Assembly: GCA_963977005.1 (NCBI GenBank)
Contig: CAXBMQ010000001.1
Span: 347,888-411,887 of the forward strand
DNA length: 64,000 bases
Direction of reading: 5' to 3'
Origin: an uncultured Rhodospirillaceae bacterium
GTDB lineage: Bacteria; Pseudomonadota; Alphaproteobacteria; MPNO01; UBA830
Position numbers and translations under genes: made by a program. Each line of letters opens with the position of its first letter. The first letter of the stretch is position 1. Positions 1 to 64,000 of this stretch are shown here, piece after piece. The notes beneath the pieces were generated by a model that was not told the DNA's origin, ran no database searches, and worked only from the letters and a program-made list of their open reading frames with translations.

Positions 1-250
1 AACGCCGACCTCTACGAAATCGCCCGGCAGGTTGAGCGACATTTCGTATAGCTGCGCGTGGGCAAGAAATTTTCCGAAGCGGCGTGGGTCGCTGTGGAGA
101 TAAAAATCGTTTTCGGATTCGTGAAAAATCATTCCTGGCTTCTTTTCTCAGGCAATTTTTGGGAACGACACGGATATGGCTGGTGTCGGGCGGGCTGAAA
201 GAGCGGCGGGGTCAAACCACGCATAGTGGAAAGTCCCCCATTCCCGGTCG

Positions 251-1807
251 CTATGCGACCTTCGTACTCTTTTTCTTCACCGGGTCCTCGAAAATCGTCG
301 ATGGGGCGCCGTCCGGGATGTTGTGGTTAGCCCGCCAGATTTTTTCGTACATGTCGATCTGGCGGTGATCGCTCTTAACCATCATTTCGCGAAGACCGGC
401 AAGTTCCACGGCATTGAAGTTGTGCGAGATAATGACCGAGATGTCGCTCGCATCGCCAAGGTCCATGATATAGGCCTCAAGATCCCCGTCATACTGTTCC
501 ATGATCCAGTCGCGGTAGACCGTAAACCATTCCGACCCCGGGTACGGCGTTGCGAAATGGGGCTTAACGTTGATCCCGTATTTGTCCCAGGCGTCGATAT
601 TGGCGCGCAGGGAATCGAAATCCTCGTTGGGGAAACCGATGATCAGGTTCGGGATCGGGCGGATACCGGCCTCCAGCGTCCAGAAAAAACTGCGGACATT
701 GTGCTTCAGGGTCGCGCCCTTGCCGATGGTTTTCAACACATGCGGCGCAAACGATTCATACCCGTAGACGAGATGCGAACATCCCGCGGCGCGCATCGTC
801 TTGAGTATTTCCTGCGAGCACAGGGACGCATGACTGGTGCCGCCCCAGTGAACGCCTTCCCAGGTGCCGTCGTCTTTCTGAACCGGCGCAAGCCCGTTTT
901 CATGCCAGAGCCTGCAGATTTCCGTCAGCCAGGTTTCCCTGGAATAACGGTGCATCGTCATGAGGTTCTCGTCGAGGAAAGTGACGAAATTGATCTGGTA
1001 CTTGTCGTACATATGCCGGACCATCTTCACGATGTATTCCGGGCTGTGATACCGGACGGTCCGCGTATAGTTTCCGGGCTGGTCGAACGCGACCTGCATA
1101 TCGCCGTTGTCATCTGCTTCGTAGCGCATGTCGCCGGCGATACCCAGATGATAGCAGTATCGGCAGATCATCGAGCAGCCGTAACTGGCATTGATATCCA
1201 GCCGCCGGGTCGCCAGCATGCCTTCCTCGGAATAAAGCGACATGCTGTTTGGCAGATAAACCTCTTCGATCGGAAAGAGGTCCCACGCCGGATAAGGCAA
1301 CGAGTCGAGGTCCATCAACAGATCGCGCGGCGGGCTGAAGCTGATCTCGCCGCCCGGCTTGCGGTATATCAGACCGTTGATCGTTGCCCAGTTGTCTTCT
1401 CCGCGGTCGATCATGGCCAATAGTTCGGGGAATGTGATAAATGCCTCGCCAACAACCCCGATATCGACTTCGGGCAACCAGGTCAGCATTTCGCGGGGCA
1501 GCGACGTGATAATCCCGCCGCCAAGCACGATTGTTGCATCGGGGCTGACTTCCCGGGCGATGCGAACAATGCTTTTTACCGAGTTATAGGCCGTCGTGAT
1601 TCCACCGAGTGCGATCACATCCCAGTCTTCGGCGTCAAAGACCTCGCGCAGCGTATCTTCCCCGAGCCGCCAGGCATTCTCGTCGTACACCTGGACCTGA
1701 TGGCCATGGTCCATCGCAATCGCCGCCAAAAGGGCAATTCCATAGGGCACATGCTTGGGATCGTCTTCCTGACGCACCATGGGATTCACGAGAAGAAGTT
1801 TTGTCAT
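251..1807 (-). CDS. B12-binding domain / radical SAM protein (class B radical SAM, probable methyltransferase-type tailoring enzyme)
   Basis: 518 aa ORF. N-terminal cobalamin-binding-like Rossmann segment, then a CxxxCxxC radical SAM cluster motif (CSMICRYC). Last gene of the minus-strand sugar operon. Confidence 0.75.
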   Translation of the reverse strand: MTKLLLVNPMVRQEDDPKHVPYGIALLAAIAMDHGHQVQVYDENAWRLGEDTLREVFDAEDWDVIALGGITTAYNSVKSIVRIAREVSPDATIVLGGGIITSLPREMLTWLPEVDIGVVGEAFITFPELLAMIDRGEDNWATINGLIYRKPGGEISFSPPRDLLMDLDSLPYPAWDLFPIEEVYLPNSMSLYSEEGMLATRRLDINASYGCSMICRYCYHLGIAGDMRYEADDNGDMQVAFDQPGNYTRTVRYHSPEYIVKMVRHMYDKYQINFVTFLDENLMTMHRYSRETWLTEICRLWHENGLAPVQKDDGTWEGVHWGGTSHASLCSQEILKTMRAAGCSHLVYGYESFAPHVLKTIGKGATLKHNVRSFFWTLEAGIRPIPNLIIGFPNEDFDSLRANIDAWDKYGINVKPHFATPYPGSEWFTVYRDWIMEQYDGDLEAYIMDLGDASDISVIISHNFNAVELAGLREMMVKSDHRQIDMYEKIWRANHNIPDGAPSTIFEDPVKKKSTKVA

Positions 1808-1873
1808 GATGTCACTCTAGGCCTTTCATCCGCTCCGGCAGTGGCAGCGGACCTGTTGATTCCCTGTCAGCGA

Positions 1874-2914
1874 TCAGCCGGCAGCGTGTTGATGGAGAAA
1901 TTCCCGCAACGGGACAACCGTGACGGCATCGCCGAAAAGGATACCGCCTTCCGTGCAGTTGAAAGTTTCGCAGTCGGCATCCCGGGCCATTTCGAGGAAG
2001 CATTCGCGATACCAGAGATAGGCCGGGTCTGTGTAAAACCAGGCATCTTCGAACGGGTTGTGGATACGCACATACAAAGCATCCAGATTCTCTTCGCCCA
2101 CAAGCTCTACGGCTTCGTAATAGTACTGTGTATTGAAGTAAGGCGTGTCGTCGTAATAGGCAAAATCGATCCCCGTGAGGGCAACCCGTTTCTTTTCGAG
2201 CAGGACATCCGCCATCATCCACGACGCCGTGCCGACATTGCCGCCCGCATTGATCGTCGGAAAACCGTTTTCCTGCATCAACTTCGCGGCAACGCTTTCG
2301 TCCCCGTCGGGATCATCGAGCATCGGGTTCCACCAGAAGATGTTCATGCCGGAGTCGAGCACCCTGTTCACCAGAGCTTCCGATGCCATTGTCGACAGGG
2401 CAATGTTGATATCCTTGCCATGCCTGTTCACCAGTTCGAGAATTTCGTCGTTGGCGCGCATCTCCGATGCGAATGCATCGTCCTGGTCCTGACGGGAAAA
2501 GTAATCGTCCGCCTTTAGTTTCTCCTCCGTCAGATCGGGGTCACCGAGCCAGCGAACGACACGCGTCGCATGTGGATCGATCGTCACCGCCAGGTGCGGA
2601 ATTATTCCGTTCCGAAGGCTGTAAGAGATCGCGGATTCGGTGGCGATGACCGTTCCACGATAGTTCGTTTCGCGCAGCGCGCCTGCGGGGTCTTTTCTTT
2701 TCACCGACGGCCCGGCCGCAATAACGACCGCGCTGTCGCCCTCGCCGAGCGGCGCGCCCCGCAGGGCGGCAAGCGATTCGCCACGATCAAAGTGTGCGGC
2801 GTTTCTCCGCGCATTGTCGAGCGCCATCTGACCGTGCCGATCCCAGGTCATCTGCCCCTGGATGTCCAGCAGTTTATAGGCCAGTTCGCCGGCTTTTTCC
2901 GGTATATCGGGCAT
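1874..2914 (-). CDS. DUF115 / MptE-like protein (motility accessory factor Maf-like putative glycosyltransferase)
   Basis: 346 aa. Resembles the 6-hydroxymethylpterin diphosphokinase MptE-like/DUF115 family that co-occurs with pseudaminic/legionaminic acid genes. Operonic with the nonulosonic-acid genes. Confidence 0.55.
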   Translation of the reverse strand: MPDIPEKAGELAYKLLDIQGQMTWDRHGQMALDNARRNAAHFDRGESLAALRGAPLGEGDSAVVIAAGPSVKRKDPAGALRETNYRGTVIATESAISYSLRNGIIPHLAVTIDPHATRVVRWLGDPDLTEEKLKADDYFSRQDQDDAFASEMRANDEILELVNRHGKDINIALSTMASEALVNRVLDSGMNIFWWNPMLDDPDGDESVAAKLMQENGFPTINAGGNVGTASWMMADVLLEKKRVALTGIDFAYYDDTPYFNTQYYYEAVELVGEENLDALYVRIHNPFEDAWFYTDPAYLWYRECFLEMARDADCETFNCTEGGILFGDAVTVVPLREFLHQHAAG

Positions 2915-2958
2915 AGGCGTTTATGCGAAAGCGGTCGGAGTTGCCGAATGCGGAAGTG

Positions 2959-3129
2959 TCAGGACTTGTCCTCGTCGGCCCATTTGACCTTTTTCTTGGA
3001 CACGAACGAAATCGATCCGCCGAGTTTCTTGAGCACTTCGCGCTCGAACCGGTCTTCGAGACTTTCCTCTTCGTCGGACTTCACGACATCTTTCCGGGTT
3101 TTGAAATTTCCCTTCAATACGCTTGGCAT
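2959..3129 (-). CDS. small lysine/glutamate-rich hypothetical protein (56 aa)
   Basis: Internal ATG at 3129 (minus) sits 8 nt after a strong AGGAG-type RBS. Highly charged KE-rich product. Lies between the SDR and Maf-like genes. Confidence 0.4.
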   Translation of the reverse strand: MPSVLKGNFKTRKDVVKSDEEESLEDRFEREVLKKLGGSISFVSKKKVKWADEDKS

Positions 3130-3154
3130 ATTCGTTCTCCTTGGTTTGCAGTGA

Positions 3155-3991
3155 TTACCATGCCGTCCAGCCGCCATCGACGATGACTTCCTGCCCGGTC
3201 ATGTAGCTTGATGCATCGGACGCCAGAAACACCACGGCTCCCACCATCTCGTCGCGATGCGCCATCCGGCCGAGCGGCACCCGGCTGGCGTAGTTGGCCT
3301 TGAACGTCTCGTTCTGGCCGCTTTCAATCCCGCCGGGCACCAGTGTGTTCACACGGATACCATGCGGCGCCCAATAAGTGGCGAGGTATTTGGTCAGGCC
3401 GACAACGGCGGCCTTGGACGCGGCATAGACCGGCGGCGTATTGATCTGATGACCGAGATATTCCGATCCCTCATAAATCCGCGGGTCCGGGCCGACCAGA
3501 CCGTAAGTCGAAGACGTCTGGATGATACTTCCGCCCCGACCGCGGTCGATCATGGATTTTCCCACCGACTGGGCGACAAGGAACAATCCGTCCAGGTTGA
3601 CCGACATGATGTCGCGCCACACCGAGAATTTGAGATCCTCGGCAGGGGTGAAGAAGTCGGCAACGTTCTCCGTCTTGCCGGCCGCATTGTTGTGCAGAAT
3701 ATCGACTCCGCCGAACGTGTCGCAGACACTTTTCGTCATCGACGTCACCGCATCGGGGTCGGCAACATCGCATTCCACGCCGAGGGTTTCGACACCGTAT
3801 TCCCGGGCAATTTCGTCGGCCAGCTTTGCCGCCGCCTCACCGGCAATATCGACGCAGGCGACCTTCGCACCGAAACCGGCAAGCCCTCGGGTAATGCGCG
3901 CACCCTGAATGCCGGCAGCACCGGTTACCAGCGCGACCTTGTCGGTCAGGTCAAACAGATCGCGGTTGAGTTTCTTTTCCTGTGACATCAC
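3155..3991 (-). CDS. short-chain dehydrogenase/reductase (PtmA-like)
   Basis: 278 aa. TGAAGIQG Rossmann motif near the N-terminus and SDR catalytic region. 4-bp overlap with the upstream cytidylyltransferase gene. Confidence 0.8.
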   Translation of the reverse strand: MMSQEKKLNRDLFDLTDKVALVTGAAGIQGARITRGLAGFGAKVACVDIAGEAAAKLADEIAREYGVETLGVECDVADPDAVTSMTKSVCDTFGGVDILHNNAAGKTENVADFFTPAEDLKFSVWRDIMSVNLDGLFLVAQSVGKSMIDRGRGGSIIQTSSTYGLVGPDPRIYEGSEYLGHQINTPPVYAASKAAVVGLTKYLATYWAPHGIRVNTLVPGGIESGQNETFKANYASRVPLGRMAHRDEMVGAVVFLASDASSYMTGQEVIVDGGWTAW

Positions 3992-4686
3992 GCACCCTGT
4001 TTCATCAGAAGTTCGACGAACTGAAAATCGATCGGCGTATCGATGTCGTGCGAACGTTCGTCCGGCATCTCGTAGAGAAGCGTATCCGGATAAAAAACAT
4101 CCATGTGATCAAAGAACGCATCGCGTCGCCAGACATAGACGGCGGCATTCATGTCAAAGACGGGCGGGCAATCCTGGCGCCGGTCCAGGCGGCCGCCATC
4201 GGGGCGGATACACAGATCGACGTGCCCGTCCGGCAATTGCTGCACCATGTTGAAATACGGGTTTTTACGGGCGGCGGCCCCCGTGATTACGTTTGTGACG
4301 CCCCTGGATTCCATCAGTTCAACCGCGCCACGAATATCATCCGCCGTCCGTAGCGGCGATGTGACGTCGATATCGACAATCGTATCGAAGCTGGCCCCTG
4401 AAACGTTTTCCACCGCCTCGACACAGTGCCGGATTGCGGGAAGCTTCGATGCGGTATCGTCCGCCATTTCCGCGGGGCGTCGTATCAGATGCGCGGCTCC
4501 CCATGTTTCAGCCGCCCGGAGAATTTCCTCGGAATCGCTGCTGATTGCGATTTCATCGAAAATCCCGGCGTCCTGCGCCTGGGCGATCGAATGGGCGATC
4601 AGAGGTCTTCCCGCTAGTTCCCGGAGATTCTTGCCGGGCAGGCCCTTGCTGCCGCCGCGGGCGCATATCGTGCAGATTCGTCTCAT
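3988..4686 (-). CDS. acylneuraminate cytidylyltransferase family (CMP-nonulosonic acid synthetase, NeuA/LegF/PtmB-like)
   Basis: CARGGSKGLPGKN cytidylyltransferase motif. Start taken at MRRICTICARGGSKG (ATGA overlap with the upstream gene); the longer 260 aa ORF has an Arg-rich N-extension that is probably not real. Confidence 0.8.
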   Translation of the reverse strand: MRRICTICARGGSKGLPGKNLRELAGRPLIAHSIAQAQDAGIFDEIAISSDSEEILRAAETWGAAHLIRRPAEMADDTASKLPAIRHCVEAVENVSGASFDTIVDIDVTSPLRTADDIRGAVELMESRGVTNVITGAAARKNPYFNMVQQLPDGHVDLCIRPDGGRLDRRQDCPPVFDMNAAVYVWRRDAFFDHMDVFYPDTLLYEMPDERSHDIDTPIDFQFVELLMKQGA

Positions 4687-5597
4687 GCGCCGATCCAGAC
4701 CCGGTCTGTCGATGCGCGTTCGGCATTCGCGATCATCGCGTTGACCACCTGTCCGCCGGGCAGCGGGCACAGAATTTCTGCATCGTTATTCAGAACCGCC
4801 TGTAATTGCGCCAGATAGGACTCGTTCCGCTCGCTCGGAACGGTAATTGTCCGGTCTCCATCGGTCAGGGTCGAGGCGGCGAAGTCGGCACAGAGCGTCC
4901 CGGCATCGGTCTGCGCGACCAGTGTCCGCCGAAGCCGGCTATCGAGATAATTGGTCGTTACGGTCGCCACGGGGCAGTTCTCCAGTTCGAGCAACAGCGA
5001 AAAGACATCTTCGCTGTCGATTTCGAGATCGCTGACCTTGCCCCCCAGCGCCGTCATCATCTTGGGAGGGCCGCCCAGCCACGACACAAGGTCGAGTTCG
5101 TGGCACAGGTCTCTCAACACGCCGCCGCCCTGCGCCTTGTGAGCAGAATATCCGGTCCGGTAGTCCGCGCCGGGGCGCCAGTCGGGCAGGTATTGTCCGA
5201 CATAGGCATGTAATGAAAATATCCGGCGTGCCGCCAGGGCTTTGCGGAAAGCCTGTACAAGCGGGTGAAACCGCATGTTGAACGCCACATATGCGTACGC
5301 GAAATCATGCGCCGGCAGCGGGTAATCCCCGTCGAACAGGGGTTTTTCCACCAACACCGCGCCGCGATACCCGGCGGCACCCAATGCGCCGAAATCGGCG
5401 TAATGCTCATTCGTCCGGCTGGCGATGACGACAAGATCGGGAACCCCGTCATTAAGAGCATCTTCAAGCGCCGCGAACCGGTGCGGGTGATCGACAAGGC
5501 GGCGGCTGACAACGGCGACCCGGAGACCCAGTTGGTCGAGCAACAGCGCGTGACGCGCACCGATCGAGCCATACCCGATGACAATCGCGGTCTTCAT
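4683..5597 (-). CDS. Gfo/Idh/MocA family oxidoreductase (PtmF-like)
   Basis: 304 aa. N-terminal Rossmann fold (IGYGSIGARH). Operonic overlaps on both sides. Confidence 0.75.
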   Translation of the reverse strand: MKTAIVIGYGSIGARHALLLDQLGLRVAVVSRRLVDHPHRFAALEDALNDGVPDLVVIASRTNEHYADFGALGAAGYRGAVLVEKPLFDGDYPLPAHDFAYAYVAFNMRFHPLVQAFRKALAARRIFSLHAYVGQYLPDWRPGADYRTGYSAHKAQGGGVLRDLCHELDLVSWLGGPPKMMTALGGKVSDLEIDSEDVFSLLLELENCPVATVTTNYLDSRLRRTLVAQTDAGTLCADFAASTLTDGDRTITVPSERNESYLAQLQAVLNNDAEILCPLPGGQVVNAMIANAERASTDRVWIGA

Positions 5598-6664
5598 TCG
5601 CCAAACACATCTTCATATTCCAGGCGCGCCAGATCCAGATCGTCGATCCGACCGACATCGAGCCAGTATTCCTTGACCGGAAAGACGGATGCCCGCTCGC
5701 CCTTTGAAATCAGGTTTTCGAACAATGTGGTCATATCGAAATAGGCGTTTTCCGGAATCGTATCCAAGAGCTCCGGGTTGAGGACATAAATCCCGGCATT
5801 GACGAAAAACTGCTGAACCGGCTTTTCGACAATGGATTTTACAAACTGGTTTTCCAGTTCGACGACCCCGAACGGTACCTGGAAATCGTATTCCCGGACG
5901 CACATCGTCGCGGCGGCGCCCTCCTGCAGGTGAAAATCCAGCAAGGCATCGAAATCGACCCTGGTCAGAAGATCGCCGTTCATGACGATGATCGGGCCCG
6001 TTGGCCGTTCTTCGATCAATCCCAACGCACCTGCCGTACCCAGTTTGGTCTTCTCTTCCAGATACCGGATTTCTGCGTTCCATGCGCTGCCGTCGCCAAA
6101 ATGATTCCGGATCAGGTGCGCCTTGTAGTTCACCGCGAAATAGAACCGCCTGAAATTATACCGCTGGAAGTTTTCGACAATCGTTTCTAGCAGCGGTTTG
6201 CTTCCGATCGGCAGGAGCGGTTTGGGCATTGCCTCGGTCAAGGGGCGCAGACGTTTCCCTAGGCCCCCGGCCATGATCACCACCCAGTTTTCGACAGGCG
6301 CCTGTGGTTCCAGCAGGGAGTCGAGATGCACGATGGATACGACGCGATTGTCCGCATCCAGCACAGGCAACGCCCGGACCTTGTGCTGCCGCATTTTGGC
6401 GACCATCGCCTCTTCGGAATCCGACACTTGCGCGACATAAGGGGATTTCTGCATCACCGTCGCAACATGGGCTTCGAGAATATCCACCTTGCTGAGGATG
6501 GCGCGGCGAATATCGCCGTCGGTCACCGTACCCAGAAGGCGGTCGTCCGAATCCACGACCACGCTGATCTGGCGGCGCCCGTTCGTGATCGTCTCCATCG
6601 TGTCGATCAGCGTGGTTTCGGGGCGTACCGAAATCTGTCGCCAGTTTGCCTGATCTTCAGTCAT
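5594..6664 (-). CDS. CBS-domain sugar-phosphate nucleotidyltransferase (PtmE-like)
   Basis: Tandem CBS-like segments are followed by an NTP-transferase core (VIMAGGLGKRLRPLT). Start chosen at MTEDQ to avoid overlapping the downstream acetyltransferase gene. Confidence 0.8.
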   Translation of the reverse strand: MTEDQANWRQISVRPETTLIDTMETITNGRRQISVVVDSDDRLLGTVTDGDIRRAILSKVDILEAHVATVMQKSPYVAQVSDSEEAMVAKMRQHKVRALPVLDADNRVVSIVHLDSLLEPQAPVENWVVIMAGGLGKRLRPLTEAMPKPLLPIGSKPLLETIVENFQRYNFRRFYFAVNYKAHLIRNHFGDGSAWNAEIRYLEEKTKLGTAGALGLIEERPTGPIIVMNGDLLTRVDFDALLDFHLQEGAAATMCVREYDFQVPFGVVELENQFVKSIVEKPVQQFFVNAGIYVLNPELLDTIPENAYFDMTTLFENLISKGERASVFPVKEYWLDVGRIDDLDLARLEYEDVFGE

Positions 6665-7313
6665 CTGCCGGTTCCTGATCTCCTGCAGCTTCTCCGGCCG
6701 CCCGGGCATTTACACCATCTTTCAGATCGCGCGAGACAGCTGCGCCGGCGTTAATCCTGCAGTTTTTTCCCACGGTCACGCCGGGTGTGACGACCGCGGC
6801 AGCGCCGACGAGGGAGTTGCCGCCGATCGTGACATTGCCGCAGAGTGTCGCGCCAGGGGCTACGTGGGCAAAGGGTGCGATGATGCAATCATGATCGACA
6901 CGCGCACCGGTATTGACGATTGCGCCGCTACCGATGCGGCTCCCGGGCTGGATAACTGCCCCGGCCATGATCTGGGCACCGTCTTCCAGGATTACATCCG
7001 GTGCAATCACCGCGGACGGATGAATCAGTGTGACCGCCCGATAACCCCTGGCGGCAAATTTCGCCCATATCGAATGCCGGGTGTCGCCAAGCCGCGGCGC
7101 ACCGACACCCAGTACGATATCGAGATCGTCAGGCGAATACCTGTCGAGATACGCATCGCCGCCGACAATCGGGACGCCGCCAAGCGTATCGCCTTCATCA
7201 TGCGCATCGGCAGTCAGCGCAAAGAGCACATTGCGCTGCATCTTCTGCAAGACATCGACGGCGACCCGGGCGTGGCCACCGGTACCTATCAGTGCGCAGG
7301 GCCTGGCCGTCAT
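6657..7313 (-). CDS. hexapeptide-repeat sugar N-acetyltransferase (NeuD/PglD/LegH family)
   Basis: 218 aa. Left-handed beta-helix hexapeptide repeats (IGxxxxI/V) with an N-terminal Rossmann-like region typical of PglD/NeuD. Confidence 0.8.
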   Translation of the reverse strand: MTARPCALIGTGGHARVAVDVLQKMQRNVLFALTADAHDEGDTLGGVPIVGGDAYLDRYSPDDLDIVLGVGAPRLGDTRHSIWAKFAARGYRAVTLIHPSAVIAPDVILEDGAQIMAGAVIQPGSRIGSGAIVNTGARVDHDCIIAPFAHVAPGATLCGNVTIGGNSLVGAAAVVTPGVTVGKNCRINAGAAVSRDLKDGVNARAAGEAAGDQEPADD

Positions 7314-8392
7314 TCGTCCAGTGCCTCACCCGCATTCATCGACCGGGCAGCGCGGGTACCGAGGAATTCCCAGTAACGCATCGGCGAGATACCGCCTCCC
7401 GGACGCAATGCCCCCAGATTGGCTTCGGTAAAAACGTCGCCGGCGTCGACCGGCTGCAGGGCGACAAGGCTGCGGCGGGCGACGGCCATATTCGCCTGCT
7501 CCGAAGGCTTCGGTTCTTTCAACCCCTTTCCCAAAGCCGCCTCGACCTCCCGGATCGACGTGATCATTTTCGACAGATCCGCCGGTTCGAGCGAGGCGCG
7601 GTGGTCGGGGCCGGGGAGAGTCACGTCCATCGTGAAGTGCTTTTCGATGACTTCAGCGCCCAGGGCGGCAGCCGCCACCGGCACCGCGATACCGGCACTG
7701 TGATCCGACAATCCGACAGGAAGCCCGAAACCGGCGGAGAGCGTTCCCATGGCGTTCAAATCGATATCCGCGAACGGGGCAGGATATTCGGTCGTACAAT
7801 GCAGAAGCGTCACCTTGTCAGCGAGCCGGCGTTTCCCGTCCCCGGAAGCATATGCCGCCTCGAACGCGGCCTGCGCCGGCGTCTCAAAGCCCAGGTAACC
7901 AAAAGCAAGCACGCCCAGCGCCTGAGCGATTTCGTCCATGTTGGCCATGCCGGTCGACAGGATGGCGGGCAACCCGGTCCGTGCAGCCGCCAGCAGCAGA
8001 GGACCGTTGGTCAATTCGCCCGAAGGAATCTTTATCCGGTCGATCTCCACATCCCCGACCAGAAAATCGAGACTTTCACGATCGAATGCGGTGGACATAA
8101 AGACCAGCCCCCGGTCCTGTGCACGCCGTTTCAGATCCTGATGCCATTCCCGGGGGAGCTCGAGCTTTTTCAGCAAATCGACATGCGATTCCGCCGGGTC
8201 CGTGGTCTTCGTCTGATAGACCGCTTTCCGGGCCGTGCCGCTGGCCACGGCATCGGCCCGAAATGTCTGAAATTTGATCGCGTCGGCACCGGCAACGGCC
8301 GCCGCATCAACAAGCCCGCGCGCCATATCCAGATCGCCATTGTGATTGACGCCCGCCTCGGCAATGACGAAAACGCCCATGTCAGCCGACAC
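7310..8392 (-). CDS. neuB: N-acetylneuraminate synthase family (NeuB/LegI-like nonulosonic acid synthase)
   Basis: NeuB TIM-barrel motifs (IAEAGVNHNGD, KFQTF) and a C-terminal SAF domain. Confidence 0.85.
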   Translation of the reverse strand: MSADMGVFVIAEAGVNHNGDLDMARGLVDAAAVAGADAIKFQTFRADAVASGTARKAVYQTKTTDPAESHVDLLKKLELPREWHQDLKRRAQDRGLVFMSTAFDRESLDFLVGDVEIDRIKIPSGELTNGPLLLAAARTGLPAILSTGMANMDEIAQALGVLAFGYLGFETPAQAAFEAAYASGDGKRRLADKVTLLHCTTEYPAPFADIDLNAMGTLSAGFGLPVGLSDHSAGIAVPVAAAALGAEVIEKHFTMDVTLPGPDHRASLEPADLSKMITSIREVEAALGKGLKEPKPSEQANMAVARRSLVALQPVDAGDVFTEANLGALRPGGGISPMRYWEFLGTRAARSMNAGEALDE

Positions 8393-9553
8393 ATCCGTGC
8401 TTGAGATCGTAGAACGGCTTCTTTCCGAAATGAGCCAGGTCTGCTGATTTCAGGACCGGGAGAATCCTGTCCGCGGCGCCGCCGTTTCCATAGGGCGACA
8501 CCATGCCCTTTAGCGTATTGCGAAATGCCCGCGTCTGCGATTTCTCCACCGCCGCCCGTATCTCGGCACGCGTCGGTCCGCAATCCAGAATACTCTGCGC
8601 CCGCAACCGGCCTTTCTGGCGATCGCCGATATTGATCGTCGGCACGGGAAAAGCCGGCGCTTCGATTATACCGCTGGATGAGTTGCCGATGACCGCGGCG
8701 CTATGCGACATCGCGCTCAGATAGTTCATCTGACCCAGAGATTGCCTCAGCAGAACCCTTTCCGGGTTGGCGCGCGCGAAATCGTCCAGCCGGGACGATA
8801 TCGCCGAATGTCCCGGATCGGCATTCACCCCGGTAACGACAAGCCTGTGTTGGGGGAAATCTTCCAGCGCGGCGAGTAGCTCCCCGATAGCCGCCGTGGG
8901 GGAGAGATCGCCCAGCGTTTCAGGATGATAGGTGATGAGAAAAAAATCATCTTCGAGCGAAAAACCGATTGCTGCCGACAAAGCCGACCGGTCGGAAAGT
9001 TCGCGCATGAAAATATTGTCCAGGCCTATGGCACCGCTATTCCAGACGCGGTCGGGATGTTCGCCCGTCTGGATGACACGTTGCCGGTACGGCTCGGCGG
9101 CGGTGAAGTGCAGGTAGGACATTTTGGTTATGGCATGGCGCATCGCATCGTCGAGCGCGCCTTCTGTTACTTCCCCGCCATGAATATGAGCGATGGGAAT
9201 CCGCGACAGAAGGGCTGCTTGTGCGGCCGCCAATATTTCATACCGGTCGCCCAACAGCACAACGACATCGGGCCGAAGGTTCGCGAAGCATTCGGCCACC
9301 CCGGTCAGCGCGCGCGCCATGGCACCTGCAACCTCGACCGGTGAATCTCCGGCAATGTCGAGCGGCACTTTGCCATCGATGGAAAATCCGTCCTCTTCGA
9401 TAAACCGAGCGGTTGCGCCGAAGGACATATCGAGATGCGTGCCGGTCACGATGACCTGGATTTCAAGATCCGCATCGCCCGCGACTTTTTTCATAAGCGG
9501 AAAAAGCAGCCCGTAATCGGCGCGCGACCCCGTAACGAAACAGATTTTGCGCA
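8382..9553 (-). CDS. neuC: UDP-N-acetylglucosamine 2-epimerase (hydrolysing), NeuC/LegG-like
   Basis: KICFVTGSRADYG start region and HGGE active-site motif typical of NeuC. The ORF-track N-terminus (to 9722) overlaps the upstream aminotransferase stop, so the true start is probably a CTG/TTG near 9553-9563. Confidence 0.75.
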
Positions 9554-9559
9554 ATTGCT

Positions 9560-10765
9560 TCAGCCCGCCACGTCCGCCAGATGCGGACTGCTCGGAAGCT
9601 TGATCAGACGCCTGTACAGACTCTCGGTCACCGGCGCCGGCATAGCCGGACAATGTGCGTAGGGCTGCAGCGAATGCAGCGGCTTCCACGCCGAACGGGT
9701 CATGATCCCGCGCGCATGGCATAATCGGTGTATTTCATCACGCAGACCTTCCTGCGCCGGGTCGAGCAGGATCGCGTTGAGCCAGTAACTGCTGACGGTG
9801 CCAGGCGGTTCCGCGACAAAGGCGACTTCGCCTATACTGGCCAGAGCCGCCTGATAGCGCTCCGCCAACACGCGCTTGCGGGCGAGAAACCCGGAAAGTT
9901 TCTCAAGCTGGGCGCATCCAAGGGCGGCATTCAGATTGGGCATCCGGTAATTGAATCCGATTGCGTCATGATCGAATTCCCAGGCATGGGGCTTTTTTGC
10001 GGTCGTCGTCAGGTGTTTTGCCCTTGCGCCGATTTCAGGGTCGTTCGTGATGACGGCACCGCCGCCGCCGGTCGTGATGGTCTTGTTGCCGTTGAAGCTG
10101 AGCGCGCCGACCAGTCCGAACGTACCGGTATGGCGCCCGTCGCGATATCCGCCCAGCGATTCTGCGGCATCTTCAACGACCGTCAGACCGAATTGCGACG
10201 CAACGTCGAGGAGCGCCGTCATCTCTGCGGGGTGTCCGAGTATATGCGCAACGACCAGGGCCCGTATCCGCCGGCCGGTCTCCCGGTTGACGGCAATGCC
10301 ATCCTGGCAGTCGAGCACGTCCGCGAGATATTTTTCGAGCGCCGGCGGGTCTACCGCCAGCGTCCGTTCGTTCACGTCGACAAAATGCGGGAGCGCCGCA
10401 CATTGCGAAACGGCGTTTGCGGTCGCAACGAAACCGAAGGCCGGCACCAGCACTTCCTCGCCGGGCTGTACGCCGGCGAGGTGAAGCGCCGTGTGCAGCG
10501 CAGCCGTTCCATTCACTGTCGCGACCGCGGATTTAGCCCCGGTTGTTTCGCACAGCATTTCCTCGAACCTGTCGACGAACTTGCCGACCGACGACACCCA
10601 GCCGGTCTCGATGCATTCGGCGACATAATCGCGCTCGGTATCCGAGAATTCCGGCTCGTGCAGAACGCCGCCCGCGGGCACAACGCCCAGGAGCGCGTCG
10701 ATCAAGCGCGGGATGAATTCGGAAACCGGACGTCCCTCCGCATTCGCGACGGCGCTATCGGTCAC
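9560..10765 (-). CDS. DegT/DnrJ/EryC1/StrS family sugar aminotransferase (LegC/PglE-like)
   Basis: 401 aa. PLP-dependent fold with a conserved Lys region (SFNGNKTITTGGGG). Confidence 0.85.
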   Translation of the reverse strand: MTDSAVANAEGRPVSEFIPRLIDALLGVVPAGGVLHEPEFSDTERDYVAECIETGWVSSVGKFVDRFEEMLCETTGAKSAVATVNGTAALHTALHLAGVQPGEEVLVPAFGFVATANAVSQCAALPHFVDVNERTLAVDPPALEKYLADVLDCQDGIAVNRETGRRIRALVVAHILGHPAEMTALLDVASQFGLTVVEDAAESLGGYRDGRHTGTFGLVGALSFNGNKTITTGGGGAVITNDPEIGARAKHLTTTAKKPHAWEFDHDAIGFNYRMPNLNAALGCAQLEKLSGFLARKRVLAERYQAALASIGEVAFVAEPPGTVSSYWLNAILLDPAQEGLRDEIHRLCHARGIMTRSAWKPLHSLQPYAHCPAMPAPVTESLYRRLIKLPSSPHLADVAG

Positions 10766-11778
10766 GAATACTCGATTTCGTAATTGCCATGAAAATTGCG
10801 CCGCGCATCCACCCGGTCAAACAGATGCTGGTCCAGCGCGTCGGCGAGTTCCGCGATACCTTCCTGAACGGTAAATGACGGCGTAAAGCCCAGCCGGCTG
10901 GAAATCTTGGCAAAATCGACGCGGTAATTGCGCGGGTCCGATCCCTGCTCCTGGTATTTGACGCGGGCTGCCGGAATGCGCTTGACGATTTCATCGACGA
11001 TCATGCGCTTGGTGAAATTGTTCACATCGCCTCCCGCATTGAAGACCTCGAACGACACGTCTTCAGCCGGGGCGGCGAGGACACGGCCGGCAACGTCGGC
11101 GAAATCCTGGACGTGGCAATATGGCCGCCACGTATCCGGATCGTATACCAGCAGTTCCCTGCCCAGCCAGACTTCGCGGACGAATTCGCTGATCGTCAAA
11201 TCGAACCGCATGCGCGGCGACAGCCCGAAAGCCGTTGCGAAGCGCAGAACGGTTGGCGTGTAGTCGACCGAGCCCTTCAGCCCGAGCAGCGTCCGTTCGA
11301 TTTCGACTTTCGCCTTTGCGTAAAGCGAAAGCGGCGCCAGTTCGAATTCTTCGGACGCGATCTGATCGCCTTTGATCAAACCGTAATTCGAACATGTCGA
11401 GACGAAAATGACCCGGTTCAGTCCACGTCCGTTCAGCAGCGGGATACCCCCGGTATAGGCGTCTTCGTTGATCTTCCGGGATTCCGACGGGTATGTCTTG
11501 GTGATCGGATCACCGACCAGACCGGCCAGAAAGATGACGTCCGTCATGCCGGCCAGGGCGTCGGATAAAACCTGCGGGTTGGCAAAATCACCGTAGATAA
11601 ATCGATAGGACGGATCGTTGACCCACGGCAATACCGTTTCCGAATTGTCGTACAGAAGGCGGTCGAGAGTCGTGACCCGGTAGCCTGCACTCAGCAGACG
11701 GGGCGTGATGACGGAACCGATATAACCGGCACCGCCGACAATCAGAACGGATCGCTGATCACCTGATGTTGTATTCAT
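10762..11778 (-). CDS. NAD-dependent nucleotide-sugar 4,6-dehydratase/epimerase (LegB-like)
   Basis: GGAGYIGS Rossmann motif and extended SDR fold. First gene of the sugar operon. Confidence 0.8.
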   Translation of the reverse strand: MNTTSGDQRSVLIVGGAGYIGSVITPRLLSAGYRVTTLDRLLYDNSETVLPWVNDPSYRFIYGDFANPQVLSDALAGMTDVIFLAGLVGDPITKTYPSESRKINEDAYTGGIPLLNGRGLNRVIFVSTCSNYGLIKGDQIASEEFELAPLSLYAKAKVEIERTLLGLKGSVDYTPTVLRFATAFGLSPRMRFDLTISEFVREVWLGRELLVYDPDTWRPYCHVQDFADVAGRVLAAPAEDVSFEVFNAGGDVNNFTKRMIVDEIVKRIPAARVKYQEQGSDPRNYRVDFAKISSRLGFTPSFTVQEGIAELADALDQHLFDRVDARRNFHGNYEIEYS

Positions 11779-11826
11779 GGTATTATCGTAATTTCTCTTT
11801 GATTTGAGCGGATGAGGGACAGACGG

Positions 11827-12570
11827 TCAGGCGGCGCCGACGGCTCCGAAGGCACCGAACAGTCGCAGAAACAGGACAGTCGAATACCCCCCTATGAGTA
11901 TCGTGAACACACGGTCGAAGACGGGCGACGTGATTGCTTCGAAGACGTGCCGTTCGATGATCACGAAGATCGCCCCCGCAAGAAGCGCATAGCCCAGCTG
12001 TTCGACATGCATGACCCCGGGGGTCAGGACCGCGAGCACGGTCAGCTGGATCGTTGCAAAACAAAGGTAGCAAAACGCAATCCGGCCGCGGATCGCGACC
12101 TTGTCGTCAAATGTGCTGGCGGCGAAAATCGCAAGAAGGCCGCCGCCCAGATTGGACAGCCCGTGGACGATGCCGATCGCGAGCAGCCAGACCCGGGGGA
12201 ACCGCCGTACGTTGTCTTCCAGAAACCGGCCGCTGTTCGGCAATAGCCGGATGACGACATAGGCCAGCAGCATCAACGCGACAAAGAGCTCCAGCTCGAC
12301 ATCCAGGCCGGTCGACAAACCGATGACCAGAACGATTCCGAGAGGGAGCAGACACCAGAGTCCGAATTCTCCGACCCACTGCGCCGTGGGCAAAGTGCCG
12401 CGAAGCACCTGAAGCAGGCTTACGGCGATCGACGCGGGCAACACGATCGACAGCGTATCCGGAAACGAATACCCGAGAATGAGAAGCGTCGGCGTTCCGA
12501 GGAACAGGATGCCTATGCCGAACACCGATTGGAGCGCCGCAAAGACGGCTATGATGAGAATTTCGATCAA
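11827..12570 (-). CDS. TauE/SafE (TSUP) family membrane transporter
   Basis: 247 aa polytopic membrane protein with two internally repeated 4-TM halves, as in the TSUP family. Confidence 0.55.
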   Translation of the reverse strand: MIEILIIAVFAALQSVFGIGILFLGTPTLLILGYSFPDTLSIVLPASIAVSLLQVLRGTLPTAQWVGEFGLWCLLPLGIVLVIGLSTGLDVELELFVALMLLAYVVIRLLPNSGRFLEDNVRRFPRVWLLAIGIVHGLSNLGGGLLAIFAASTFDDKVAIRGRIAFCYLCFATIQLTVLAVLTPGVMHVEQLGYALLAGAIFVIIERHVFEAITSPVFDRVFTILIGGYSTVLFLRLFGAFGAVGAA

Positions 12571-12698
12571 TACTTACTGCTGGATTTTCTGCTTTCGCCG
12601 AACCGGCGATCTTCGCGATTTTCCACGCTACCGCAGTCCGGGTGAATCGCTTCCCCCGGGCCGGTCGATTTAAAGTCAGCCCCGTCGGGGCCGGGACG

Positions 12699-13259
12699 TC
12701 ACGCGTGCGCGCTGATGACGTCCAGATTTACCTTCGCCCTGACCTGCCGGCCCATGAGGTCGAGCAGGATGACCACACGCTGGTCGTCCGTCGCACCGTA
12801 AAACCGCCCGATATGATCGGCGAACGCGCCGGACATGATCTGTACTTCCGCGCCTTTTTCGAACGGAACCTTCCGGCCGGTCATGACCAGCCCCCGATCG
12901 TCTTCCTCGTTTCGCAGGGCATCGACGATGCCGGGCGGCACCGGCACAGGGCCGCGCTCATCGCAAATCAGATGTGCGACGCCAATGGTTGAATTGATCG
13001 CACGCCATCTCTGGTCGGGCCCGCTCATGGCGACGAACAAATAGGTCGGAAAAAGCGGCCGCGGCTGCCAGCTGACCCGGCGAGCATGACTGATCCGCCG
13101 CAGATAACGCGGCAGGTAAACGGCGAAGCCCTGGCGCCGAAGATGGAACAACGCCTTCTGCTCACCGTTCGGATGGGTCTTGGCCACGTACCAGCGCGCG
13201 GGGGCGTCGGTATCAGCGGTCACGTCGTCGGAAGACTGCCCGGTTGCGCGATCAGTCAT
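12699..13259 (-). CDS. NusG/RfaH-like transcription antitermination factor paralog (UpxY/LoaP-type)
   Basis: NGN domain signature (WYVAKTHPNGEQKA...YLP) plus a C-terminal KOW-like segment. Located at the head of the long co-directional sugar operon. Confidence 0.7.
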   Translation of the reverse strand: MTDRATGQSSDDVTADTDAPARWYVAKTHPNGEQKALFHLRRQGFAVYLPRYLRRISHARRVSWQPRPLFPTYLFVAMSGPDQRWRAINSTIGVAHLICDERGPVPVPPGIVDALRNEEDDRGLVMTGRKVPFEKGAEVQIMSGAFADHIGRFYGATDDQRVVILLDLMGRQVRAKVNLDVISAHA

Positions 13260-13906
13260 GTGTCAGCACCGGCGGCTTGCGCGACACCTTGAGCATCGGC
13301 GCGGTCAGAACCCGCTCCGGCGGGATCGCCTTGCTGAGCCCATCGAAGACCCGTTGTGCATTCTGAATATCGGTGACGACAACCGCATGGACTTTTTTCA
13401 GATCGGTCAGGCGCCGAACGACCGGTAATCCGGCAAATCGCTCCGGCGCGTCTCCATCTGCGGAGGTGTCGATAATGCCGACGATTTCCACATCCGAGCC
13501 CTCGCGGCGGCAGAGCGTAAAAATTTCTGCGAGATCGCCACACCCGGCAAGGGCGACGCGCGTCCACCGGCGTTCTTCGCAGGACTGGAAAAGCGCGGCA
13601 CACTGTTCACGCGATGAACGGAAAAAATTGAAAGACATCGAGAGATAATCGGCCGTCAGCCGGCTTTTCTCCGCAAACCCCTGGGGCGTCAGGTAATACG
13701 CATACCGGTTCGCCGGAATATGCTGAACCTTTACAAAGCCCTTTTTGACGCAGCGCTTGAGGTAGGCATTTGCGAGTCCGAGGGCGATCCCGAGTTCCTG
13801 GGAAATCGCCCGCTGCGTCGCCCGATCGTCTTCCTCGATCGCGCTGAGAACCCCGAGCGTAATGACATTCGGATCGTTCTCGCCGGTTTTGCTGCTGCCG
13901 TTCGCC
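13252..13906 (-). CDS. winged-helix transcriptional regulator with C-terminal Rossmann/CoA-binding-like domain (Rex-like architecture)
   Basis: MarR/Rex-like wHTH (TQRAISQELGIALGLANAYLKRCVKKGFV) followed by VALAGCGDLA Rossmann-like strands. Start at MANGSS; the longer ORF to 13968 is also possible. Confidence 0.55.
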
Positions 13907-13973
13907 ATATTAACGGATTCTGCCAGGAAGCTTTGAGGAAGACTTGGTCTGCGCCGCAAAGGCACCACGATTT

Positions 13974-14127
13974 GTTCACAGCGTGAACGGAGTATCGTTC
14001 AGATGGTGAACATTACTGCGTTCATTGTGTGAACGTCAAGTCCGGATTCCATCCCGGCTTTTGCCGATTCACACGGATTCACCATGTCATATAAAGTGAT
14101 TCGGCATAAGGCGTTCATCGCGTGAAT
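13974..14127. promoter_or_regulatory. array of four GTTCA-N5-TGAAC palindromic operator-like sites in a divergent promoter region
   Basis: Sites at 13974-13988 (perfect GTTCAC-agc-GTGAAC), 13997-14011, 14020-14034 and 14113-14127, the first three exactly 23 bp apart. Extra TTCAC direct repeats at 14066-14082. Confidence 0.6.
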
Positions 14128-14216
14128 CACGCGATAAGGGGAACAACACGCCGCATTTGTTGACAGTTCCCGCCAATCCAAGTACACGGACGCCGGTCTT
14201 GAATGGTCGGATTCCC

Positions 14217-15500
<1,284 letters not shown>

Positions 15501-15582
15501 TCGCGCGACGCCGTTCTGCGCGTCAAATGTCCGATAGAGCCGGTGCCGAACGAAGCCGGTTTAAAATAAAGCTGGGCACGTT

Positions 15583-17349
15583 CTAGGTATCGCTCAGCCG
15601 CGTCAGCGCCCATTTTACCTGCGCCGCGCCGTGGCTGGTCCCCCCCGCAATGACGATCTGTTCGGACCGTCGTGAATCGTGCCCGTCGCCGAGATAGATG
15701 CTTTCCTGCAAACTGGCGACGCCACCCGAACAGCGCATCCGCCAGCCCGATTTGTCAGGCAGCCGCAGCAGAACCGAGGCGCCGTCCTTCACCAGCGAGG
15801 CCTTGACCGAGGGGTGCAGGTGAAACCGGATTGCGAAGCGGTGTTCGCCCGTTCCTTCGAGCGTGTCTTCCCCGCGTACGTCGGTCCCCGATGCATTGAC
15901 GTAGATCCGGCGGCGGTGGACCAGTCCCAGTGAGGCCTGATATCCGTCATGGCTGAGATCGAGCCACGTATTGCCATCGGCCTCGAGCCTTTCCGCCGTC
16001 ACGTTTTCGGGGCGCTCCCCGATGGAGCCGTCCTCCCGCAGTTCGGTCGAATTCCGGTCGTCGACAATCATGGTCGAATGCGCGGCCGTCGACCGCTGGG
16101 CGAGCTTCCAGCGCGCATCGCGGCCGGCAAAGCCGCCGCAGTTGACGATGATCCGCTGCTTTCCGACGCTCATCTCGAAGCTCAGCGTACCGGCATGCGC
16201 GCCCTTGCCGACCGGCGACGGCGCGCCGCAATCGGCGATCACCAGCGTGCGGTTCGCCATGAAACGCTCGAACCCTGTATGCGGGGCGGAGGTCAGCGGC
16301 TTGCCGCGGGATTCCGCCTTGGTCAGGACCACATCGACCAGCCAGGCCTCGCCCTCGTTCGCTCCGTTGAACAATGCCAGCCCGCCATCGCCGTGACGAT
16401 AGAACCGCAGCATCGGCGCCGCCCGGTCGATCGCCCGCTGCAGGGCTTCGGGCACATCGATATTCGATGCCTGCAGAACCGAGCGCAGGTCGATCAGATG
16501 CCGCAACGCCGCCATCTGCGCCTGTGGACTGCGCTCGATATGACCGCCATCCGGCAGGATCTGCCTTTCGCACATCGCGGCCACGATCTTTACCAGCCGC
16601 GGCGCATACCGCGCACCGCCGGGCAGACACAGGGCGGCATAAACCCGCGCCTTGACCACCTGCATCCGGTCGATGCCGTCGGGCACGAACCGCGCAACAC
16701 GGCGCAGGTGTTTTACCTGTCGCGCAATATTGTCGAGAAACTGGGACGCAAAGGCCGCATCGGCGCCGGCCGAAACAAACTCGGCATGTGTCAGCCAGTT
16801 ACACAACCGGCGCGACAGGACGTCGGGGCGCCACGTCAGCGGATGCCATTTGGGATTTGCCGATATCCAGCTGGCGACACAGTTACGCGCCTGGATACGC
16901 GCGGCCTCGGTGCCGACCGCACGCATGTCGCGCAGCCAGTCGAACCCATGCAGTTCGGCCTGCCAGGCGGGACCGGCCTCGAGCGCTGCGGCGAAGGCAT
17001 CCTCGGCATTGAGCGTATGGTTGAGAAAACGGAACCGCCCGTCGACGAGGCCCGCGCCGCGGTCGGAGCTGCCGGGCCAGTTTTCCTCGGGAATAAGCGT
17101 CAGGGCCTGCGGTCGGCGGCCGCGCAGCGAATTGCTGTAGAACACGCCCCGGAACCAGATCCGCGCGACCCAGTAGATACCTTCGCGCACCATGTCGACA
17201 ACCGGCAGTCGGCGCCCGACAGAGCGCGAACGGGGACGGGGGCGCGGCTTTTGCTCTGCGGCAGGCGCCTTTTCTTCCGGGTTCCGGGGCTCTGCCGAGA
17301 CCAGCGGCTCGTCCGTATCGATAATCTTTGCGTCCGAAGCGTCCGTCAT
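15583..17349 (-). CDS. heparinase II/III family protein
   Basis: 588 aa. Alginate-lyase-like N-terminal alpha-toroid and heparinase II/III-like C-terminal beta domain. Conserved position upstream of rpe in many alphaproteobacteria. Confidence 0.7.
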
Positions 17350-18011
17350 TTGGCACCGCGAAGCCCGCGAATATTTGCGGCATAGCGACGCTTGCCGCCC
17401 TTGAAGGTGGCGCTGCCGGCAACAAGCACATCGGCGCCTGCGGCGATCGCGTCCTTTGACGTCTTCGCGTCGATACCGCCATCGACCTCCAGATCGATAT
17501 CCCGCCCCGAATCATCGATCGCCTCACGCAGGGTTTCGATCTTGCGCAGCATGCCGGGAATGAATTTCTGGCCGCCGAACCCCGGGTTGACGCTCATCAC
17601 CAATACGAGGTCGATATCGGACAATACTTCGCCCACCGCCGACGCGGGCGTCGACGGGTTCAGCGATACCCCTGCCTTCACGCCGAACGATTTGATCAGC
17701 TGGATCGTGCGGTGCAGATGAGGCCCGGCCTCGGCGTGCACGGTGATGATGTCCGACCCGGCATTCGCGAACGCCTCGATATAGGGGTCGACCGGCGAAA
17801 TCATCAGGTGAACGTCGAAAGGTTTCTTGCTGGCAGACCGCAGGGCCTTCACGACGTCGGGTCCGATCGTGATATTGGGCACGAAATGACCATCCATTAC
17901 GTCGACATGGATATAGTCCGCCCCGGCGCGGGTTATCGCGCGGACTTCGTCACCCAGCGCCGCGAAGTCCGCGGAGAGGATGGAGGGAGCGATTCGGACC
18001 GGTTTCTGCAC
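17346..18011 (-). CDS. rpe: ribulose-phosphate 3-epimerase
   Basis: [10 protein letters not shown] and [12 protein letters not shown] motifs. 221 aa. Confidence 0.9.
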
Positions 18012-18060
18012 GGCGTCTAGGTATCAGTTCGGGCGAGTCGCGGCAAGCGAACAGCGCGAT

Positions 18061-19404
18061 TCATGGCGTGTCAATTTTGCGCAGCCGGGCGATATAAAAC
18101 CCGTCGGCACCGCCTTTTTCGGCGAGGTGCGCCGGCGTCACGCGCACGGCCCCCGCCGGGGTGATACAGGCATCGAAATCCGGGACCTCCGCCGCCCCGA
18201 CCGGATCCATCTGTACCGTCTCGTTCCGCTTGAGGAACGCCTCGATCTGGCCGGGACCTTCGGATTCCTGAAGCGAACAGACGCTGTAGACGATGATGCC
18301 GCCGGGCCGGACCATGTCAGCCGCGTGGTCGAGAAACTTGCGCTGCAGGTCTGTCTGGTGAGTCACATCGGCGGCGGTTTTGAGATGGGGAATATCGGGG
18401 TGGCGGCGGATCGTACCCGTCGCCGAACACGGTGCGTCGAGCAAAACGGCATCGAACGACATGTCGGGTGTCCAGGAAAGCGCATCGGCCTTGACGATGT
18501 CGGCGGACAGTTTCAACCGGGTCAGGTTCTCGCGGAGCGTGCCAAGACGTTCGCCCGACACATCGACCGCCGTCACATCGAGCCCCGCCGACAAAAGTTG
18601 CGCGGTTTTGCCGCCCGGCGCCGCGCACAGATCGCCCACCCGGCCCGCCGATACGGCGCTGAGCAGTATCTGCGCCGGCAACGCGGCAGCCGCATCCTGC
18701 ACCCACCACGCGCCCTCGTCGAAACCGTCAAGCGCAGTGATATCGCCGGCGTTGACCAGCCGCACGCTGGCCGCGCCGATCCTCTCGCCGCCGAGACGCG
18801 CCGCCCAGCCGTCGACCGTGGCCGCATCGCCCCGCACGGTCAGGTCGACCGGCGGCGTGAGAATATGCTGCGCCGCGATGGCCGCGGCCGTGTCTTCGCC
18901 AAACGAGGCGAACCAGGATTTCCACAGCCATTCCGGTACGTTTAATCCGTCAGGGAATGCGGCCAGGATATCGTCCGCGCCGGCCCGGACGATGCGCCGC
19001 AGGATCGCGTTGACCAGGCCCTTGAACCGTTCCGGCCCGCGCCGGCCGGCCAGCGCCACGGCGGTATCGACGGCGGCGTGGGTCTGGGTATCGAGAAACA
19101 GTATCTGGCAGATACCGATGCGCAGCGCATTGCGTGCGGCGGCGGCCGAGGGTGGCAACGGCTTGTCGAGACAATCGGCAATCAGCGCGTCGATCTGGCC
19201 GAGACGGCGCAGCGTCGTCGCGACCAGGTTGCGCGCGAACGCGCGGTCCCGGTCGTTCAGCCGCGCGAATTTCTTATCGGTCGCCAGCACCTCGTCGAGC
19301 GGCCGGCCACGGTCGAGAACTTCGTGCAGGACGGTATGGGCGCGTTCGCGGGCCGACAGGCCGATGGTGCCGAGATCGGCCCGGGTATGGGAAGCGTTGG
19401 TCAT
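18061..19404 (-). CDS. rsmB: 16S rRNA (cytosine967-C5)-methyltransferase RsmB/Sun
   Basis: NusB-like N-domain plus SAM methyltransferase (DLCAAPGGKT, PCSATG). Start at MTNASHT; the Arg-rich 5' extension of the 569 aa ORF is unlikely to be real. Confidence 0.85.
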   Translation of the reverse strand: MTNASHTRADLGTIGLSARERAHTVLHEVLDRGRPLDEVLATDKKFARLNDRDRAFARNLVATTLRRLGQIDALIADCLDKPLPPSAAAARNALRIGICQILFLDTQTHAAVDTAVALAGRRGPERFKGLVNAILRRIVRAGADDILAAFPDGLNVPEWLWKSWFASFGEDTAAAIAAQHILTPPVDLTVRGDAATVDGWAARLGGERIGAASVRLVNAGDITALDGFDEGAWWVQDAAAALPAQILLSAVSAGRVGDLCAAPGGKTAQLLSAGLDVTAVDVSGERLGTLRENLTRLKLSADIVKADALSWTPDMSFDAVLLDAPCSATGTIRRHPDIPHLKTAADVTHQTDLQRKFLDHAADMVRPGGIIVYSVCSLQESEGPGQIEAFLKRNETVQMDPVGAAEVPDFDACITPAGAVRVTPAHLAEKGGADGFYIARLRKIDTP

Positions 19405-19456
19405 CGGCGGAAGATACCCGAAAGTCAGCGCCGTACAATGCGCTTGACGATACCGC

Positions 19457-20314
19457 CTAGCCCCACGGGCCGGCGGCGGGCGCGCCGGCCATTGCCCGCA
19501 GCCGGGCGATCCGGTCCTGCATGTCGGGGTGGGTCGAGAACAAACCGTCGATCGAGCGCGCATGGAGCGGGTTGACGATGAACAGGTGCGCCGTCGCCGG
19601 GTTGTTTTCCGCTTCCGGATTGTCGATCGTCTGCGCGCCGCGTTCCAGTTTTGCCAGCGCACTGGCAAGCCACAGGGGATGACCGCAGATTTCGGCGCCT
19701 GCGCGGTCGGCGGCGTATTCGCGGGTGCGCGAGATCGCCATCTGGACCAGCATCGCCGCAATGGGCGCAAGTACCATGATCAGGATGGTGCCGATCAGCC
19801 CCAGCGGGTTGTTGCGGTTGCCGCCGAAAAACATCGCGAACGTCGCCAGCATGGAAATCGCGCCGGCAACGGTCGCGGTAATGGTCATTATCAGCGTATC
19901 GCGGTTTTTCACATGCGCCAGTTCGTGCGCCATGACCCCGGCCACCTCCTCGGTCGACAGGGCGCGCAGCAGGCCGCTGGTCGCCGCCACCGCCGCGTTT
20001 TCCGGATTGCGGCCGGTCGCGAACGCGTTGGGCTGGTCGTTATCGATGATATAGACCCTGGGCATCGGCAGGCCGGCCCGGTCGGCCAGCTGTTCGACCG
20101 TGCCGTACAGGCCGGGGGCCGAGCGCGCATCGACCTCGGTCGCCCCGTACATCGACAGCATCATCCGGTCGGAATTCCAGTAGGCGAACACGTTCATCCC
20201 GACCGCGATGGCGAGCGCGATCAGCATGCCGGTTGGTCCGCCGAGCATGAAGCCGATCCCGACGAACAGCGCCGTCAGGCCGGCGAGAAGTATGGCGGTC
20301 TTGAGGTAGTTCAT
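19457..20314 (-). CDS. htpX: zinc metalloprotease HtpX (M48)
   Basis: HELAH zinc motif, membrane helices, 285 aa. Confidence 0.9.
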
Positions 20315-20433
20315 GTGATTCCAAATCGCGTTAGTGCAGGCGTTATCTGGGGTGATCCGAACCGCTGTTCAAGGGATGCGGCACGCGCGCATACCGGCTT
20401 GGCAAACCGGGAGACACGCTCCATATTGGAAAT

Positions 20434-20658
20434 ATGACCAAGACACCCGAAAAACCACCCGCCGCGACACCGAGGCCGGACGCCGGCATATCCGAAGGCG
20501 GTGCGGCGGAAACCGCGCCGACCCCAAACGCGCCGACCCCAAACACCCCGGCCGCGAAAGACGCTGAAAAGCCGCCGAAGGAAATCGGCGGCCGCGAAGG
20601 CCTCGATCCGACACGCTACGGCGACTGGGAAAAAGCCGGGCGCTGCGTGGATTTCTAG
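20434..20658 (+). CDS. DUF1674 family protein (SDHAF4-like)
   Basis: 74 aa, Pro/Ala-rich, with the conserved C-terminus PTRYGDWEKAGRCVDF. Confidence 0.65.
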   Translation: MTKTPEKPPAATPRPDAGISEGGAAETAPTPNAPTPNTPAAKDAEKPPKEIGGREGLDPTRYGDWEKAGRCVDF

Positions 20659-21085
20659 GAGCGGTTTCCAGAGCCCCCTCCGAATGGGCGCCCACGAAGG
20701 CGATTTCGGAAAGGAAATCAAGGTCTTGGGGTCAAGTATTCAGAAACCCCAAGCGAATCGGCTAATCGGTTGAACCTGTGCGCTTTTATCCGATACAAAC
20801 TGACACATGTTCCCGCTATACCCCGACTTTGATCTTGATTTGTTCACCAATATCCGCTTTCATCTTAACGATTAGACAGCGTCTCCCGGCCAACCCACAA
20901 GATATAGTGGATTTCGCGCCAGGTGACGCGGTACCCCACAAGATCGTCCGTCAGCGCCGCGGCGAGGCAGGACCAACCTAGCGCCGGCAGCGTGGGTTTC
21001 TCGGCGAGGACTTTACCCGCAAGCGGCGACAAGCCATAATGCCCGTATCGAGTGTAAAGATTCTATTAACTCTCGTATTGGATGC

Positions 21086-22186
21086 ATGATGGGTATCATT
21101 ATTCTTGGCATTATCGCGGTCGGTATCGCGCTGATCTATGTCGGACTCCGACGTTCCCATCAGGGTGGGGCGGCCGACGAAAACAACAGATCGGACCGAC
21201 GCGGAAACCTCGGTGTCCCAGACGCAGAGGTTAAAATCCTGCAGGACGATGCCGAAAACGACGCCTTCATGGGCGCGTTGACGGCGCTGAAGGAAGGCCG
21301 GCCCGGTGCTATCGATGATCTGCTGGCGCCGTTTGAGGCGTATCAGGCGGCCAACAGCGATAGCACCAACCCGAATACCCGGCGACCCGACAGCGAAATC
21401 GCGGAAAAGACAGCCCTAGCATACGTTTATGGCAATCTGGCCCAAGCCCTTCAGACCGCCAGCGATCTCGAAAGCGCGGAGAAATTTCACCGCGCAGCGA
21501 TCGCGCTGAACGAGGAGCTCGGCGACAGGGAAAGCATGGCGGCCAATTACAGCAACCTCGGCGTCGTCCTCAACGGGCAAGGCGCCCTCGACGAGGCGGA
21601 GTTCATACTGCGCAACGCGCTGACGTTGCACGAAAAACTCGGCCTCAGGGAAAACATGGTGGCGAACTTCGATACTCTCGGGACTGTGTTTGATGCCCGC
21701 GGCGACCTGGACGGTGCCGCGGAAATGTACCGCGAGGCGCTCGCCCTGACCGAGGCGTTCGACGACAAAGACGGCATGGCGAGACAGCTCAGCAGCCTGG
21801 GAACGGTGTATTCAAAGCAGCTCGACCTCGACCATGCGGAGGAAGCCTATCGCAGGGCGCTGTCGCTGCGCGAAGAGCTCGGCGACAAAGAAGGCATGGC
21901 GCGCGACTTAGGCAACCTCGGAAATGTATCCGTGCTCCGGGGCGACGCCGAGAATGCGAAAGACATGTACCGCAGATCGCTGGTGCTGGACGAAGAGGTC
22001 GGCAACAAGAAAGGCTTGGCGACACAGTACGCCAATCTGGCGAATGTGTTCATGATGCGCGAAAACGACGACGAAGCCTGTCGTTACTGGCGCATATCCC
22101 ACGATCTTTTTTTGGAGATCGGCGCGCACGACAAGGCCAAGGCGATCGCCGGGTATATGGCCGAGGCCGGCTGCCCGACGGATTAG
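21086..22186 (+). CDS. tetratricopeptide-repeat protein with N-terminal membrane anchor
   Basis: N-terminal TM helix followed by about seven tandem 40-aa repeats of the form ...ALxLxEELGDKEGMAxxxxNLGxV... Confidence 0.7.
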   Translation: MMGIIILGIIAVGIALIYVGLRRSHQGGAADENNRSDRRGNLGVPDAEVKILQDDAENDAFMGALTALKEGRPGAIDDLLAPFEAYQAANSDSTNPNTRRPDSEIAEKTALAYVYGNLAQALQTASDLESAEKFHRAAIALNEELGDRESMAANYSNLGVVLNGQGALDEAEFILRNALTLHEKLGLRENMVANFDTLGTVFDARGDLDGAAEMYREALALTEAFDDKDGMARQLSSLGTVYSKQLDLDHAEEAYRRALSLREELGDKEGMARDLGNLGNVSVLRGDAENAKDMYRRSLVLDEEVGNKKGLATQYANLANVFMMRENDDEACRYWRISHDLFLEIGAHDKAKAIAGYMAEAGCPTD

Positions 22187-22190
22187 ACCG

Positions 22191-22210
22191 GGGGTATCGG
22201 ATACCCGTCA
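22191..22210. terminator. GC hairpin between convergent TPR and acs genes (possible bidirectional terminator)
   Basis: GGGTATC/GATACCC inverted repeat immediately after the TPR gene stop. Confidence 0.35.
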
Positions 22211-22246
22211 CCGTTCCCGCGAGAGAAAAACTTGGCTCTCCCCCTC

Positions 22247-24187
<1,941 letters not shown>

Positions 24188-24313
24188 GGTTCTCTCCCAA
24201 GGGTGGACGGCCTGTTAGGGCGCCGTTTTACCGGATTATCTTTATTTATGGCGCTCCGGGCAAGGCGAGCGGGGCTGATTTGGCAGCATTGCGGATGCCG
24301 CGGGCGCATGATC

Positions 24314-25453
24314 CTATTCGGGCTGGAATGGGAAATCGTCAATCGGACCCATTTCCTTGCGATCCCGCCGGATGATCCTGTCGCTCTGCATATACACGCC
24401 AAGAAGCCGGGAAAGGCTCTCCAGCGATTCCAGGTGCACCCGCTCATACCCGTGGGAAGCATCAAGCCCGAAACAGACGAGACAGGTTCGCACGTCGTTG
24501 CCCGCCTCAATCGCACTGGCGGCATCCGACCGGTAATAATTGAACACATCGCGCGAGAACGGAATTCCGTTCTCCCGGCACTGTTCGACAAGAAATCTGA
24601 CAAGGTGGTAATCGAACGGACCGCTTGAATCCATCGCCGCAATGGTGACGCCGAATTCACTTGTATTTTGCCCCGGGGCGAAGGTGCCGTTATCGACACT
24701 TACCATCTCGGCAATATCGCCATGCAGTGTACCGCTCGCGCCGACGCCGACTTCCTCTGCGATCGTGAATATCAGGTGGCATTCGACAGGCAGGATCCGC
24801 CCGGCTTCCGTGACAGCCTTGGCGGCGGCCAGCATCGCAGCGACACCGGCCTTGTTATCGAGATGGCGGGAGACGACGAACCCGCTATCGGTAAACTCAG
24901 GCTGCGGATCGACCGCGACGAAATCGCCAACGCCGATCCCAAGTCCGGCAAGGTCGTCGATGGTCGACACCCGTTCGTCTGGCCTGATCTCCAGATTCCG
25001 CCACTCTACCGGCTGGGTATCGATTTCGGTGTTGAACGTGTGGCCCGACGCTTTCAGCGGCAGAACGGTCCCGCGGACCGGTTCACGCTCGGTGAAGACG
25101 GTAACCCGCGCGCCCTCCGCAAAACGCGACGACCACGTGCCGATGGGCGCAAGTTCCAGCCGTCCGTTGGGTTTCAGGTTTTTCACCATTGCACCCAATG
25201 TATCGAGATGGCCTACAACCGCGCGGTCGGGCGACCCTTCGACGCCGGAAATCGTGGCCCGGATGGCACCGCGGCGGGTCAGTTCATATTCGATCCCGAG
25301 GTCGTCGAGCAGTTCGCTGGTATAGTGAACGATGTTATCCGTAAAACCCGACGGGCTCGGTATTTCAAGCAGCCCCCTCAGGGTTTCGCGCAGGTAGTCG
25401 ACATTTATTTCCGGTGCGCAGACAACGGACGCGGGGAGGGTGTTCGTATTCAT
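24314..25453 (-). CDS. M42 family peptidase of the NAGGN osmoprotectant system
   Basis: 379 aa M42 glutamyl-aminopeptidase-like fold. Third gene of the asnO-ngg operon. Confidence 0.7.
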   Translation of the reverse strand: MNTNTLPASVVCAPEINVDYLRETLRGLLEIPSPSGFTDNIVHYTSELLDDLGIEYELTRRGAIRATISGVEGSPDRAVVGHLDTLGAMVKNLKPNGRLELAPIGTWSSRFAEGARVTVFTEREPVRGTVLPLKASGHTFNTEIDTQPVEWRNLEIRPDERVSTIDDLAGLGIGVGDFVAVDPQPEFTDSGFVVSRHLDNKAGVAAMLAAAKAVTEAGRILPVECHLIFTIAEEVGVGASGTLHGDIAEMVSVDNGTFAPGQNTSEFGVTIAAMDSSGPFDYHLVRFLVEQCRENGIPFSRDVFNYYRSDAASAIEAGNDVRTCLVCFGLDASHGYERVHLESLESLSRLLGVYMQSDRIIRRDRKEMGPIDDFPFQPE

Positions 25454-25455
25454 AT

Positions 25456-27231
25456 CTAACAGGAATCCTTTCCATCCAGCACCGGCGCGGTCCGCGCCGT
25501 GAGCGGGAACAGCAGGTCGATAAACCTTGCGGCCGTCGGCTGGGGTTCGTGATTGGCGAGGCCCGGCCGCTCGTTCGCTTCGATCAGCCAGTAGGTCTCG
25601 CCCGAGACGTCAGGCACAAGGAAGTCCAGCCCGACGACGGGAATTTCAATCGCGGCGGCGGCATTCACGGCGGCCCGGGCAAGAACCGGATTAAGCTTGT
25701 CGGTGACGTCCTGGATCGTTCCCCCGGTATGAAGATTGGCCGCCTTGCGCAGGACGATCCTCTTCCCCTGCTCGGGGATGTCGTCAAGCCCGTACCCTGC
25801 ATGCTGCAGGAAACGCTCGGTTTCTTCGTCGAACGGAATGCTGCTTTCGCCGCCGGTTGCCGCTTCGCGGCGGCGGCTCTGCTTTTCGATCAGGATACGC
25901 GCCGTATCGCTGCCGTTGCCGACGATCTCTGCGGGGCGGCGAATTGCAGCGGCCACGACCTCGCCCCCGATAACGAGGACCCGCAGATCCTCGCCCTCCA
26001 CGAATTGTTCGACCAGGACATTCGGGCATTCCTGTCGCGCACGCTCGATCGCAAACAGCGCCTCGTCTCGGGAGGATATATCGACGGCGACGCCTGCGCC
26101 CTGTTCGCCCCGGGCAGGTTTGACGACGATTCTGCCATAGCGTTCGATAAAAGCATCCAGATCGTCATTCGCTTCCGTCAGTTCGATCTGGTCCGGCATC
26201 GACAGACCGGCATCCAGCAAAACTTCCCGGGTCACGGCCTTGTTATCGCAGATCGACATCGCGACCGAAGACGTCAGGGCCGACAGCGATTCGCGACACA
26301 GGACAGTCTGGGCACCGTTGGTCAGACGAAAATATCCGCGGGCGGCATCCAGAACGGAAACCGCAATCCCACGGCGGCGCGCCTCGTCGACGATGATTTT
26401 TGCATAGACGTTGAGGTCCTGGTCGGGCGTCGGCCCGCTAAACAGCTCCGTATTGATATCGTTCTTGGTTTTCAGGGTGAATACGGGCACCCGCCGGAAG
26501 CCAAGCTTTTCGTAAAGTGCGATCGCGTCGGATTTGTCGTGTTTGACCGACAAATCCATGAAGGCCCGCCCGCGCGCCAGAAAACGGCCGGCAAGATGGT
26601 GCGTCAGCGCCTCGCCGACGCCGCTGTGAGGCGATTTCGCGTCTACCGCCAGCGCCCACATGCTTGAACCGTTTTCCGGGTCGTTGAAAACGGGAACGTG
26701 ATCGACGCCGAACACCGCGCCGATAATCTCATCAGACGTATCGTCCACGGCGACCAGAACCGTCAGTCCACTGGTCCCGTTGAGCCCGCGCCAGAAATCC
26801 TCTCCGGCGGGAACCATACCGCGTGCTTCGTAGATCGCATCGACGATGCGGCCTTCGCGCCGCGGCCGGATCTTGCGGATCGTGAACGGCCGGTGCTTCG
26901 GTTCCGCCGGACGGTACTGATCCAGCCAGATACGGTACGCGTGTGACGGATCGAGAAAAAGCGTCTGGGGCGCAAGCGATACGACGACATGCGGATCGCG
27001 CAGATAAAACGCGATGTCGCGTTTTCCCGGCGTTTCCTTCGCGAGCTCTGCCGCCAGTGCCTCGGGGGATGCAAATGTGTGGGCGAACAGCAGACGGCCC
27101 CAGCCGCAATCCAGAAAGGCATCCCGGTCCGGCTGGCTGTCCGCCGGCGCGCATGCGGGATCGTGCCAGTTGCGCAGCGTAAGCGGGCTGCGGCGTTGTG
27201 GCGGAATGAATGCTGTGTTCATACCCATCAT
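25456..27231 (-). CDS. ngg: N-acetylglutaminylglutamine synthetase (GNAT acetyltransferase + ATP-grasp ligase)
   Basis: 591 aa. Central GNAT-like region and C-terminal ATP-grasp (RimK/cyanophycin-synthetase-like). Conserved position between the asnO-like and M42 genes. Confidence 0.8.
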   Translation of the reverse strand: MMGMNTAFIPPQRRSPLTLRNWHDPACAPADSQPDRDAFLDCGWGRLLFAHTFASPEALAAELAKETPGKRDIAFYLRDPHVVVSLAPQTLFLDPSHAYRIWLDQYRPAEPKHRPFTIRKIRPRREGRIVDAIYEARGMVPAGEDFWRGLNGTSGLTVLVAVDDTSDEIIGAVFGVDHVPVFNDPENGSSMWALAVDAKSPHSGVGEALTHHLAGRFLARGRAFMDLSVKHDKSDAIALYEKLGFRRVPVFTLKTKNDINTELFSGPTPDQDLNVYAKIIVDEARRRGIAVSVLDAARGYFRLTNGAQTVLCRESLSALTSSVAMSICDNKAVTREVLLDAGLSMPDQIELTEANDDLDAFIERYGRIVVKPARGEQGAGVAVDISSRDEALFAIERARQECPNVLVEQFVEGEDLRVLVIGGEVVAAAIRRPAEIVGNGSDTARILIEKQSRRREAATGGESSIPFDEETERFLQHAGYGLDDIPEQGKRIVLRKAANLHTGGTIQDVTDKLNPVLARAAVNAAAAIEIPVVGLDFLVPDVSGETYWLIEANERPGLANHEPQPTAARFIDLLFPLTARTAPVLDGKDSC

Positions 27232-27237
27232 GAACCC

Positions 27238-29013
27238 TCAGGTGATGCCGTGACGCTGGAACCAGTTTTCGAGCAGCGCTATCTGCCACAGCTTGGAGCC
27301 GCGCAGCGGCGTGATGTGATCTTCGGGTGCGGCAAGCAACGCATCCACGTAGTCGCGACGGAAAACGCCGCGGCCGCGCGCGGCCGGGGCGTCGAGAATC
27401 CCGCGGACGCGATCTAGAAACGGGCCACGCAGGTATTTGAGCGCCGGCACCGGGAAATATCCCTTGGGCCGGTCGATGACGGCCGCGGGAATTACGCTGC
27501 GCGATGCTTCCTTCAGGATATATTTGCCCTCGTCACGCAGTTTGAGTTCGGGCGGTATCCGGGCGGCGAGTTCGACCACGTCGTGATCCAGAAACGGAAC
27601 GCGTGCTTCCAGCCCCCAGGCCATGGTCATGTTGTCGACCCGCTTCACCGGATCGTCCACCAGCATGATCGTCGAATCGATCCGCAGCGCCTTGTCGATC
27701 GGGCTGTCGGCCCCGGCGGTTGCAAAATGCTTTTCGATGAATTCGCGGCTGTAATCGTTTTTCAGGCGGTGCGCCTCAAGCGCGGTCTGCATCTCGGTGT
27801 GGTCGCGGTCGCAAAACACCCGGCGGTAGTCGTCCTCCGGCGCGTTGCTTTGCATCATGGGCGGATACCAGTGATAGCCGGCGAACACCTCGTCGGCGCC
27901 CTGGCCGCTCTGGACCACTTTCACCGTCTTCGAGACCTCTTCGGACAAAAGATAAAAGCCGATTGCATCGTGACTGACCATCGGTTCCGACATGGCATCG
28001 ATGCATTTGTCCAGTTCCGAGAGCGATCGGCTGGAATCGATGAAGATCCGGTGGTGGTCGGTATCAAAACGGCGGGCGACGATGTCGGAATATTCGAACT
28101 CGTCGCCCTTTTCGTCACCGACTGTCTCGAATCCGATGGAAAACGTCTGGAGATCGTCATGACCGGCTTCCGCGATCAGCCCGGTGATGAGACTTGAATC
28201 CACGCCGCCGGACAGCAGCACGCCCACCGGCACATCGGCTACCAGCCGTCGGGCCACAGCCTGGCGCAGGGTATCGAGCAGCAGATCACGCCAGTCGTTT
28301 TCATCCCGGCCCGCATCCTGCTCGGTCGGACCATAGGTCAGCGTCCAGTAGGTCCATTCCGATTTCCGGCCATCCGGATCAATCGTCATCAGCGTTGCAG
28401 GCGGAAGTTTGCGGACGCCGTTCAGAATGGTATGCGGCGCCGGCACCACGGCGTGGAAGCTCATGTAATAGTGCAGGGCCGCGGGATCGATATCGGTATC
28501 GACATCCCCCGCGGCCAGCAGGGCCGGCAGGGTAGACGCGAAACGAAAGCGCTGCGGCGTGTCCGTGTAATAGACCGGTTTGATACCCAGCCGGTCACGG
28601 CCGAGGATCACACGCCCGCTGTCGCGTTCCCAGATGGCAAATGCAAACATGCCGGCGAGGCGTTCCACGAAACCCGCACCCCACGCATGATAGGCTTTAA
28701 GAATAACCTCAGTGTCGCCGCGTGAGAAAAAACTGTAGCCCGCCGCTTCGAGTTCGCGCCGAAGCGATCCGTAATTGTATATCGCGCCGTTATAAACGAC
28801 GGTCAGTCCCAGTGCGCTGTCGACCATCGGTTGCTGTGCGTGGTCGCTCAGATCGATGATTTTAAGACGACGATGGGCGAACGCCACCGGACCGTGTGCC
28901 ACCGCGCCAGTCGAATCCGGCCCGCGGGGAGACATCGTGTCAGCCATCCGGGCGCAGGCTTCCGGCGATGCGTGATGGTTGTCGAACCTGATTTCTCCGG
29001 CGATGCCGCACAT
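27238..29013 (-). CDS. asnO: N-acetylglutaminylglutamine amidotransferase (asparagine synthetase-like, glutamine-hydrolysing)
   Basis: MCGIAG N-terminal nucleophile Cys and a SGGVDSS PP-loop in the synthetase domain. Confidence 0.85.
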   Translation of the reverse strand: MCGIAGEIRFDNHHASPEACARMADTMSPRGPDSTGAVAHGPVAFAHRRLKIIDLSDHAQQPMVDSALGLTVVYNGAIYNYGSLRRELEAAGYSFFSRGDTEVILKAYHAWGAGFVERLAGMFAFAIWERDSGRVILGRDRLGIKPVYYTDTPQRFRFASTLPALLAAGDVDTDIDPAALHYYMSFHAVVPAPHTILNGVRKLPPATLMTIDPDGRKSEWTYWTLTYGPTEQDAGRDENDWRDLLLDTLRQAVARRLVADVPVGVLLSGGVDSSLITGLIAEAGHDDLQTFSIGFETVGDEKGDEFEYSDIVARRFDTDHHRIFIDSSRSLSELDKCIDAMSEPMVSHDAIGFYLLSEEVSKTVKVVQSGQGADEVFAGYHWYPPMMQSNAPEDDYRRVFCDRDHTEMQTALEAHRLKNDYSREFIEKHFATAGADSPIDKALRIDSTIMLVDDPVKRVDNMTMAWGLEARVPFLDHDVVELAARIPPELKLRDEGKYILKEASRSVIPAAVIDRPKGYFPVPALKYLRGPFLDRVRGILDAPAARGRGVFRRDYVDALLAAPEDHITPLRGSKLWQIALLENWFQRHGIT

Positions 29014-29099
29014 ACTGGCCTGCTTTCCCTTCCCCGGCGAAAATCGACGGCATTAATGAACAGCGGGTGCGCGCGCGAAGACACGCTTCAGGAAAAAAC

Positions 29100-29290
29100 C
29101 CGAATAAACCGCGATATTTATGGACTTGAAGTATATATAGCGTCATTCTTCAGAAATTCAAGCATCGTTGACTTCGAAGAATAACCAAATGATTATGGTT
29201 TAATCATTTCATTTCTATTATTTTTTTCTTATATATGTAATTTATACATATATTTTATTTTCGATTATTTTAATTTCTATTTTTTCGAGC
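29100..29290 (-). promoter_or_regulatory. very AT-rich promoter/operator region of the asnO-ngg-M42 operon
   Basis: About 25% GC in a 65% GC background. Putative minus-strand sigma70 promoter: -35 TTGAAT (plus 29156-29161) and -10 TATATA (29133-29138). Perfect palindromes at 29231-29253 (ATATATGTA-N5-TACATATAT) and 29187-29209 (AAATGATT-N7-AATCATTT). Confidence 0.5.
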
Positions 29291-29583
29291 CCCTGGCCGG
29301 GACAAGGTCCGTCGACGCAGATGCCGTCGTCGATGTTGAACAGGGCGGAATGCATCGAGCACAGGATCATGTCCCGGTCATAGGACAGGAAAGCGTCCGG
29401 CTTCCAGTCCAGCGGCGCACCGTAATGGGGACAGAAATTGCGGTAGCCGAACACCTCGTCGCCGCGCCGGACCACGAAGAACGGCTTTTGCCCGTCGATA
29501 TTTTCGAACCCCTTGCTGCCGGGGTCCTCCAGCTCATCCAGGCGGCAAAGATACACCGGGTCGCTCATGTGCGGTTCCGACAC
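29242..29583 (-). CDS. Rieske (2Fe-2S) domain protein
   Basis: CPHYGAPL ... CSMHSALF Rieske CxH/CxxH boxes. The C-terminal residues KIEIKIIENKIYV are encoded inside the AT-rich region. Confidence 0.8.
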   Translation of the reverse strand: MSEPHMSDPVYLCRLDELEDPGSKGFENIDGQKPFFVVRRGDEVFGYRNFCPHYGAPLDWKPDAFLSYDRDMILCSMHSALFNIDDGICVDGPCPGQGLEKIEIKIIENKIYV

Positions 29584-29596
29584 GTTTCAGCGCCGG

Positions 29597-30010
29597 TCAG
29601 GGTTTGACGCCGCACATCTTGCACAGCAGTTTCCAGTGATCCTTGCCGACCGGCACCACCGACAGGCGCGACTGTTTGACCAGCGCCAGATCGGCGAGCT
29701 TCGGTTCCGCCTTGATATCGGCGAGGGTCACCGGCGTCCTGACCGGTTCGACCGCCTTGATATCGACCATGCCGAAGCGGCCCGAGTCATCTGTGTGGTC
29801 CGGGTAATGTTCCTTCACGACCTCGACGATACCGACGATCCGCTTTTCGTTGACCGAGTGATAGAAAAAGCCCCTGTCGCCCTTCTTCATGGCCTTCATG
29901 TTGTTATTGGCCTGATAGTTGCGCACGCCGTCCCAGTGTTCGACACCCTTTTTCACCTGGTCGTCCCAAGACCACGCGCCGGGTTCGGATTTGAAAAGCC
30001 AGTACTGCAT
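29597..30010 (-). CDS. EVE (PUA-like) domain protein
   Basis: 137 aa with the MQYWLFKSEP...W.GVRNYQARN motif region typical of EVE/DUF55. Confidence 0.8.
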   Translation of the reverse strand: MQYWLFKSEPGAWSWDDQVKKGVEHWDGVRNYQANNNMKAMKKGDRGFFYHSVNEKRIVGIVEVVKEHYPDHTDDSGRFGMVDIKAVEPVRTPVTLADIKAEPKLADLALVKQSRLSVVPVGKDHWKLLCKMCGVKP

Positions 30011-30080
30011 CGATGCTGCATCCTCATGTCGTTATGTGTCCCGTCAATACATCACGGGGCCGGGAATTGGCAAAAGCCGG

Positions 30081-31067
30081 TCAGTCCGCTTCCCGTCGTA
30101 GCGGGCGCGACAGCAGCGCTTCGATCACCGCGTCGATATCCGCCCCCCGGTTCAGCACGGCATCGACCGCCGCCGCGATCGGCATCTCAATGCCGAGCTG
30201 TTCCGCCAGGGTGACGGCGGCGCTTGCGGTAAAGACCCCTTCGGCGACGGAATGCCGTTCTCCGAGTATCTCTGCCAATGTCTGTCCCGCGCCCAGTGCC
30301 TGGCCGAGCGAATAGTTGCGCGACTGCGTGCTGGTACAGGTCAGCACCAGATCGCCGAGGCCCGACAGCCCCATCATGGTCTCCGCCTGCCCGCCCTTGG
30401 CAAGGCACAGCCGCGTGAGTTCGGCGAGTCCGCGGGTTACCAGCGCGGCGCGGGCGTTGTCGCCGAACCCCCGCCCCTCGGCAATGCCGCAGGCGATCGC
30501 CAGCACGTTCTTGACCGCGCCACCGATCTGGGCGCCGATCACGTCGCCGCCCGAATAGGGTCGGAACCGGTCGGAGCTCAGCCGATCGGCAAGGGCCTGC
30601 GCGGCGGCAAGATCGCTGCCCGCGAGCGTCACCGCCGTGGGCAGGTCGGCCGCGACCTCGGAGGCGAAGGTCGGCCCCGACAGAACGAATACGGGGTTCT
30701 GCGGAAACGTGGCTGCAACCGCTTCGCTCATCAGTGCCAGCGTTTCCTGTTCGATGCCCTTGGCGCAAACGATCAGCGGCGTTGTCGGCGCAATTTGCCC
30801 GGCGAGAGGCGCGATGGTGCTACGCAGGTGCTGTGCGGGTGCTGCCAATAACAGGGCGGCGGCGGCAGCCGCTTCTGACAGATCGGCGGTCGCGCGGATA
30901 TCGGGATCAAGCGCGACGCCCGGCAGATACAGGGTGTTCTCGTGCCCGTCATTGATCGCGTCAACGATATCGGTTTCGTATGCCCACAGCGTGACATCGT
31001 TCCCCGCACGCCGCGCCGCCAGCGCCAGCGCGGTGCCCCATGCGCCTGCCCCGATGATCGAGATCAT
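30081..31067 (-). CDS. gpsA: NAD(P)H-dependent glycerol-3-phosphate dehydrogenase
   Basis: IGAGAWGTALA Rossmann motif. Start at MISIIGAG (ATG at 31065-31067); the upstream extension of the 459 aa ORF is Arg-rich and probably not real. Confidence 0.9.
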   Translation of the reverse strand: MISIIGAGAWGTALALAARRAGNDVTLWAYETDIVDAINDGHENTLYLPGVALDPDIRATADLSEAAAAAALLLAAPAQHLRSTIAPLAGQIAPTTPLIVCAKGIEQETLALMSEAVAATFPQNPVFVLSGPTFASEVAADLPTAVTLAGSDLAAAQALADRLSSDRFRPYSGGDVIGAQIGGAVKNVLAIACGIAEGRGFGDNARAALVTRGLAELTRLCLAKGGQAETMMGLSGLGDLVLTCTSTQSRNYSLGQALGAGQTLAEILGERHSVAEGVFTASAAVTLAEQLGIEMPIAAAVDAVLNRGADIDAVIEALLSRPLRREAD

Positions 31068-31744
31068 GCAGCGTCCGAACCGGGCCGGGGGCCGGGTTGC
31101 GGTTGCGGCGCCGGCGTCAGGTTCATCGCCACCGATATACGCACACCGTCGCCGCGATAAGGCCGTACTCCGTGCGACAGCCAGGACGGAAAGATCAGCA
31201 TCAAACCGGCACGCGGGCGCACCAATTCGCTGGCCCCGATCGACTGGCCGCCGGGCATGGCAATCGCAAGATCGGGCGCCAGCATGGCGGGGGCCACGCC
31301 GCGGGGGTCCTGTATTTCGAACTCGCCGCCAAGCGACGGATCGTCGCCGATGCCGCCATCGTCGACATAGTAGCTTGCCGACCAATAGGCGCCGGGATGG
31401 GTGTGAAATTCGTTCCCGTTCCCGTCCCGGTTCACGTTGGCCCAGCAATTGGTCAGCCACGTTACCGGCACCGGGCGGCCCGCGCGGTCGCAGGTAACCT
31501 GCGCGGCAACCGCGCGCGCGGCATCGAGCAGTGTTTTCACCGGCGCGCCGCCCCAGGTCTCGAATTCCCAGTCGGACTGCCAGCCGCCCAGATTGCTGTG
31601 CTGCGTGCCCTTGTCGGATTTTTCACGCGCCAGGATAAGCCGCTTCAGTTCGGCGTTGAGCGCCGCCGCGTCGGGCATCATGCATTCTATCACGGGTGTC
31701 GGGAAAAGCCCCGAGATCCTGGCGTTGGTTTCCCTGTCGTTCAT
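31064..31744 (-). CDS. 2OG-Fe(II) oxygenase-like protein (TIGR02466-type conserved hypothetical)
   Basis: HTHPG ... SWLSH motif pattern of putative 2OG-dependent dioxygenase fold proteins. ATGA overlap with gpsA. Confidence 0.55.
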   Translation of the reverse strand: MNDRETNARISGLFPTPVIECMMPDAAALNAELKRLILAREKSDKGTQHSNLGGWQSDWEFETWGGAPVKTLLDAARAVAAQVTCDRAGRPVPVTWLTNCWANVNRDGNGNEFHTHPGAYWSASYYVDDGGIGDDPSLGGEFEIQDPRGVAPAMLAPDLAIAMPGGQSIGASELVRPRAGLMLIFPSWLSHGVRPYRGDGVRISVAMNLTPAPQPQPGPRPGSDAA

Positions 31745-32544
31745 TCTGACATCCTGTGCCGGTCGATGAAGTCGCGCACGGCGCTGTTATACGCCCCGGT
31801 CTCGACATGGATCACGAAATGGCCACCGGTCGGGACGACCACGTATTCCGCCCCCGGTACGTTCTCCGCCAGTTCGTCGGACAGATAGCGCGGCGTGACC
31901 ATATCGTCCTCGGCGACAATCACCAGCGTCGGCGCCTTGATCTCGCCCATCCGGTCGCGCCGGTCGAACGCGCAGATCGCATCGATCCGGCTTTCCATGA
32001 TCTCGACCGGCTGGTCGGCCCCTGCAAGATAACCTTCGAGCTCGTCGATGCGGTCCGGGTTCCGGGTGATGTACCATGGCGGCAACAGGGTCAGGATCGA
32101 ATGACGCGCATAGTCCGCCGTGCCGGACCCGGACAGTACGGATCGCCGCGCCGCAAAGGCCCGGTTGAAATAGGAGTCCCGGCCCGGCCAGGTGGCGCTC
32201 AGGACCAGCGATGCCAGGCGGTCGGGATAATCCTGCGCAACGACCTGGCCCATCGCGCCGCCGGTCGAATGACCGACCCAGTGGGCACGCTCGATGCCGA
32301 GTCCGTCCATCAGGCGGATCGCGTCCGCCGCCATCTGGTCGACCGAATAATCGATCCTTGAATAGGTGCTCTGACCGCAGCCGCGGTGATCGTGAACGAT
32401 CGTACGGTAGCCGTCCGAAAAGGCGGGTATCTGCTGCGACCAGACCGCGCCGCCGCCGCCGAGGCCCGGCACGAACATGACCGGTTCGCCGGATCCGGCC
32501 TCCTCGTAATAAATCTCGCCATCGCCGATATCGACCTTTGGCAC
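31741..32544 (-). CDS. alpha/beta hydrolase fold protein
   Basis: GHSTGG nucleophile elbow. 267 aa. Confidence 0.75.
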   Translation of the reverse strand: MPKVDIGDGEIYYEEAGSGEPVMFVPGLGGGGAVWSQQIPAFSDGYRTIVHDHRGCGQSTYSRIDYSVDQMAADAIRLMDGLGIERAHWVGHSTGGAMGQVVAQDYPDRLASLVLSATWPGRDSYFNRAFAARRSVLSGSGTADYARHSILTLLPPWYITRNPDRIDELEGYLAGADQPVEIMESRIDAICAFDRRDRMGEIKAPTLVIVAEDDMVTPRYLSDELAENVPGAEYVVVPTGGHFVIHVETGAYNSAVRDFIDRHRMSE

Positions 32545-32584
32545 GGTGCTTCCGTCCCTCCCTTTCCGCCTTTTCCCGTCCCGC

Positions 32585-33076
32585 TCAGGTGTCGTTCATG
32601 CCAAGGGCGCGTTCGATCTCGACAACGTTTTCGGGCCGCGCGAACGGTGCCGGTGCCGGATCGCCCGGCCGGCGTGCCTGCCCGATGGTCTCGAAAAAGT
32701 CTTCCAGGCCCGCGGGTGTGATCACCCACAGCATCACCAGGTCCTCGTCGCCGTCGTTATAGATGGCGTGCTTGACGTCATAGCCGAGAAAGCAGGACGA
32801 CCCGGGCACGATGTCGTGGCGTTCGCCATCCACCATCACGTGGCCTTTGCCCCTGAAGCAGATCTGCAGCTCCACCTGATCGGGATGGGAGTGTTCGCGC
32901 ACGTGGCCGCCGACGCCGATGGTCTGATACCCCATCGACACATCGTTGAATTTGGTGTTGGCCGGGGTCAGCATCGGTTCGGCATGGCCGTTCGCCGGGA
33001 CCGGCTGCCAGAAGCTCGGCCCGTCACCGGGTTGCATTACGACCGCGTGCCCCCGGATATCGTCGGTGCCCGTCAT
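32585..33076 (-). CDS. cupin domain protein
   Basis: HxH...E...H cupin metal motif (HVREHSHPDQVE ... H). Start taken at internal MTGTDD. Confidence 0.6.
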   Translation of the reverse strand: MTGTDDIRGHAVVMQPGDGPSFWQPVPANGHAEPMLTPANTKFNDVSMGYQTIGVGGHVREHSHPDQVELQICFRGKGHVMVDGERHDIVPGSSCFLGYDVKHAIYNDGDEDLVMLWVITPAGLEDFFETIGQARRPGDPAPAPFARPENVVEIERALGMNDT

Positions 33077-33339
33077 GCTCTCTCTCCCTCCAATACGGTT
33101 TGAGGGGTCATTGTACGACGATCCGGGCAAATGCCAAAGCGGGCCACGAGACAGCGACACGGTTTTTCAGGCGATCTTCTGCGATTCCGCCTGTTGTCCG
33201 CCTCGCCACGGCATTCGGCATTCGGGAAAGCGGCGCGACATGTCGCCGACCCGGAACACAGCGGTGCGGGCGGGGCGCCCGCTGAATAGAAAACGGCGGC
33301 CACAAGGGCCGCCGCTCAAGTCTTGAAATCGCCCGAAGC

Positions 33340-35484
33340 TTACGCCGCGCGCACAGTATCCAGAAACTTCTGGACTTCACTACGCAGCGTTTCTCCCTGC
33401 TGACCGAGGCTGGTCGCGGCGTCGAGCATCTGGCCGCTGACCGTCATACTCTCCGCGGCAACCGCCGTCACATCGGCGATCGCGGTGGAGACGTCCTGCG
33501 TACCGGCTGCCGCCTGCTGTACGTTCTCCGCGATCTCGCGGGTCGCGGCGCCCTGCTCGCCGACCGCGGCGACAACGGAAGTTGCGATTTCGCCGATCTC
33601 TACGATCGTGCCGCCGATACCCTGAATCGCCTGCACGGCGTCCTCGGTTGCCGACTGAATTGCACCGATCTGGGTACCGATTTCCTCGGTTGCCTTGGCG
33701 GTCTGGTCGGCCAGGGATTTGACCTCGGTCGCAACCACGGCAAACCCCTTGCCGGCCTCGCCGGCGCGGGCCGCCTCGATCGTCGCGTTCAGTGCCAGCA
33801 AATTCGTCTGGCTCGCGATATCGTTGATCAGGCTGATCACGTCGCCGATTTTCTGCGCGCCCTCGGCCAGCCCTTCGACCTTTTTGTTGGTCTCCTGCGC
33901 ACCGGCAACGGCATTCTGCGCGATCTCGTTACTATGCGTCACCTGTCGGCTGATCTCCTCAACCGAGGCCGATAGCTCCTCGGTCGCGCTGGCAACGGTC
34001 TGCACGTTGCTTGTCGCTTCCTCGGCGCCGGCGGCGACCGTGGTCGCCTGCTCCGACGTTTTCTGCGCCGTTGCCGACATCTTCTCGGCGGATGACCGCA
34101 TCTGATCCGTCGCGGAAGCAACCGATGAAACAACGCCCATCACGTTCTTTTCGAATTCGTCCGCCATGCGAAGCATTGCCTGCTGGCGTTCGGTTTCGGC
34201 TTTTGCGTCGGCAACGCGCTTTTCTTCGGCCGCCTGCTGCTCGGCGTCCCGCTGTGCCTCTTCCAGCTTGCGCTTTTCGGCTTCCTGTTGCCGGGTCTCC
34301 TCCTCGCGCCGTTCGGCATCCCGCTTCAGGTTCTCGCGGAACGTCTCGAGCGCCCGCGCCATTCCGCCGATTTCGTCACGGTATTCCTTGCCGTCGATCT
34401 CGAGTTCGGTGTTTCCTTCTGCCAGCTGGTCCACCGTTTCCGAAAATCTGCGAACCGGGACGGTGATGCTACGCGCCACGAGGAACCCACCGGCAATACT
34501 CAGCAGCAGGATTGCCGCCACCATGCCGATCAGAAAAACGTTCAGCGCTTCCTTCATCGCCTGGCGATCTGCCCCGGCCTCCGTCATTTTCGCGGCCGTA
34601 AACTCATGGACGGCATCGAACGGCGGCACCATGCCGGCAAAAATCGTCGACAGTTTTTTGGTTTCGGCTTTCAAGAGCAGGCTTTTCGCGGCGAATTTCT
34701 TGAAATCGGCGACATAAGTATCCAGCAGGGCGTTGATTGCCCGCTGTTCGGACGCCGGTAACAGGGAAGCCGCCAGAATCGAGCGGAATTCGGCCTGCCT
34801 TTTGTCGATGCGGCCGATGTATTTCTCCGCGCTCCGCATAATGAAGTCTTTTTCGTGACGACGCATCATCAGCATCTTGACCGTCAATGCATCGAGATTA
34901 GCCGTTTTCAGGCGCGTTTCCACACCGTGTACCGCTTTGCGCAGGCTGCCCTGAAGGCCGGATTTCTCGTCCAGGCCAAGCTCGTTCTGGAGCCCGAACA
35001 CCGTTGCGAACTGCGCCCTGTGCGACGCCAGCCCGGCCGCGATGGCCTTGAGCTCCGCCTCGACCGGCCGCGCGTTCAGGATGTCGGCAAGGGCTTTCAC
35101 CGTCGCCTGCGCCCGTCCGGCGGCTTTCGCGTACTTGGCTTCATATTTTTCGGCCCGCCGCAGCAGGAAATCCTTCTCGCTGCGGCGCATCTGAAGCGTG
35201 GCAATGATGAGCTGTTCGTTCTGCCGCTCTATCTCGGCATAGGAATCGTACGACGCTTCGTTGGCGTCGAGCGCCATCTCCAGCCCACCGGCCGTAATCG
35301 CCATTGCCGCGACGCCGATGACGCCCGCGCCGACAAGCGTCCAGACCCGCTGACCGATTGTCCGGTTGCGCAGAAACCGTTCCAGGCCTCCGATCTTCGC
35401 GAGGCCCTTGCCTGCTTGGTCCGAATCGTTGCCGGGTTCGGCAACTGCGTTTTCTTCAATACCGTGATCTGTTTCTGAGGACAC
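33340..35484 (-). CDS. methyl-accepting chemotaxis protein
   Basis: 714 aa. Two TM helices, periplasmic 4HB-like sensor, HAMP, a long coiled coil, and the MCP signalling domain with the conserved hairpin tip ([23 protein letters not shown]). Confidence 0.85.
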
Positions 35485-35591
35485 TGGTCTGACCTTTGCT
35501 AATCTGGGTTATGTGGCGACGCAGTGAAATAAAAGCGTCTAAAACCGATAACCGGAAATTGGCCTTAAACTGTAAAAAGGGAGTAAACTTT

Positions 35592-35622
35592 GCCGCCGGA
35601 AAAACAGTTTTTTCAGGCGGCC
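35592..35622. terminator. hairpin overlapping the tsaD stop codon (possible terminator)
   Basis: GCCGCCGGAAAAAC / GTTTTTTCAGGCGGC imperfect inverted repeat. Confidence 0.3.
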
Positions 35623-36653
35623 GCCCCGGTCAGGTCCGCCAGCGGCCAGCGCGGGCGGGGGGCGAAATCCAGATCGTCGGTCAGGCCGAGACGCAGGCGT
35701 TCGATTCCGGCCCACGCGATCATCGCGCCGTTATCGGTACACAGTCCCGGCGGCGGCACCACGCACCGGAAGCCGAGCAGCGCGCACATCCCTGTCAGCT
35801 TTTCGCGGAGCGCCGAATTGGCAGCAACACCGCCGGCAACGACAAGGGTTTTGCCATCGGGATGTTTTTCGTCGAAGTCGGCGATGGCATGGGCGCACCG
35901 GTCGGCCAGAACATCGGCCACGGCGGCCTGGAACGACGCGGCGATATCGGCCGCATCCGTCTCCGACAGGCTGTCGCCCGGCAGGTCGAGAATCGCCTGG
36001 CGCACCGATGTCTTGAGGCCCGAGAACGACATGTCGCAGCCGGGGCGCCCCTTCATCGGGCGCGGGAAGGCGAACCGCCTGGCGTCGCCCGACCGGGCAG
36101 CGGCCTCCACCGCCGGACCGCCGGGAAAGCCGAGCCCCATCATCTTCGCGCATTTATCGAACGCCTCGCCGACCGCATCGTCGACCGTACCGCCCATGAG
36201 CGTATACCGTCCCGGTGCGGTGACGGTCAGGAACTGGCAATGGCCCCCCGATACGAGCAGCAGCAGATAGGGAAACGCCACATCGTCGGTGAGCCGCGCG
36301 GTCAGCGCATGGCCCTCGAGATGGTTGACCGCGACGAAGGGCAGGTTCCGCGTTGCCGCCATTGCCTTTGCGGTCATGGCGCCGACGATAACGCCGCCGA
36401 TCAGCCCGGGGCCGGCGGTAGCGGCGATCCCGTCGAGATCGGCGACAGCCATATCGGCCTCGGCCAGCGTCCGGCGGATGACATCTTCGACAATATCGAG
36501 ATGTGCCCGGGCAGCGATTTCGGGCACGACACCACCAAAAGCCTTGTGTTCGTCAAGCTGGGAATAGATAACATTTCCCAGAATACGGCGGTCGTCGGCG
36601 ACGATGGCCGCCGCCGTCTCATCACAGCTCGTTTCAATTCCGAGGACGATCAT
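35613..36653 (-). CDS. tsaD: tRNA N6-adenosine threonylcarbamoyltransferase
   Basis: [16 protein letters not shown]-terminus and Kae1/Gcp family fold. 346 aa. Confidence 0.9.
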
Positions 36654-36790
36654 CGATATGAATGCGCATTCTGAAAACCGGGGACGGCGACCCTACCTCA
36701 GAGTGTCCCCGAATTCCACGGTCGTCGGCATGCCGGGCGGGCAAACGCTATGAGGAGCGGCCCGGTCGTGAATCGGATACGGTTGTCCGG

Positions 36791-37732
36791 ATGACGGCAC
36801 CTGTGGTTCGGATCGGTACGCGCGGCAGCCCGCTGGCGCTCTGGCAGGCGAATGAAGTGCGCCGCCGGCTTGGCGACGCTCATCCCGACCTTGCCGATGA
36901 CGGCGCCGTTCAGATCGAGGTTATCCGGACATCCGGGGACCGCCTGCAGCAGGGCACCCTGTACGATGTCGGCGGGAAAGGCCTGTTCACCAAGGAAATC
37001 GAAGAGGCGATGCTGGCGGGGACGATCGATATCGCCGTCCATTCCATGAAGGACGTGCCGACATGGTTTCCCGACGGTCTGACCGTCGACTGCCTGCTGC
37101 CGCGCGCGGACCCGCGCGATGCCCTGATCGCGCCGGGGTCGGCCACCATCGCCGAGCTTCCGGCCGGCATCACCGTCGGTACGGCGTCGCTCCGGCGCAA
37201 GGCGCTGCTGCTGCACCGACGCCCCGATCTCAAGGTGGTTCCGCTGCGCGGCAATGTCGACACACGGCTCGGCAAGGTGTTGACCGGACAGGTCGATGCG
37301 ACGTTTCTGGCCGTTGCCGGGCTCGACCGGCTGGGGCGAAAGGATGTCGGCGCCCAGCCGGTCGAGCCGGAAGAAATGCTCCCCGCGGTCTGCCAGGGCA
37401 TTGTCGGCATCGAACGTCGCCTGGACGACGACCGTATCGCCGCCCTGCTTGAGCCGTTGAACGATACCGAGGCGGCGCTCGGTTCCGCCGCCGAACGCAG
37501 CCTGCTGGCCGGGCTGGACGGGTCCTGCCGCACACCCATTGCCGCCCTGGCGGAGATCGACGGCGACGAGATGTACCTGCGGACCGCGATCGTGCGCCCC
37601 GACGGGAGCGAACTGATCGGAACCGACCGCCGGGGTGCCGCCGCGGACGGCGCCCGGATGGGAAAAGACGCTGCGGCCGAGCTTCGCGGCAAGGCCGGAC
37701 CGGGATTTTTTAGCGAGGCAGAAGATGACTGA
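36791..37732 (+). CDS. hemC: hydroxymethylbilane synthase (porphobilinogen deaminase)
   Basis: IGTRGSPLALWQA start region. Divergent from tsaD as in many alphaproteobacteria. Start at MTAPVVRIG. Confidence 0.9.
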   Translation: MTAPVVRIGTRGSPLALWQANEVRRRLGDAHPDLADDGAVQIEVIRTSGDRLQQGTLYDVGGKGLFTKEIEEAMLAGTIDIAVHSMKDVPTWFPDGLTVDCLLPRADPRDALIAPGSATIAELPAGITVGTASLRRKALLLHRRPDLKVVPLRGNVDTRLGKVLTGQVDATFLAVAGLDRLGRKDVGAQPVEPEEMLPAVCQGIVGIERRLDDDRIAALLEPLNDTEAALGSAAERSLLAGLDGSCRTPIAALAEIDGDEMYLRTAIVRPDGSELIGTDRRGAAADGARMGKDAAAELRGKAGPGFFSEAEDD

Positions 37733-39962
37733 ACGCCGCCGCAAACGCGCCCTGATCACGCGTCCGCAGGAGGATTCCGCGGATGCCGCCATCGCGCTGG
37801 CCCGGCGCGGCATAACGCCCGTCCTGGCGCCGATGATGCGTATCGAGTACGCCAAGACGGATATCGGCAACGAGGTGGCGCTGGCGCAGGCGGTTCTGTT
37901 TACCAGCCGGAACGGCGTTCGCGCCTTCGCGCGGCTGTCCCCGCGGCGCGATATCACGGTACTTGCGGTGGGAGATTCGACAGCGGCGCTCGCCCGCGAT
38001 AACGGATTCGTCAACGTGGAAAGCGCCGGGGGCGACAGCGCCGATCTCGCCCGGCTGACAATCGACCGGCTGGACCCGGCGAACGGCCTGCTGTTCCATG
38101 CGGCGGGCGCAACCGTGGCCGGCGACCTGACCGAGGCGCTGAACAAGGCCGGTTTCAAAACCGTGCGCCGGACCCTTTACGAAGCAAAGGCGCTGGACGC
38201 CCTGAAGGAGGATACGGCAACCGCGCTGCGCGACCGCACCCTCGACTACGTTCTGTTCTTTTCGCCGCGGACGGGGCGCATCTTTGCCGATCTGGTCGAG
38301 AAAGCGGGACTTGCAAAAACCTGCGACAGCCTGACGGCAATCTGTCTCTCGGCGGGGGTTGCGTCGGAAATTAAAAACATCCAATGGCAGAACACCGTTA
38401 TCGCCCAACACCCGACGACGGCATCCCTGCTGTCGATCATCGCGACGCTGGATGACACCGAGACCCCGCCGCCCTCGGAGCCCGCGCCGGCGACCGACCG
38501 GGAACGACGGCCGGAAACGGCCGCGACCACACCTGTCCCCGACAGCACCGAGAACGAGACAGAGACCGGGTCGGAGACCGAGACCGGGGCTGAAAACCCG
38601 GAAGCAGGCGAAACCGCCGAAACAGGCGCCCCGGTTGTACAAAGCACGATTGCGGAGGAAGATGGCGCAAAGCCGCAAGAGAGCGCAATGACCGAAACGA
38701 ACCCAGCGAAACAGGAATCCGGGCGGCCGTCCGAAAAATCGGCGGAAACCGCGGATGCGCCGGAAGAACCGGAAACATCCGAGATGCGCGATTCCGCTGC
38801 GGCGCTATCGGCCGCCCTGGCGTCGGCACCGCCGGCGAGCGCAACATCCGGCCGGTCCAGGACAGGCACGGTCCTGGTGACCCTTGTTGCCGTGATCGTC
38901 GTACTGGGTGCCGGATATGCAACGCTGCCGTCCTGGCGCGATCGCCTGCCACCGGTCGTCCGGGATCACCTTGCGGGAACCGCTGCCGTCTCCGAGGCCC
39001 TGCAGCGGGAGAATCGCGAACTCGGCGCGCGGCTCGCCGACATCGCCGCAATTCTGCGGACCAAAGAGGCGGATCTCGACGCCGCCCAAAGCCGGATTTC
39101 GGCGATGGAAAAACAGACGGACGATCTGAATGCCCGCATCGCCGCCGGTGAAAAAGCGCTGACCGAACTGCGTGCGGCCAATGCGGAAGGCACGGCGGCA
39201 GCGGCGGAAAACACGGCGCTCAAAGACCGCATCGAAACACTGAATGACTCGCTGGCCGCCGAAAAAGCGGCGCGCGCCGCCGCCGAGGCCGCAACGCAGA
39301 AAGCCGAAGCGCTGGCGGCAGAACGCGCGGCGGCGGCCGGAAAACTTGCCGCGACGGTCGAAATGACGACCGGCAGGATCGCCGGGCTGAAGAAAGAGCT
39401 GGATACGGCACGACAGGCGGTCGTGCTAGCCGGCAAGGCGGACACCGTCGCCCTGGCGGCGCGCAAACTGCGCGATACCCTGGACGGCGCCGCGCCGTTC
39501 GAGGCCGAGATATCTGCGCTGAAAGCGGCTGCCGGAGACGCGCCGGCGGTGAGCGCCGCCCTGGAGAGGATAGAACCGCTTGCGCCTGCGGGTGTTGCGA
39601 CACGCAGCGACCTGTTCGCCCGGCTGCCGGCCACGGTCGCCGCCGCCGTAGCGGCGGAGCGCCGGCCGAAAAACGACGGCTGGATCGACAGAACGGTCGC
39701 GAAACTGACCGGTTTCGTCACCGTCCGGCGGATCGACGGCAAGGGCGCGGGTTCCGATGCGATCCTCGCGCGGGCGGAAATGGCGGCCCGGCGCGGCGAC
39801 CTGCCGGCGGCGGTGGCGGAAATCTCGGCCCTGACCGGCCCCGGCGCGGCGGCAGCGGCCCCCTGGCTTGAAGCCGCACAGGCCCGCATTGCCGTCGACC
39901 GGGCGCGGACGGCGCTCGACAAGATCGTCCTGACGGGCGTCGCCGCGGGAGACCCTTCATGA
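37725..39962 (+). CDS. hemD: uroporphyrinogen-III synthase (HemD) N-domain fused to an alphaproteobacterial Mic60/mitofilin-like (COG4223) protein
   Basis: The HemD-like fold runs to about residue 250 and is followed by an acidic low-complexity linker, a single TM helix (TGTVLVTLVAVIVVLGAGYATL) and a long Ala-rich coiled coil. The C-terminus carries a mitofilin signature (DGWIDRTVAKLTGFVTVRRIDG...AVAEISAL). One uninterrupted ORF in the six-frame track. Confidence 0.6.
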   Translation: MTERRRKRALITRPQEDSADAAIALARRGITPVLAPMMRIEYAKTDIGNEVALAQAVLFTSRNGVRAFARLSPRRDITVLAVGDSTAALARDNGFVNVESAGGDSADLARLTIDRLDPANGLLFHAAGATVAGDLTEALNKAGFKTVRRTLYEAKALDALKEDTATALRDRTLDYVLFFSPRTGRIFADLVEKAGLAKTCDSLTAICLSAGVASEIKNIQWQNTVIAQHPTTASLLSIIATLDDTETPPPSEPAPATDRERRPETAATTPVPDSTENETETGSETETGAENPEAGETAETGAPVVQSTIAEEDGAKPQESAMTETNPAKQESGRPSEKSAETADAPEEPETSEMRDSAAALSAALASAPPASATSGRSRTGTVLVTLVAVIVVLGAGYATLPSWRDRLPPVVRDHLAGTAAVSEALQRENRELGARLADIAAILRTKEADLDAAQSRISAMEKQTDDLNARIAAGEKALTELRAANAEGTAAAAENTALKDRIETLNDSLAAEKAARAAAEAATQKAEALAAERAAAAGKLAATVEMTTGRIAGLKKELDTARQAVVLAGKADTVALAARKLRDTLDGAAPFEAEISALKAAAGDAPAVSAALERIEPLAPAGVATRSDLFARLPATVAAAVAAERRPKNDGWIDRTVAKLTGFVTVRRIDGKGAGSDAILARAEMAARRGDLPAAVAEISALTGPGAAAAAPWLEAAQARIAVDRARTALDKIVLTGVAAGDPS

Positions 39963-41422
39963 TCCGGTTTACGATTTCGATCATCGCAGCGCTGGCGGTC
40001 GTCGTGGCCGCCGCGATCTGGTTCAGCGACCGGCCGGGCGCGGTATCCATCGAATGGCAGGGCTGGCTGATCGAAATGTCGGTCGGCCGGTTTGTGCTGG
40101 CCGCCGCGATTGTACTGGCCGCCGCCCTGATCGTGATCGGGCTGTTCCGCACCATCGGGCATGTGCCGGGACGCATACGCGAAAGCCTGCGGACATCGCG
40201 ACGCGAACGCGGCTACCGCGCGCTGACCCATGGCATGGTCGCCGTCGCCGCAGGCGATCCGGACGAGGCCAACCGCCAGGCCCGGCGCGCGGATGTGCTG
40301 CTCAACGAACCGCCGCTGACAATGCTGCTCTCCGCCCAGGCGGCCCAGCTGAACGGCGACGAAGAAGCCGCCACACGGTATTTCAGCGCCATGCTGGAAC
40401 GGCCCGAAACCGCTTTTCTCGGCGTCCGCGGCCTGCTGATGCAGGCGCAGAAGAACAACGACCGGCGCGGTGCGCTGGAATACGCCGAGCGCGCCTATCG
40501 ACTGCAGCCGAAAACGCCCTGGGTTCTGAACACCATGTTCGACCTGCAGGTCGCCGAGGGAAAATGGCAGGCCGCGCTGTCGACCCTGGAAGAAGCCGTG
40601 AAGCGGCGAGCGGTGACCGCCGAGGCAGCCCGGGATCGCCGGGCAACGGTGTTGCTTGGGTGCAGCAGCGAAGCGGAAGCGGGCGGCGAGCCGGCCGAAG
40701 CGCTCAAATTCGCAAAGCGCGCCAACACGCTGGCGCCGGAATTCCTGCCCGCCGTGCTGCGCTGCGCGGACCTGATGGTGCGCGCCGGCAAGACCCGCCC
40801 GGCAACACGCATGATCCAGGATGCCTGGGAGCGCACGCCGCACCCGGAGCTCGCCCGCCTTTACGGCGAAATGGAAAAGGCGGACGGCGACGTGCTGAAA
40901 CGGGTCAAGCGGTTCGAGCGCCTGCTGTCCTTCAACGCCGACCATCGGGAAAGCCATATTGCACTGGCGCAGGCGGCGCTTGCGGCGGAACTGTGGGGCG
41001 AAGCGCGAAACCATCTGGAAAAAGCCGCGGGCGACGACCCACCGGCCCGTGTCTGCCGGATGATGGCCGATCTGGAAGAGCGATCGGGAAAAGATCCGCA
41101 GGCCGTGCACACCTGGCTGCTCCGCGCCTCCGATGCGCCGCCCGACCCGGCCTGGATCTGCAGCGATTGCGGCGCCGCCTGGGGAGACTGGACACCTGTG
41201 TGCGGGCATTGCCAGGCGCTGGGAACGCTGACCTGGGAACCGCCGGCCCGCGCGCCGACGGCCGGCCTGCGCCTCGCCGGTGCGGATGACGGCCATGGCG
41301 ACATCCTCGATCAGGAGGGCGGCACCCTGCTGCTGGAAGACGAGATCACGGAGGACACACAAGCCGGCCCCTCCGCGGCCGGCGAAAATACGGACGACAA
41401 GCATCCGCCTTCCCGGCCCTGA
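39959..41422 (+). CDS. HemY N-terminal domain TPR protein (COG3898)
   Basis: N-terminal 2 TM helices plus TPR-like region, downstream of hemD/mic60 as in the conserved alphaproteobacterial hem locus. ATGA overlap with the upstream gene. Confidence 0.75.
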   Translation: MIRFTISIIAALAVVVAAAIWFSDRPGAVSIEWQGWLIEMSVGRFVLAAAIVLAAALIVIGLFRTIGHVPGRIRESLRTSRRERGYRALTHGMVAVAAGDPDEANRQARRADVLLNEPPLTMLLSAQAAQLNGDEEAATRYFSAMLERPETAFLGVRGLLMQAQKNNDRRGALEYAERAYRLQPKTPWVLNTMFDLQVAEGKWQAALSTLEEAVKRRAVTAEAARDRRATVLLGCSSEAEAGGEPAEALKFAKRANTLAPEFLPAVLRCADLMVRAGKTRPATRMIQDAWERTPHPELARLYGEMEKADGDVLKRVKRFERLLSFNADHRESHIALAQAALAAELWGEARNHLEKAAGDDPPARVCRMMADLEERSGKDPQAVHTWLLRASDAPPDPAWICSDCGAAWGDWTPVCGHCQALGTLTWEPPARAPTAGLRLAGADDGHGDILDQEGGTLLLEDEITEDTQAGPSAAGENTDDKHPPSRP

Positions 41423-41504
41423 CGCCGCCCTGTCGCTTCTCCTCTTGTTTGTCCGGGCATTAGGCGTTATTTGTCCGCCTGCAATCGACAAGCCGGATTG
41501 CACA

Positions 41505-41543
41505 GGCCGCCTTAGCTCAGCTGGTAGAGCATCGCATTCGTAA
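41505..41543 (+). repeat. 39-nt direct copy of the 5' half (through the anticodon loop) of the downstream tRNA-Thr, i.e. a pseudo-tRNA fragment
   Basis: Identical to 41629-41667 (GGCCGCCTTAGCTCAGCTGGTAGAGCATCGCATTCGTAA). Similarity decays after the anticodon loop. Confidence 0.8.
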
Positions 41544-41629
41544 GAAGCGGGTCTACCGGGATAGATTAAGGTGGTTCAGTTGGTTAGAGATGTCGTGTTT
41601 GAATTAATACGGCTATAATACGGTTTAGG

Positions 41630-41705
41630 GCCGCCTTAGCTCAGCTGGTAGAGCATCGCATTCGTAATGCGGGGGTCGCGTGTTCGAGTCACGCAGGCGG
41701 CACCA
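41630..41705 (+). tRNA. tRNA-Thr (anticodon CGT)
   Basis: Manual cloverleaf fold. Acceptor GCCGCCT/AGGCGGC, D-arm GCTC-AGCTGGTA-GAGC, anticodon stem TCGCA/TGCGG with loop TTCGTAA, T-arm GCGTG-TTCGAGT-CACGC, discriminator A, encoded CCA. 76 nt. Confidence 0.85.
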
Positions 41706-41931
41706 CTACTATTGATAGATGATCCGTCAACCCCCGGTGGCAAGAGATCGGCCTATCGATTGATCAAAATTCGCAATAATTTATACGGTTTTTTCGGGAC
41801 CCTGTTAATCCTGAGTACTGGCCGTTTATGAAAATCTGAGCTAGACGACTGGCGAAGGTTGCGCGACATTCTATTGTGCAATGATCTCAAATCGCTAAAT
41901 ATGTGCGACTTTAGATAGAGAGTTTGGAAAA

Positions 41932-42696
41932 ATGAGCGAAGATTTTAACCTCCCAGCCTCCTCAATTGAGGAAGTAAATAAGATTATCGCAGGCTATGCT
42001 GCCTTAGACAAACCTTCAACGCTTGCCGACGTCAGCAAGGCGACAGGTGGTGTTCCCGAGTCAACTGTCAGTCGAAATTCCAAGTTTTTGGTCTCGGTTG
42101 GGATCATTGAGTCGGGTGCGAAGAAAGCATCAACCGACGTTGGCAAACGTTTGGGGAACGCACTATCACATAATCTGGAAGATGAAGTGCGCGAAGCATA
42201 TGCTGAGATTGTTTCAGATAGCGAGTTTTTGAAGAATATTCTAAGTGCAGTGCGTATACGAAAAGGGATGGAAGAAAGCTCGCTTCGAGCTCATATCGCT
42301 TATAGCGCCGGGGCAAAAAAATCTGGGTATACGACTGCCGGTGCTGGAACGATTATCCAGATCCTTAGAATGACCGGCCACCTGAATGAAGAAGACGGAA
42401 AGCTAGTGGTTGGGTCAACATCGACTCAGTGGCAGCAATCTGAAAATGAAATCGGTACCGCTGATAGAGAGAAACTTAGAGGCATCCCCGCCCCCCCAGC
42501 CATTCGAACCACTAACGAAGGCCTCCGGGTACAAATCGGGGACGAGGATTCACCTTTTGCTATTTCGATTGACGTCAAAGTTACCTGCACAACTGATGAC
42601 CTTGAAAACCTTGGGCGCAAACTCCGCAAGGTTGTTGATGATTTCTCTCAGAAGCCGCAATCCGATGAAAACGATCAAGACGCAACGGCGAATTAA
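41932..42696 (+). CDS. hypothetical protein with N-terminal wHTH-like module (islet gene 1)
   Basis: 254 aa, low GC. The N-terminal roughly 45 aa (IIAGYAALDKPSTLADVSKATGGVPESTVSRNSKFLVSVGIIES) looks like a winged helix and is paralogous to the N-terminus of the downstream ORF. No family recognised. Confidence 0.5.
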   Translation: MSEDFNLPASSIEEVNKIIAGYAALDKPSTLADVSKATGGVPESTVSRNSKFLVSVGIIESGAKKASTDVGKRLGNALSHNLEDEVREAYAEIVSDSEFLKNILSAVRIRKGMEESSLRAHIAYSAGAKKSGYTTAGAGTIIQILRMTGHLNEEDGKLVVGSTSTQWQQSENEIGTADREKLRGIPAPPAIRTTNEGLRVQIGDEDSPFAISIDVKVTCTTDDLENLGRKLRKVVDDFSQKPQSDENDQDATAN

Positions 42697-42699
42697 TAA

Positions 42700-43656
42700 A
42701 TGCCTCGGCCCTTTTCCCAGGCGACTGCTGAACAGGTAGTAATCGTATCAGAGGCCTGCGTAGCACTTAAGACTGCTGCCGATTTGGCAACGATTGCGAC
42801 GTTTACCGATCTCCCGTCAGATCACACAACCAAAGCGTTGGCTCTTGCCGTTGATCTGGGTCTTCTCTCGGAGAATCAAGGCGTTTTTGAACCATTAAGT
42901 CCGCTTTGTAGAGCGCTACGAACGCCTCAGGACACGGAGCGCGCAGCGGTACTCCGTGTGACGCTAGAGAGTTACAAACCATTTTTGATTTTTCGTGAAG
43001 AGCTCGAAGCAACCAATGATCCAACTGCGGCAGCCAATCGCACAAAAGCAATTCTCGATATCGACAACCATCGTGAAGAGGTGAAAGACACGCTCCTCAA
43101 TCTTGCTACCTACAGTGGCGCCTTGATCGTGAGCCAAGGTGCGACCTATGAACGCGATCTAAAAAGCATGAGTAACTTGCTTTCAGAACTAGCGTCGGGA
43201 AGCGCCGAATTTGCGGCGGCAGTCTACAGGGTGCGTGAGGAGATAGGCCCAGATGCCGCGGCTGTGTGTAATCACGATGAAGTTATTGTGCCTTTGGCGA
43301 ATTCAATGCGACATGCGTCAGGCGGCGGGGCAGGACGAGAAGCAGTAGTAAATGCTGCTAACGCTGTTGAGTCTTTTTTGAATTGGTATGGCAATGAGCG
43401 AGCGACACGAGTCGATGCAGCACATGGATTAAACGCCAAAGTAGAAGTTCTCAAAAATGCCGGTCACATCCCGCCTAAGCTTGTTAACGCTAGCAAGTAT
43501 CTAGGGCACATTAGAAACGCGGCCGATCATGGCATCGACGCTGATATTGGCACTGCTTGGGATATTTCAGATGCAACCGGGCGAAACTATGTATTTGTTT
43601 CTGCTCAATTTATTCGATCTTTAGTCAATTTCAACGCTGGACGTTTCGAGATTTAA
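42700..43656 (+). CDS. hypothetical protein with wHTH-like N-terminus and C-terminal HEPN-like Rx4H motif (islet gene 2)
   Basis: 318 aa, starts 3 nt after the gene 1 stop. The motif GHIRNAADHG (R-N-x3-H) lies near the C-terminus in a predicted helical region. Confidence 0.5.
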   Translation: MPRPFSQATAEQVVIVSEACVALKTAADLATIATFTDLPSDHTTKALALAVDLGLLSENQGVFEPLSPLCRALRTPQDTERAAVLRVTLESYKPFLIFREELEATNDPTAAANRTKAILDIDNHREEVKDTLLNLATYSGALIVSQGATYERDLKSMSNLLSELASGSAEFAAAVYRVREEIGPDAAAVCNHDEVIVPLANSMRHASGGGAGREAVVNAANAVESFLNWYGNERATRVDAAHGLNAKVEVLKNAGHIPPKLVNASKYLGHIRNAADHGIDADIGTAWDISDATGRNYVFVSAQFIRSLVNFNAGRFEI

Positions 43657-43804
43657 ACTTGGGTGCTTAACACTAGCTACGCACTTGCTACGTAAATATT
43701 TTTACGGCTTCAGGATAAGAATAAAAAAATACTGAACTAAAGCGTCTCAGATCTAAATTAGGAATATCAACAAGGGGTAGTTTCGACCTGCCCCCCCAGC
43801 GTAC

Positions 43805-44041
43805 TCAATCTGGGGAGGCGCCGGCAGGGGCGCGCTGGGCGGGATCATCCACCTCGCGGATCTCTGCGTGAAGATCAAGATCAACGTCTGCACGGATATT
43901 GCCACCTCGATCCATCGTTTTGATCGCTTCTGCTGCTAATTTCTCCCGCCCGGCCACCTCTTCGTCCTTCGCGCAAATTGCCAATGCGCTGATAAAACCT
44001 CTGACCTCTTCTACGTCACAGGGCAGGGTCGACCGCGCCAT
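43805..44041 (-). CDS. small hypothetical protein (78 aa)
   Basis: ORF only. High GC. No recognised motif. Confidence 0.2.
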   Translation of the reverse strand: MARSTLPCDVEEVRGFISALAICAKDEEVAGREKLAAEAIKTMDRGGNIRADVDLDLHAEIREVDDPAQRAPAGASPD

Positions 44042-44209
44042 TGCGCGCTATCGCGAAGCGATAGATCCCGATTCCGCCAGCCCCGGCGGTCGGTACCCCG
44101 ATCGATCCGGTAGCGGTTGTTTCCGCGATCTCGTATATCGCGCCGAAATCATCGGTGCGAACGATTACGGCGGTACCACCAGGCTACCCCCCAACCATCA
44201 CCCGTTTGC

Positions 44210-44242
44210 GCCGTCACAAAACTGTCATTTTATCGTCACATT
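44210..44242 (+). promoter_or_regulatory. Pho-box-like PhoB binding repeats upstream of pstS
   Basis: Three 7-mers with 11-bp periodicity: CCGTCAC-AAAA-CTGTCAT-TTTA-TCGTCAC-ATTT, about 115 bp upstream of the pstS ATG. Confidence 0.55.
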
Positions 44243-44355
44243 TCCATCGCACAGCCTCCGTAGTTTCCGGGTGTCGGCGATGGGCGCCGGCCGGATCGGC
44301 GTGTAACTGGATGTTCCGCCTTCCGCGTAAACTGGAATGCTCCTTTGGAGGCGAA

Positions 44356-45396
44356 ATGAACACCACCCGTATTATTGCAATTGCAGCGGCAGCGACCGTT
44401 GCCATGGCAACAAGCGCTCAGGCGCGCGACCAGATCCGCATCGTCGGATCGTCCACTGTTTTCCCGTTCTCGACCACGGTCGCCGAACAGTTCGGCAAGA
44501 CGACGAACTACAAGACCCCGGTTGTCGAAAGCACCGGTTCCGGCGGCGGACTGAAACTGTTCTGCTCCGGCGTCGGCGTGCAGCACCCCGACATCACCAA
44601 CGCGTCGCGCCGGATCAAGAAATCCGAAGTCGAGCTGTGCGCCAAGAACGGCGTAAACAAGATCACCGAGGTCAAGATCGGGTTTGACGGCATCGTGCTG
44701 GCCAACGCCAAGTCGGCCAAACAGATGAATATCACCCTGAAGCAGCTTTTCCTCGCCCTCGCCAAGAGCGTCCCCGCCAATGCCGACGGTTCGGAGCTGA
44801 AGGCGAACCCCTACAAGATGTGGAGCGAGATCGATCCGTCCCTGCCGGCGCAGAAAATCGAGGTCCTCGGACCGCCCCCGACCTCCGGCACGCGCGACGC
44901 TTTCGTCGAGCTGGCGATGGAAGGCGGCTGCAAGCAGTTTTCCGGCATCGCGGCGCTGAAAAAATCCGACGGCAAGCGCTACAAAGCGGTCTGCCACGGC
45001 ATCCGTGAAGATGGCGGTTTCATCGAAGCGGGCGAGAACGACGTTCTGATCATTCAGAAACTCGTCGCCAATCCGAATGCCTTCGGCGTCTTCGGCTTCT
45101 CGTTCCTCGATTCGAACGCCGACAAGGTGCAGGGCAGCATTGTCAACGGCACGGCACCCGAGTTCGACTCGATTGCCGAAGGCAAATACCCGGTTTCGCG
45201 CTCGATGTATTTCTACGTCAAGAATGCCCATGTCGGTGTCGTACCGGGCATCAAGGAATACGTATCCGAGTTCACGGCTGAGAAAGCCTGGGGCCCGGAC
45301 GGATACCTGGCCGACAAGGGCCTGATCCCGCTGCCCGACATGGACCGCAAAAAGACGGCCGAGACGGCGCAGAAGTTCAGCCCGCTCAGCATGTAG
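44356..45396 (+). CDS. pstS: phosphate ABC transporter substrate-binding protein PstS (orphan, no pstCAB adjacent)
   Basis: Signal peptide (MNTTRIIAIAAAATVAMATSAQA), PBP-like family, GGAGG RBS at -9. Start at MNTTR. Confidence 0.85.
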   Translation: MNTTRIIAIAAAATVAMATSAQARDQIRIVGSSTVFPFSTTVAEQFGKTTNYKTPVVESTGSGGGLKLFCSGVGVQHPDITNASRRIKKSEVELCAKNGVNKITEVKIGFDGIVLANAKSAKQMNITLKQLFLALAKSVPANADGSELKANPYKMWSEIDPSLPAQKIEVLGPPPTSGTRDAFVELAMEGGCKQFSGIAALKKSDGKRYKAVCHGIREDGGFIEAGENDVLIIQKLVANPNAFGVFGFSFLDSNADKVQGSIVNGTAPEFDSIAEGKYPVSRSMYFYVKNAHVGVVPGIKEYVSEFTAEKAWGPDGYLADKGLIPLPDMDRKKTAETAQKFSPLSM

Positions 45397-45420
45397 ATTT
45401 CGGTTCATCCCGATACAAAG

Positions 45421-45452
45421 GCGGCGCCCCTGTCACGGGGGCGCCGTTTTTT
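45421..45452 (+). terminator. rho-independent terminator of pstS
   Basis: GGCGCCCC-tgtcac-GGGGGCGCC stem-loop followed by GTTTTTTGTG. Confidence 0.8.
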
Positions 45453-45616
45453 GTGCGATCTTTTCCAGACCGCCGCGTTCATCCCGCCTTCCGCGGCGCA
45501 GCGGCTTTGCAACCCCTCGGGACATCAAGTAAGAAAGATCGCGGCCCGCAACCGGCCGGGCCGAATTCCGGGCACGTTCGATCAAACAAAGCGATCAATC
45601 AGAGAAGGTAGAGACC

Positions 45617-46315
45617 ATGGCTGTAACCGAGATAAATGTCCCCGCCTCGGGCGGGGGAAATATTCCCTGCATGGCGGCATTCCCCGACGGCGGACCCTCC
45701 ACCGGGGTGGTGGTCGTCCCCTCGATCTTCGGCGTGAATGACGACATGGCCATGGTGGCAGAGCGGCTCGCGGGAGAAGGTTTCGCCGCCGTCATCCCCG
45801 ATCCGTTCTGGCGCGACGAGGACAAGGGGGTCATCGGCCATGACGAAGAGGGCCGCGCCCGCGCCTTTGCCCGCATGGGACGTACCCCGTTCGACCAGGC
45901 CTTCGGCGATGTTGCCGATGTGGTCGACCATCTCCGGTCGCGGGACGATTCGAACGGCAAGGTTGCCGTCATGGGGTTCTGTTACGGCGGCCCGTTCGCC
46001 CTTGTCGCCGCCGCCAAATGCGGTATCCAGGCGGGAATCTCCTATCACGGATCTTTCGTCGACAAATATCTCGACCTGATGCCGGATGTGGGCTGCCCGC
46101 TCAGCTTCCACTGGGGCGACAACGACCGGGCGGCATCGTTAGACGTTATCGACGAGGTCAAGAAAACCTTCTCAGCACGTGACGACGCGGAAGTGATCCT
46201 GTATCCGGGCGGCGTTGAGCACGGCTATATGCTGCCGGGTCATGGAGATGCCTATAACGAAGCCGCGGCGGAACAGTCCTGGGAGCGCACGTTCGCCCTG
46301 CTGAAAGAGGTCTGA
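45617..46315 (+). CDS. dienelactone hydrolase family protein
   Basis: 232 aa alpha/beta hydrolase with a DLH-type Cys nucleophile context (GFCYGG). Confidence 0.8.
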   Translation: MAVTEINVPASGGGNIPCMAAFPDGGPSTGVVVVPSIFGVNDDMAMVAERLAGEGFAAVIPDPFWRDEDKGVIGHDEEGRARAFARMGRTPFDQAFGDVADVVDHLRSRDDSNGKVAVMGFCYGGPFALVAAAKCGIQAGISYHGSFVDKYLDLMPDVGCPLSFHWGDNDRAASLDVIDEVKKTFSARDDAEVILYPGGVEHGYMLPGHGDAYNEAAAEQSWERTFALLKEV

Positions 46316-46371
46316 GGGCCGCCTCCCCGTAACGCGCGCAGTCTAACCGGTTCGCGCGAAACCCGGCGCCG

Positions 46372-47406
46372 TCAGGCGCCGAGTTCGCGGTTGACCAGCG
46401 CCGCGCCGGCCGCCAGCGCGTTCATCTTACCCTCGGCGGACCGGCGGCTGCGCGGGACCATGCCGCAATCGGTACACGCGATCAGGTGTTCGGCGGAAAC
46501 GTGTTCCATCGCGTGGCGGATACGGTCGGCGACGACCTGGGCCGATTCCACTTCTTCAGTGCCGACATCGATCACGCCGACCATCACGTCCTTGCCGGCG
46601 AGGCAGTCGAGCACGCTGAGATCGACCCCCGAGGCCGCGGTCTCAATCGAGACCTGATCGATCGAACTGTCGGCGATCAGCGGCAGGGTGGCGTTATAGT
46701 GGCTCCAGTCGTCATTGGCTTTTTTCCAGTTCAGGACGACCTCGGTGCCGTAGCCGTAGCAGATATGCACGGCGCGCTTGGCGGTCACGCCATCGAACGC
46801 GCGCTCCAGAATTTCCAGCCCCCAGTCCTTTACCTCGTCGGTATAGATGTTGAAGCAGGGCTCATCGATCTGGATGACGTCCGCACCCGCTTGCGACAAT
46901 GCGCGCGCCTCCTTGTTTAGCAGGTCGGCATAGGCGGCGGCGAAATCCGCATCCGACCGGCCTCCGGCCTCGTCGAAAACACTGTCGGCCACCGTCATGG
47001 GGCCGGGCAGGGTCACCTTTACCTGGCGGTCGGTGCGCGCCTTGGCGAAACGCAGCGCATCCAGCAGCACCGGTTCGGTCCAGGTCCATTCCTCGAGCAC
47101 GCGGGGTGCCGGGGTTTCCTCCGAATAGCGCTGGCCGCGGCTCTGTTTCTTTGCCGGGTTTTCGAAATCGACAGCACCGAGTTTTTCGATAAAACCCCAG
47201 ATGTAATGCCGGCGCCGCTGTTCGCCGTCACAGATAATATCCAGCCCGGCCTGTTCCTGGGCCAGTAGCGTCAGCGTGACGGCATCGTCCTGCGCCTGGG
47301 AAAGCGCGGAGCCTTCCTGACGCCAGGGCGCGCGCAACTGTTCCGGATCCGAAAGCCATTCGGGTTTCGGCAGGCTGCCGACGATGGTGGTTTTGATGGG
47401 TCCCAT
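46372..47406 (-). CDS. cobalamin-independent methionine synthase-like protein (MetE C-terminal-domain family)
   Basis: TTIVGSLPKP start and UROD/MetE-like barrel motifs (IQIDEP, HICYG, CG). Start at MGPIKTT. Confidence 0.7.
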   Translation of the reverse strand: MGPIKTTIVGSLPKPEWLSDPEQLRAPWRQEGSALSQAQDDAVTLTLLAQEQAGLDIICDGEQRRRHYIWGFIEKLGAVDFENPAKKQSRGQRYSEETPAPRVLEEWTWTEPVLLDALRFAKARTDRQVKVTLPGPMTVADSVFDEAGGRSDADFAAAYADLLNKEARALSQAGADVIQIDEPCFNIYTDEVKDWGLEILERAFDGVTAKRAVHICYGYGTEVVLNWKKANDDWSHYNATLPLIADSSIDQVSIETAASGVDLSVLDCLAGKDVMVGVIDVGTEEVESAQVVADRIRHAMEHVSAEHLIACTDCGMVPRSRRSAEGKMNALAAGAALVNRELGA

Positions 47407-47576
47407 GGGTTCTTCTTTTGGTTGGCGTTTTCTCAAAGCATATATGCCACCAAAGCATACCAACCATGCCCCTGTCACACACCCGTCATTTGGTCCTGTT
47501 AGGAAAATTGAAGGGCAGAGCAAGGTCGTTCCAAGACGTCTGCCCCGGATGAAATCAAAACCAAAAGGGGCACGAC

Positions 47577-49178
47577 GTGTTTCAGGCATCATTAAATGCG
47601 AGAGAATGTTCAATCAGCCGAATTGCATTGCGCGCGGCGACAGTGGCGATCCCGGCCGCGGTTATCGCGCTGGCAACGCCGGCAGTCCATGCCGCGCCGA
47701 TCGTCGAGGCGAGCGTTGTATGGTCGTACGACCATAACGGCCCCGGCGCGGGCACGACGTCCGAGATCGTCGCGCATGATCCGGACGATCAGCGGGTATA
47801 TGTTGCCGGCGGCGATGGTGTCGACGTCCTGGATGCGGTCACCGGGGCGCTTATCACAACGATCCCGCTCGATACGGGCCGGTTCGACGGCGTCAACAGC
47901 GTCGCGGTCAAGAACGGCAAGGTCGCAATCGCGGCGGCCGCATCGAACGTCCAGCAGAACGGCGCGGTGCTGATGTATGACACATCCAACCTGGCCGCCG
48001 CGCCGACGGAAATCACTGTCGGCGCCAACCCGGACATGGTGACTTTCGCACAGAACGGCACCAAGCTGCTGGTGGCAAACGAAGGGGAGCCGAACGACGA
48101 TTACGACGTCGATCCGGTCGGGTCGGTGTCGGTCGTCGATGTCGCAACAAGCTCGGTCCAGACAGCTGGTTTCAGCGGCTTCGATGCCCAGAAAGCAGCG
48201 CTGATCGCGAGCGGTGTGCGTATCTTCGGGCCGGGTGCGACGGTGTCCCAGGACCTGGAGCCGGAATACATCGCCATCTCTCCTGACGGTACGAAAGCCT
48301 ATGTGACGTTGCAGGAAAACAACGCGCTGGCGATCGTCGACATATCCGGCGCAGTGCCGACCGTCACCGATGTTGTGCCTTTGGGCTATAAGGACCATGG
48401 CGTTCCCGGCCAGGGGATCGATCCGAGCGATCGCGATCCGATCGAGATCAAGACCCTGAGCAATGTGCTCGGCATGTATCAGCCCGACGCCATCGCATCT
48501 TTCGAAAAAGGCGGCACGACCTATCTGATCACGGCGAACGAAGGCGATGCCCGCGACTATGACGGCTTCGCCGAGGAAGCCCGGGTGAAGGACCTGTCAT
48601 TGTCGGGGTTCCCCGCCGGCACAGGGGATGACGATGAATTCGGCCGCCTGAACGTCACGACAACGCTGGGCCAGAACGGCAGCGGCGATTACGAGGAACT
48701 ATACGCTTTCGGCGCCCGGTCGTTCTCGATCCTTGATGAAGACGGCACCATTATTTTCGACAGCGGCGATATGATCGAACAGATACTGATCGACCAGTTC
48801 CCCGACTTCTGGCCCGACGGGCGCGAAGACAACAAGGGCCCCGAACCCGAGAGTGTCGTCGTCGGCGAAGTGGGCGATCTGCTGTTTGCCTTTGTCGGAC
48901 TCGAACGGTCGGATGCGATCATGGTGTTCGAGCTGGACGATCCGCTGAACCCCTACTTCGCGGGTCTGATCTACAACGACGGCGATGAAGCACCGGAAGG
49001 GCTCGCCTTTATCGGCGAAGACGACAGCGCAGACGGTTTCGCCTATCTCGCCATCGGCAATGAGGACAGCGGTACCACGACAATGTACCGCCTGACCTCT
49101 ATCCCGGAACCGTCCATGGCACTGATCGTCGCCCTGGCCGCGGGCGGCATGATTGTGCGCACCCGCCAGCGCAGGTAA
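47577..49178 (+). CDS. secreted beta-propeller-like protein with PEP-CTERM sorting signal (choice-of-anchor-type)
   Basis: Signal peptide, repetitive Asp/Gly-rich segments, and a C-terminal IPEPSMALIVALAAGGMIVRTRQRR (PEP-CTERM). Confidence 0.6.
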   Translation: MFQASLNARECSISRIALRAATVAIPAAVIALATPAVHAAPIVEASVVWSYDHNGPGAGTTSEIVAHDPDDQRVYVAGGDGVDVLDAVTGALITTIPLDTGRFDGVNSVAVKNGKVAIAAAASNVQQNGAVLMYDTSNLAAAPTEITVGANPDMVTFAQNGTKLLVANEGEPNDDYDVDPVGSVSVVDVATSSVQTAGFSGFDAQKAALIASGVRIFGPGATVSQDLEPEYIAISPDGTKAYVTLQENNALAIVDISGAVPTVTDVVPLGYKDHGVPGQGIDPSDRDPIEIKTLSNVLGMYQPDAIASFEKGGTTYLITANEGDARDYDGFAEEARVKDLSLSGFPAGTGDDDEFGRLNVTTTLGQNGSGDYEELYAFGARSFSILDEDGTIIFDSGDMIEQILIDQFPDFWPDGREDNKGPEPESVVVGEVGDLLFAFVGLERSDAIMVFELDDPLNPYFAGLIYNDGDEAPEGLAFIGEDDSADGFAYLAIGNEDSGTTTMYRLTSIPEPSMALIVALAAGGMIVRTRQRR

Positions 49179-49193
49179 AGCCTCAGTTATGTA

Positions 49194-50393
49194 TTACCGG
49201 TCGGCGCGAACCCGGCGCGCCGACCGGAACAGCATTCCGCCGACGACGATGGGTACGGCGCCCAGAATAACAAAAGCCGACTGATAGGTGTCGGTCAGCG
49301 CGAGGATCAGTCCGAAGCTGCCGGGAAACGTAATCATCCCGACATAGGCGAAAAATACCGCCCCGCCGGTGACCACCCCGGCCATGCCGGGCGGCGCTAT
49401 GCGCGCGATTTCGGCGAGCAGGACGCCCTGATAGCCGATGCCCGTCGCCCCGTAGACAAATGCCACCGCCCAGACAGCGGGCTTCTGCCAGCCGCTATCG
49501 ACGAACCCGATCGCCATGCAGGCCAAGCCCATCGCTACGCCAAGCAGGGCGAGCAGCAGAATCGGCGGCACGTAAGCAGAACCGACCCAGCCCCAGAACA
49601 GCCGCCCGACGATCCCCGCTCCCATCGCGACCGAATAGGCGATCCCTGCATCGGTCAGGGTCCACCCCAGGCCGAGCGACAGGAACGAGACGAAGAAAGA
49701 GGCAAAGGCGAGCTGCAGCCCGGTGAACGCGAACAGGCCCATGGCAAGTTCGCGGACGCGGGCATCGTGCAGCACCGCGCCGAGCGTCGCGCGCAGGTCC
49801 GTCAGTTTCAGGCTGCGTTGCGGCTGGCGGTCGGAATCGAACTCGGCGCGGAACGGCTGCAGGATCAGCGCGAAGGCGAGCGCCATGGAAGCGGCACAGA
49901 CCAGCGCGCCGCGCCAGCCGAACAGGTCGACGAACACCGGCAGGAGCGCGCCGGCAATCACCCCGCCGACCGGCACGCCGGTCTGCTTGATCGAAAAGAT
50001 GAAAGGCGCCGTCGACGGATTGGTATAGCGTGCGAGTATCTGCGAGCTTGCCGGGGTCGACGGCCCGCCGCCAAGCCCGGTGACGAGGGCGCCGAGCACG
50101 AACAGGTAGATATAGCCCGGCATGTTGATCAGCAGGCCGAGCGCGACGACGAGCAGGCAGGCCTGGCTCACGCGCAGCGCGCCGAAGCGCAGCAGAAATC
50201 CGCCGCCCGCCAGCGAAGAGATCATCGATCCGCCATATAAAAAAGCGGTATAGACGCCCACCAGGCTGGCGCTGAGCCCGGTTTCGGCGGCAATCGGCGG
50301 GGCGAGCACAGGGATGGTCAGCCCGCTCATGGTCGACAATGCCTGCTGGAACAGCATGGCAAAGACCGCCGTGTAGACGACGGGTACTTTCAT
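49194..50393 (-). CDS. MFS transporter
   Basis: 12-TM pattern. Start at MKVPVVYTAV; the N-extension of the 476 aa ORF is Arg/Pro-rich and unlikely to be real. Confidence 0.75.
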   Translation of the reverse strand: MKVPVVYTAVFAMLFQQALSTMSGLTIPVLAPPIAAETGLSASLVGVYTAFLYGGSMISSLAGGGFLLRFGALRVSQACLLVVALGLLINMPGYIYLFVLGALVTGLGGGPSTPASSQILARYTNPSTAPFIFSIKQTGVPVGGVIAGALLPVFVDLFGWRGALVCAASMALAFALILQPFRAEFDSDRQPQRSLKLTDLRATLGAVLHDARVRELAMGLFAFTGLQLAFASFFVSFLSLGLGWTLTDAGIAYSVAMGAGIVGRLFWGWVGSAYVPPILLLALLGVAMGLACMAIGFVDSGWQKPAVWAVAFVYGATGIGYQGVLLAEIARIAPPGMAGVVTGGAVFFAYVGMITFPGSFGLILALTDTYQSAFVILGAVPIVVGGMLFRSARRVRADR

Positions 50394-50422
50394 CGGAAAA
50401 ACTTCATGCGCGCATGCGGGTA

Positions 50423-51289
50423 TCAGCCGATCATGTCGCGGACACGGCGGCCCAGCAGGCTGTCGAAATCGCGGAGATCGAACACGATATCGAAGTGGTT
50501 GCGGTCGGGATGTTCGAAGAGATCCGCCTGCCAGCCGCGGGCGCGCCATGCATCGGCAAGCAGCGCGCTTTGCCGCTTGAATTCCGCCGTCTCCGATGCG
50601 CCGTAGGACAGGATCAGCGGGCACCCCTCGGCGGGCAGGTGATGGACCGGGCTGTTGCGCCGCGCGGCGTCTTCATCGAGCTTCGCCCACTCGTTGATGC
50701 ACGAAAGCCGCAGCGGCTCCAGATCGTGCAGACCGCTGAGCGGCACCGCCCCCTTTATCACGTCCGCGGGCACGCCGAGATCCGTGTGCCAGCCGCCGGC
50801 GACCATCATCCCGGTCAGGTGCCCGCCGGCCGACGAGCCGCAGACGAAGATACGGTCGGGATCGCCGCCGAAATCGGCCGCATTGCGCCATGTCCAGGCA
50901 ATGGCCTCGCGGCACTGGCGCACGATCGTGTCGATGGAGGCATCCGGCGCCAGCGAATAATTGACGGCGATGACGGCAATGCCGTTCGCCACCATGTTCT
51001 CCGCCATGAAGGACGATTCCTTGTGGCTGAGCATCCGCCAGTATCCGCCGTGAATGAAGATAAACACCGGCGCCGGCCTGCCGTCCTTTCCCGTGGCCGG
51101 AAAAATATCGAGCAGCTGGTCGGGATGATCGCCGCAGGATACGTCTTCGCGGCAGTCGAGGTTCGCCCGCGCGTCGGCGCTGAACCCGGCATAGTCGGCG
51201 AGAAACGGATCGAGGCTCGGCACCGTCCGGCTGATGAGATACTCGTTATCCAGCGTTTCCTGGTCGAAGTCGCCGTACACCTTGGTCAT
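50423..51289 (-). CDS. alpha/beta hydrolase (esterase/lipase, HGG-GSSAGG type)
   Basis: HGGYW oxyanion motif and GSSAGG nucleophile elbow. Confidence 0.75.
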   Translation of the reverse strand: MTKVYGDFDQETLDNEYLISRTVPSLDPFLADYAGFSADARANLDCREDVSCGDHPDQLLDIFPATGKDGRPAPVFIFIHGGYWRMLSHKESSFMAENMVANGIAVIAVNYSLAPDASIDTIVRQCREAIAWTWRNAADFGGDPDRIFVCGSSAGGHLTGMMVAGGWHTDLGVPADVIKGAVPLSGLHDLEPLRLSCINEWAKLDEDAARRNSPVHHLPAEGCPLILSYGASETAEFKRQSALLADAWRARGWQADLFEHPDRNHFDIVFDLRDFDSLLGRRVRDMIG

Positions 51290-51299
51290 GACGATTATC

Positions 51300-52109
51300 C
51301 TAAAGATCCATGTTCGGGTCGAAGTCGGGACGGCGTTTTTCGCGCAAGCTCGCCAGTCCTTCCTTCGCTTCGGGGCTGGTGAAGCCGAGGAATTCGAGCG
51401 CCAGCGAGGTGTCGAAATTCGGCCCCATCATACGCAGCCAGTTGTTCAGCGCGTATTTGGTGAAGCGGATTGCCGACGGCGCGCCGCACGCGAGTTTCTG
51501 CGCCACCTCGACCGCCTTGTCCTGCAATTCGTCCGCCTCGACGCAGAGCGAGACAAGCCCGATGCGCTCGGCCTCTTCGCCGGAAATCGGCTCGCACAGC
51601 AGCAGGTAGTATTTCGCCTTGGCCATGCCGCAGAGCAGCGGCCAGACGATGGCGGCATGATCGCCCGCCGCCACGCCGAGACGGGTGTGCCCGTCGATGA
51701 TGCGCGCGTCCTTCGCAGCGATGGAGATGTCGGCAAGCAGGCCGGCGACGAGGCCGGCGCCGACCGCCGGGCCGTGCATGGCGCTGACGATGGGCTTCGA
51801 GCAGTTGATCACGTTATAGACAAGATCGCGCGCCTCGCGCCACACGCGCACGCGGGTCTCGTAATTGTCGATCATGTTATCGATCATGTCGAAATCGCCG
51901 CCCGCGGAAAACGCATCGCCGGCACCACGGAGGATGGCGACGGACACGTCCGCGTCTTCCTGCACGTCTTTCCAGATGCGGCCAAGCTCGTCATGCATGG
52001 TCTCGTCCGCCGCGTTCAGGCGGCCCGGTGCATCCATCGTGATACGCAGGATACGGTCGGCGGGCGTGTCGAATTTCAGCCGTTCATAGGCGGCGTAGCG
52101 GTCGGTCAT
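51300..52109 (-). CDS. enoyl-CoA hydratase/isomerase family protein
   Basis: Crotonase fold ([15 protein letters not shown]). Start at MTDRYAAY (ATG 52107-52109), overlapping the upstream ligase gene by 4 bp. Confidence 0.8.
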
Positions 52110-53626
52110 ATCTTTTTCTCCTGTTCCGCCCAGTAGGGGTCCTTGAGGAAGTTTTTCTGGATCTTGCCGATCGGCGTCTTGGGGAAATCGTCGACGAATT
52201 TCACCAGCCGTGGGCGTTTGAACCGGGCGAGCCGGGTCGCGCAATGTTGGACGATTTCGTCTTCGGTCGCGGTCATCCCGTTTTTGAGCAGGATATAGGC
52301 GGCCGGCACTTCGCCGAACTTGTCTTCGGGGATGCCGAACACGGCGCATTCGGCGACCGCATCGTGTTCGTACAGCGCATCCTCGATTTCCTTCGGATAG
52401 ATGTTTTCGCCGCCCGAGATGATCATGTCCTTCGACCGGTCGATCAGGGTGAAGAAGCCGTCTTCGTCGACCGTCGCCAGGTCGCCCGACCATGCCCAGC
52501 CGTCGTCCAGCTTGAAGAAATTGGCCGTCTGTTCGGGCTCTCCGTAATATTCGGTCATCAGGTTGTCGCCCTTCGAGACGATCTCGCCGACCTCGCCCGG
52601 TTTGACCGGCGTGCCGTCGGGATGGACGCAGGCGATATCGACATTATAGGCGGGCCTGCCGACCGATCCGAGGCGTTCCGGCAGATGCCAGTGCGGCAGC
52701 ACCGCGATCACGCCCATTTCGGACTGGCCGTAGATCTGCGTCAGTTTCACCTTCGGCAGTTTCTCGAAGAAATCGCGCTGCACCCAGTCTGGCATCGGCG
52801 CGCCGGCGAACGACACCTTGCGCCAGGTCGCGTAGTCGGCGGGATCGAAACCGGGATCCTGCACCACCATGCCGGCCTGGGTCGGCACCATGAAATTCGC
52901 GGTCATACCGGTCTCGCGCACCATCGTGGCGAAATCCGCGGGTTCCCATTTCGACAGCAGGGTCACGGTGGCGCCGGCCAGGATCGCCGGCTGGAACATG
53001 ATGTTCAGCGCCGCGATATGGAACAGCGGCGTGACGATACCGACGATGTCGCGCTCGTCGATTTTTTCCTCGACCATCACGGTATGCGCGGTCACCGCCC
53101 GCGCGCGGTGGCTCGCCAGCACGCCCTTCGGCAGGCCGGTGGTGCCGCCGGTATAGGTCATCGAGAACGGATCGCGCTCGTCGATATCGACATCGGGCTC
53201 TTCCGCCGATTGCCCGGCGATAAAATCGTCGAAGGGCTTGCCGATCGGAATGTAAGTCTCGATTTTCGGACAGTTCGGTTTTACCGCTTCTATCTTTTCG
53301 GCAAACAGGTCCTCATAAATCAGCGCCTGCACATCGGCCTTGTTCAGCACGTATTGCAGTTCGTCCGGCGCATAGAGCACGGAGACATTGACCAGCACGC
53401 AGCCCGATTTCGCCGCCCCGAAAAACACGATGCCGTATTCGGTCCGGTTGCGCGAAATGATGCCGACCTTCTCGCCCTTTTTCAGGCCGAGTTCCGCCAG
53501 CGCATGGGCGAAGCGGTTCGCATCGGCATTGAGGTCGGCATAGGTCGTGTGTCGGCCTTGCCAGATGATTGCCGTTTTTCGGGGAAACCGCACCGTCGCA
53601 CGGCGCAGCATGTCGCCTGTCAGCAT
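52106..53626 (-). CDS. AMP-dependent acyl-CoA synthetase/ligase
   Basis: 506 aa. AMP-binding motif ([11 protein letters not shown]) and C-terminal PIGKI motif. Confidence 0.85.
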
Positions 53627-53662
53627 TTGTCTTCCGCTCCCATTCTGTCCCGCACCCCTAAT

Positions 53663-54442
53663 CTATAATAGGGCGCGCACCAGCCCGCCATCGACCGTCA
53701 GGTTCTGGCCGGTAATGTATCCCGCGTGACGCGAACACAGAAACGCCACCGCCGGGCCGAAATCCTCCGCCGTGCCGAGCCGTTTCGCCGGGATCGAGTC
53801 CGCCATCCGGTCGCGCGCTTCTTCTACCGCAATATTCTCCCGCTGGGACTGCGCGTTATAGACGCGCTGCAGGGCGGGTGTATCCATCAGGCCGGGCAGG
53901 GCGTTGTTGACGGTGATTCCCCTGTCGGCAACCTCGCGCGCCAGCGTCGCCATCGCCCCGTGCAGCCCGGCGCGCACGGCATTGGCCAACACCAGGTTGG
54001 GATAGGGTTCGCGCACGGCAAAGGAGGTGATGTTGACGATCCGCCCCCAGCTTTTATCGATCATCGCCGGGATCACCCGGCGCGCCATGTCGATATGGCC
54101 GAGCATGTTGTTGCGCAGCGCCGCTTCCCACGTGGCATCGTCGTGGTCCATGAACTGCCCCGGGGGCGGGCCGCCCGAATTGGTCACCAGGATCGACGGC
54201 GCGCCTGCCAGCGCCACCGTCTGCTCGATGATGGCGGCACGGTCGGCCGCCTGTGTGATATCGCCCTGCACGAAATGGCCCGCATTGGGCAGGTCGGCAA
54301 CGGCCTTCGCGCCTTTTTCGGCATCGCGGCCGTTCAGGACCACGATCGCGCCCGCCGCCGACAGGTGGTGCGCCGCCGACAGCGCCAGGCCCTGGGTGCC
54401 GCCGAGGACAAGTGCGACCTCTCCGTGAATGCCGAGATCCAT
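53663..54442 (-). CDS. SDR family oxidoreductase
   Basis: GGTQGLA Rossmann motif and NSGG. Start at MDLGIHG. Confidence 0.8.
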   Translation of the reverse strand: MDLGIHGEVALVLGGTQGLALSAAHHLSAAGAIVVLNGRDAEKGAKAVADLPNAGHFVQGDITQAADRAAIIEQTVALAGAPSILVTNSGGPPPGQFMDHDDATWEAALRNNMLGHIDMARRVIPAMIDKSWGRIVNITSFAVREPYPNLVLANAVRAGLHGAMATLAREVADRGITVNNALPGLMDTPALQRVYNAQSQRENIAVEEARDRMADSIPAKRLGTAEDFGPAVAFLCSRHAGYITGQNLTVDGGLVRALL

Positions 54443-54458
54443 GTTTTTTCTCCCTGTA

Positions 54459-55340
54459 TCAGCCGGCCAGTATTTCGGGGTCCGCGGCGACATTCGCGCG
54501 ATCGCGATACCGCGCCAGGAACTGATCCAGCAGCCGGTTGAACGCGACCGGGTTTTCCAGATTCCCGAGATGGCCGACATCGTAGATCATATGATACTCG
54601 GCGCCCGTGATATCGTCGGCGATCCTGCGCGTCATCTCGGGCGGGGTCAGCGGATCGAACTCGCCGCCGATGACCAGCGTCGGCACGTCGATTTCCGCCA
54701 GTACGTGTTCGCGGTCGAACTGCGTCGTCGCCTCGACCGTCTTGATATAGGAATGCTTGTGCAGCCGCGACGCCGCCGCGATGGCGCGGGTCCGCGCATC
54801 TTCGGACACATTGGGCCCGGCCAGCCGTTGAATCGCGCCGGGCGCGATATCCGCCGGTTCCAGCCCGTCCTCTATCAGCGGCTTGCTCCGTGCGGCGACG
54901 AACGCCTTTTGTTTCTCGGGCGAGAAGTGTCCGAAACTGGCATGCACCCCGGCCAACGTCAGGGTCGCAAACCGTTCCGGGTGGTTGGCGAAGAATTCGA
55001 GCGATATCCGCCCGCCCATGGACGTGCCGACGATATGGGCCCTGTCGACGGCAAAAGCATCGAGCACGCGGGCGAGATCGTCTGCGATATCGGTGAAACT
55101 GAGCGCGCCGTCATAGTCGTCGCTGTCGCCATAGCCGCGCGCATCCCACGCCACCGCGCAATAGCCCGCATCGGCGCAGGCGCTAAGCTGATGCGCCCAG
55201 GTCGACCGGTCGCCGCCGATCCCGTGCAGGAAGACGACCAGCGGACCGGCGCCGATATAATCGATCGCGATGCGCGGTGCAGGACCGATCCGCATCGCCT
55301 TCGCGCCGTCGGCATAGGGAGTAAGCGGGGTAGAATTCAT
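54459..55340 (-). CDS. alpha/beta hydrolase fold protein
   Basis: VFLHGIGGD and GTSMGG nucleophile elbow. Confidence 0.75.
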   Translation of the reverse strand: MNSTPLTPYADGAKAMRIGPAPRIAIDYIGAGPLVVFLHGIGGDRSTWAHQLSACADAGYCAVAWDARGYGDSDDYDGALSFTDIADDLARVLDAFAVDRAHIVGTSMGGRISLEFFANHPERFATLTLAGVHASFGHFSPEKQKAFVAARSKPLIEDGLEPADIAPGAIQRLAGPNVSEDARTRAIAAASRLHKHSYIKTVEATTQFDREHVLAEIDVPTLVIGGEFDPLTPPEMTRRIADDITGAEYHMIYDVGHLGNLENPVAFNRLLDQFLARYRDRANVAADPEILAG

Positions 55341-55576
55341 ACTGCACGCTCGCCCAAACGCCGTCGGCAATCAAGCCCCGGCGGTGCATGGCCGCGCTTC
55401 GCCGAATGGCCCGCCGCGCTGCGTCGGACAGAATGCGGTCAATCCCGAACGACGGAAGCATCTGTGGATTGACCCGGCTGCGAATCTGGCCGATACATTC
55501 CGCAACAAGCAAGAATGCCGGACGTCCGGCATCGTGGAAAACGGTCCCGGCCGGGGCCCGACAGGAGGTCATCAGG

Positions 55577-56341
55577 ATGCTCAAGACAACCAAAATCATT
55601 GGAATCGCCGCGGTCCTTGCGGGGTTTTGGGCTGTACCGGCCCAGGCCATGCCCTTCTCGGTGAGTGGCACGGCGACCGTCGTGACCTCGACCGGCAGCT
55701 ATGCGGGCGACCTTGTGCCCGGCACGGTCTTGCAGGCCGATATCGCGCTGAGCACCGACGAGACAGACGCATTCAACGCCATCACCACGCCCTCCGCGGT
55801 GCCGGGCCACGAATTTACATCGTTTTACGAATTTGCCACGGCGGACGGGTTTTCCTGGACGGGCGACCTGGTGCCGCCCTCCGGCGGAGGCTATGCCGCG
55901 GACGTGATGGGGATCGTCGTTAATAACGACCTGTCGCTGACATCCGCGGATACCGGCGGCCTGCTGCCCGACGGCACGTATGACTGGATCGAGCTGCTCG
56001 GCAGCACGGCGGTCGATGTCTGCCTGATCCCGGGCGGCTGCGCGCCGGGCGAGTTCAGCCCTGCCGACGGCGAGGAATGGACGCTGGCGTTTTTCGGCGA
56101 TTCAAGCTGGTTCACGGACGGATCGGTCATCCCGGACGCACTGCCCGCCGATGTGACGGCCCTGCTGGTCGGGGTCGAACTGGATGCGTTCGGCGATGAA
56201 GTCGGTTTCGTATTCGCAACCGTCAATGATTTTACCACCGACCTGCCGACCCTTCCGGCGGCGTCGATTTCCGCGCCCGGGACGACGGGCCTGCTGGCGC
56301 TGTTTCTGGCCGCCGCAGCGTGGACGCGACGCCGCGCCTGA
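55577..56341 (+). CDS. secreted hypothetical protein with C-terminal PEP-CTERM-like sorting signal variant
   Basis: Signal peptide (MLKTTKIIGIAAVLAGFWAVPAQA), GGAGG RBS, and a C-terminal hydrophobic helix plus RRRA after an LPAAS motif. Confidence 0.5.
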   Translation: MLKTTKIIGIAAVLAGFWAVPAQAMPFSVSGTATVVTSTGSYAGDLVPGTVLQADIALSTDETDAFNAITTPSAVPGHEFTSFYEFATADGFSWTGDLVPPSGGGYAADVMGIVVNNDLSLTSADTGGLLPDGTYDWIELLGSTAVDVCLIPGGCAPGEFSPADGEEWTLAFFGDSSWFTDGSVIPDALPADVTALLVGVELDAFGDEVGFVFATVNDFTTDLPTLPAASISAPGTTGLLALFLAAAAWTRRRA

Positions 56342-56448
56342 ACGGTTTTCCGTGCATTCGCGGCACAGGCTCTTTGCCGATTGAGACCTTGCCGGGCCGC
56401 GCGCCATCGACAACAATGCGCGTCCTTCTGGAATAGGGATTCAAAGAC

Positions 56449-57654
<1,206 letters not shown>

Positions 57655-57715
57655 GCGAAGCAACGACGGGGTCGTGAACACTCTGTCATAGCCCCGACAC
57701 CAGCCTGTTCTTCTT

Positions 57716-57791
57716 CCCCCGGGCCCCGACCCGGGGGTCCATTTATCCGCCGCGCCCGTGTCCGCCATGGACCCCCGGTACAAGACCGGGG
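57716..57791 (+). terminator. cluster of GC-rich inverted repeats downstream of the thiolase gene (terminator or structured element)
   Basis: CCCCCGGG-cccga-CCCGGGGG (57716-57737), GGTCCAT...ATGGACC (57736-57772) and CCCCGGT-caag-ACCGGGG (57774-57791). Confidence 0.35.
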
Positions 57792-57886
57792 AGTAAGGTT
57801 GGGACCAGGCATCAAATTGCGGAACCCGAGCCGTAAACAGGCCTCCGGCATTGACTCCCCTCTTATGTTCCTGTTTTGTTCTTTTA

Positions 57887-58164
57887 TGCCATCGCGTAGT
57901 ATCTGGAGCGTTGTCGAACTGGCCGCCCTGTCCGAGGAGGACCGGCAGGCTTTGCGCGCCCGCGCCATGCTGTCGGATTTCTACTACCGCGACCGCTTCG
58001 TCGCGATCTGCGGCAAATGCCGCAAGGGCAAGATCATCCACCCGACCCGGCTGAAAAAACGCTTCGGCAACGAGCGGGTCTCACGGCTCGAAAGAAAGCT
58101 GAAATGCAGCGGCTGCGGCAATGTCCGCGGCAACTGGTTCCTGCTGGCCGAGGCGGAGGATTAG
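57887..58164 (+). CDS. small zinc-ribbon hypothetical protein
   Basis: CGKCRKG ... CSGCGN paired CxxC motifs. Start at internal MPSRS. Confidence 0.35.
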
Positions 58165-59385
58165 GACGATTGCTTCACGCGGTCCGACGACCTCTTGAAA
58201 CTATATATCGGGCTATATTTTCACCGCTTCCCACAACTTCACTTGCAAATTTTTGTTTGTCGCGAGTCGGGGATTTTTTTCCAGATGATATCTTTGACGC
58301 ACTGACTTCGACCTTCAGGTCATAGGTCTCCATTTTGCTGGATTTACCTTTAGGCACGGGCACCCTTGTCACTCTAGACATCCGTCTAACTCCCTTGCTC
58401 TGTCGAATCGTCAATTAAAATATGGAGATCAATCTGATTCATGTAAATAAGATTAGCTAAAACGCCGGCCACATGACGAAGAATTAAGCAGCTTTCTAAA
58501 TCGAATCTCTCTTTCTGGTCACTCGTGGCCGTTAATACGCCGAGCGGCTCATCACCGTTATCGATAGGTCCGATAGGAATTGATGCAAAGGAACGATATA
58601 CCTCATCATCATATTCCTTCAGCAATTCTTCCGGTGCACGGACCATATCCACAACCCCGGGGTCACTTGCATCGCCAGTTATCTTAGACGTTTTGTCTGA
58701 AAATGCTTTCCCAATATGTCCTTGACCACGCTTCCAATGGCGTCCCGCACCATCAGAAGGATGGTTTCGATGTTTTTCTCTCCAAATGGGTTTAAGAAAC
58801 TCATCCCGATCATCGAATATATATACCGAAAAGTTCCAACGTTCTCCGGCATTGAAATCAAATATTTTATCTCCTTCAAATCGCAAGATCGACAATATCT
58901 CCTCAATAGATTCTTTGGTATCCTCAACGCTTACAATATTTTTAAAATACTTCCTCTGCATAACACGCCATGCGATTGCAGCTTCCTGTATTATGGACAA
59001 CGAATAAAGCGACTGTTTTATCTGTTCATTCTCAGCAATCGATTCATTATAGATCACCTTTAGGTCTTGATTCTCAAAGAAGGCCTGTTGCACTAGATGT
59101 GCACCACTCAGATTCAGCGAGGCCAAAAACAGGTTGCTTCCTGCCAACAAAATCAAAACTACCCAGAAAAGGGAGCCATTCACCTGATCGATGTCCGCTT
59201 TGAAAGCGACCCACAAGGCGATGAAAAGCGGCAGCACGATAGTCGCGGCCACAATGGATGTCTTCTTAAACAATCCAGACTTAGCCGCGTCTAGCCTCGC
59301 TAACTCAGCTATTTTGCCCATATATACTTCTCCGAGAGGTCGGGGTATTTATACTTCTTTACCGAGTATAAAATAACCCCTCTAA
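58165..59385. other. second low-GC (about 44%) islet carrying a single gene
   Basis: Compositional break on both sides. Contains only the 2TM-GAF gene plus AT-rich flanks. Confidence 0.4.
58386..59321 (-). CDS. membrane-anchored GAF domain protein (2 N-terminal TM helices + C-terminal GAF)
   Basis: 311 aa. Strong GGAG RBS. GAF-like C-terminal signature (RSFASIPIGPIDNGDEPLGVLTATSDQKERFDLESCLILRHVAGVLANLI). Confidence 0.6.
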   Translation of the reverse strand: MGKIAELARLDAAKSGLFKKTSIVAATIVLPLFIALWVAFKADIDQVNGSLFWVVLILLAGSNLFLASLNLSGAHLVQQAFFENQDLKVIYNESIAENEQIKQSLYSLSIIQEAAIAWRVMQRKYFKNIVSVEDTKESIEEILSILRFEGDKIFDFNAGERWNFSVYIFDDRDEFLKPIWREKHRNHPSDGAGRHWKRGQGHIGKAFSDKTSKITGDASDPGVVDMVRAPEELLKEYDDEVYRSFASIPIGPIDNGDEPLGVLTATSDQKERFDLESCLILRHVAGVLANLIYMNQIDLHILIDDSTEQGS

Positions 59386-60776
59386 GCCGTGAGCACCACC
59401 AGGTCCATCGGCGCATCGACGCCGTCGACCGCCTGGGCCGACCGCTGCTCCTTGGATTCGGGCGGGGTATAGCCCTGGGCCAGCGCGGTCTCGTAGGTTT
59501 CGCGCGTGGTATGGGCGCGGACCTTCTGGTCCTTGGTCGCTTTCTCGAGCTTGGCGGCGAGGTTCACGGCATCGCCGATCACCGTGTATTCGAGCCGGGA
59601 CTCGTCGCCGACCGCGCCGAAGATCAGCCGGCCGGACGCCACCGCCGCGCCGACGCGCAGTTCGGGCTCTCCCGCCGCGACGCGCCCGGCATTCCAGTCA
59701 TCGGCGCCCCGCATCAGCTCGTCCACCGCGCGCAGCGCATCGGCGGCATAGGTTTCGGTCGGCAGGGCCGCGCCGAAGGTGACCATGATGCCGTCGCCCA
59801 TGAACTTGTCGATGGTGCCGCCGTGCTTCTGCAGGATCGGCACGATCTGGCGCTGGTAATCCGCCAGCATGGCGATGACCTCGTTCGGCTGGTGGGTGTT
59901 GGAGAAACCGGTGAAGCCGCGGATATCGCAGAACAGGATGGCCGCCTCGCGCGCCTGGCCCGACCCGGCGGACACGGCTTCTTCCGACGCGGTGATCTGG
60001 TCGGCGATCTCGGGCGAGAAAAACCGTGACAGGTCCTGCGCCGCCTGGCCTTCGGTCACCGACCGGTTCAGCAGGTTCCGCGCCCGGTTGATGGCAACCG
60101 CAATGATCGCCGTGACCAGCAGGATCGAGATGATCTTGTCGAGCTCGGCGCCGACCAGGACCGCGTTATTGGTCATGTAATAGACGTAATCCCGGGTCAC
60201 CATTTCGGTGCCGGTGGTATAGATCGCGTAAGAGGCAAGCCCGGTCCAGCCCGCCGCCGCGACCAGCCCGGCGGCCACCACGTAGCGCGCCTCGAAGCGC
60301 AGCGCCCGCAGCGCGATAAAAATGAATACGTAAAGCAGCGTCGGCGATTTGAGATAGAACGACGGCGGCTGCTGGTACTGCAGGTGGAAGCTCCAGATCA
60401 GGCCGAGCAGCAGGCACATGTCGAGCACGATCGACAGATACAGCATCGCCGGGCCCACGCTGCCGCGATAGGCCAGCACCAGCCGGATGACGGTAAAGGC
60501 GAAATAGATGCCGAGCGCCCACGGCACCGGGGTGAATTCCACGTCGGCCGCATAGGTCTTGGGCGACGCGGCATAAAGCAGGCCGAAGATCACCACGACC
60601 GCAAGCTGGAACCAGCCGATCAGCCGCTCCGACGCATCCTGCTGGGCGCCGATCGCGGCCCGGACCCGCGCCGGCAGGCGCGCAGGGGGACTCACCGACT
60701 GGTTCAGCGTCTGGCTCACCGGCTGGTTCACTGGCAGGGTCGGGGGGACGGTATCGGTCTTGCGTAAATCAGGCAT
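59382..60776 (-). CDS. membrane-bound class III adenylate/guanylate cyclase
   Basis: Six predicted TM helices, then a class III cyclase domain (ILFCDIRGFTGFS ... DKFMGDGIMVTFGA ... IGDAVNLAAKLE). Confidence 0.85.
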   Translation of the reverse strand: MPDLRKTDTVPPTLPVNQPVSQTLNQSVSPPARLPARVRAAIGAQQDASERLIGWFQLAVVVIFGLLYAASPKTYAADVEFTPVPWALGIYFAFTVIRLVLAYRGSVGPAMLYLSIVLDMCLLLGLIWSFHLQYQQPPSFYLKSPTLLYVFIFIALRALRFEARYVVAAGLVAAAGWTGLASYAIYTTGTEMVTRDYVYYMTNNAVLVGAELDKIISILLVTAIIAVAINRARNLLNRSVTEGQAAQDLSRFFSPEIADQITASEEAVSAGSGQAREAAILFCDIRGFTGFSNTHQPNEVIAMLADYQRQIVPILQKHGGTIDKFMGDGIMVTFGAALPTETYAADALRAVDELMRGADDWNAGRVAAGEPELRVGAAVASGRLIFGAVGDESRLEYTVIGDAVNLAAKLEKATKDQKVRAHTTRETYETALAQGYTPPESKEQRSAQAVDGVDAPMDLVVLTA

Positions 60777-60812
60777 GGCGAAGATGTGACCTTTCCGGCC
60801 ATGGCATGAAAA

Positions 60813-61661
60813 TCAACTTTTCTCGACCCAGAGGCTGGTTTCGAGGGCGCCGTCGATCAGTGGCAGGGTGCCGGCAACCGTGGCGTCCACCGAACCGGCC
60901 ATGCGCGTCGCCGCGTAGTGGCTGGAGAACAGCAGTTTCGCACTTCCCGAATTCAGCAGCGGCGCGACGACCGACTGCTCGTTATAGCCGCGCCACGACC
61001 AGGCGGCAGGGTAGCCGTCGGGCAGCAGCATGTCGTGGATATGCACCACCGTGCCCGCCGGCAGGGACGGCCATACCGTGTTGAACAGGTAATCGACGTC
61101 GGTGCCGGGCATCAGAATATGGCTGGAATCGATAAACAGGATATCGCCCGGCGCGATGTCGGCGAACACGCCGGTGCCGGCATCCTGCAGCGTTGCCGCG
61201 ATATGGCTTACCCCGAGATCCGCAATCGCGGCCCGCGGGGCGGGATCGATCGCGGTAATCCGGGTGTTCAGGTTTCCGTCCGACACCGCTCGCGCCATGA
61301 ACCGGGTCGAATGGCCCGAGCCGATTTCGACGATACGCGCCGGCCGGCGGGTCCGCACCATGGCATAGGCGGCCGCGCCATCGAGCCGCGGAAACCAGCC
61401 CTGGTTCCAGCGCGGTTGCGGCGGCGTATCGGGCCCGATGGCCCGAAGATCGGCGGCGAAGCCGTCGAGCGCGGCGAGAAACGCCTCCATATCCGGGCGG
61501 GCCGCATCGAATACCGGCTGAAGCGCGGGATACCCCGCCGGTTCGACAACCGTGGCCGCGTATCTGTAGGGAATGAACCAGCCCTGCACGCGGGCGCCGA
61601 ACAGGGTCGACAGGCCCATGCGGGCCCGGCGAAGCCGCTTGCTGATGGGAAGTCGGCTCAA
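60813..61661 (-). CDS. class I SAM-dependent methyltransferase
   Basis: IVEIGSGHSTRF motif I-like segment. 282 aa. Confidence 0.65.
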   Translation of the reverse strand: MSRLPISKRLRRARMGLSTLFGARVQGWFIPYRYAATVVEPAGYPALQPVFDAARPDMEAFLAALDGFAADLRAIGPDTPPQPRWNQGWFPRLDGAAAYAMVRTRRPARIVEIGSGHSTRFMARAVSDGNLNTRITAIDPAPRAAIADLGVSHIAATLQDAGTGVFADIAPGDILFIDSSHILMPGTDVDYLFNTVWPSLPAGTVVHIHDMLLPDGYPAAWSWRGYNEQSVVAPLLNSGSAKLLFSSHYAATRMAGSVDATVAGTLPLIDGALETSLWVEKS

Positions 61662-61673
61662 CCCGGTCTCCGC

Positions 61674-62480
61674 TCAGGGCGTCAGCGTCATGCCCTCGCG
61701 GGCGACGAGCGACCCGGGCCGCATTTTTTCGACGGCAGCGGCGATCCCGTCGAGGTCGGCATCGGTGCGCTCCGGCAGGTGGTGGAATATCACGAAAGTT
61801 CCCACATTTGCCGTCGCACACAGCCGCGCGCCCTCTTCCCAGGTCGAATGGCCCCACTCCCTGTAGGCGGGATATTCGGCATCGGTGAACATGGAATCGT
61901 AGATCACGATGTCGGCGCCGTCGATCAGTCCGAGAATGTTGCTGTCCGGCCCATCCGCGAAATGCTCGGTATCCGTGACGTAACAGATCGACTTGCCGGC
62001 GAATTCGACGCGGTACCCGGTGGCGTTCTGCGGGTGATTGAGCATTGTCGTCCGCAGGGTGACGCCGGCCTTGGGTGTCAGCGTCTCACCGGCATTGAAG
62101 TCGTGATAGCTGACATCGGCGCCGAAGATATCGACCGGCACGGGAAACAGGGGATCGGCCATGAACTGGCGCAGCACGCTTTCCGTCGTGCGGTCGCCTT
62201 CCAGATGCCCCGACCAGATACGCAGCGTATTTCCCGGCCTGAATGCGTAGCAGAAGAACGGGAGCCCCACGATATGATCGACATGGGTGTGCGACAGGAA
62301 AAGATCGACATCGGTGATGCCGTCCCGGGCGATCGATTTTCCCAGCTTGCGGAGCCCGGTACCGGCATCAAACACAAACAGGTGCGATCCGCAGCGGATT
62401 TCGACACAGGGGGTATTTCCGCCGTACTCGGCGGTTTCCGCGCCCGGACAGGCGATAGACCCGCGGACGCCCCAGAAGCG
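61674..62480 (-). CDS. MBL-fold metallo-hydrolase
   Basis: SHTHVDH (HxHxDH) motif. N-terminal limit uncertain (no in-frame ATG; probable GTG start near 62480). Confidence 0.65.
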   Translation of the reverse strand, partial: RFWGVRGSIACPGAETAEYGGNTPCVEIRCGSHLFVFDAGTGLRKLGKSIARDGITDVDLFLSHTHVDHIVGLPFFCYAFRPGNTLRIWSGHLEGDRTTESVLRQFMADPLFPVPVDIFGADVSYHDFNAGETLTPKAGVTLRTTMLNHPQNATGYRVEFAGKSICYVTDTEHFADGPDSNILGLIDGADIVIYDSMFTDAEYPAYREWGHSTWEEGARLCATANVGTFVIFHHLPERTDADLDGIAAAVEKMRPGSLVAREGMTLTP

Positions 62481-62670
62481 TACGAAAAAATCGCTATCGG
62501 ATGTCACGCGGAAAACCTGTGCGGGGTTCAGAAATAATACTCGCCCTCCGGGCCCTGTCTGTTTGACATTATCCGGCAGAGACACATCGAGCAGAGACAA
62601 TTCGACAAGAGGGCTCGACGTGCGCGGCCGGATTGCGCATTTATAGGGCCGAGAAAAGGAAATAGGGTTA

Positions 62671-63075
62671 ATGGCGCAGAAATACAAGGGAGACGGGCTG
62701 GTCGGCGGGACCGGCGAAGGGCCGGCCCTGGTGACATCCGAGGGCATCGCCTTCAATCTCGGCGTGGATGAAAGCACCGGAATCGTGATCGAGACCGGTC
62801 ATGCCCTCGAAGGCGAGTGCGTCGCCGGGCGCGTCGTGGTGTGCCGGTCGGGCAAGGGATCGACCGCGGGATCGTTCAGCCTGCTGCAGCTTGCCCGGCG
62901 CGGCCTGGCGCCTGCCGCGATCGTGAACATGCAGGCCGATGCGGTGATCACCGCCGGATGCGTGCTGGCGGAAATCCCGCTGGTTCACCGCCTCGACACG
63001 GACCACGCGGCGTTTACATCCGGCGACAGGCTGCGCGTCGACGGCGCGGCGGGAACGGTTGAAATTCTCGTGTGA
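62671..63075 (+). CDS. DUF126 (aconitase X swivel-domain-like small subunit) protein
   Basis: 134 aa with a GxGEGPALV ... VVVCRSGKGSTAGS pattern typical of DUF126. Confidence 0.65.
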   Translation: MAQKYKGDGLVGGTGEGPALVTSEGIAFNLGVDESTGIVIETGHALEGECVAGRVVVCRSGKGSTAGSFSLLQLARRGLAPAAIVNMQADAVITAGCVLAEIPLVHRLDTDHAAFTSGDRLRVDGAAGTVEILV

Positions 63076-63148
63076 GCGCCGCGGGGCGCGCAGCCGAAAA
63101 CGGCGGCCCCGAAGGACCGCCGTTAACAGGTAGCATATGACGGTTGCG

Positions 63149-64000
63149 TCAGGCGGCGCGGCGGCGGCGAACGATGCCGAGCCCTGCGAGCCCGAGGCCA
63201 AACAGGGCGAGCGCGCCCGGTTCCGGAATCTGGGTCTGACCGCCGCCGGTGGTGCCGCCGCCCGGATTGGCTGTGCCGAACCCTTCGATATAGACGGTGC
63301 TGTCCAGGCTGTCGTCGCCCGAATCCGCTATGATGAAGGTCAGGGTGTTGCCGGTGGAGCCGGCGCCAACCACGCCCTCGAACAGCATGATCGGATCGCC
63401 GCTGCCCGCCGTCGGATCGAGAATGCCGTCCAGTTCCGTGCCGCCGATAAAGGCCATATTGGGGTGATCGATGTTGACCGGGTTGCCCGCGAACGTCGCG
63501 ATATTGACGCCGTTCAGATATATGCCGAACGCATCGATGTATTGGCTTCCAACCCATTCGGCGTATTCTTCGGATCCGAACACGACGTTGAAGAACACCC
63601 GGCTGATACCGGCGCCCACATCGAAGGTGAGATCGAGCTGGGTCACGTCGTTATGATTGAGCGAGCCGCCGGTGATGGGGTCGAGCAGGGCCTCTTGGGA
63701 CGCTGTCGCGCTGACGCCGAAGTTCGTGGTCGTCCCGGTCGCCGTGTTGGCGCCATCGCCGTAAGCGCTGACATTGCCGCTCGACAGGATAATGCCCGAG
63801 CCAATGCCGTATGTGCCGCTGCCGTTCGTATAAGTGCCGCTCGACGCGGCGCCGCCGCTGGTCTGGCTGCTCAGTGAAGAACCTGTCACGGTCAGGCCGG
63901 GCGTGCCGGCGAGAAGGGCGCTGACCAGATTGGCCGCCACGGTATCCTGCGTGACGGTGATGGCAGACGCCTGGCCGCTGATCGTGGCGACCGGCAGCGC
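63149..64000 (-). CDS. PEP-CTERM sorting-domain secreted protein (5' end beyond window)
   Basis: C-terminal IPEPGALALFGLGLAGLGIVRRRRAA. Reading frame stays open to the window edge. Confidence 0.6.
   Translation of the reverse strand, partial: ALPVATISGQASAITVTQDTVAANLVSALLAGTPGLTVTGSSLSSQTSGGAASSGTYTNGSGTYGIGSGIILSSGNVSAYGDGANTATGTTTNFGVSATASQEALLDPITGGSLNHNDVTQLDLTFDVGAGISRVFFNVVFGSEEYAEWVGSQYIDAFGIYLNGVNIATFAGNPVNIDHPNMAFIGGTELDGILDPTAGSGDPIMLFEGVVGAGSTGNTLTFIIADSGDDSLDSTVYIEGFGTANPGGGTTGGGQTQIPEPGALALFGLGLAGLGIVRRRRAA

Follow-up and report, generated by a model that had tools for sequence, protein, structure and literature searches.

MarR-type proteins are mostly repressors. Autorepressors of this type, such as E. 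coli MarR at marO, combine a winged helix with dyad-symmetric sites of about 15 bp, and multiple sites lie over the regulator's own -35 and -10 elements and transcription start. Rex proteins consist of an N-terminal winged helix and a C-terminal Rossmann-type domain, and their operator, the ROP box, reads TTGTGAA-N4-TTCACAA. A third system to be considered is that of E. coli RfaH and its ops element, which lies on the coding strand upstream of polysaccharide genes. The E. coli ops12 sequence is GGCGGTAGCGTG (PMC5995543), and ops acts as a small hairpin (PMC5995543, PMC7593976). In addition, one of the RfaH clusters of Wang et al. 2020, 'CL4', neighbours an HTH regulator, of which nothing more is said (PMC7593976). 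In the literature searched, neither a characterised member of the annotated family TIGR04176 (MarR_EPS, 'MarR family EPS-associated transcriptional regulator') nor a description of the GTTCA-N5-TGAAC motif that is the subject of this analysis was found.

The window, which is the whole stretch of DNA analysed (64 kb), contains an intergenic region (13909-14216) that parts two divergent genes, a winged-helix regulator on the minus strand (13252-13908) and a TviB-like UDP-sugar dehydrogenase on the plus strand (14217-15500), as an earlier note on this DNA had correctly described. The GTTCA-N5-TGAAC palindromes located here probably form a tandem operator of the adjacent regulator, which would repress its own promoter at the head of a polysaccharide operon; the probability of this reading is estimated at roughly 0.7. 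As at marO, multiple sites lie over the regulator's own predicted promoter and start, and a similar logic of autorepression is predicted. The differences from MarR are an extra Rossmann-like domain of about 100 aa that replaces the usual MarR C-terminal helices, and a set of up to five sites, one of which is intragenic. The earlier note had already proposed a multi-site operator for autoregulation and for control of the polysaccharide genes, and the comparative layout and the gene linkage speak for this part of its interpretation.

If correct, this reading provides a concrete operator prediction for the uncharacterised family TIGR04176 and its long-form relatives, namely Y-GTTC-R-N5-Y-GAAC-R, in tandem copies that follow one another at about 23 bp and keep a fixed position relative to the promoter hexamers. 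Such regulators head highly variable surface-polysaccharide loci in many Alphaproteobacteria, abundant marine lineages included. These loci shape the interactions with phages and grazers, which makes their switch worth knowing.

The regulator and its relation to MarR_EPS and Rex

The regulator starts with the ATG at 13908, not with the GTG at 13968, and its 218 residues comprise an N-terminal MarR_EPS-type winged helix, a long helix and a C-terminal Rossmann-like domain. A database search returned more than 7,800 hits for the family. At E<=0.01 the only Pfam matches are HTH_24 (42.5 bits, cutoff 21.9), MarR_2 (25.5 bits, just under the cutoff of 27) and wHTH-PRTase_assc, and neither PF06971 (Put_DNA-bind_N) nor PF02629 is matched at this threshold. 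The NCBIfam scan contains no Rex family and returns TIGR04176 MarR_EPS only (61.2 bits against a cutoff of 88, E 8.1e-17), the alignment pairing residues 17-106 with model positions 6-99 of 105. On these profile scores the regulator is a TIGR04176 homologue outside the equivalog boundary, i.e. a long-form relative of MarR_EPS. It has in common with the TIGR04176 members a homologous winged helix, the position at the head of polysaccharide loci and the same tandem operator and promoter layout, but it is twice as long, has no 4-residue insertion in the wing and carries the Rossmann-like domain in addition. The winged-helix residues that are invariant between long and short forms are Q32, G40, G44, L50, G57, K60, Y69, Y71 and L73-T74-P75-x-G77. 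Furthermore, the surface-polysaccharide context that belongs to the definition of TIGR04176 is present in the form of downstream Leg/Neu genes and the divergent TviB-like dehydrogenase.

The regulator had also been called Rex-like, on account of a winged helix followed by a Rossmann domain. This architecture is reproduced by two AlphaFold2 models (mean pLDDT 66.7 and 76.5), which run from a helical N-terminal region over a long helix to a Rossmann-like domain; the N-terminal domain is of low confidence, and the C-terminal domain exceeds a pLDDT of 90 in the second model. Rex is among the best Foldseek matches, although these are weak. With the first model B. subtilis Rex ranked first (2vt3_B, E 5.8e-3, TM 0.32), whereas the better model matched generic NAD(P) Rossmann domains first and, after these, Rex C-terminal domains. 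The latter matches are weak (E 0.03-0.1, probability 0.96-0.97) and cover about 110 columns; 1xcb and 3ikt are hit at E 0.03-0.05. At the sequence level there is no relationship between Rex and the regulator: a profile of the regulator run against PDB sequences found no Rex at E<=10. SarZ/MarR structures appeared in that search only at E 0.18. The operators also differ, in that the Rex half-sites are ordered TGTGAA...TTCACA and those of the window GTTCA...TGAAC, in the opposite orientation. The earlier note had recognised this reversed order; the likeness to a Rex box that it nevertheless saw does not extend beyond TTCA, as the base that follows GTTCA is T in 47% and C in 38% of 195 sites and TTCAC(A) is thus unconserved. 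Membership in the Rex family was rejected on the grounds of the missing Rex domains (Pfam, NCBIfam, PDB-sequence profile), the operator orientation and a fold likeness that is weak. The regulator is an architectural analogue of Rex and not a family member; what the two share is the order of a winged helix and a Rossmann-type domain, and palindromic operators containing TTCA/TGAA.

The response to NAD(H) or redox state that had been suggested along with the Rex likeness is unsupported, because neither the glycine motif nor the acidic residue at the end of beta-strand 2 is consistently conserved. The GxGxxG-like motif reads AGCGDLAE, and only G122 is invariant throughout the family, the second glycine being G, S or T. 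The acidic residue, D147, is replaced by N, S, R, K, A or H in parts of the window's clade and is mostly D in distant members. In addition, short family members that have no Rossmann domain carry the same operator.

The palindrome array and its conservation

Four palindromic GTTCA/TGAAC sites are present in the intergenic region, as first reported, three of them perfect and one, at 14113, with a single mismatch. Sequence reading and pattern search put the first letters of the perfect sites at 13974, 13997 and 14020, in steps of exactly 23 bp; this spacing had been given correctly, but these numbers had been taken for the centres, which lie at 13981, 14004 and 14027. A further perfect match, GTTCACGCGATGAAC at 13605-13619, is located inside the regulator coding sequence and had been overlooked. 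The 64-kb window contains four perfect matches against 0.04 expected, a number reached in none of 100 shuffles, and five sites with at most one mismatch against 1.19 expected; a pattern search at the same tolerance found no GTTCA-N5-TGAAC copies in the window beyond these five. Within each 15-bp site the centres of the GTTCA and TGAAC half-sites are 10 bp apart, a distance that fits the binding of one winged-helix dimer per site, as is proposed here.

The three phased sites can be placed on a regulator promoter whose hexamers were predicted from conservation alone. The site furthest upstream, O1 (GTTCATTGTGTGAAC, 14020-14034), fills the spacer between the predicted -35 hexamer TTGACG (14034-14039, minus strand), with which it has the last base in common, and the predicted -10 hexamer TAATGT (14010-14015, minus strand), which follows the -35 after 18 nt. 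The last two bases of the -10 hexamer are the first two of O2 (GTTCAGATGGTGAAC, 13997-14011), which spans the predicted transcription start at about 14003. O3 (GTTCACAGCGTGAAC, 13974-13988) would be transcribed as part of the leader (about +15 to +30), and it is indeed the perfect 6+6 palindrome that the earlier note had seen. Both the TAATGT sequence and the 18-nt spacer are non-optimal.

This arrangement was compared across 80 alphaproteobacterial loci from a genome scan, whose regulators are 50-93% identical to that of the window. With at most one mismatch, 195 sites occur in 29.4 kb of regulator-upstream DNA and 20 in the remaining 569 kb, i.e. 6.6 versus 0.035 per kb, which is an enrichment of about 190-fold; a similar density throughout, which the earlier note had named as the mark of a REP-type repeat, was not seen. 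At least one such site lies upstream of the regulator in 78 of the 80 loci, and mostly there are two or three, with a spacing that peaks at 23 bp and is mostly 21-24 bp. The consensus from the 195 sites is Y-GTTC-(A 76% / G 22%)-N5-(T 92%)-GAAC-R; the N5 spacer is unconserved and varies among copies of fixed half-sites. The layout C-TTGAC/GTTCA-N5-TGAAC-g-N3-TA-N2-GTTC, where the slash marks the beginning of O1, is found in 72 of the 80 loci. In these, cTTGAC abuts the site with about 2 bits of information per position, the TA of the -10 is conserved at a fixed distance, and the TAnnnT hexamer overlaps the start of the second palindrome, which follows 22-24 bp after the first in 66 of the 72. 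In about 130 loci the sites keep their position relative to the hexamers and to the start codon of the regulator. O3 is kept in the closest relatives (L001, L002, L008 and L013).

The spacing of 22-24 bp is partly imposed by the promoter geometry, and the regular spacing of third sites as well hints at contacts between neighbouring dimers. Cooperativity on the same face of the helix is not obvious, however, because 23 bp is not an integral number of helical turns.

A second test was independent of the protein, as metagenome contigs were searched with nothing but the DNA pattern, two sites separated by 6-9 bp. In 57 of the 80 loci returned, a homologous winged-helix ORF is directly adjacent and reads away from the sites. 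Most of these ORFs are of about 100 aa and lie in marine contigs of 24-28% GC, and all five of the short proteins sampled score 133-148 bits on TIGR04176 (cutoff 88). The AT-rich contigs carry cTTTACt/GTTCA-N5-TGAAC-gcTATAAt-GTTCA-N5-TGAAC-ATG, with near-consensus hexamers, a 17-nt promoter spacer and an unchanged operator layout, O1 included. The identical layout in a clade so distant lends support to the promoter assignment. A winged-helix neighbour is missing in 18 of the 80 loci despite room on both sides, and most of them are unrelated arrays of iteron type, in which the spacers are identical and whose contigs resemble those of phages or plasmids; the half-site is therefore not unique to the regulator family. 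Taken together, the comparison shows, at the level of sequence, that the GTTCA-N5-TGAAC operator belongs to the whole MarR_EPS family. One Sulfitobacter TIGR04176 member has an N4 spacer in place of N5.

Two further sites flank the phased array at a distance. Site 4 (GTTCATCGCGTGAAT, 14113-14127) starts 93 bp upstream of O1 and is kept in the six closest loci, its mismatch too, along with a flanking block, TGATTCGG, at 14097-14104. The possibility that it marks a second promoter was rejected, as there is no -35. The intragenic site covers regulator codons R97-Q102 (CGT TCA TCG CGT GAA CAG), and the synonymous choices CGT, TCA, CGT and GAA are retained in the window's clade, where flanking third positions vary; distant orthologues have neither the site nor its peptide. 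It is a possible auxiliary operator that may act by looping or as a roadblock. The centres of site 4 and the intragenic site lie at about -117 and +391 from the predicted regulator transcription start, a geometry that resembles, by analogy, the auxiliary operators of lac. The additional TTCAC direct repeats of the earlier note do exist (GATTCAC at 14066 and 14076), but significance cannot be attached to them: GATTCAC occurs nine times in the window against 9.8 expected, and the repeats are lost in relatives with 91-93% identical regulators. They were rejected as a second operator.

The earlier note had placed the array in a divergent promoter shared by both genes. The three phased sites belong to the predicted promoter of the regulator, and the dehydrogenase has a predicted promoter of its own at 14160-14188 on the plus strand, with TTGACA at 14160-14165, a 17-nt spacer and TACACG at 14183-14188. 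This TTGACA is kept in close and distant loci with a divergent tviB-like gene. The encoded nucleotide-sugar 6-dehydrogenase has three UDPG_MGDP_dh domains and matches NDP-sugDHase with 401 bits and TviB with 434 bits (cutoff 592). Control of the dehydrogenase, and with it bidirectional control, is not supported by this arrangement, because none of the palindromes overlaps the dehydrogenase promoter. Modulation through site 4, whose centre is at about -75 from the predicted dehydrogenase start, could nevertheless occur.

The RfaH-like gene, the ops element and the polysaccharide genes

The gene that follows the regulator encodes an RfaH-like NusG paralogue of 186 aa (12699-13259, minus strand; Pfam NusG) and overlaps the regulator stop by 8 bp, so that the two genes are placed in one operon. 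Its scores remain below the cutoffs of TIGR01955 RfaH (100.8 versus 144.5 bits), PRK09014 (68 versus 124) and UpxY (67 versus 100), and by these measures the protein is RfaH-like but outside all curated equivalogs. An RfaH-like homologue follows the regulator in 78 of the 80 genome loci, and one of the two exceptions ends at a contig edge. Among the short-form regulators, an iterative search that started from the L095 protein detected a remote RfaH-like ORF in 33 of the 46 loci with room for one; an HMM built from the GC-rich NusG paralogues is insensitive in AT-rich loci and found it in eight.

Starting 40 nt past the stop codon of the RfaH-like gene (12699), an inverted repeat, CCGGGGGAA-gcga-TTCACCCGG, is followed by an ops-like sequence (12624-12659 altogether, minus strand). 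The latter, TGCGGTAGCGTG at 12635-12624 on the coding strand, matches E. coli ops12 at 11 of 12 bases, and upstream of the target genes the non-template strand thus contains an ops element (GGCGGTAGnnTG). In 41 loci a longer block, TTCACCCGGAcTGCGGTAGCGTG, is kept, as a rule immediately past the RfaH-like gene, and eight of the 41 contain the full GGCGGTAGCGTG. The combination of an RfaH-like gene with ops on the coding strand upstream of polysaccharide genes is as in E. coli. In contrast to E. coli, the RfaH-like gene is part of the presumed target operon and stands under the predicted operator of the winged-helix regulator, and ops has two additions, a conserved TTCACCCGGAc block and, upstream, the inverted repeat.

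Operator and ops are distinct, modular elements, as is evident from several loci. In L031, an extra promoter, TTGAC..TAgtGTTCG..TGAAC-N7-GTTCA..TGAAC, lies inside the locus and is directly followed by ops, and in L037, L040, L043 and L045 ops is oriented into the divergent transcript. Moreover, a homologue on pTAD1 of Chelatococcus daeguensis (42% identity) has no adjacent NusG paralogue and still has two upstream sites, cGTTCACggcGTGAAC-N9-TTGAC/GTTCACgccGTGAAT, which indicates that the motif tracks the regulator and not the NusG paralogue.

The genes after the RfaH-like gene encode a 247-aa ORF without assigned function, a LegB-like protein, LegC, NeuC, NeuB, NeuD and a CBS-nucleotidyltransferase; judged by annotation, this is a legionaminic-acid-type set.

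Function of the operator and alternative readings

Repression of the regulator's own promoter would follow from the positions of the sites. With one dimer each on O1 in the spacer, O2 over the -10 and the start, and O3 in the early leader, adjacent dimers about 23 bp apart are expected to block RNA polymerase, and site 4 and the intragenic site may serve as auxiliary operators. The repressed transcript would comprise the regulator, the RfaH-like antiterminator and, past ops, the legionaminic-acid-type polysaccharide genes; loading of the RfaH-like protein at ops would then allow the polymerase to read through the long operon. Repression may be tuned by the Rossmann-like C-terminal domain, either through a small-molecule ligand or through oligomerisation. 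The existence of the palindromes, their statistical excess, their position relative to the conserved hexamers and their co-occurrence with the regulator family are observations, and from these we infer binding by the regulator, repression, cooperativity and any ligand.

The regulator might bind the same sites and yet activate, or do both, by a MerR-like remodelling of the promoter spacer or by using site 4 as a class-I activator site for the dehydrogenase. MerR-type regulators activate from a site in a long promoter spacer, and the spacer of 18 nt and the weak -10 of the window promoter are compatible with such a mechanism; for the dehydrogenase, site 4, or the third upstream site of L065-type loci, lies at about -69 to -75 from the predicted start and does not overlap the promoter. 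However, O2 over the -10 and the start and O3 downstream of it occupy positions typical of repression, which is also the usual activity of MarR-type proteins, and the AT-rich relatives have the same layout with a 17-nt spacer and a near-consensus TATAAT, so that remodelling seems unneeded. Activation is thus considered unlikely. A still less probable explanation is that an unlinked transcription factor, for example a global regulator, binds the palindromes, in which case their location beside the regulator gene would reflect shared regulation and not autoregulation. The alphaproteobacterial LexA box, GTTC-N7-GTTC, has the GTTC word in common with the sites, and the same half-sites recur in the unrelated iteron-like arrays. 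The LexA box is a direct repeat, though, and the sites of the window are inverted repeats; in addition, the motif is all but missing from the remaining 569 kb of the DNA examined and tracks the regulator family from about 24% to more than 60% GC, in short and long forms alike, and such tight linkage is the mark of an autoregulated factor and its own site.

That the palindromes act as hairpins, in RNA or in non-template DNA, which recruit or pause RNA polymerase for the RfaH-like paralogue in the manner of an ops- or LoaP-like leader, is very improbable. Each site could form a 5-bp stem, ops itself acts as a small hairpin, and the NusG paralogue is nearly always a direct neighbour of the regulator, so that co-occurrence alone cannot separate them. 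Against this, a separate near-perfect ops exists in the window and in 41 loci, O1, as part of the promoter spacer, is not transcribed, and Chelatococcus and L066 have the motif but no adjacent NusG paralogue. The half-sites are invariant in sequence and show no co-variation, and an Rfam search of 12300-14400 gave no matching family and nothing relevant, its two weak matches being below threshold. A role of the palindromes as a loading site of the NusG paralogue or as RNA hairpins was rejected on the basis of the separate ops, the untranscribed O1 and the loci that have the motif and no NusG paralogue. Hardly any likelihood is left for a dispersed repeat (REP, MITE or iteron) or a chance cluster without regulatory role. 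The iteron-like arrays in phage- or plasmid-like contigs do use the same half-sites, but the window has no other copies, and a repeat of this kind is at odds with variable spacers between fixed half-sites and with the conserved distances to hexamers and start codon.

Compared with these alternatives, autorepression from a tandem operator is the preferred reading, and the arrangement is a conventional repressor-operator one, in which nothing points to a new principle. It suggests that control of initiation and antitermination are joined in one autoregulated cassette. A more far-reaching and doubtful proposal is that this is an undescribed, family-wide cassette of alphaproteobacterial surface-polysaccharide loci, composed of a fixed O1/O2 promoter, a MarR_EPS autorepressor, an RfaH-like antiterminator of its own and ops in its extended form. 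In this cassette the Rossmann-like domain of the long forms could make the expression of capsule or O-antigen depend on a ligand, be it a nucleotide, a nucleotide-sugar or a redox ligand, with lac-like looping via the operators at about -117 and +391. A cassette-like arrangement of this kind appears to span lineages from GC-rich Rhodospirillales to marine lineages of 24-28% GC.

Region downstream of the RfaH-like gene

The RfaH-like gene (12699-13259, minus strand), a NusG paralogue located downstream of the winged-helix regulator gene, is followed 40 nt after its stop codon by an inverted repeat and an ops element, the loading element of RfaH (12624-12659, minus strand). The inverted repeat, CCGGGGGAA-gcga-TTCACCCGG, lies 5' of TGCGGTAGCGTG, which is a near-perfect match to the RfaH ops, and the ops-extended block TTCACCCGGAcTGCGGTAGCGTG is near-invariant across 41 loci. 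Because the 3' arm of the repeat stops about 13 nt ahead of the ops pause position, the repeat and ops together could form a hairpin-stabilised pause. No Rfam family was reported at 12624-12659. In addition, a small GC hairpin (GCCCC-gac-GGGGC, 12679-12691, minus strand) is found just 3' of the RfaH-like stop codon and 5' of ops, and close relatives carry comparable stem-loops of other sequences at the equivalent place; this hairpin may act as an attenuator.

Putative operator copies within and beside the regulator gene

A fifth site, a perfect GTTCA-N5-TGAAC palindrome, is located within the coding sequence of the regulator (13605-13619, codons R97-Q102), and the synonymous codons that preserve it are retained only inside the clade of the window. 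In this window, moreover, 13606-13620 and 14112-14126 are exact reverse complements of each other; the latter 15 bases span site 4, the one-mismatch copy of the palindrome at 14113-14127.

Beside site 4, the six closest loci conserve the block TGATTCGG (14097-14104) within the wider context ATG.CA...TGATTCGG.A.AAGGC (14086-14112), and this block matches neither the operator nor a promoter hexamer. GATTCAC occurs three times in 63 bp (14066-14082 and 14122-14128), twice as direct copies and once as an inverted copy that overlaps site 4; relatives with a regulator at 91-93% identity to the one in the window do not conserve this local cluster.

The predicted operator and its half-site in other genomes

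Within or next to polysaccharide loci of other genomes, additional promoters of the form TTGAC ... TA..GTTC carry operators (L031, 6333-6369, where ops follows; L019, 3012-3026; L062, 8295-8309; L108, 892-928), which suggests small regulons that extend beyond autoregulation of the regulator. On a plasmid of Sulfitobacter sp. OXR-159 (L082), GTTCA-tctg-TGAAC (2915-2928), with an N4 spacer rather than N5, lies upstream of a bona fide short MarR_EPS gene, and the same leader then contains the ops-like GCGGTAGCCGTG (2973-2979). Seven metagenome contigs (L088, L100, L123, L145, L149, L151 and L159) harbor three to five GTTCA-N5-TGAAC units with identical spacers and without a winged-helix neighbour; these arrays resemble iterons or tandem repeats from unrelated elements, and the half-site word is therefore reused elsewhere.

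Neighbouring genes

Gene content downstream of the RfaH-like gene is highly variable from locus to locus. Between the RfaH-like and LegB-like genes of the window lies a 247-aa ORF (11827-12570, minus strand) that has no match in Pfam or NCBIfam and is kept in three other loci (L003, L005 and L006) at 57-58% identity. Upstream of the regulator, the order ribulose-phosphate 3-epimerase, heparinase II/III-like protein and TviB-like dehydrogenase (window 15583-18011) recurs in many loci, L001, L002, L011-L013 and L049 among them.
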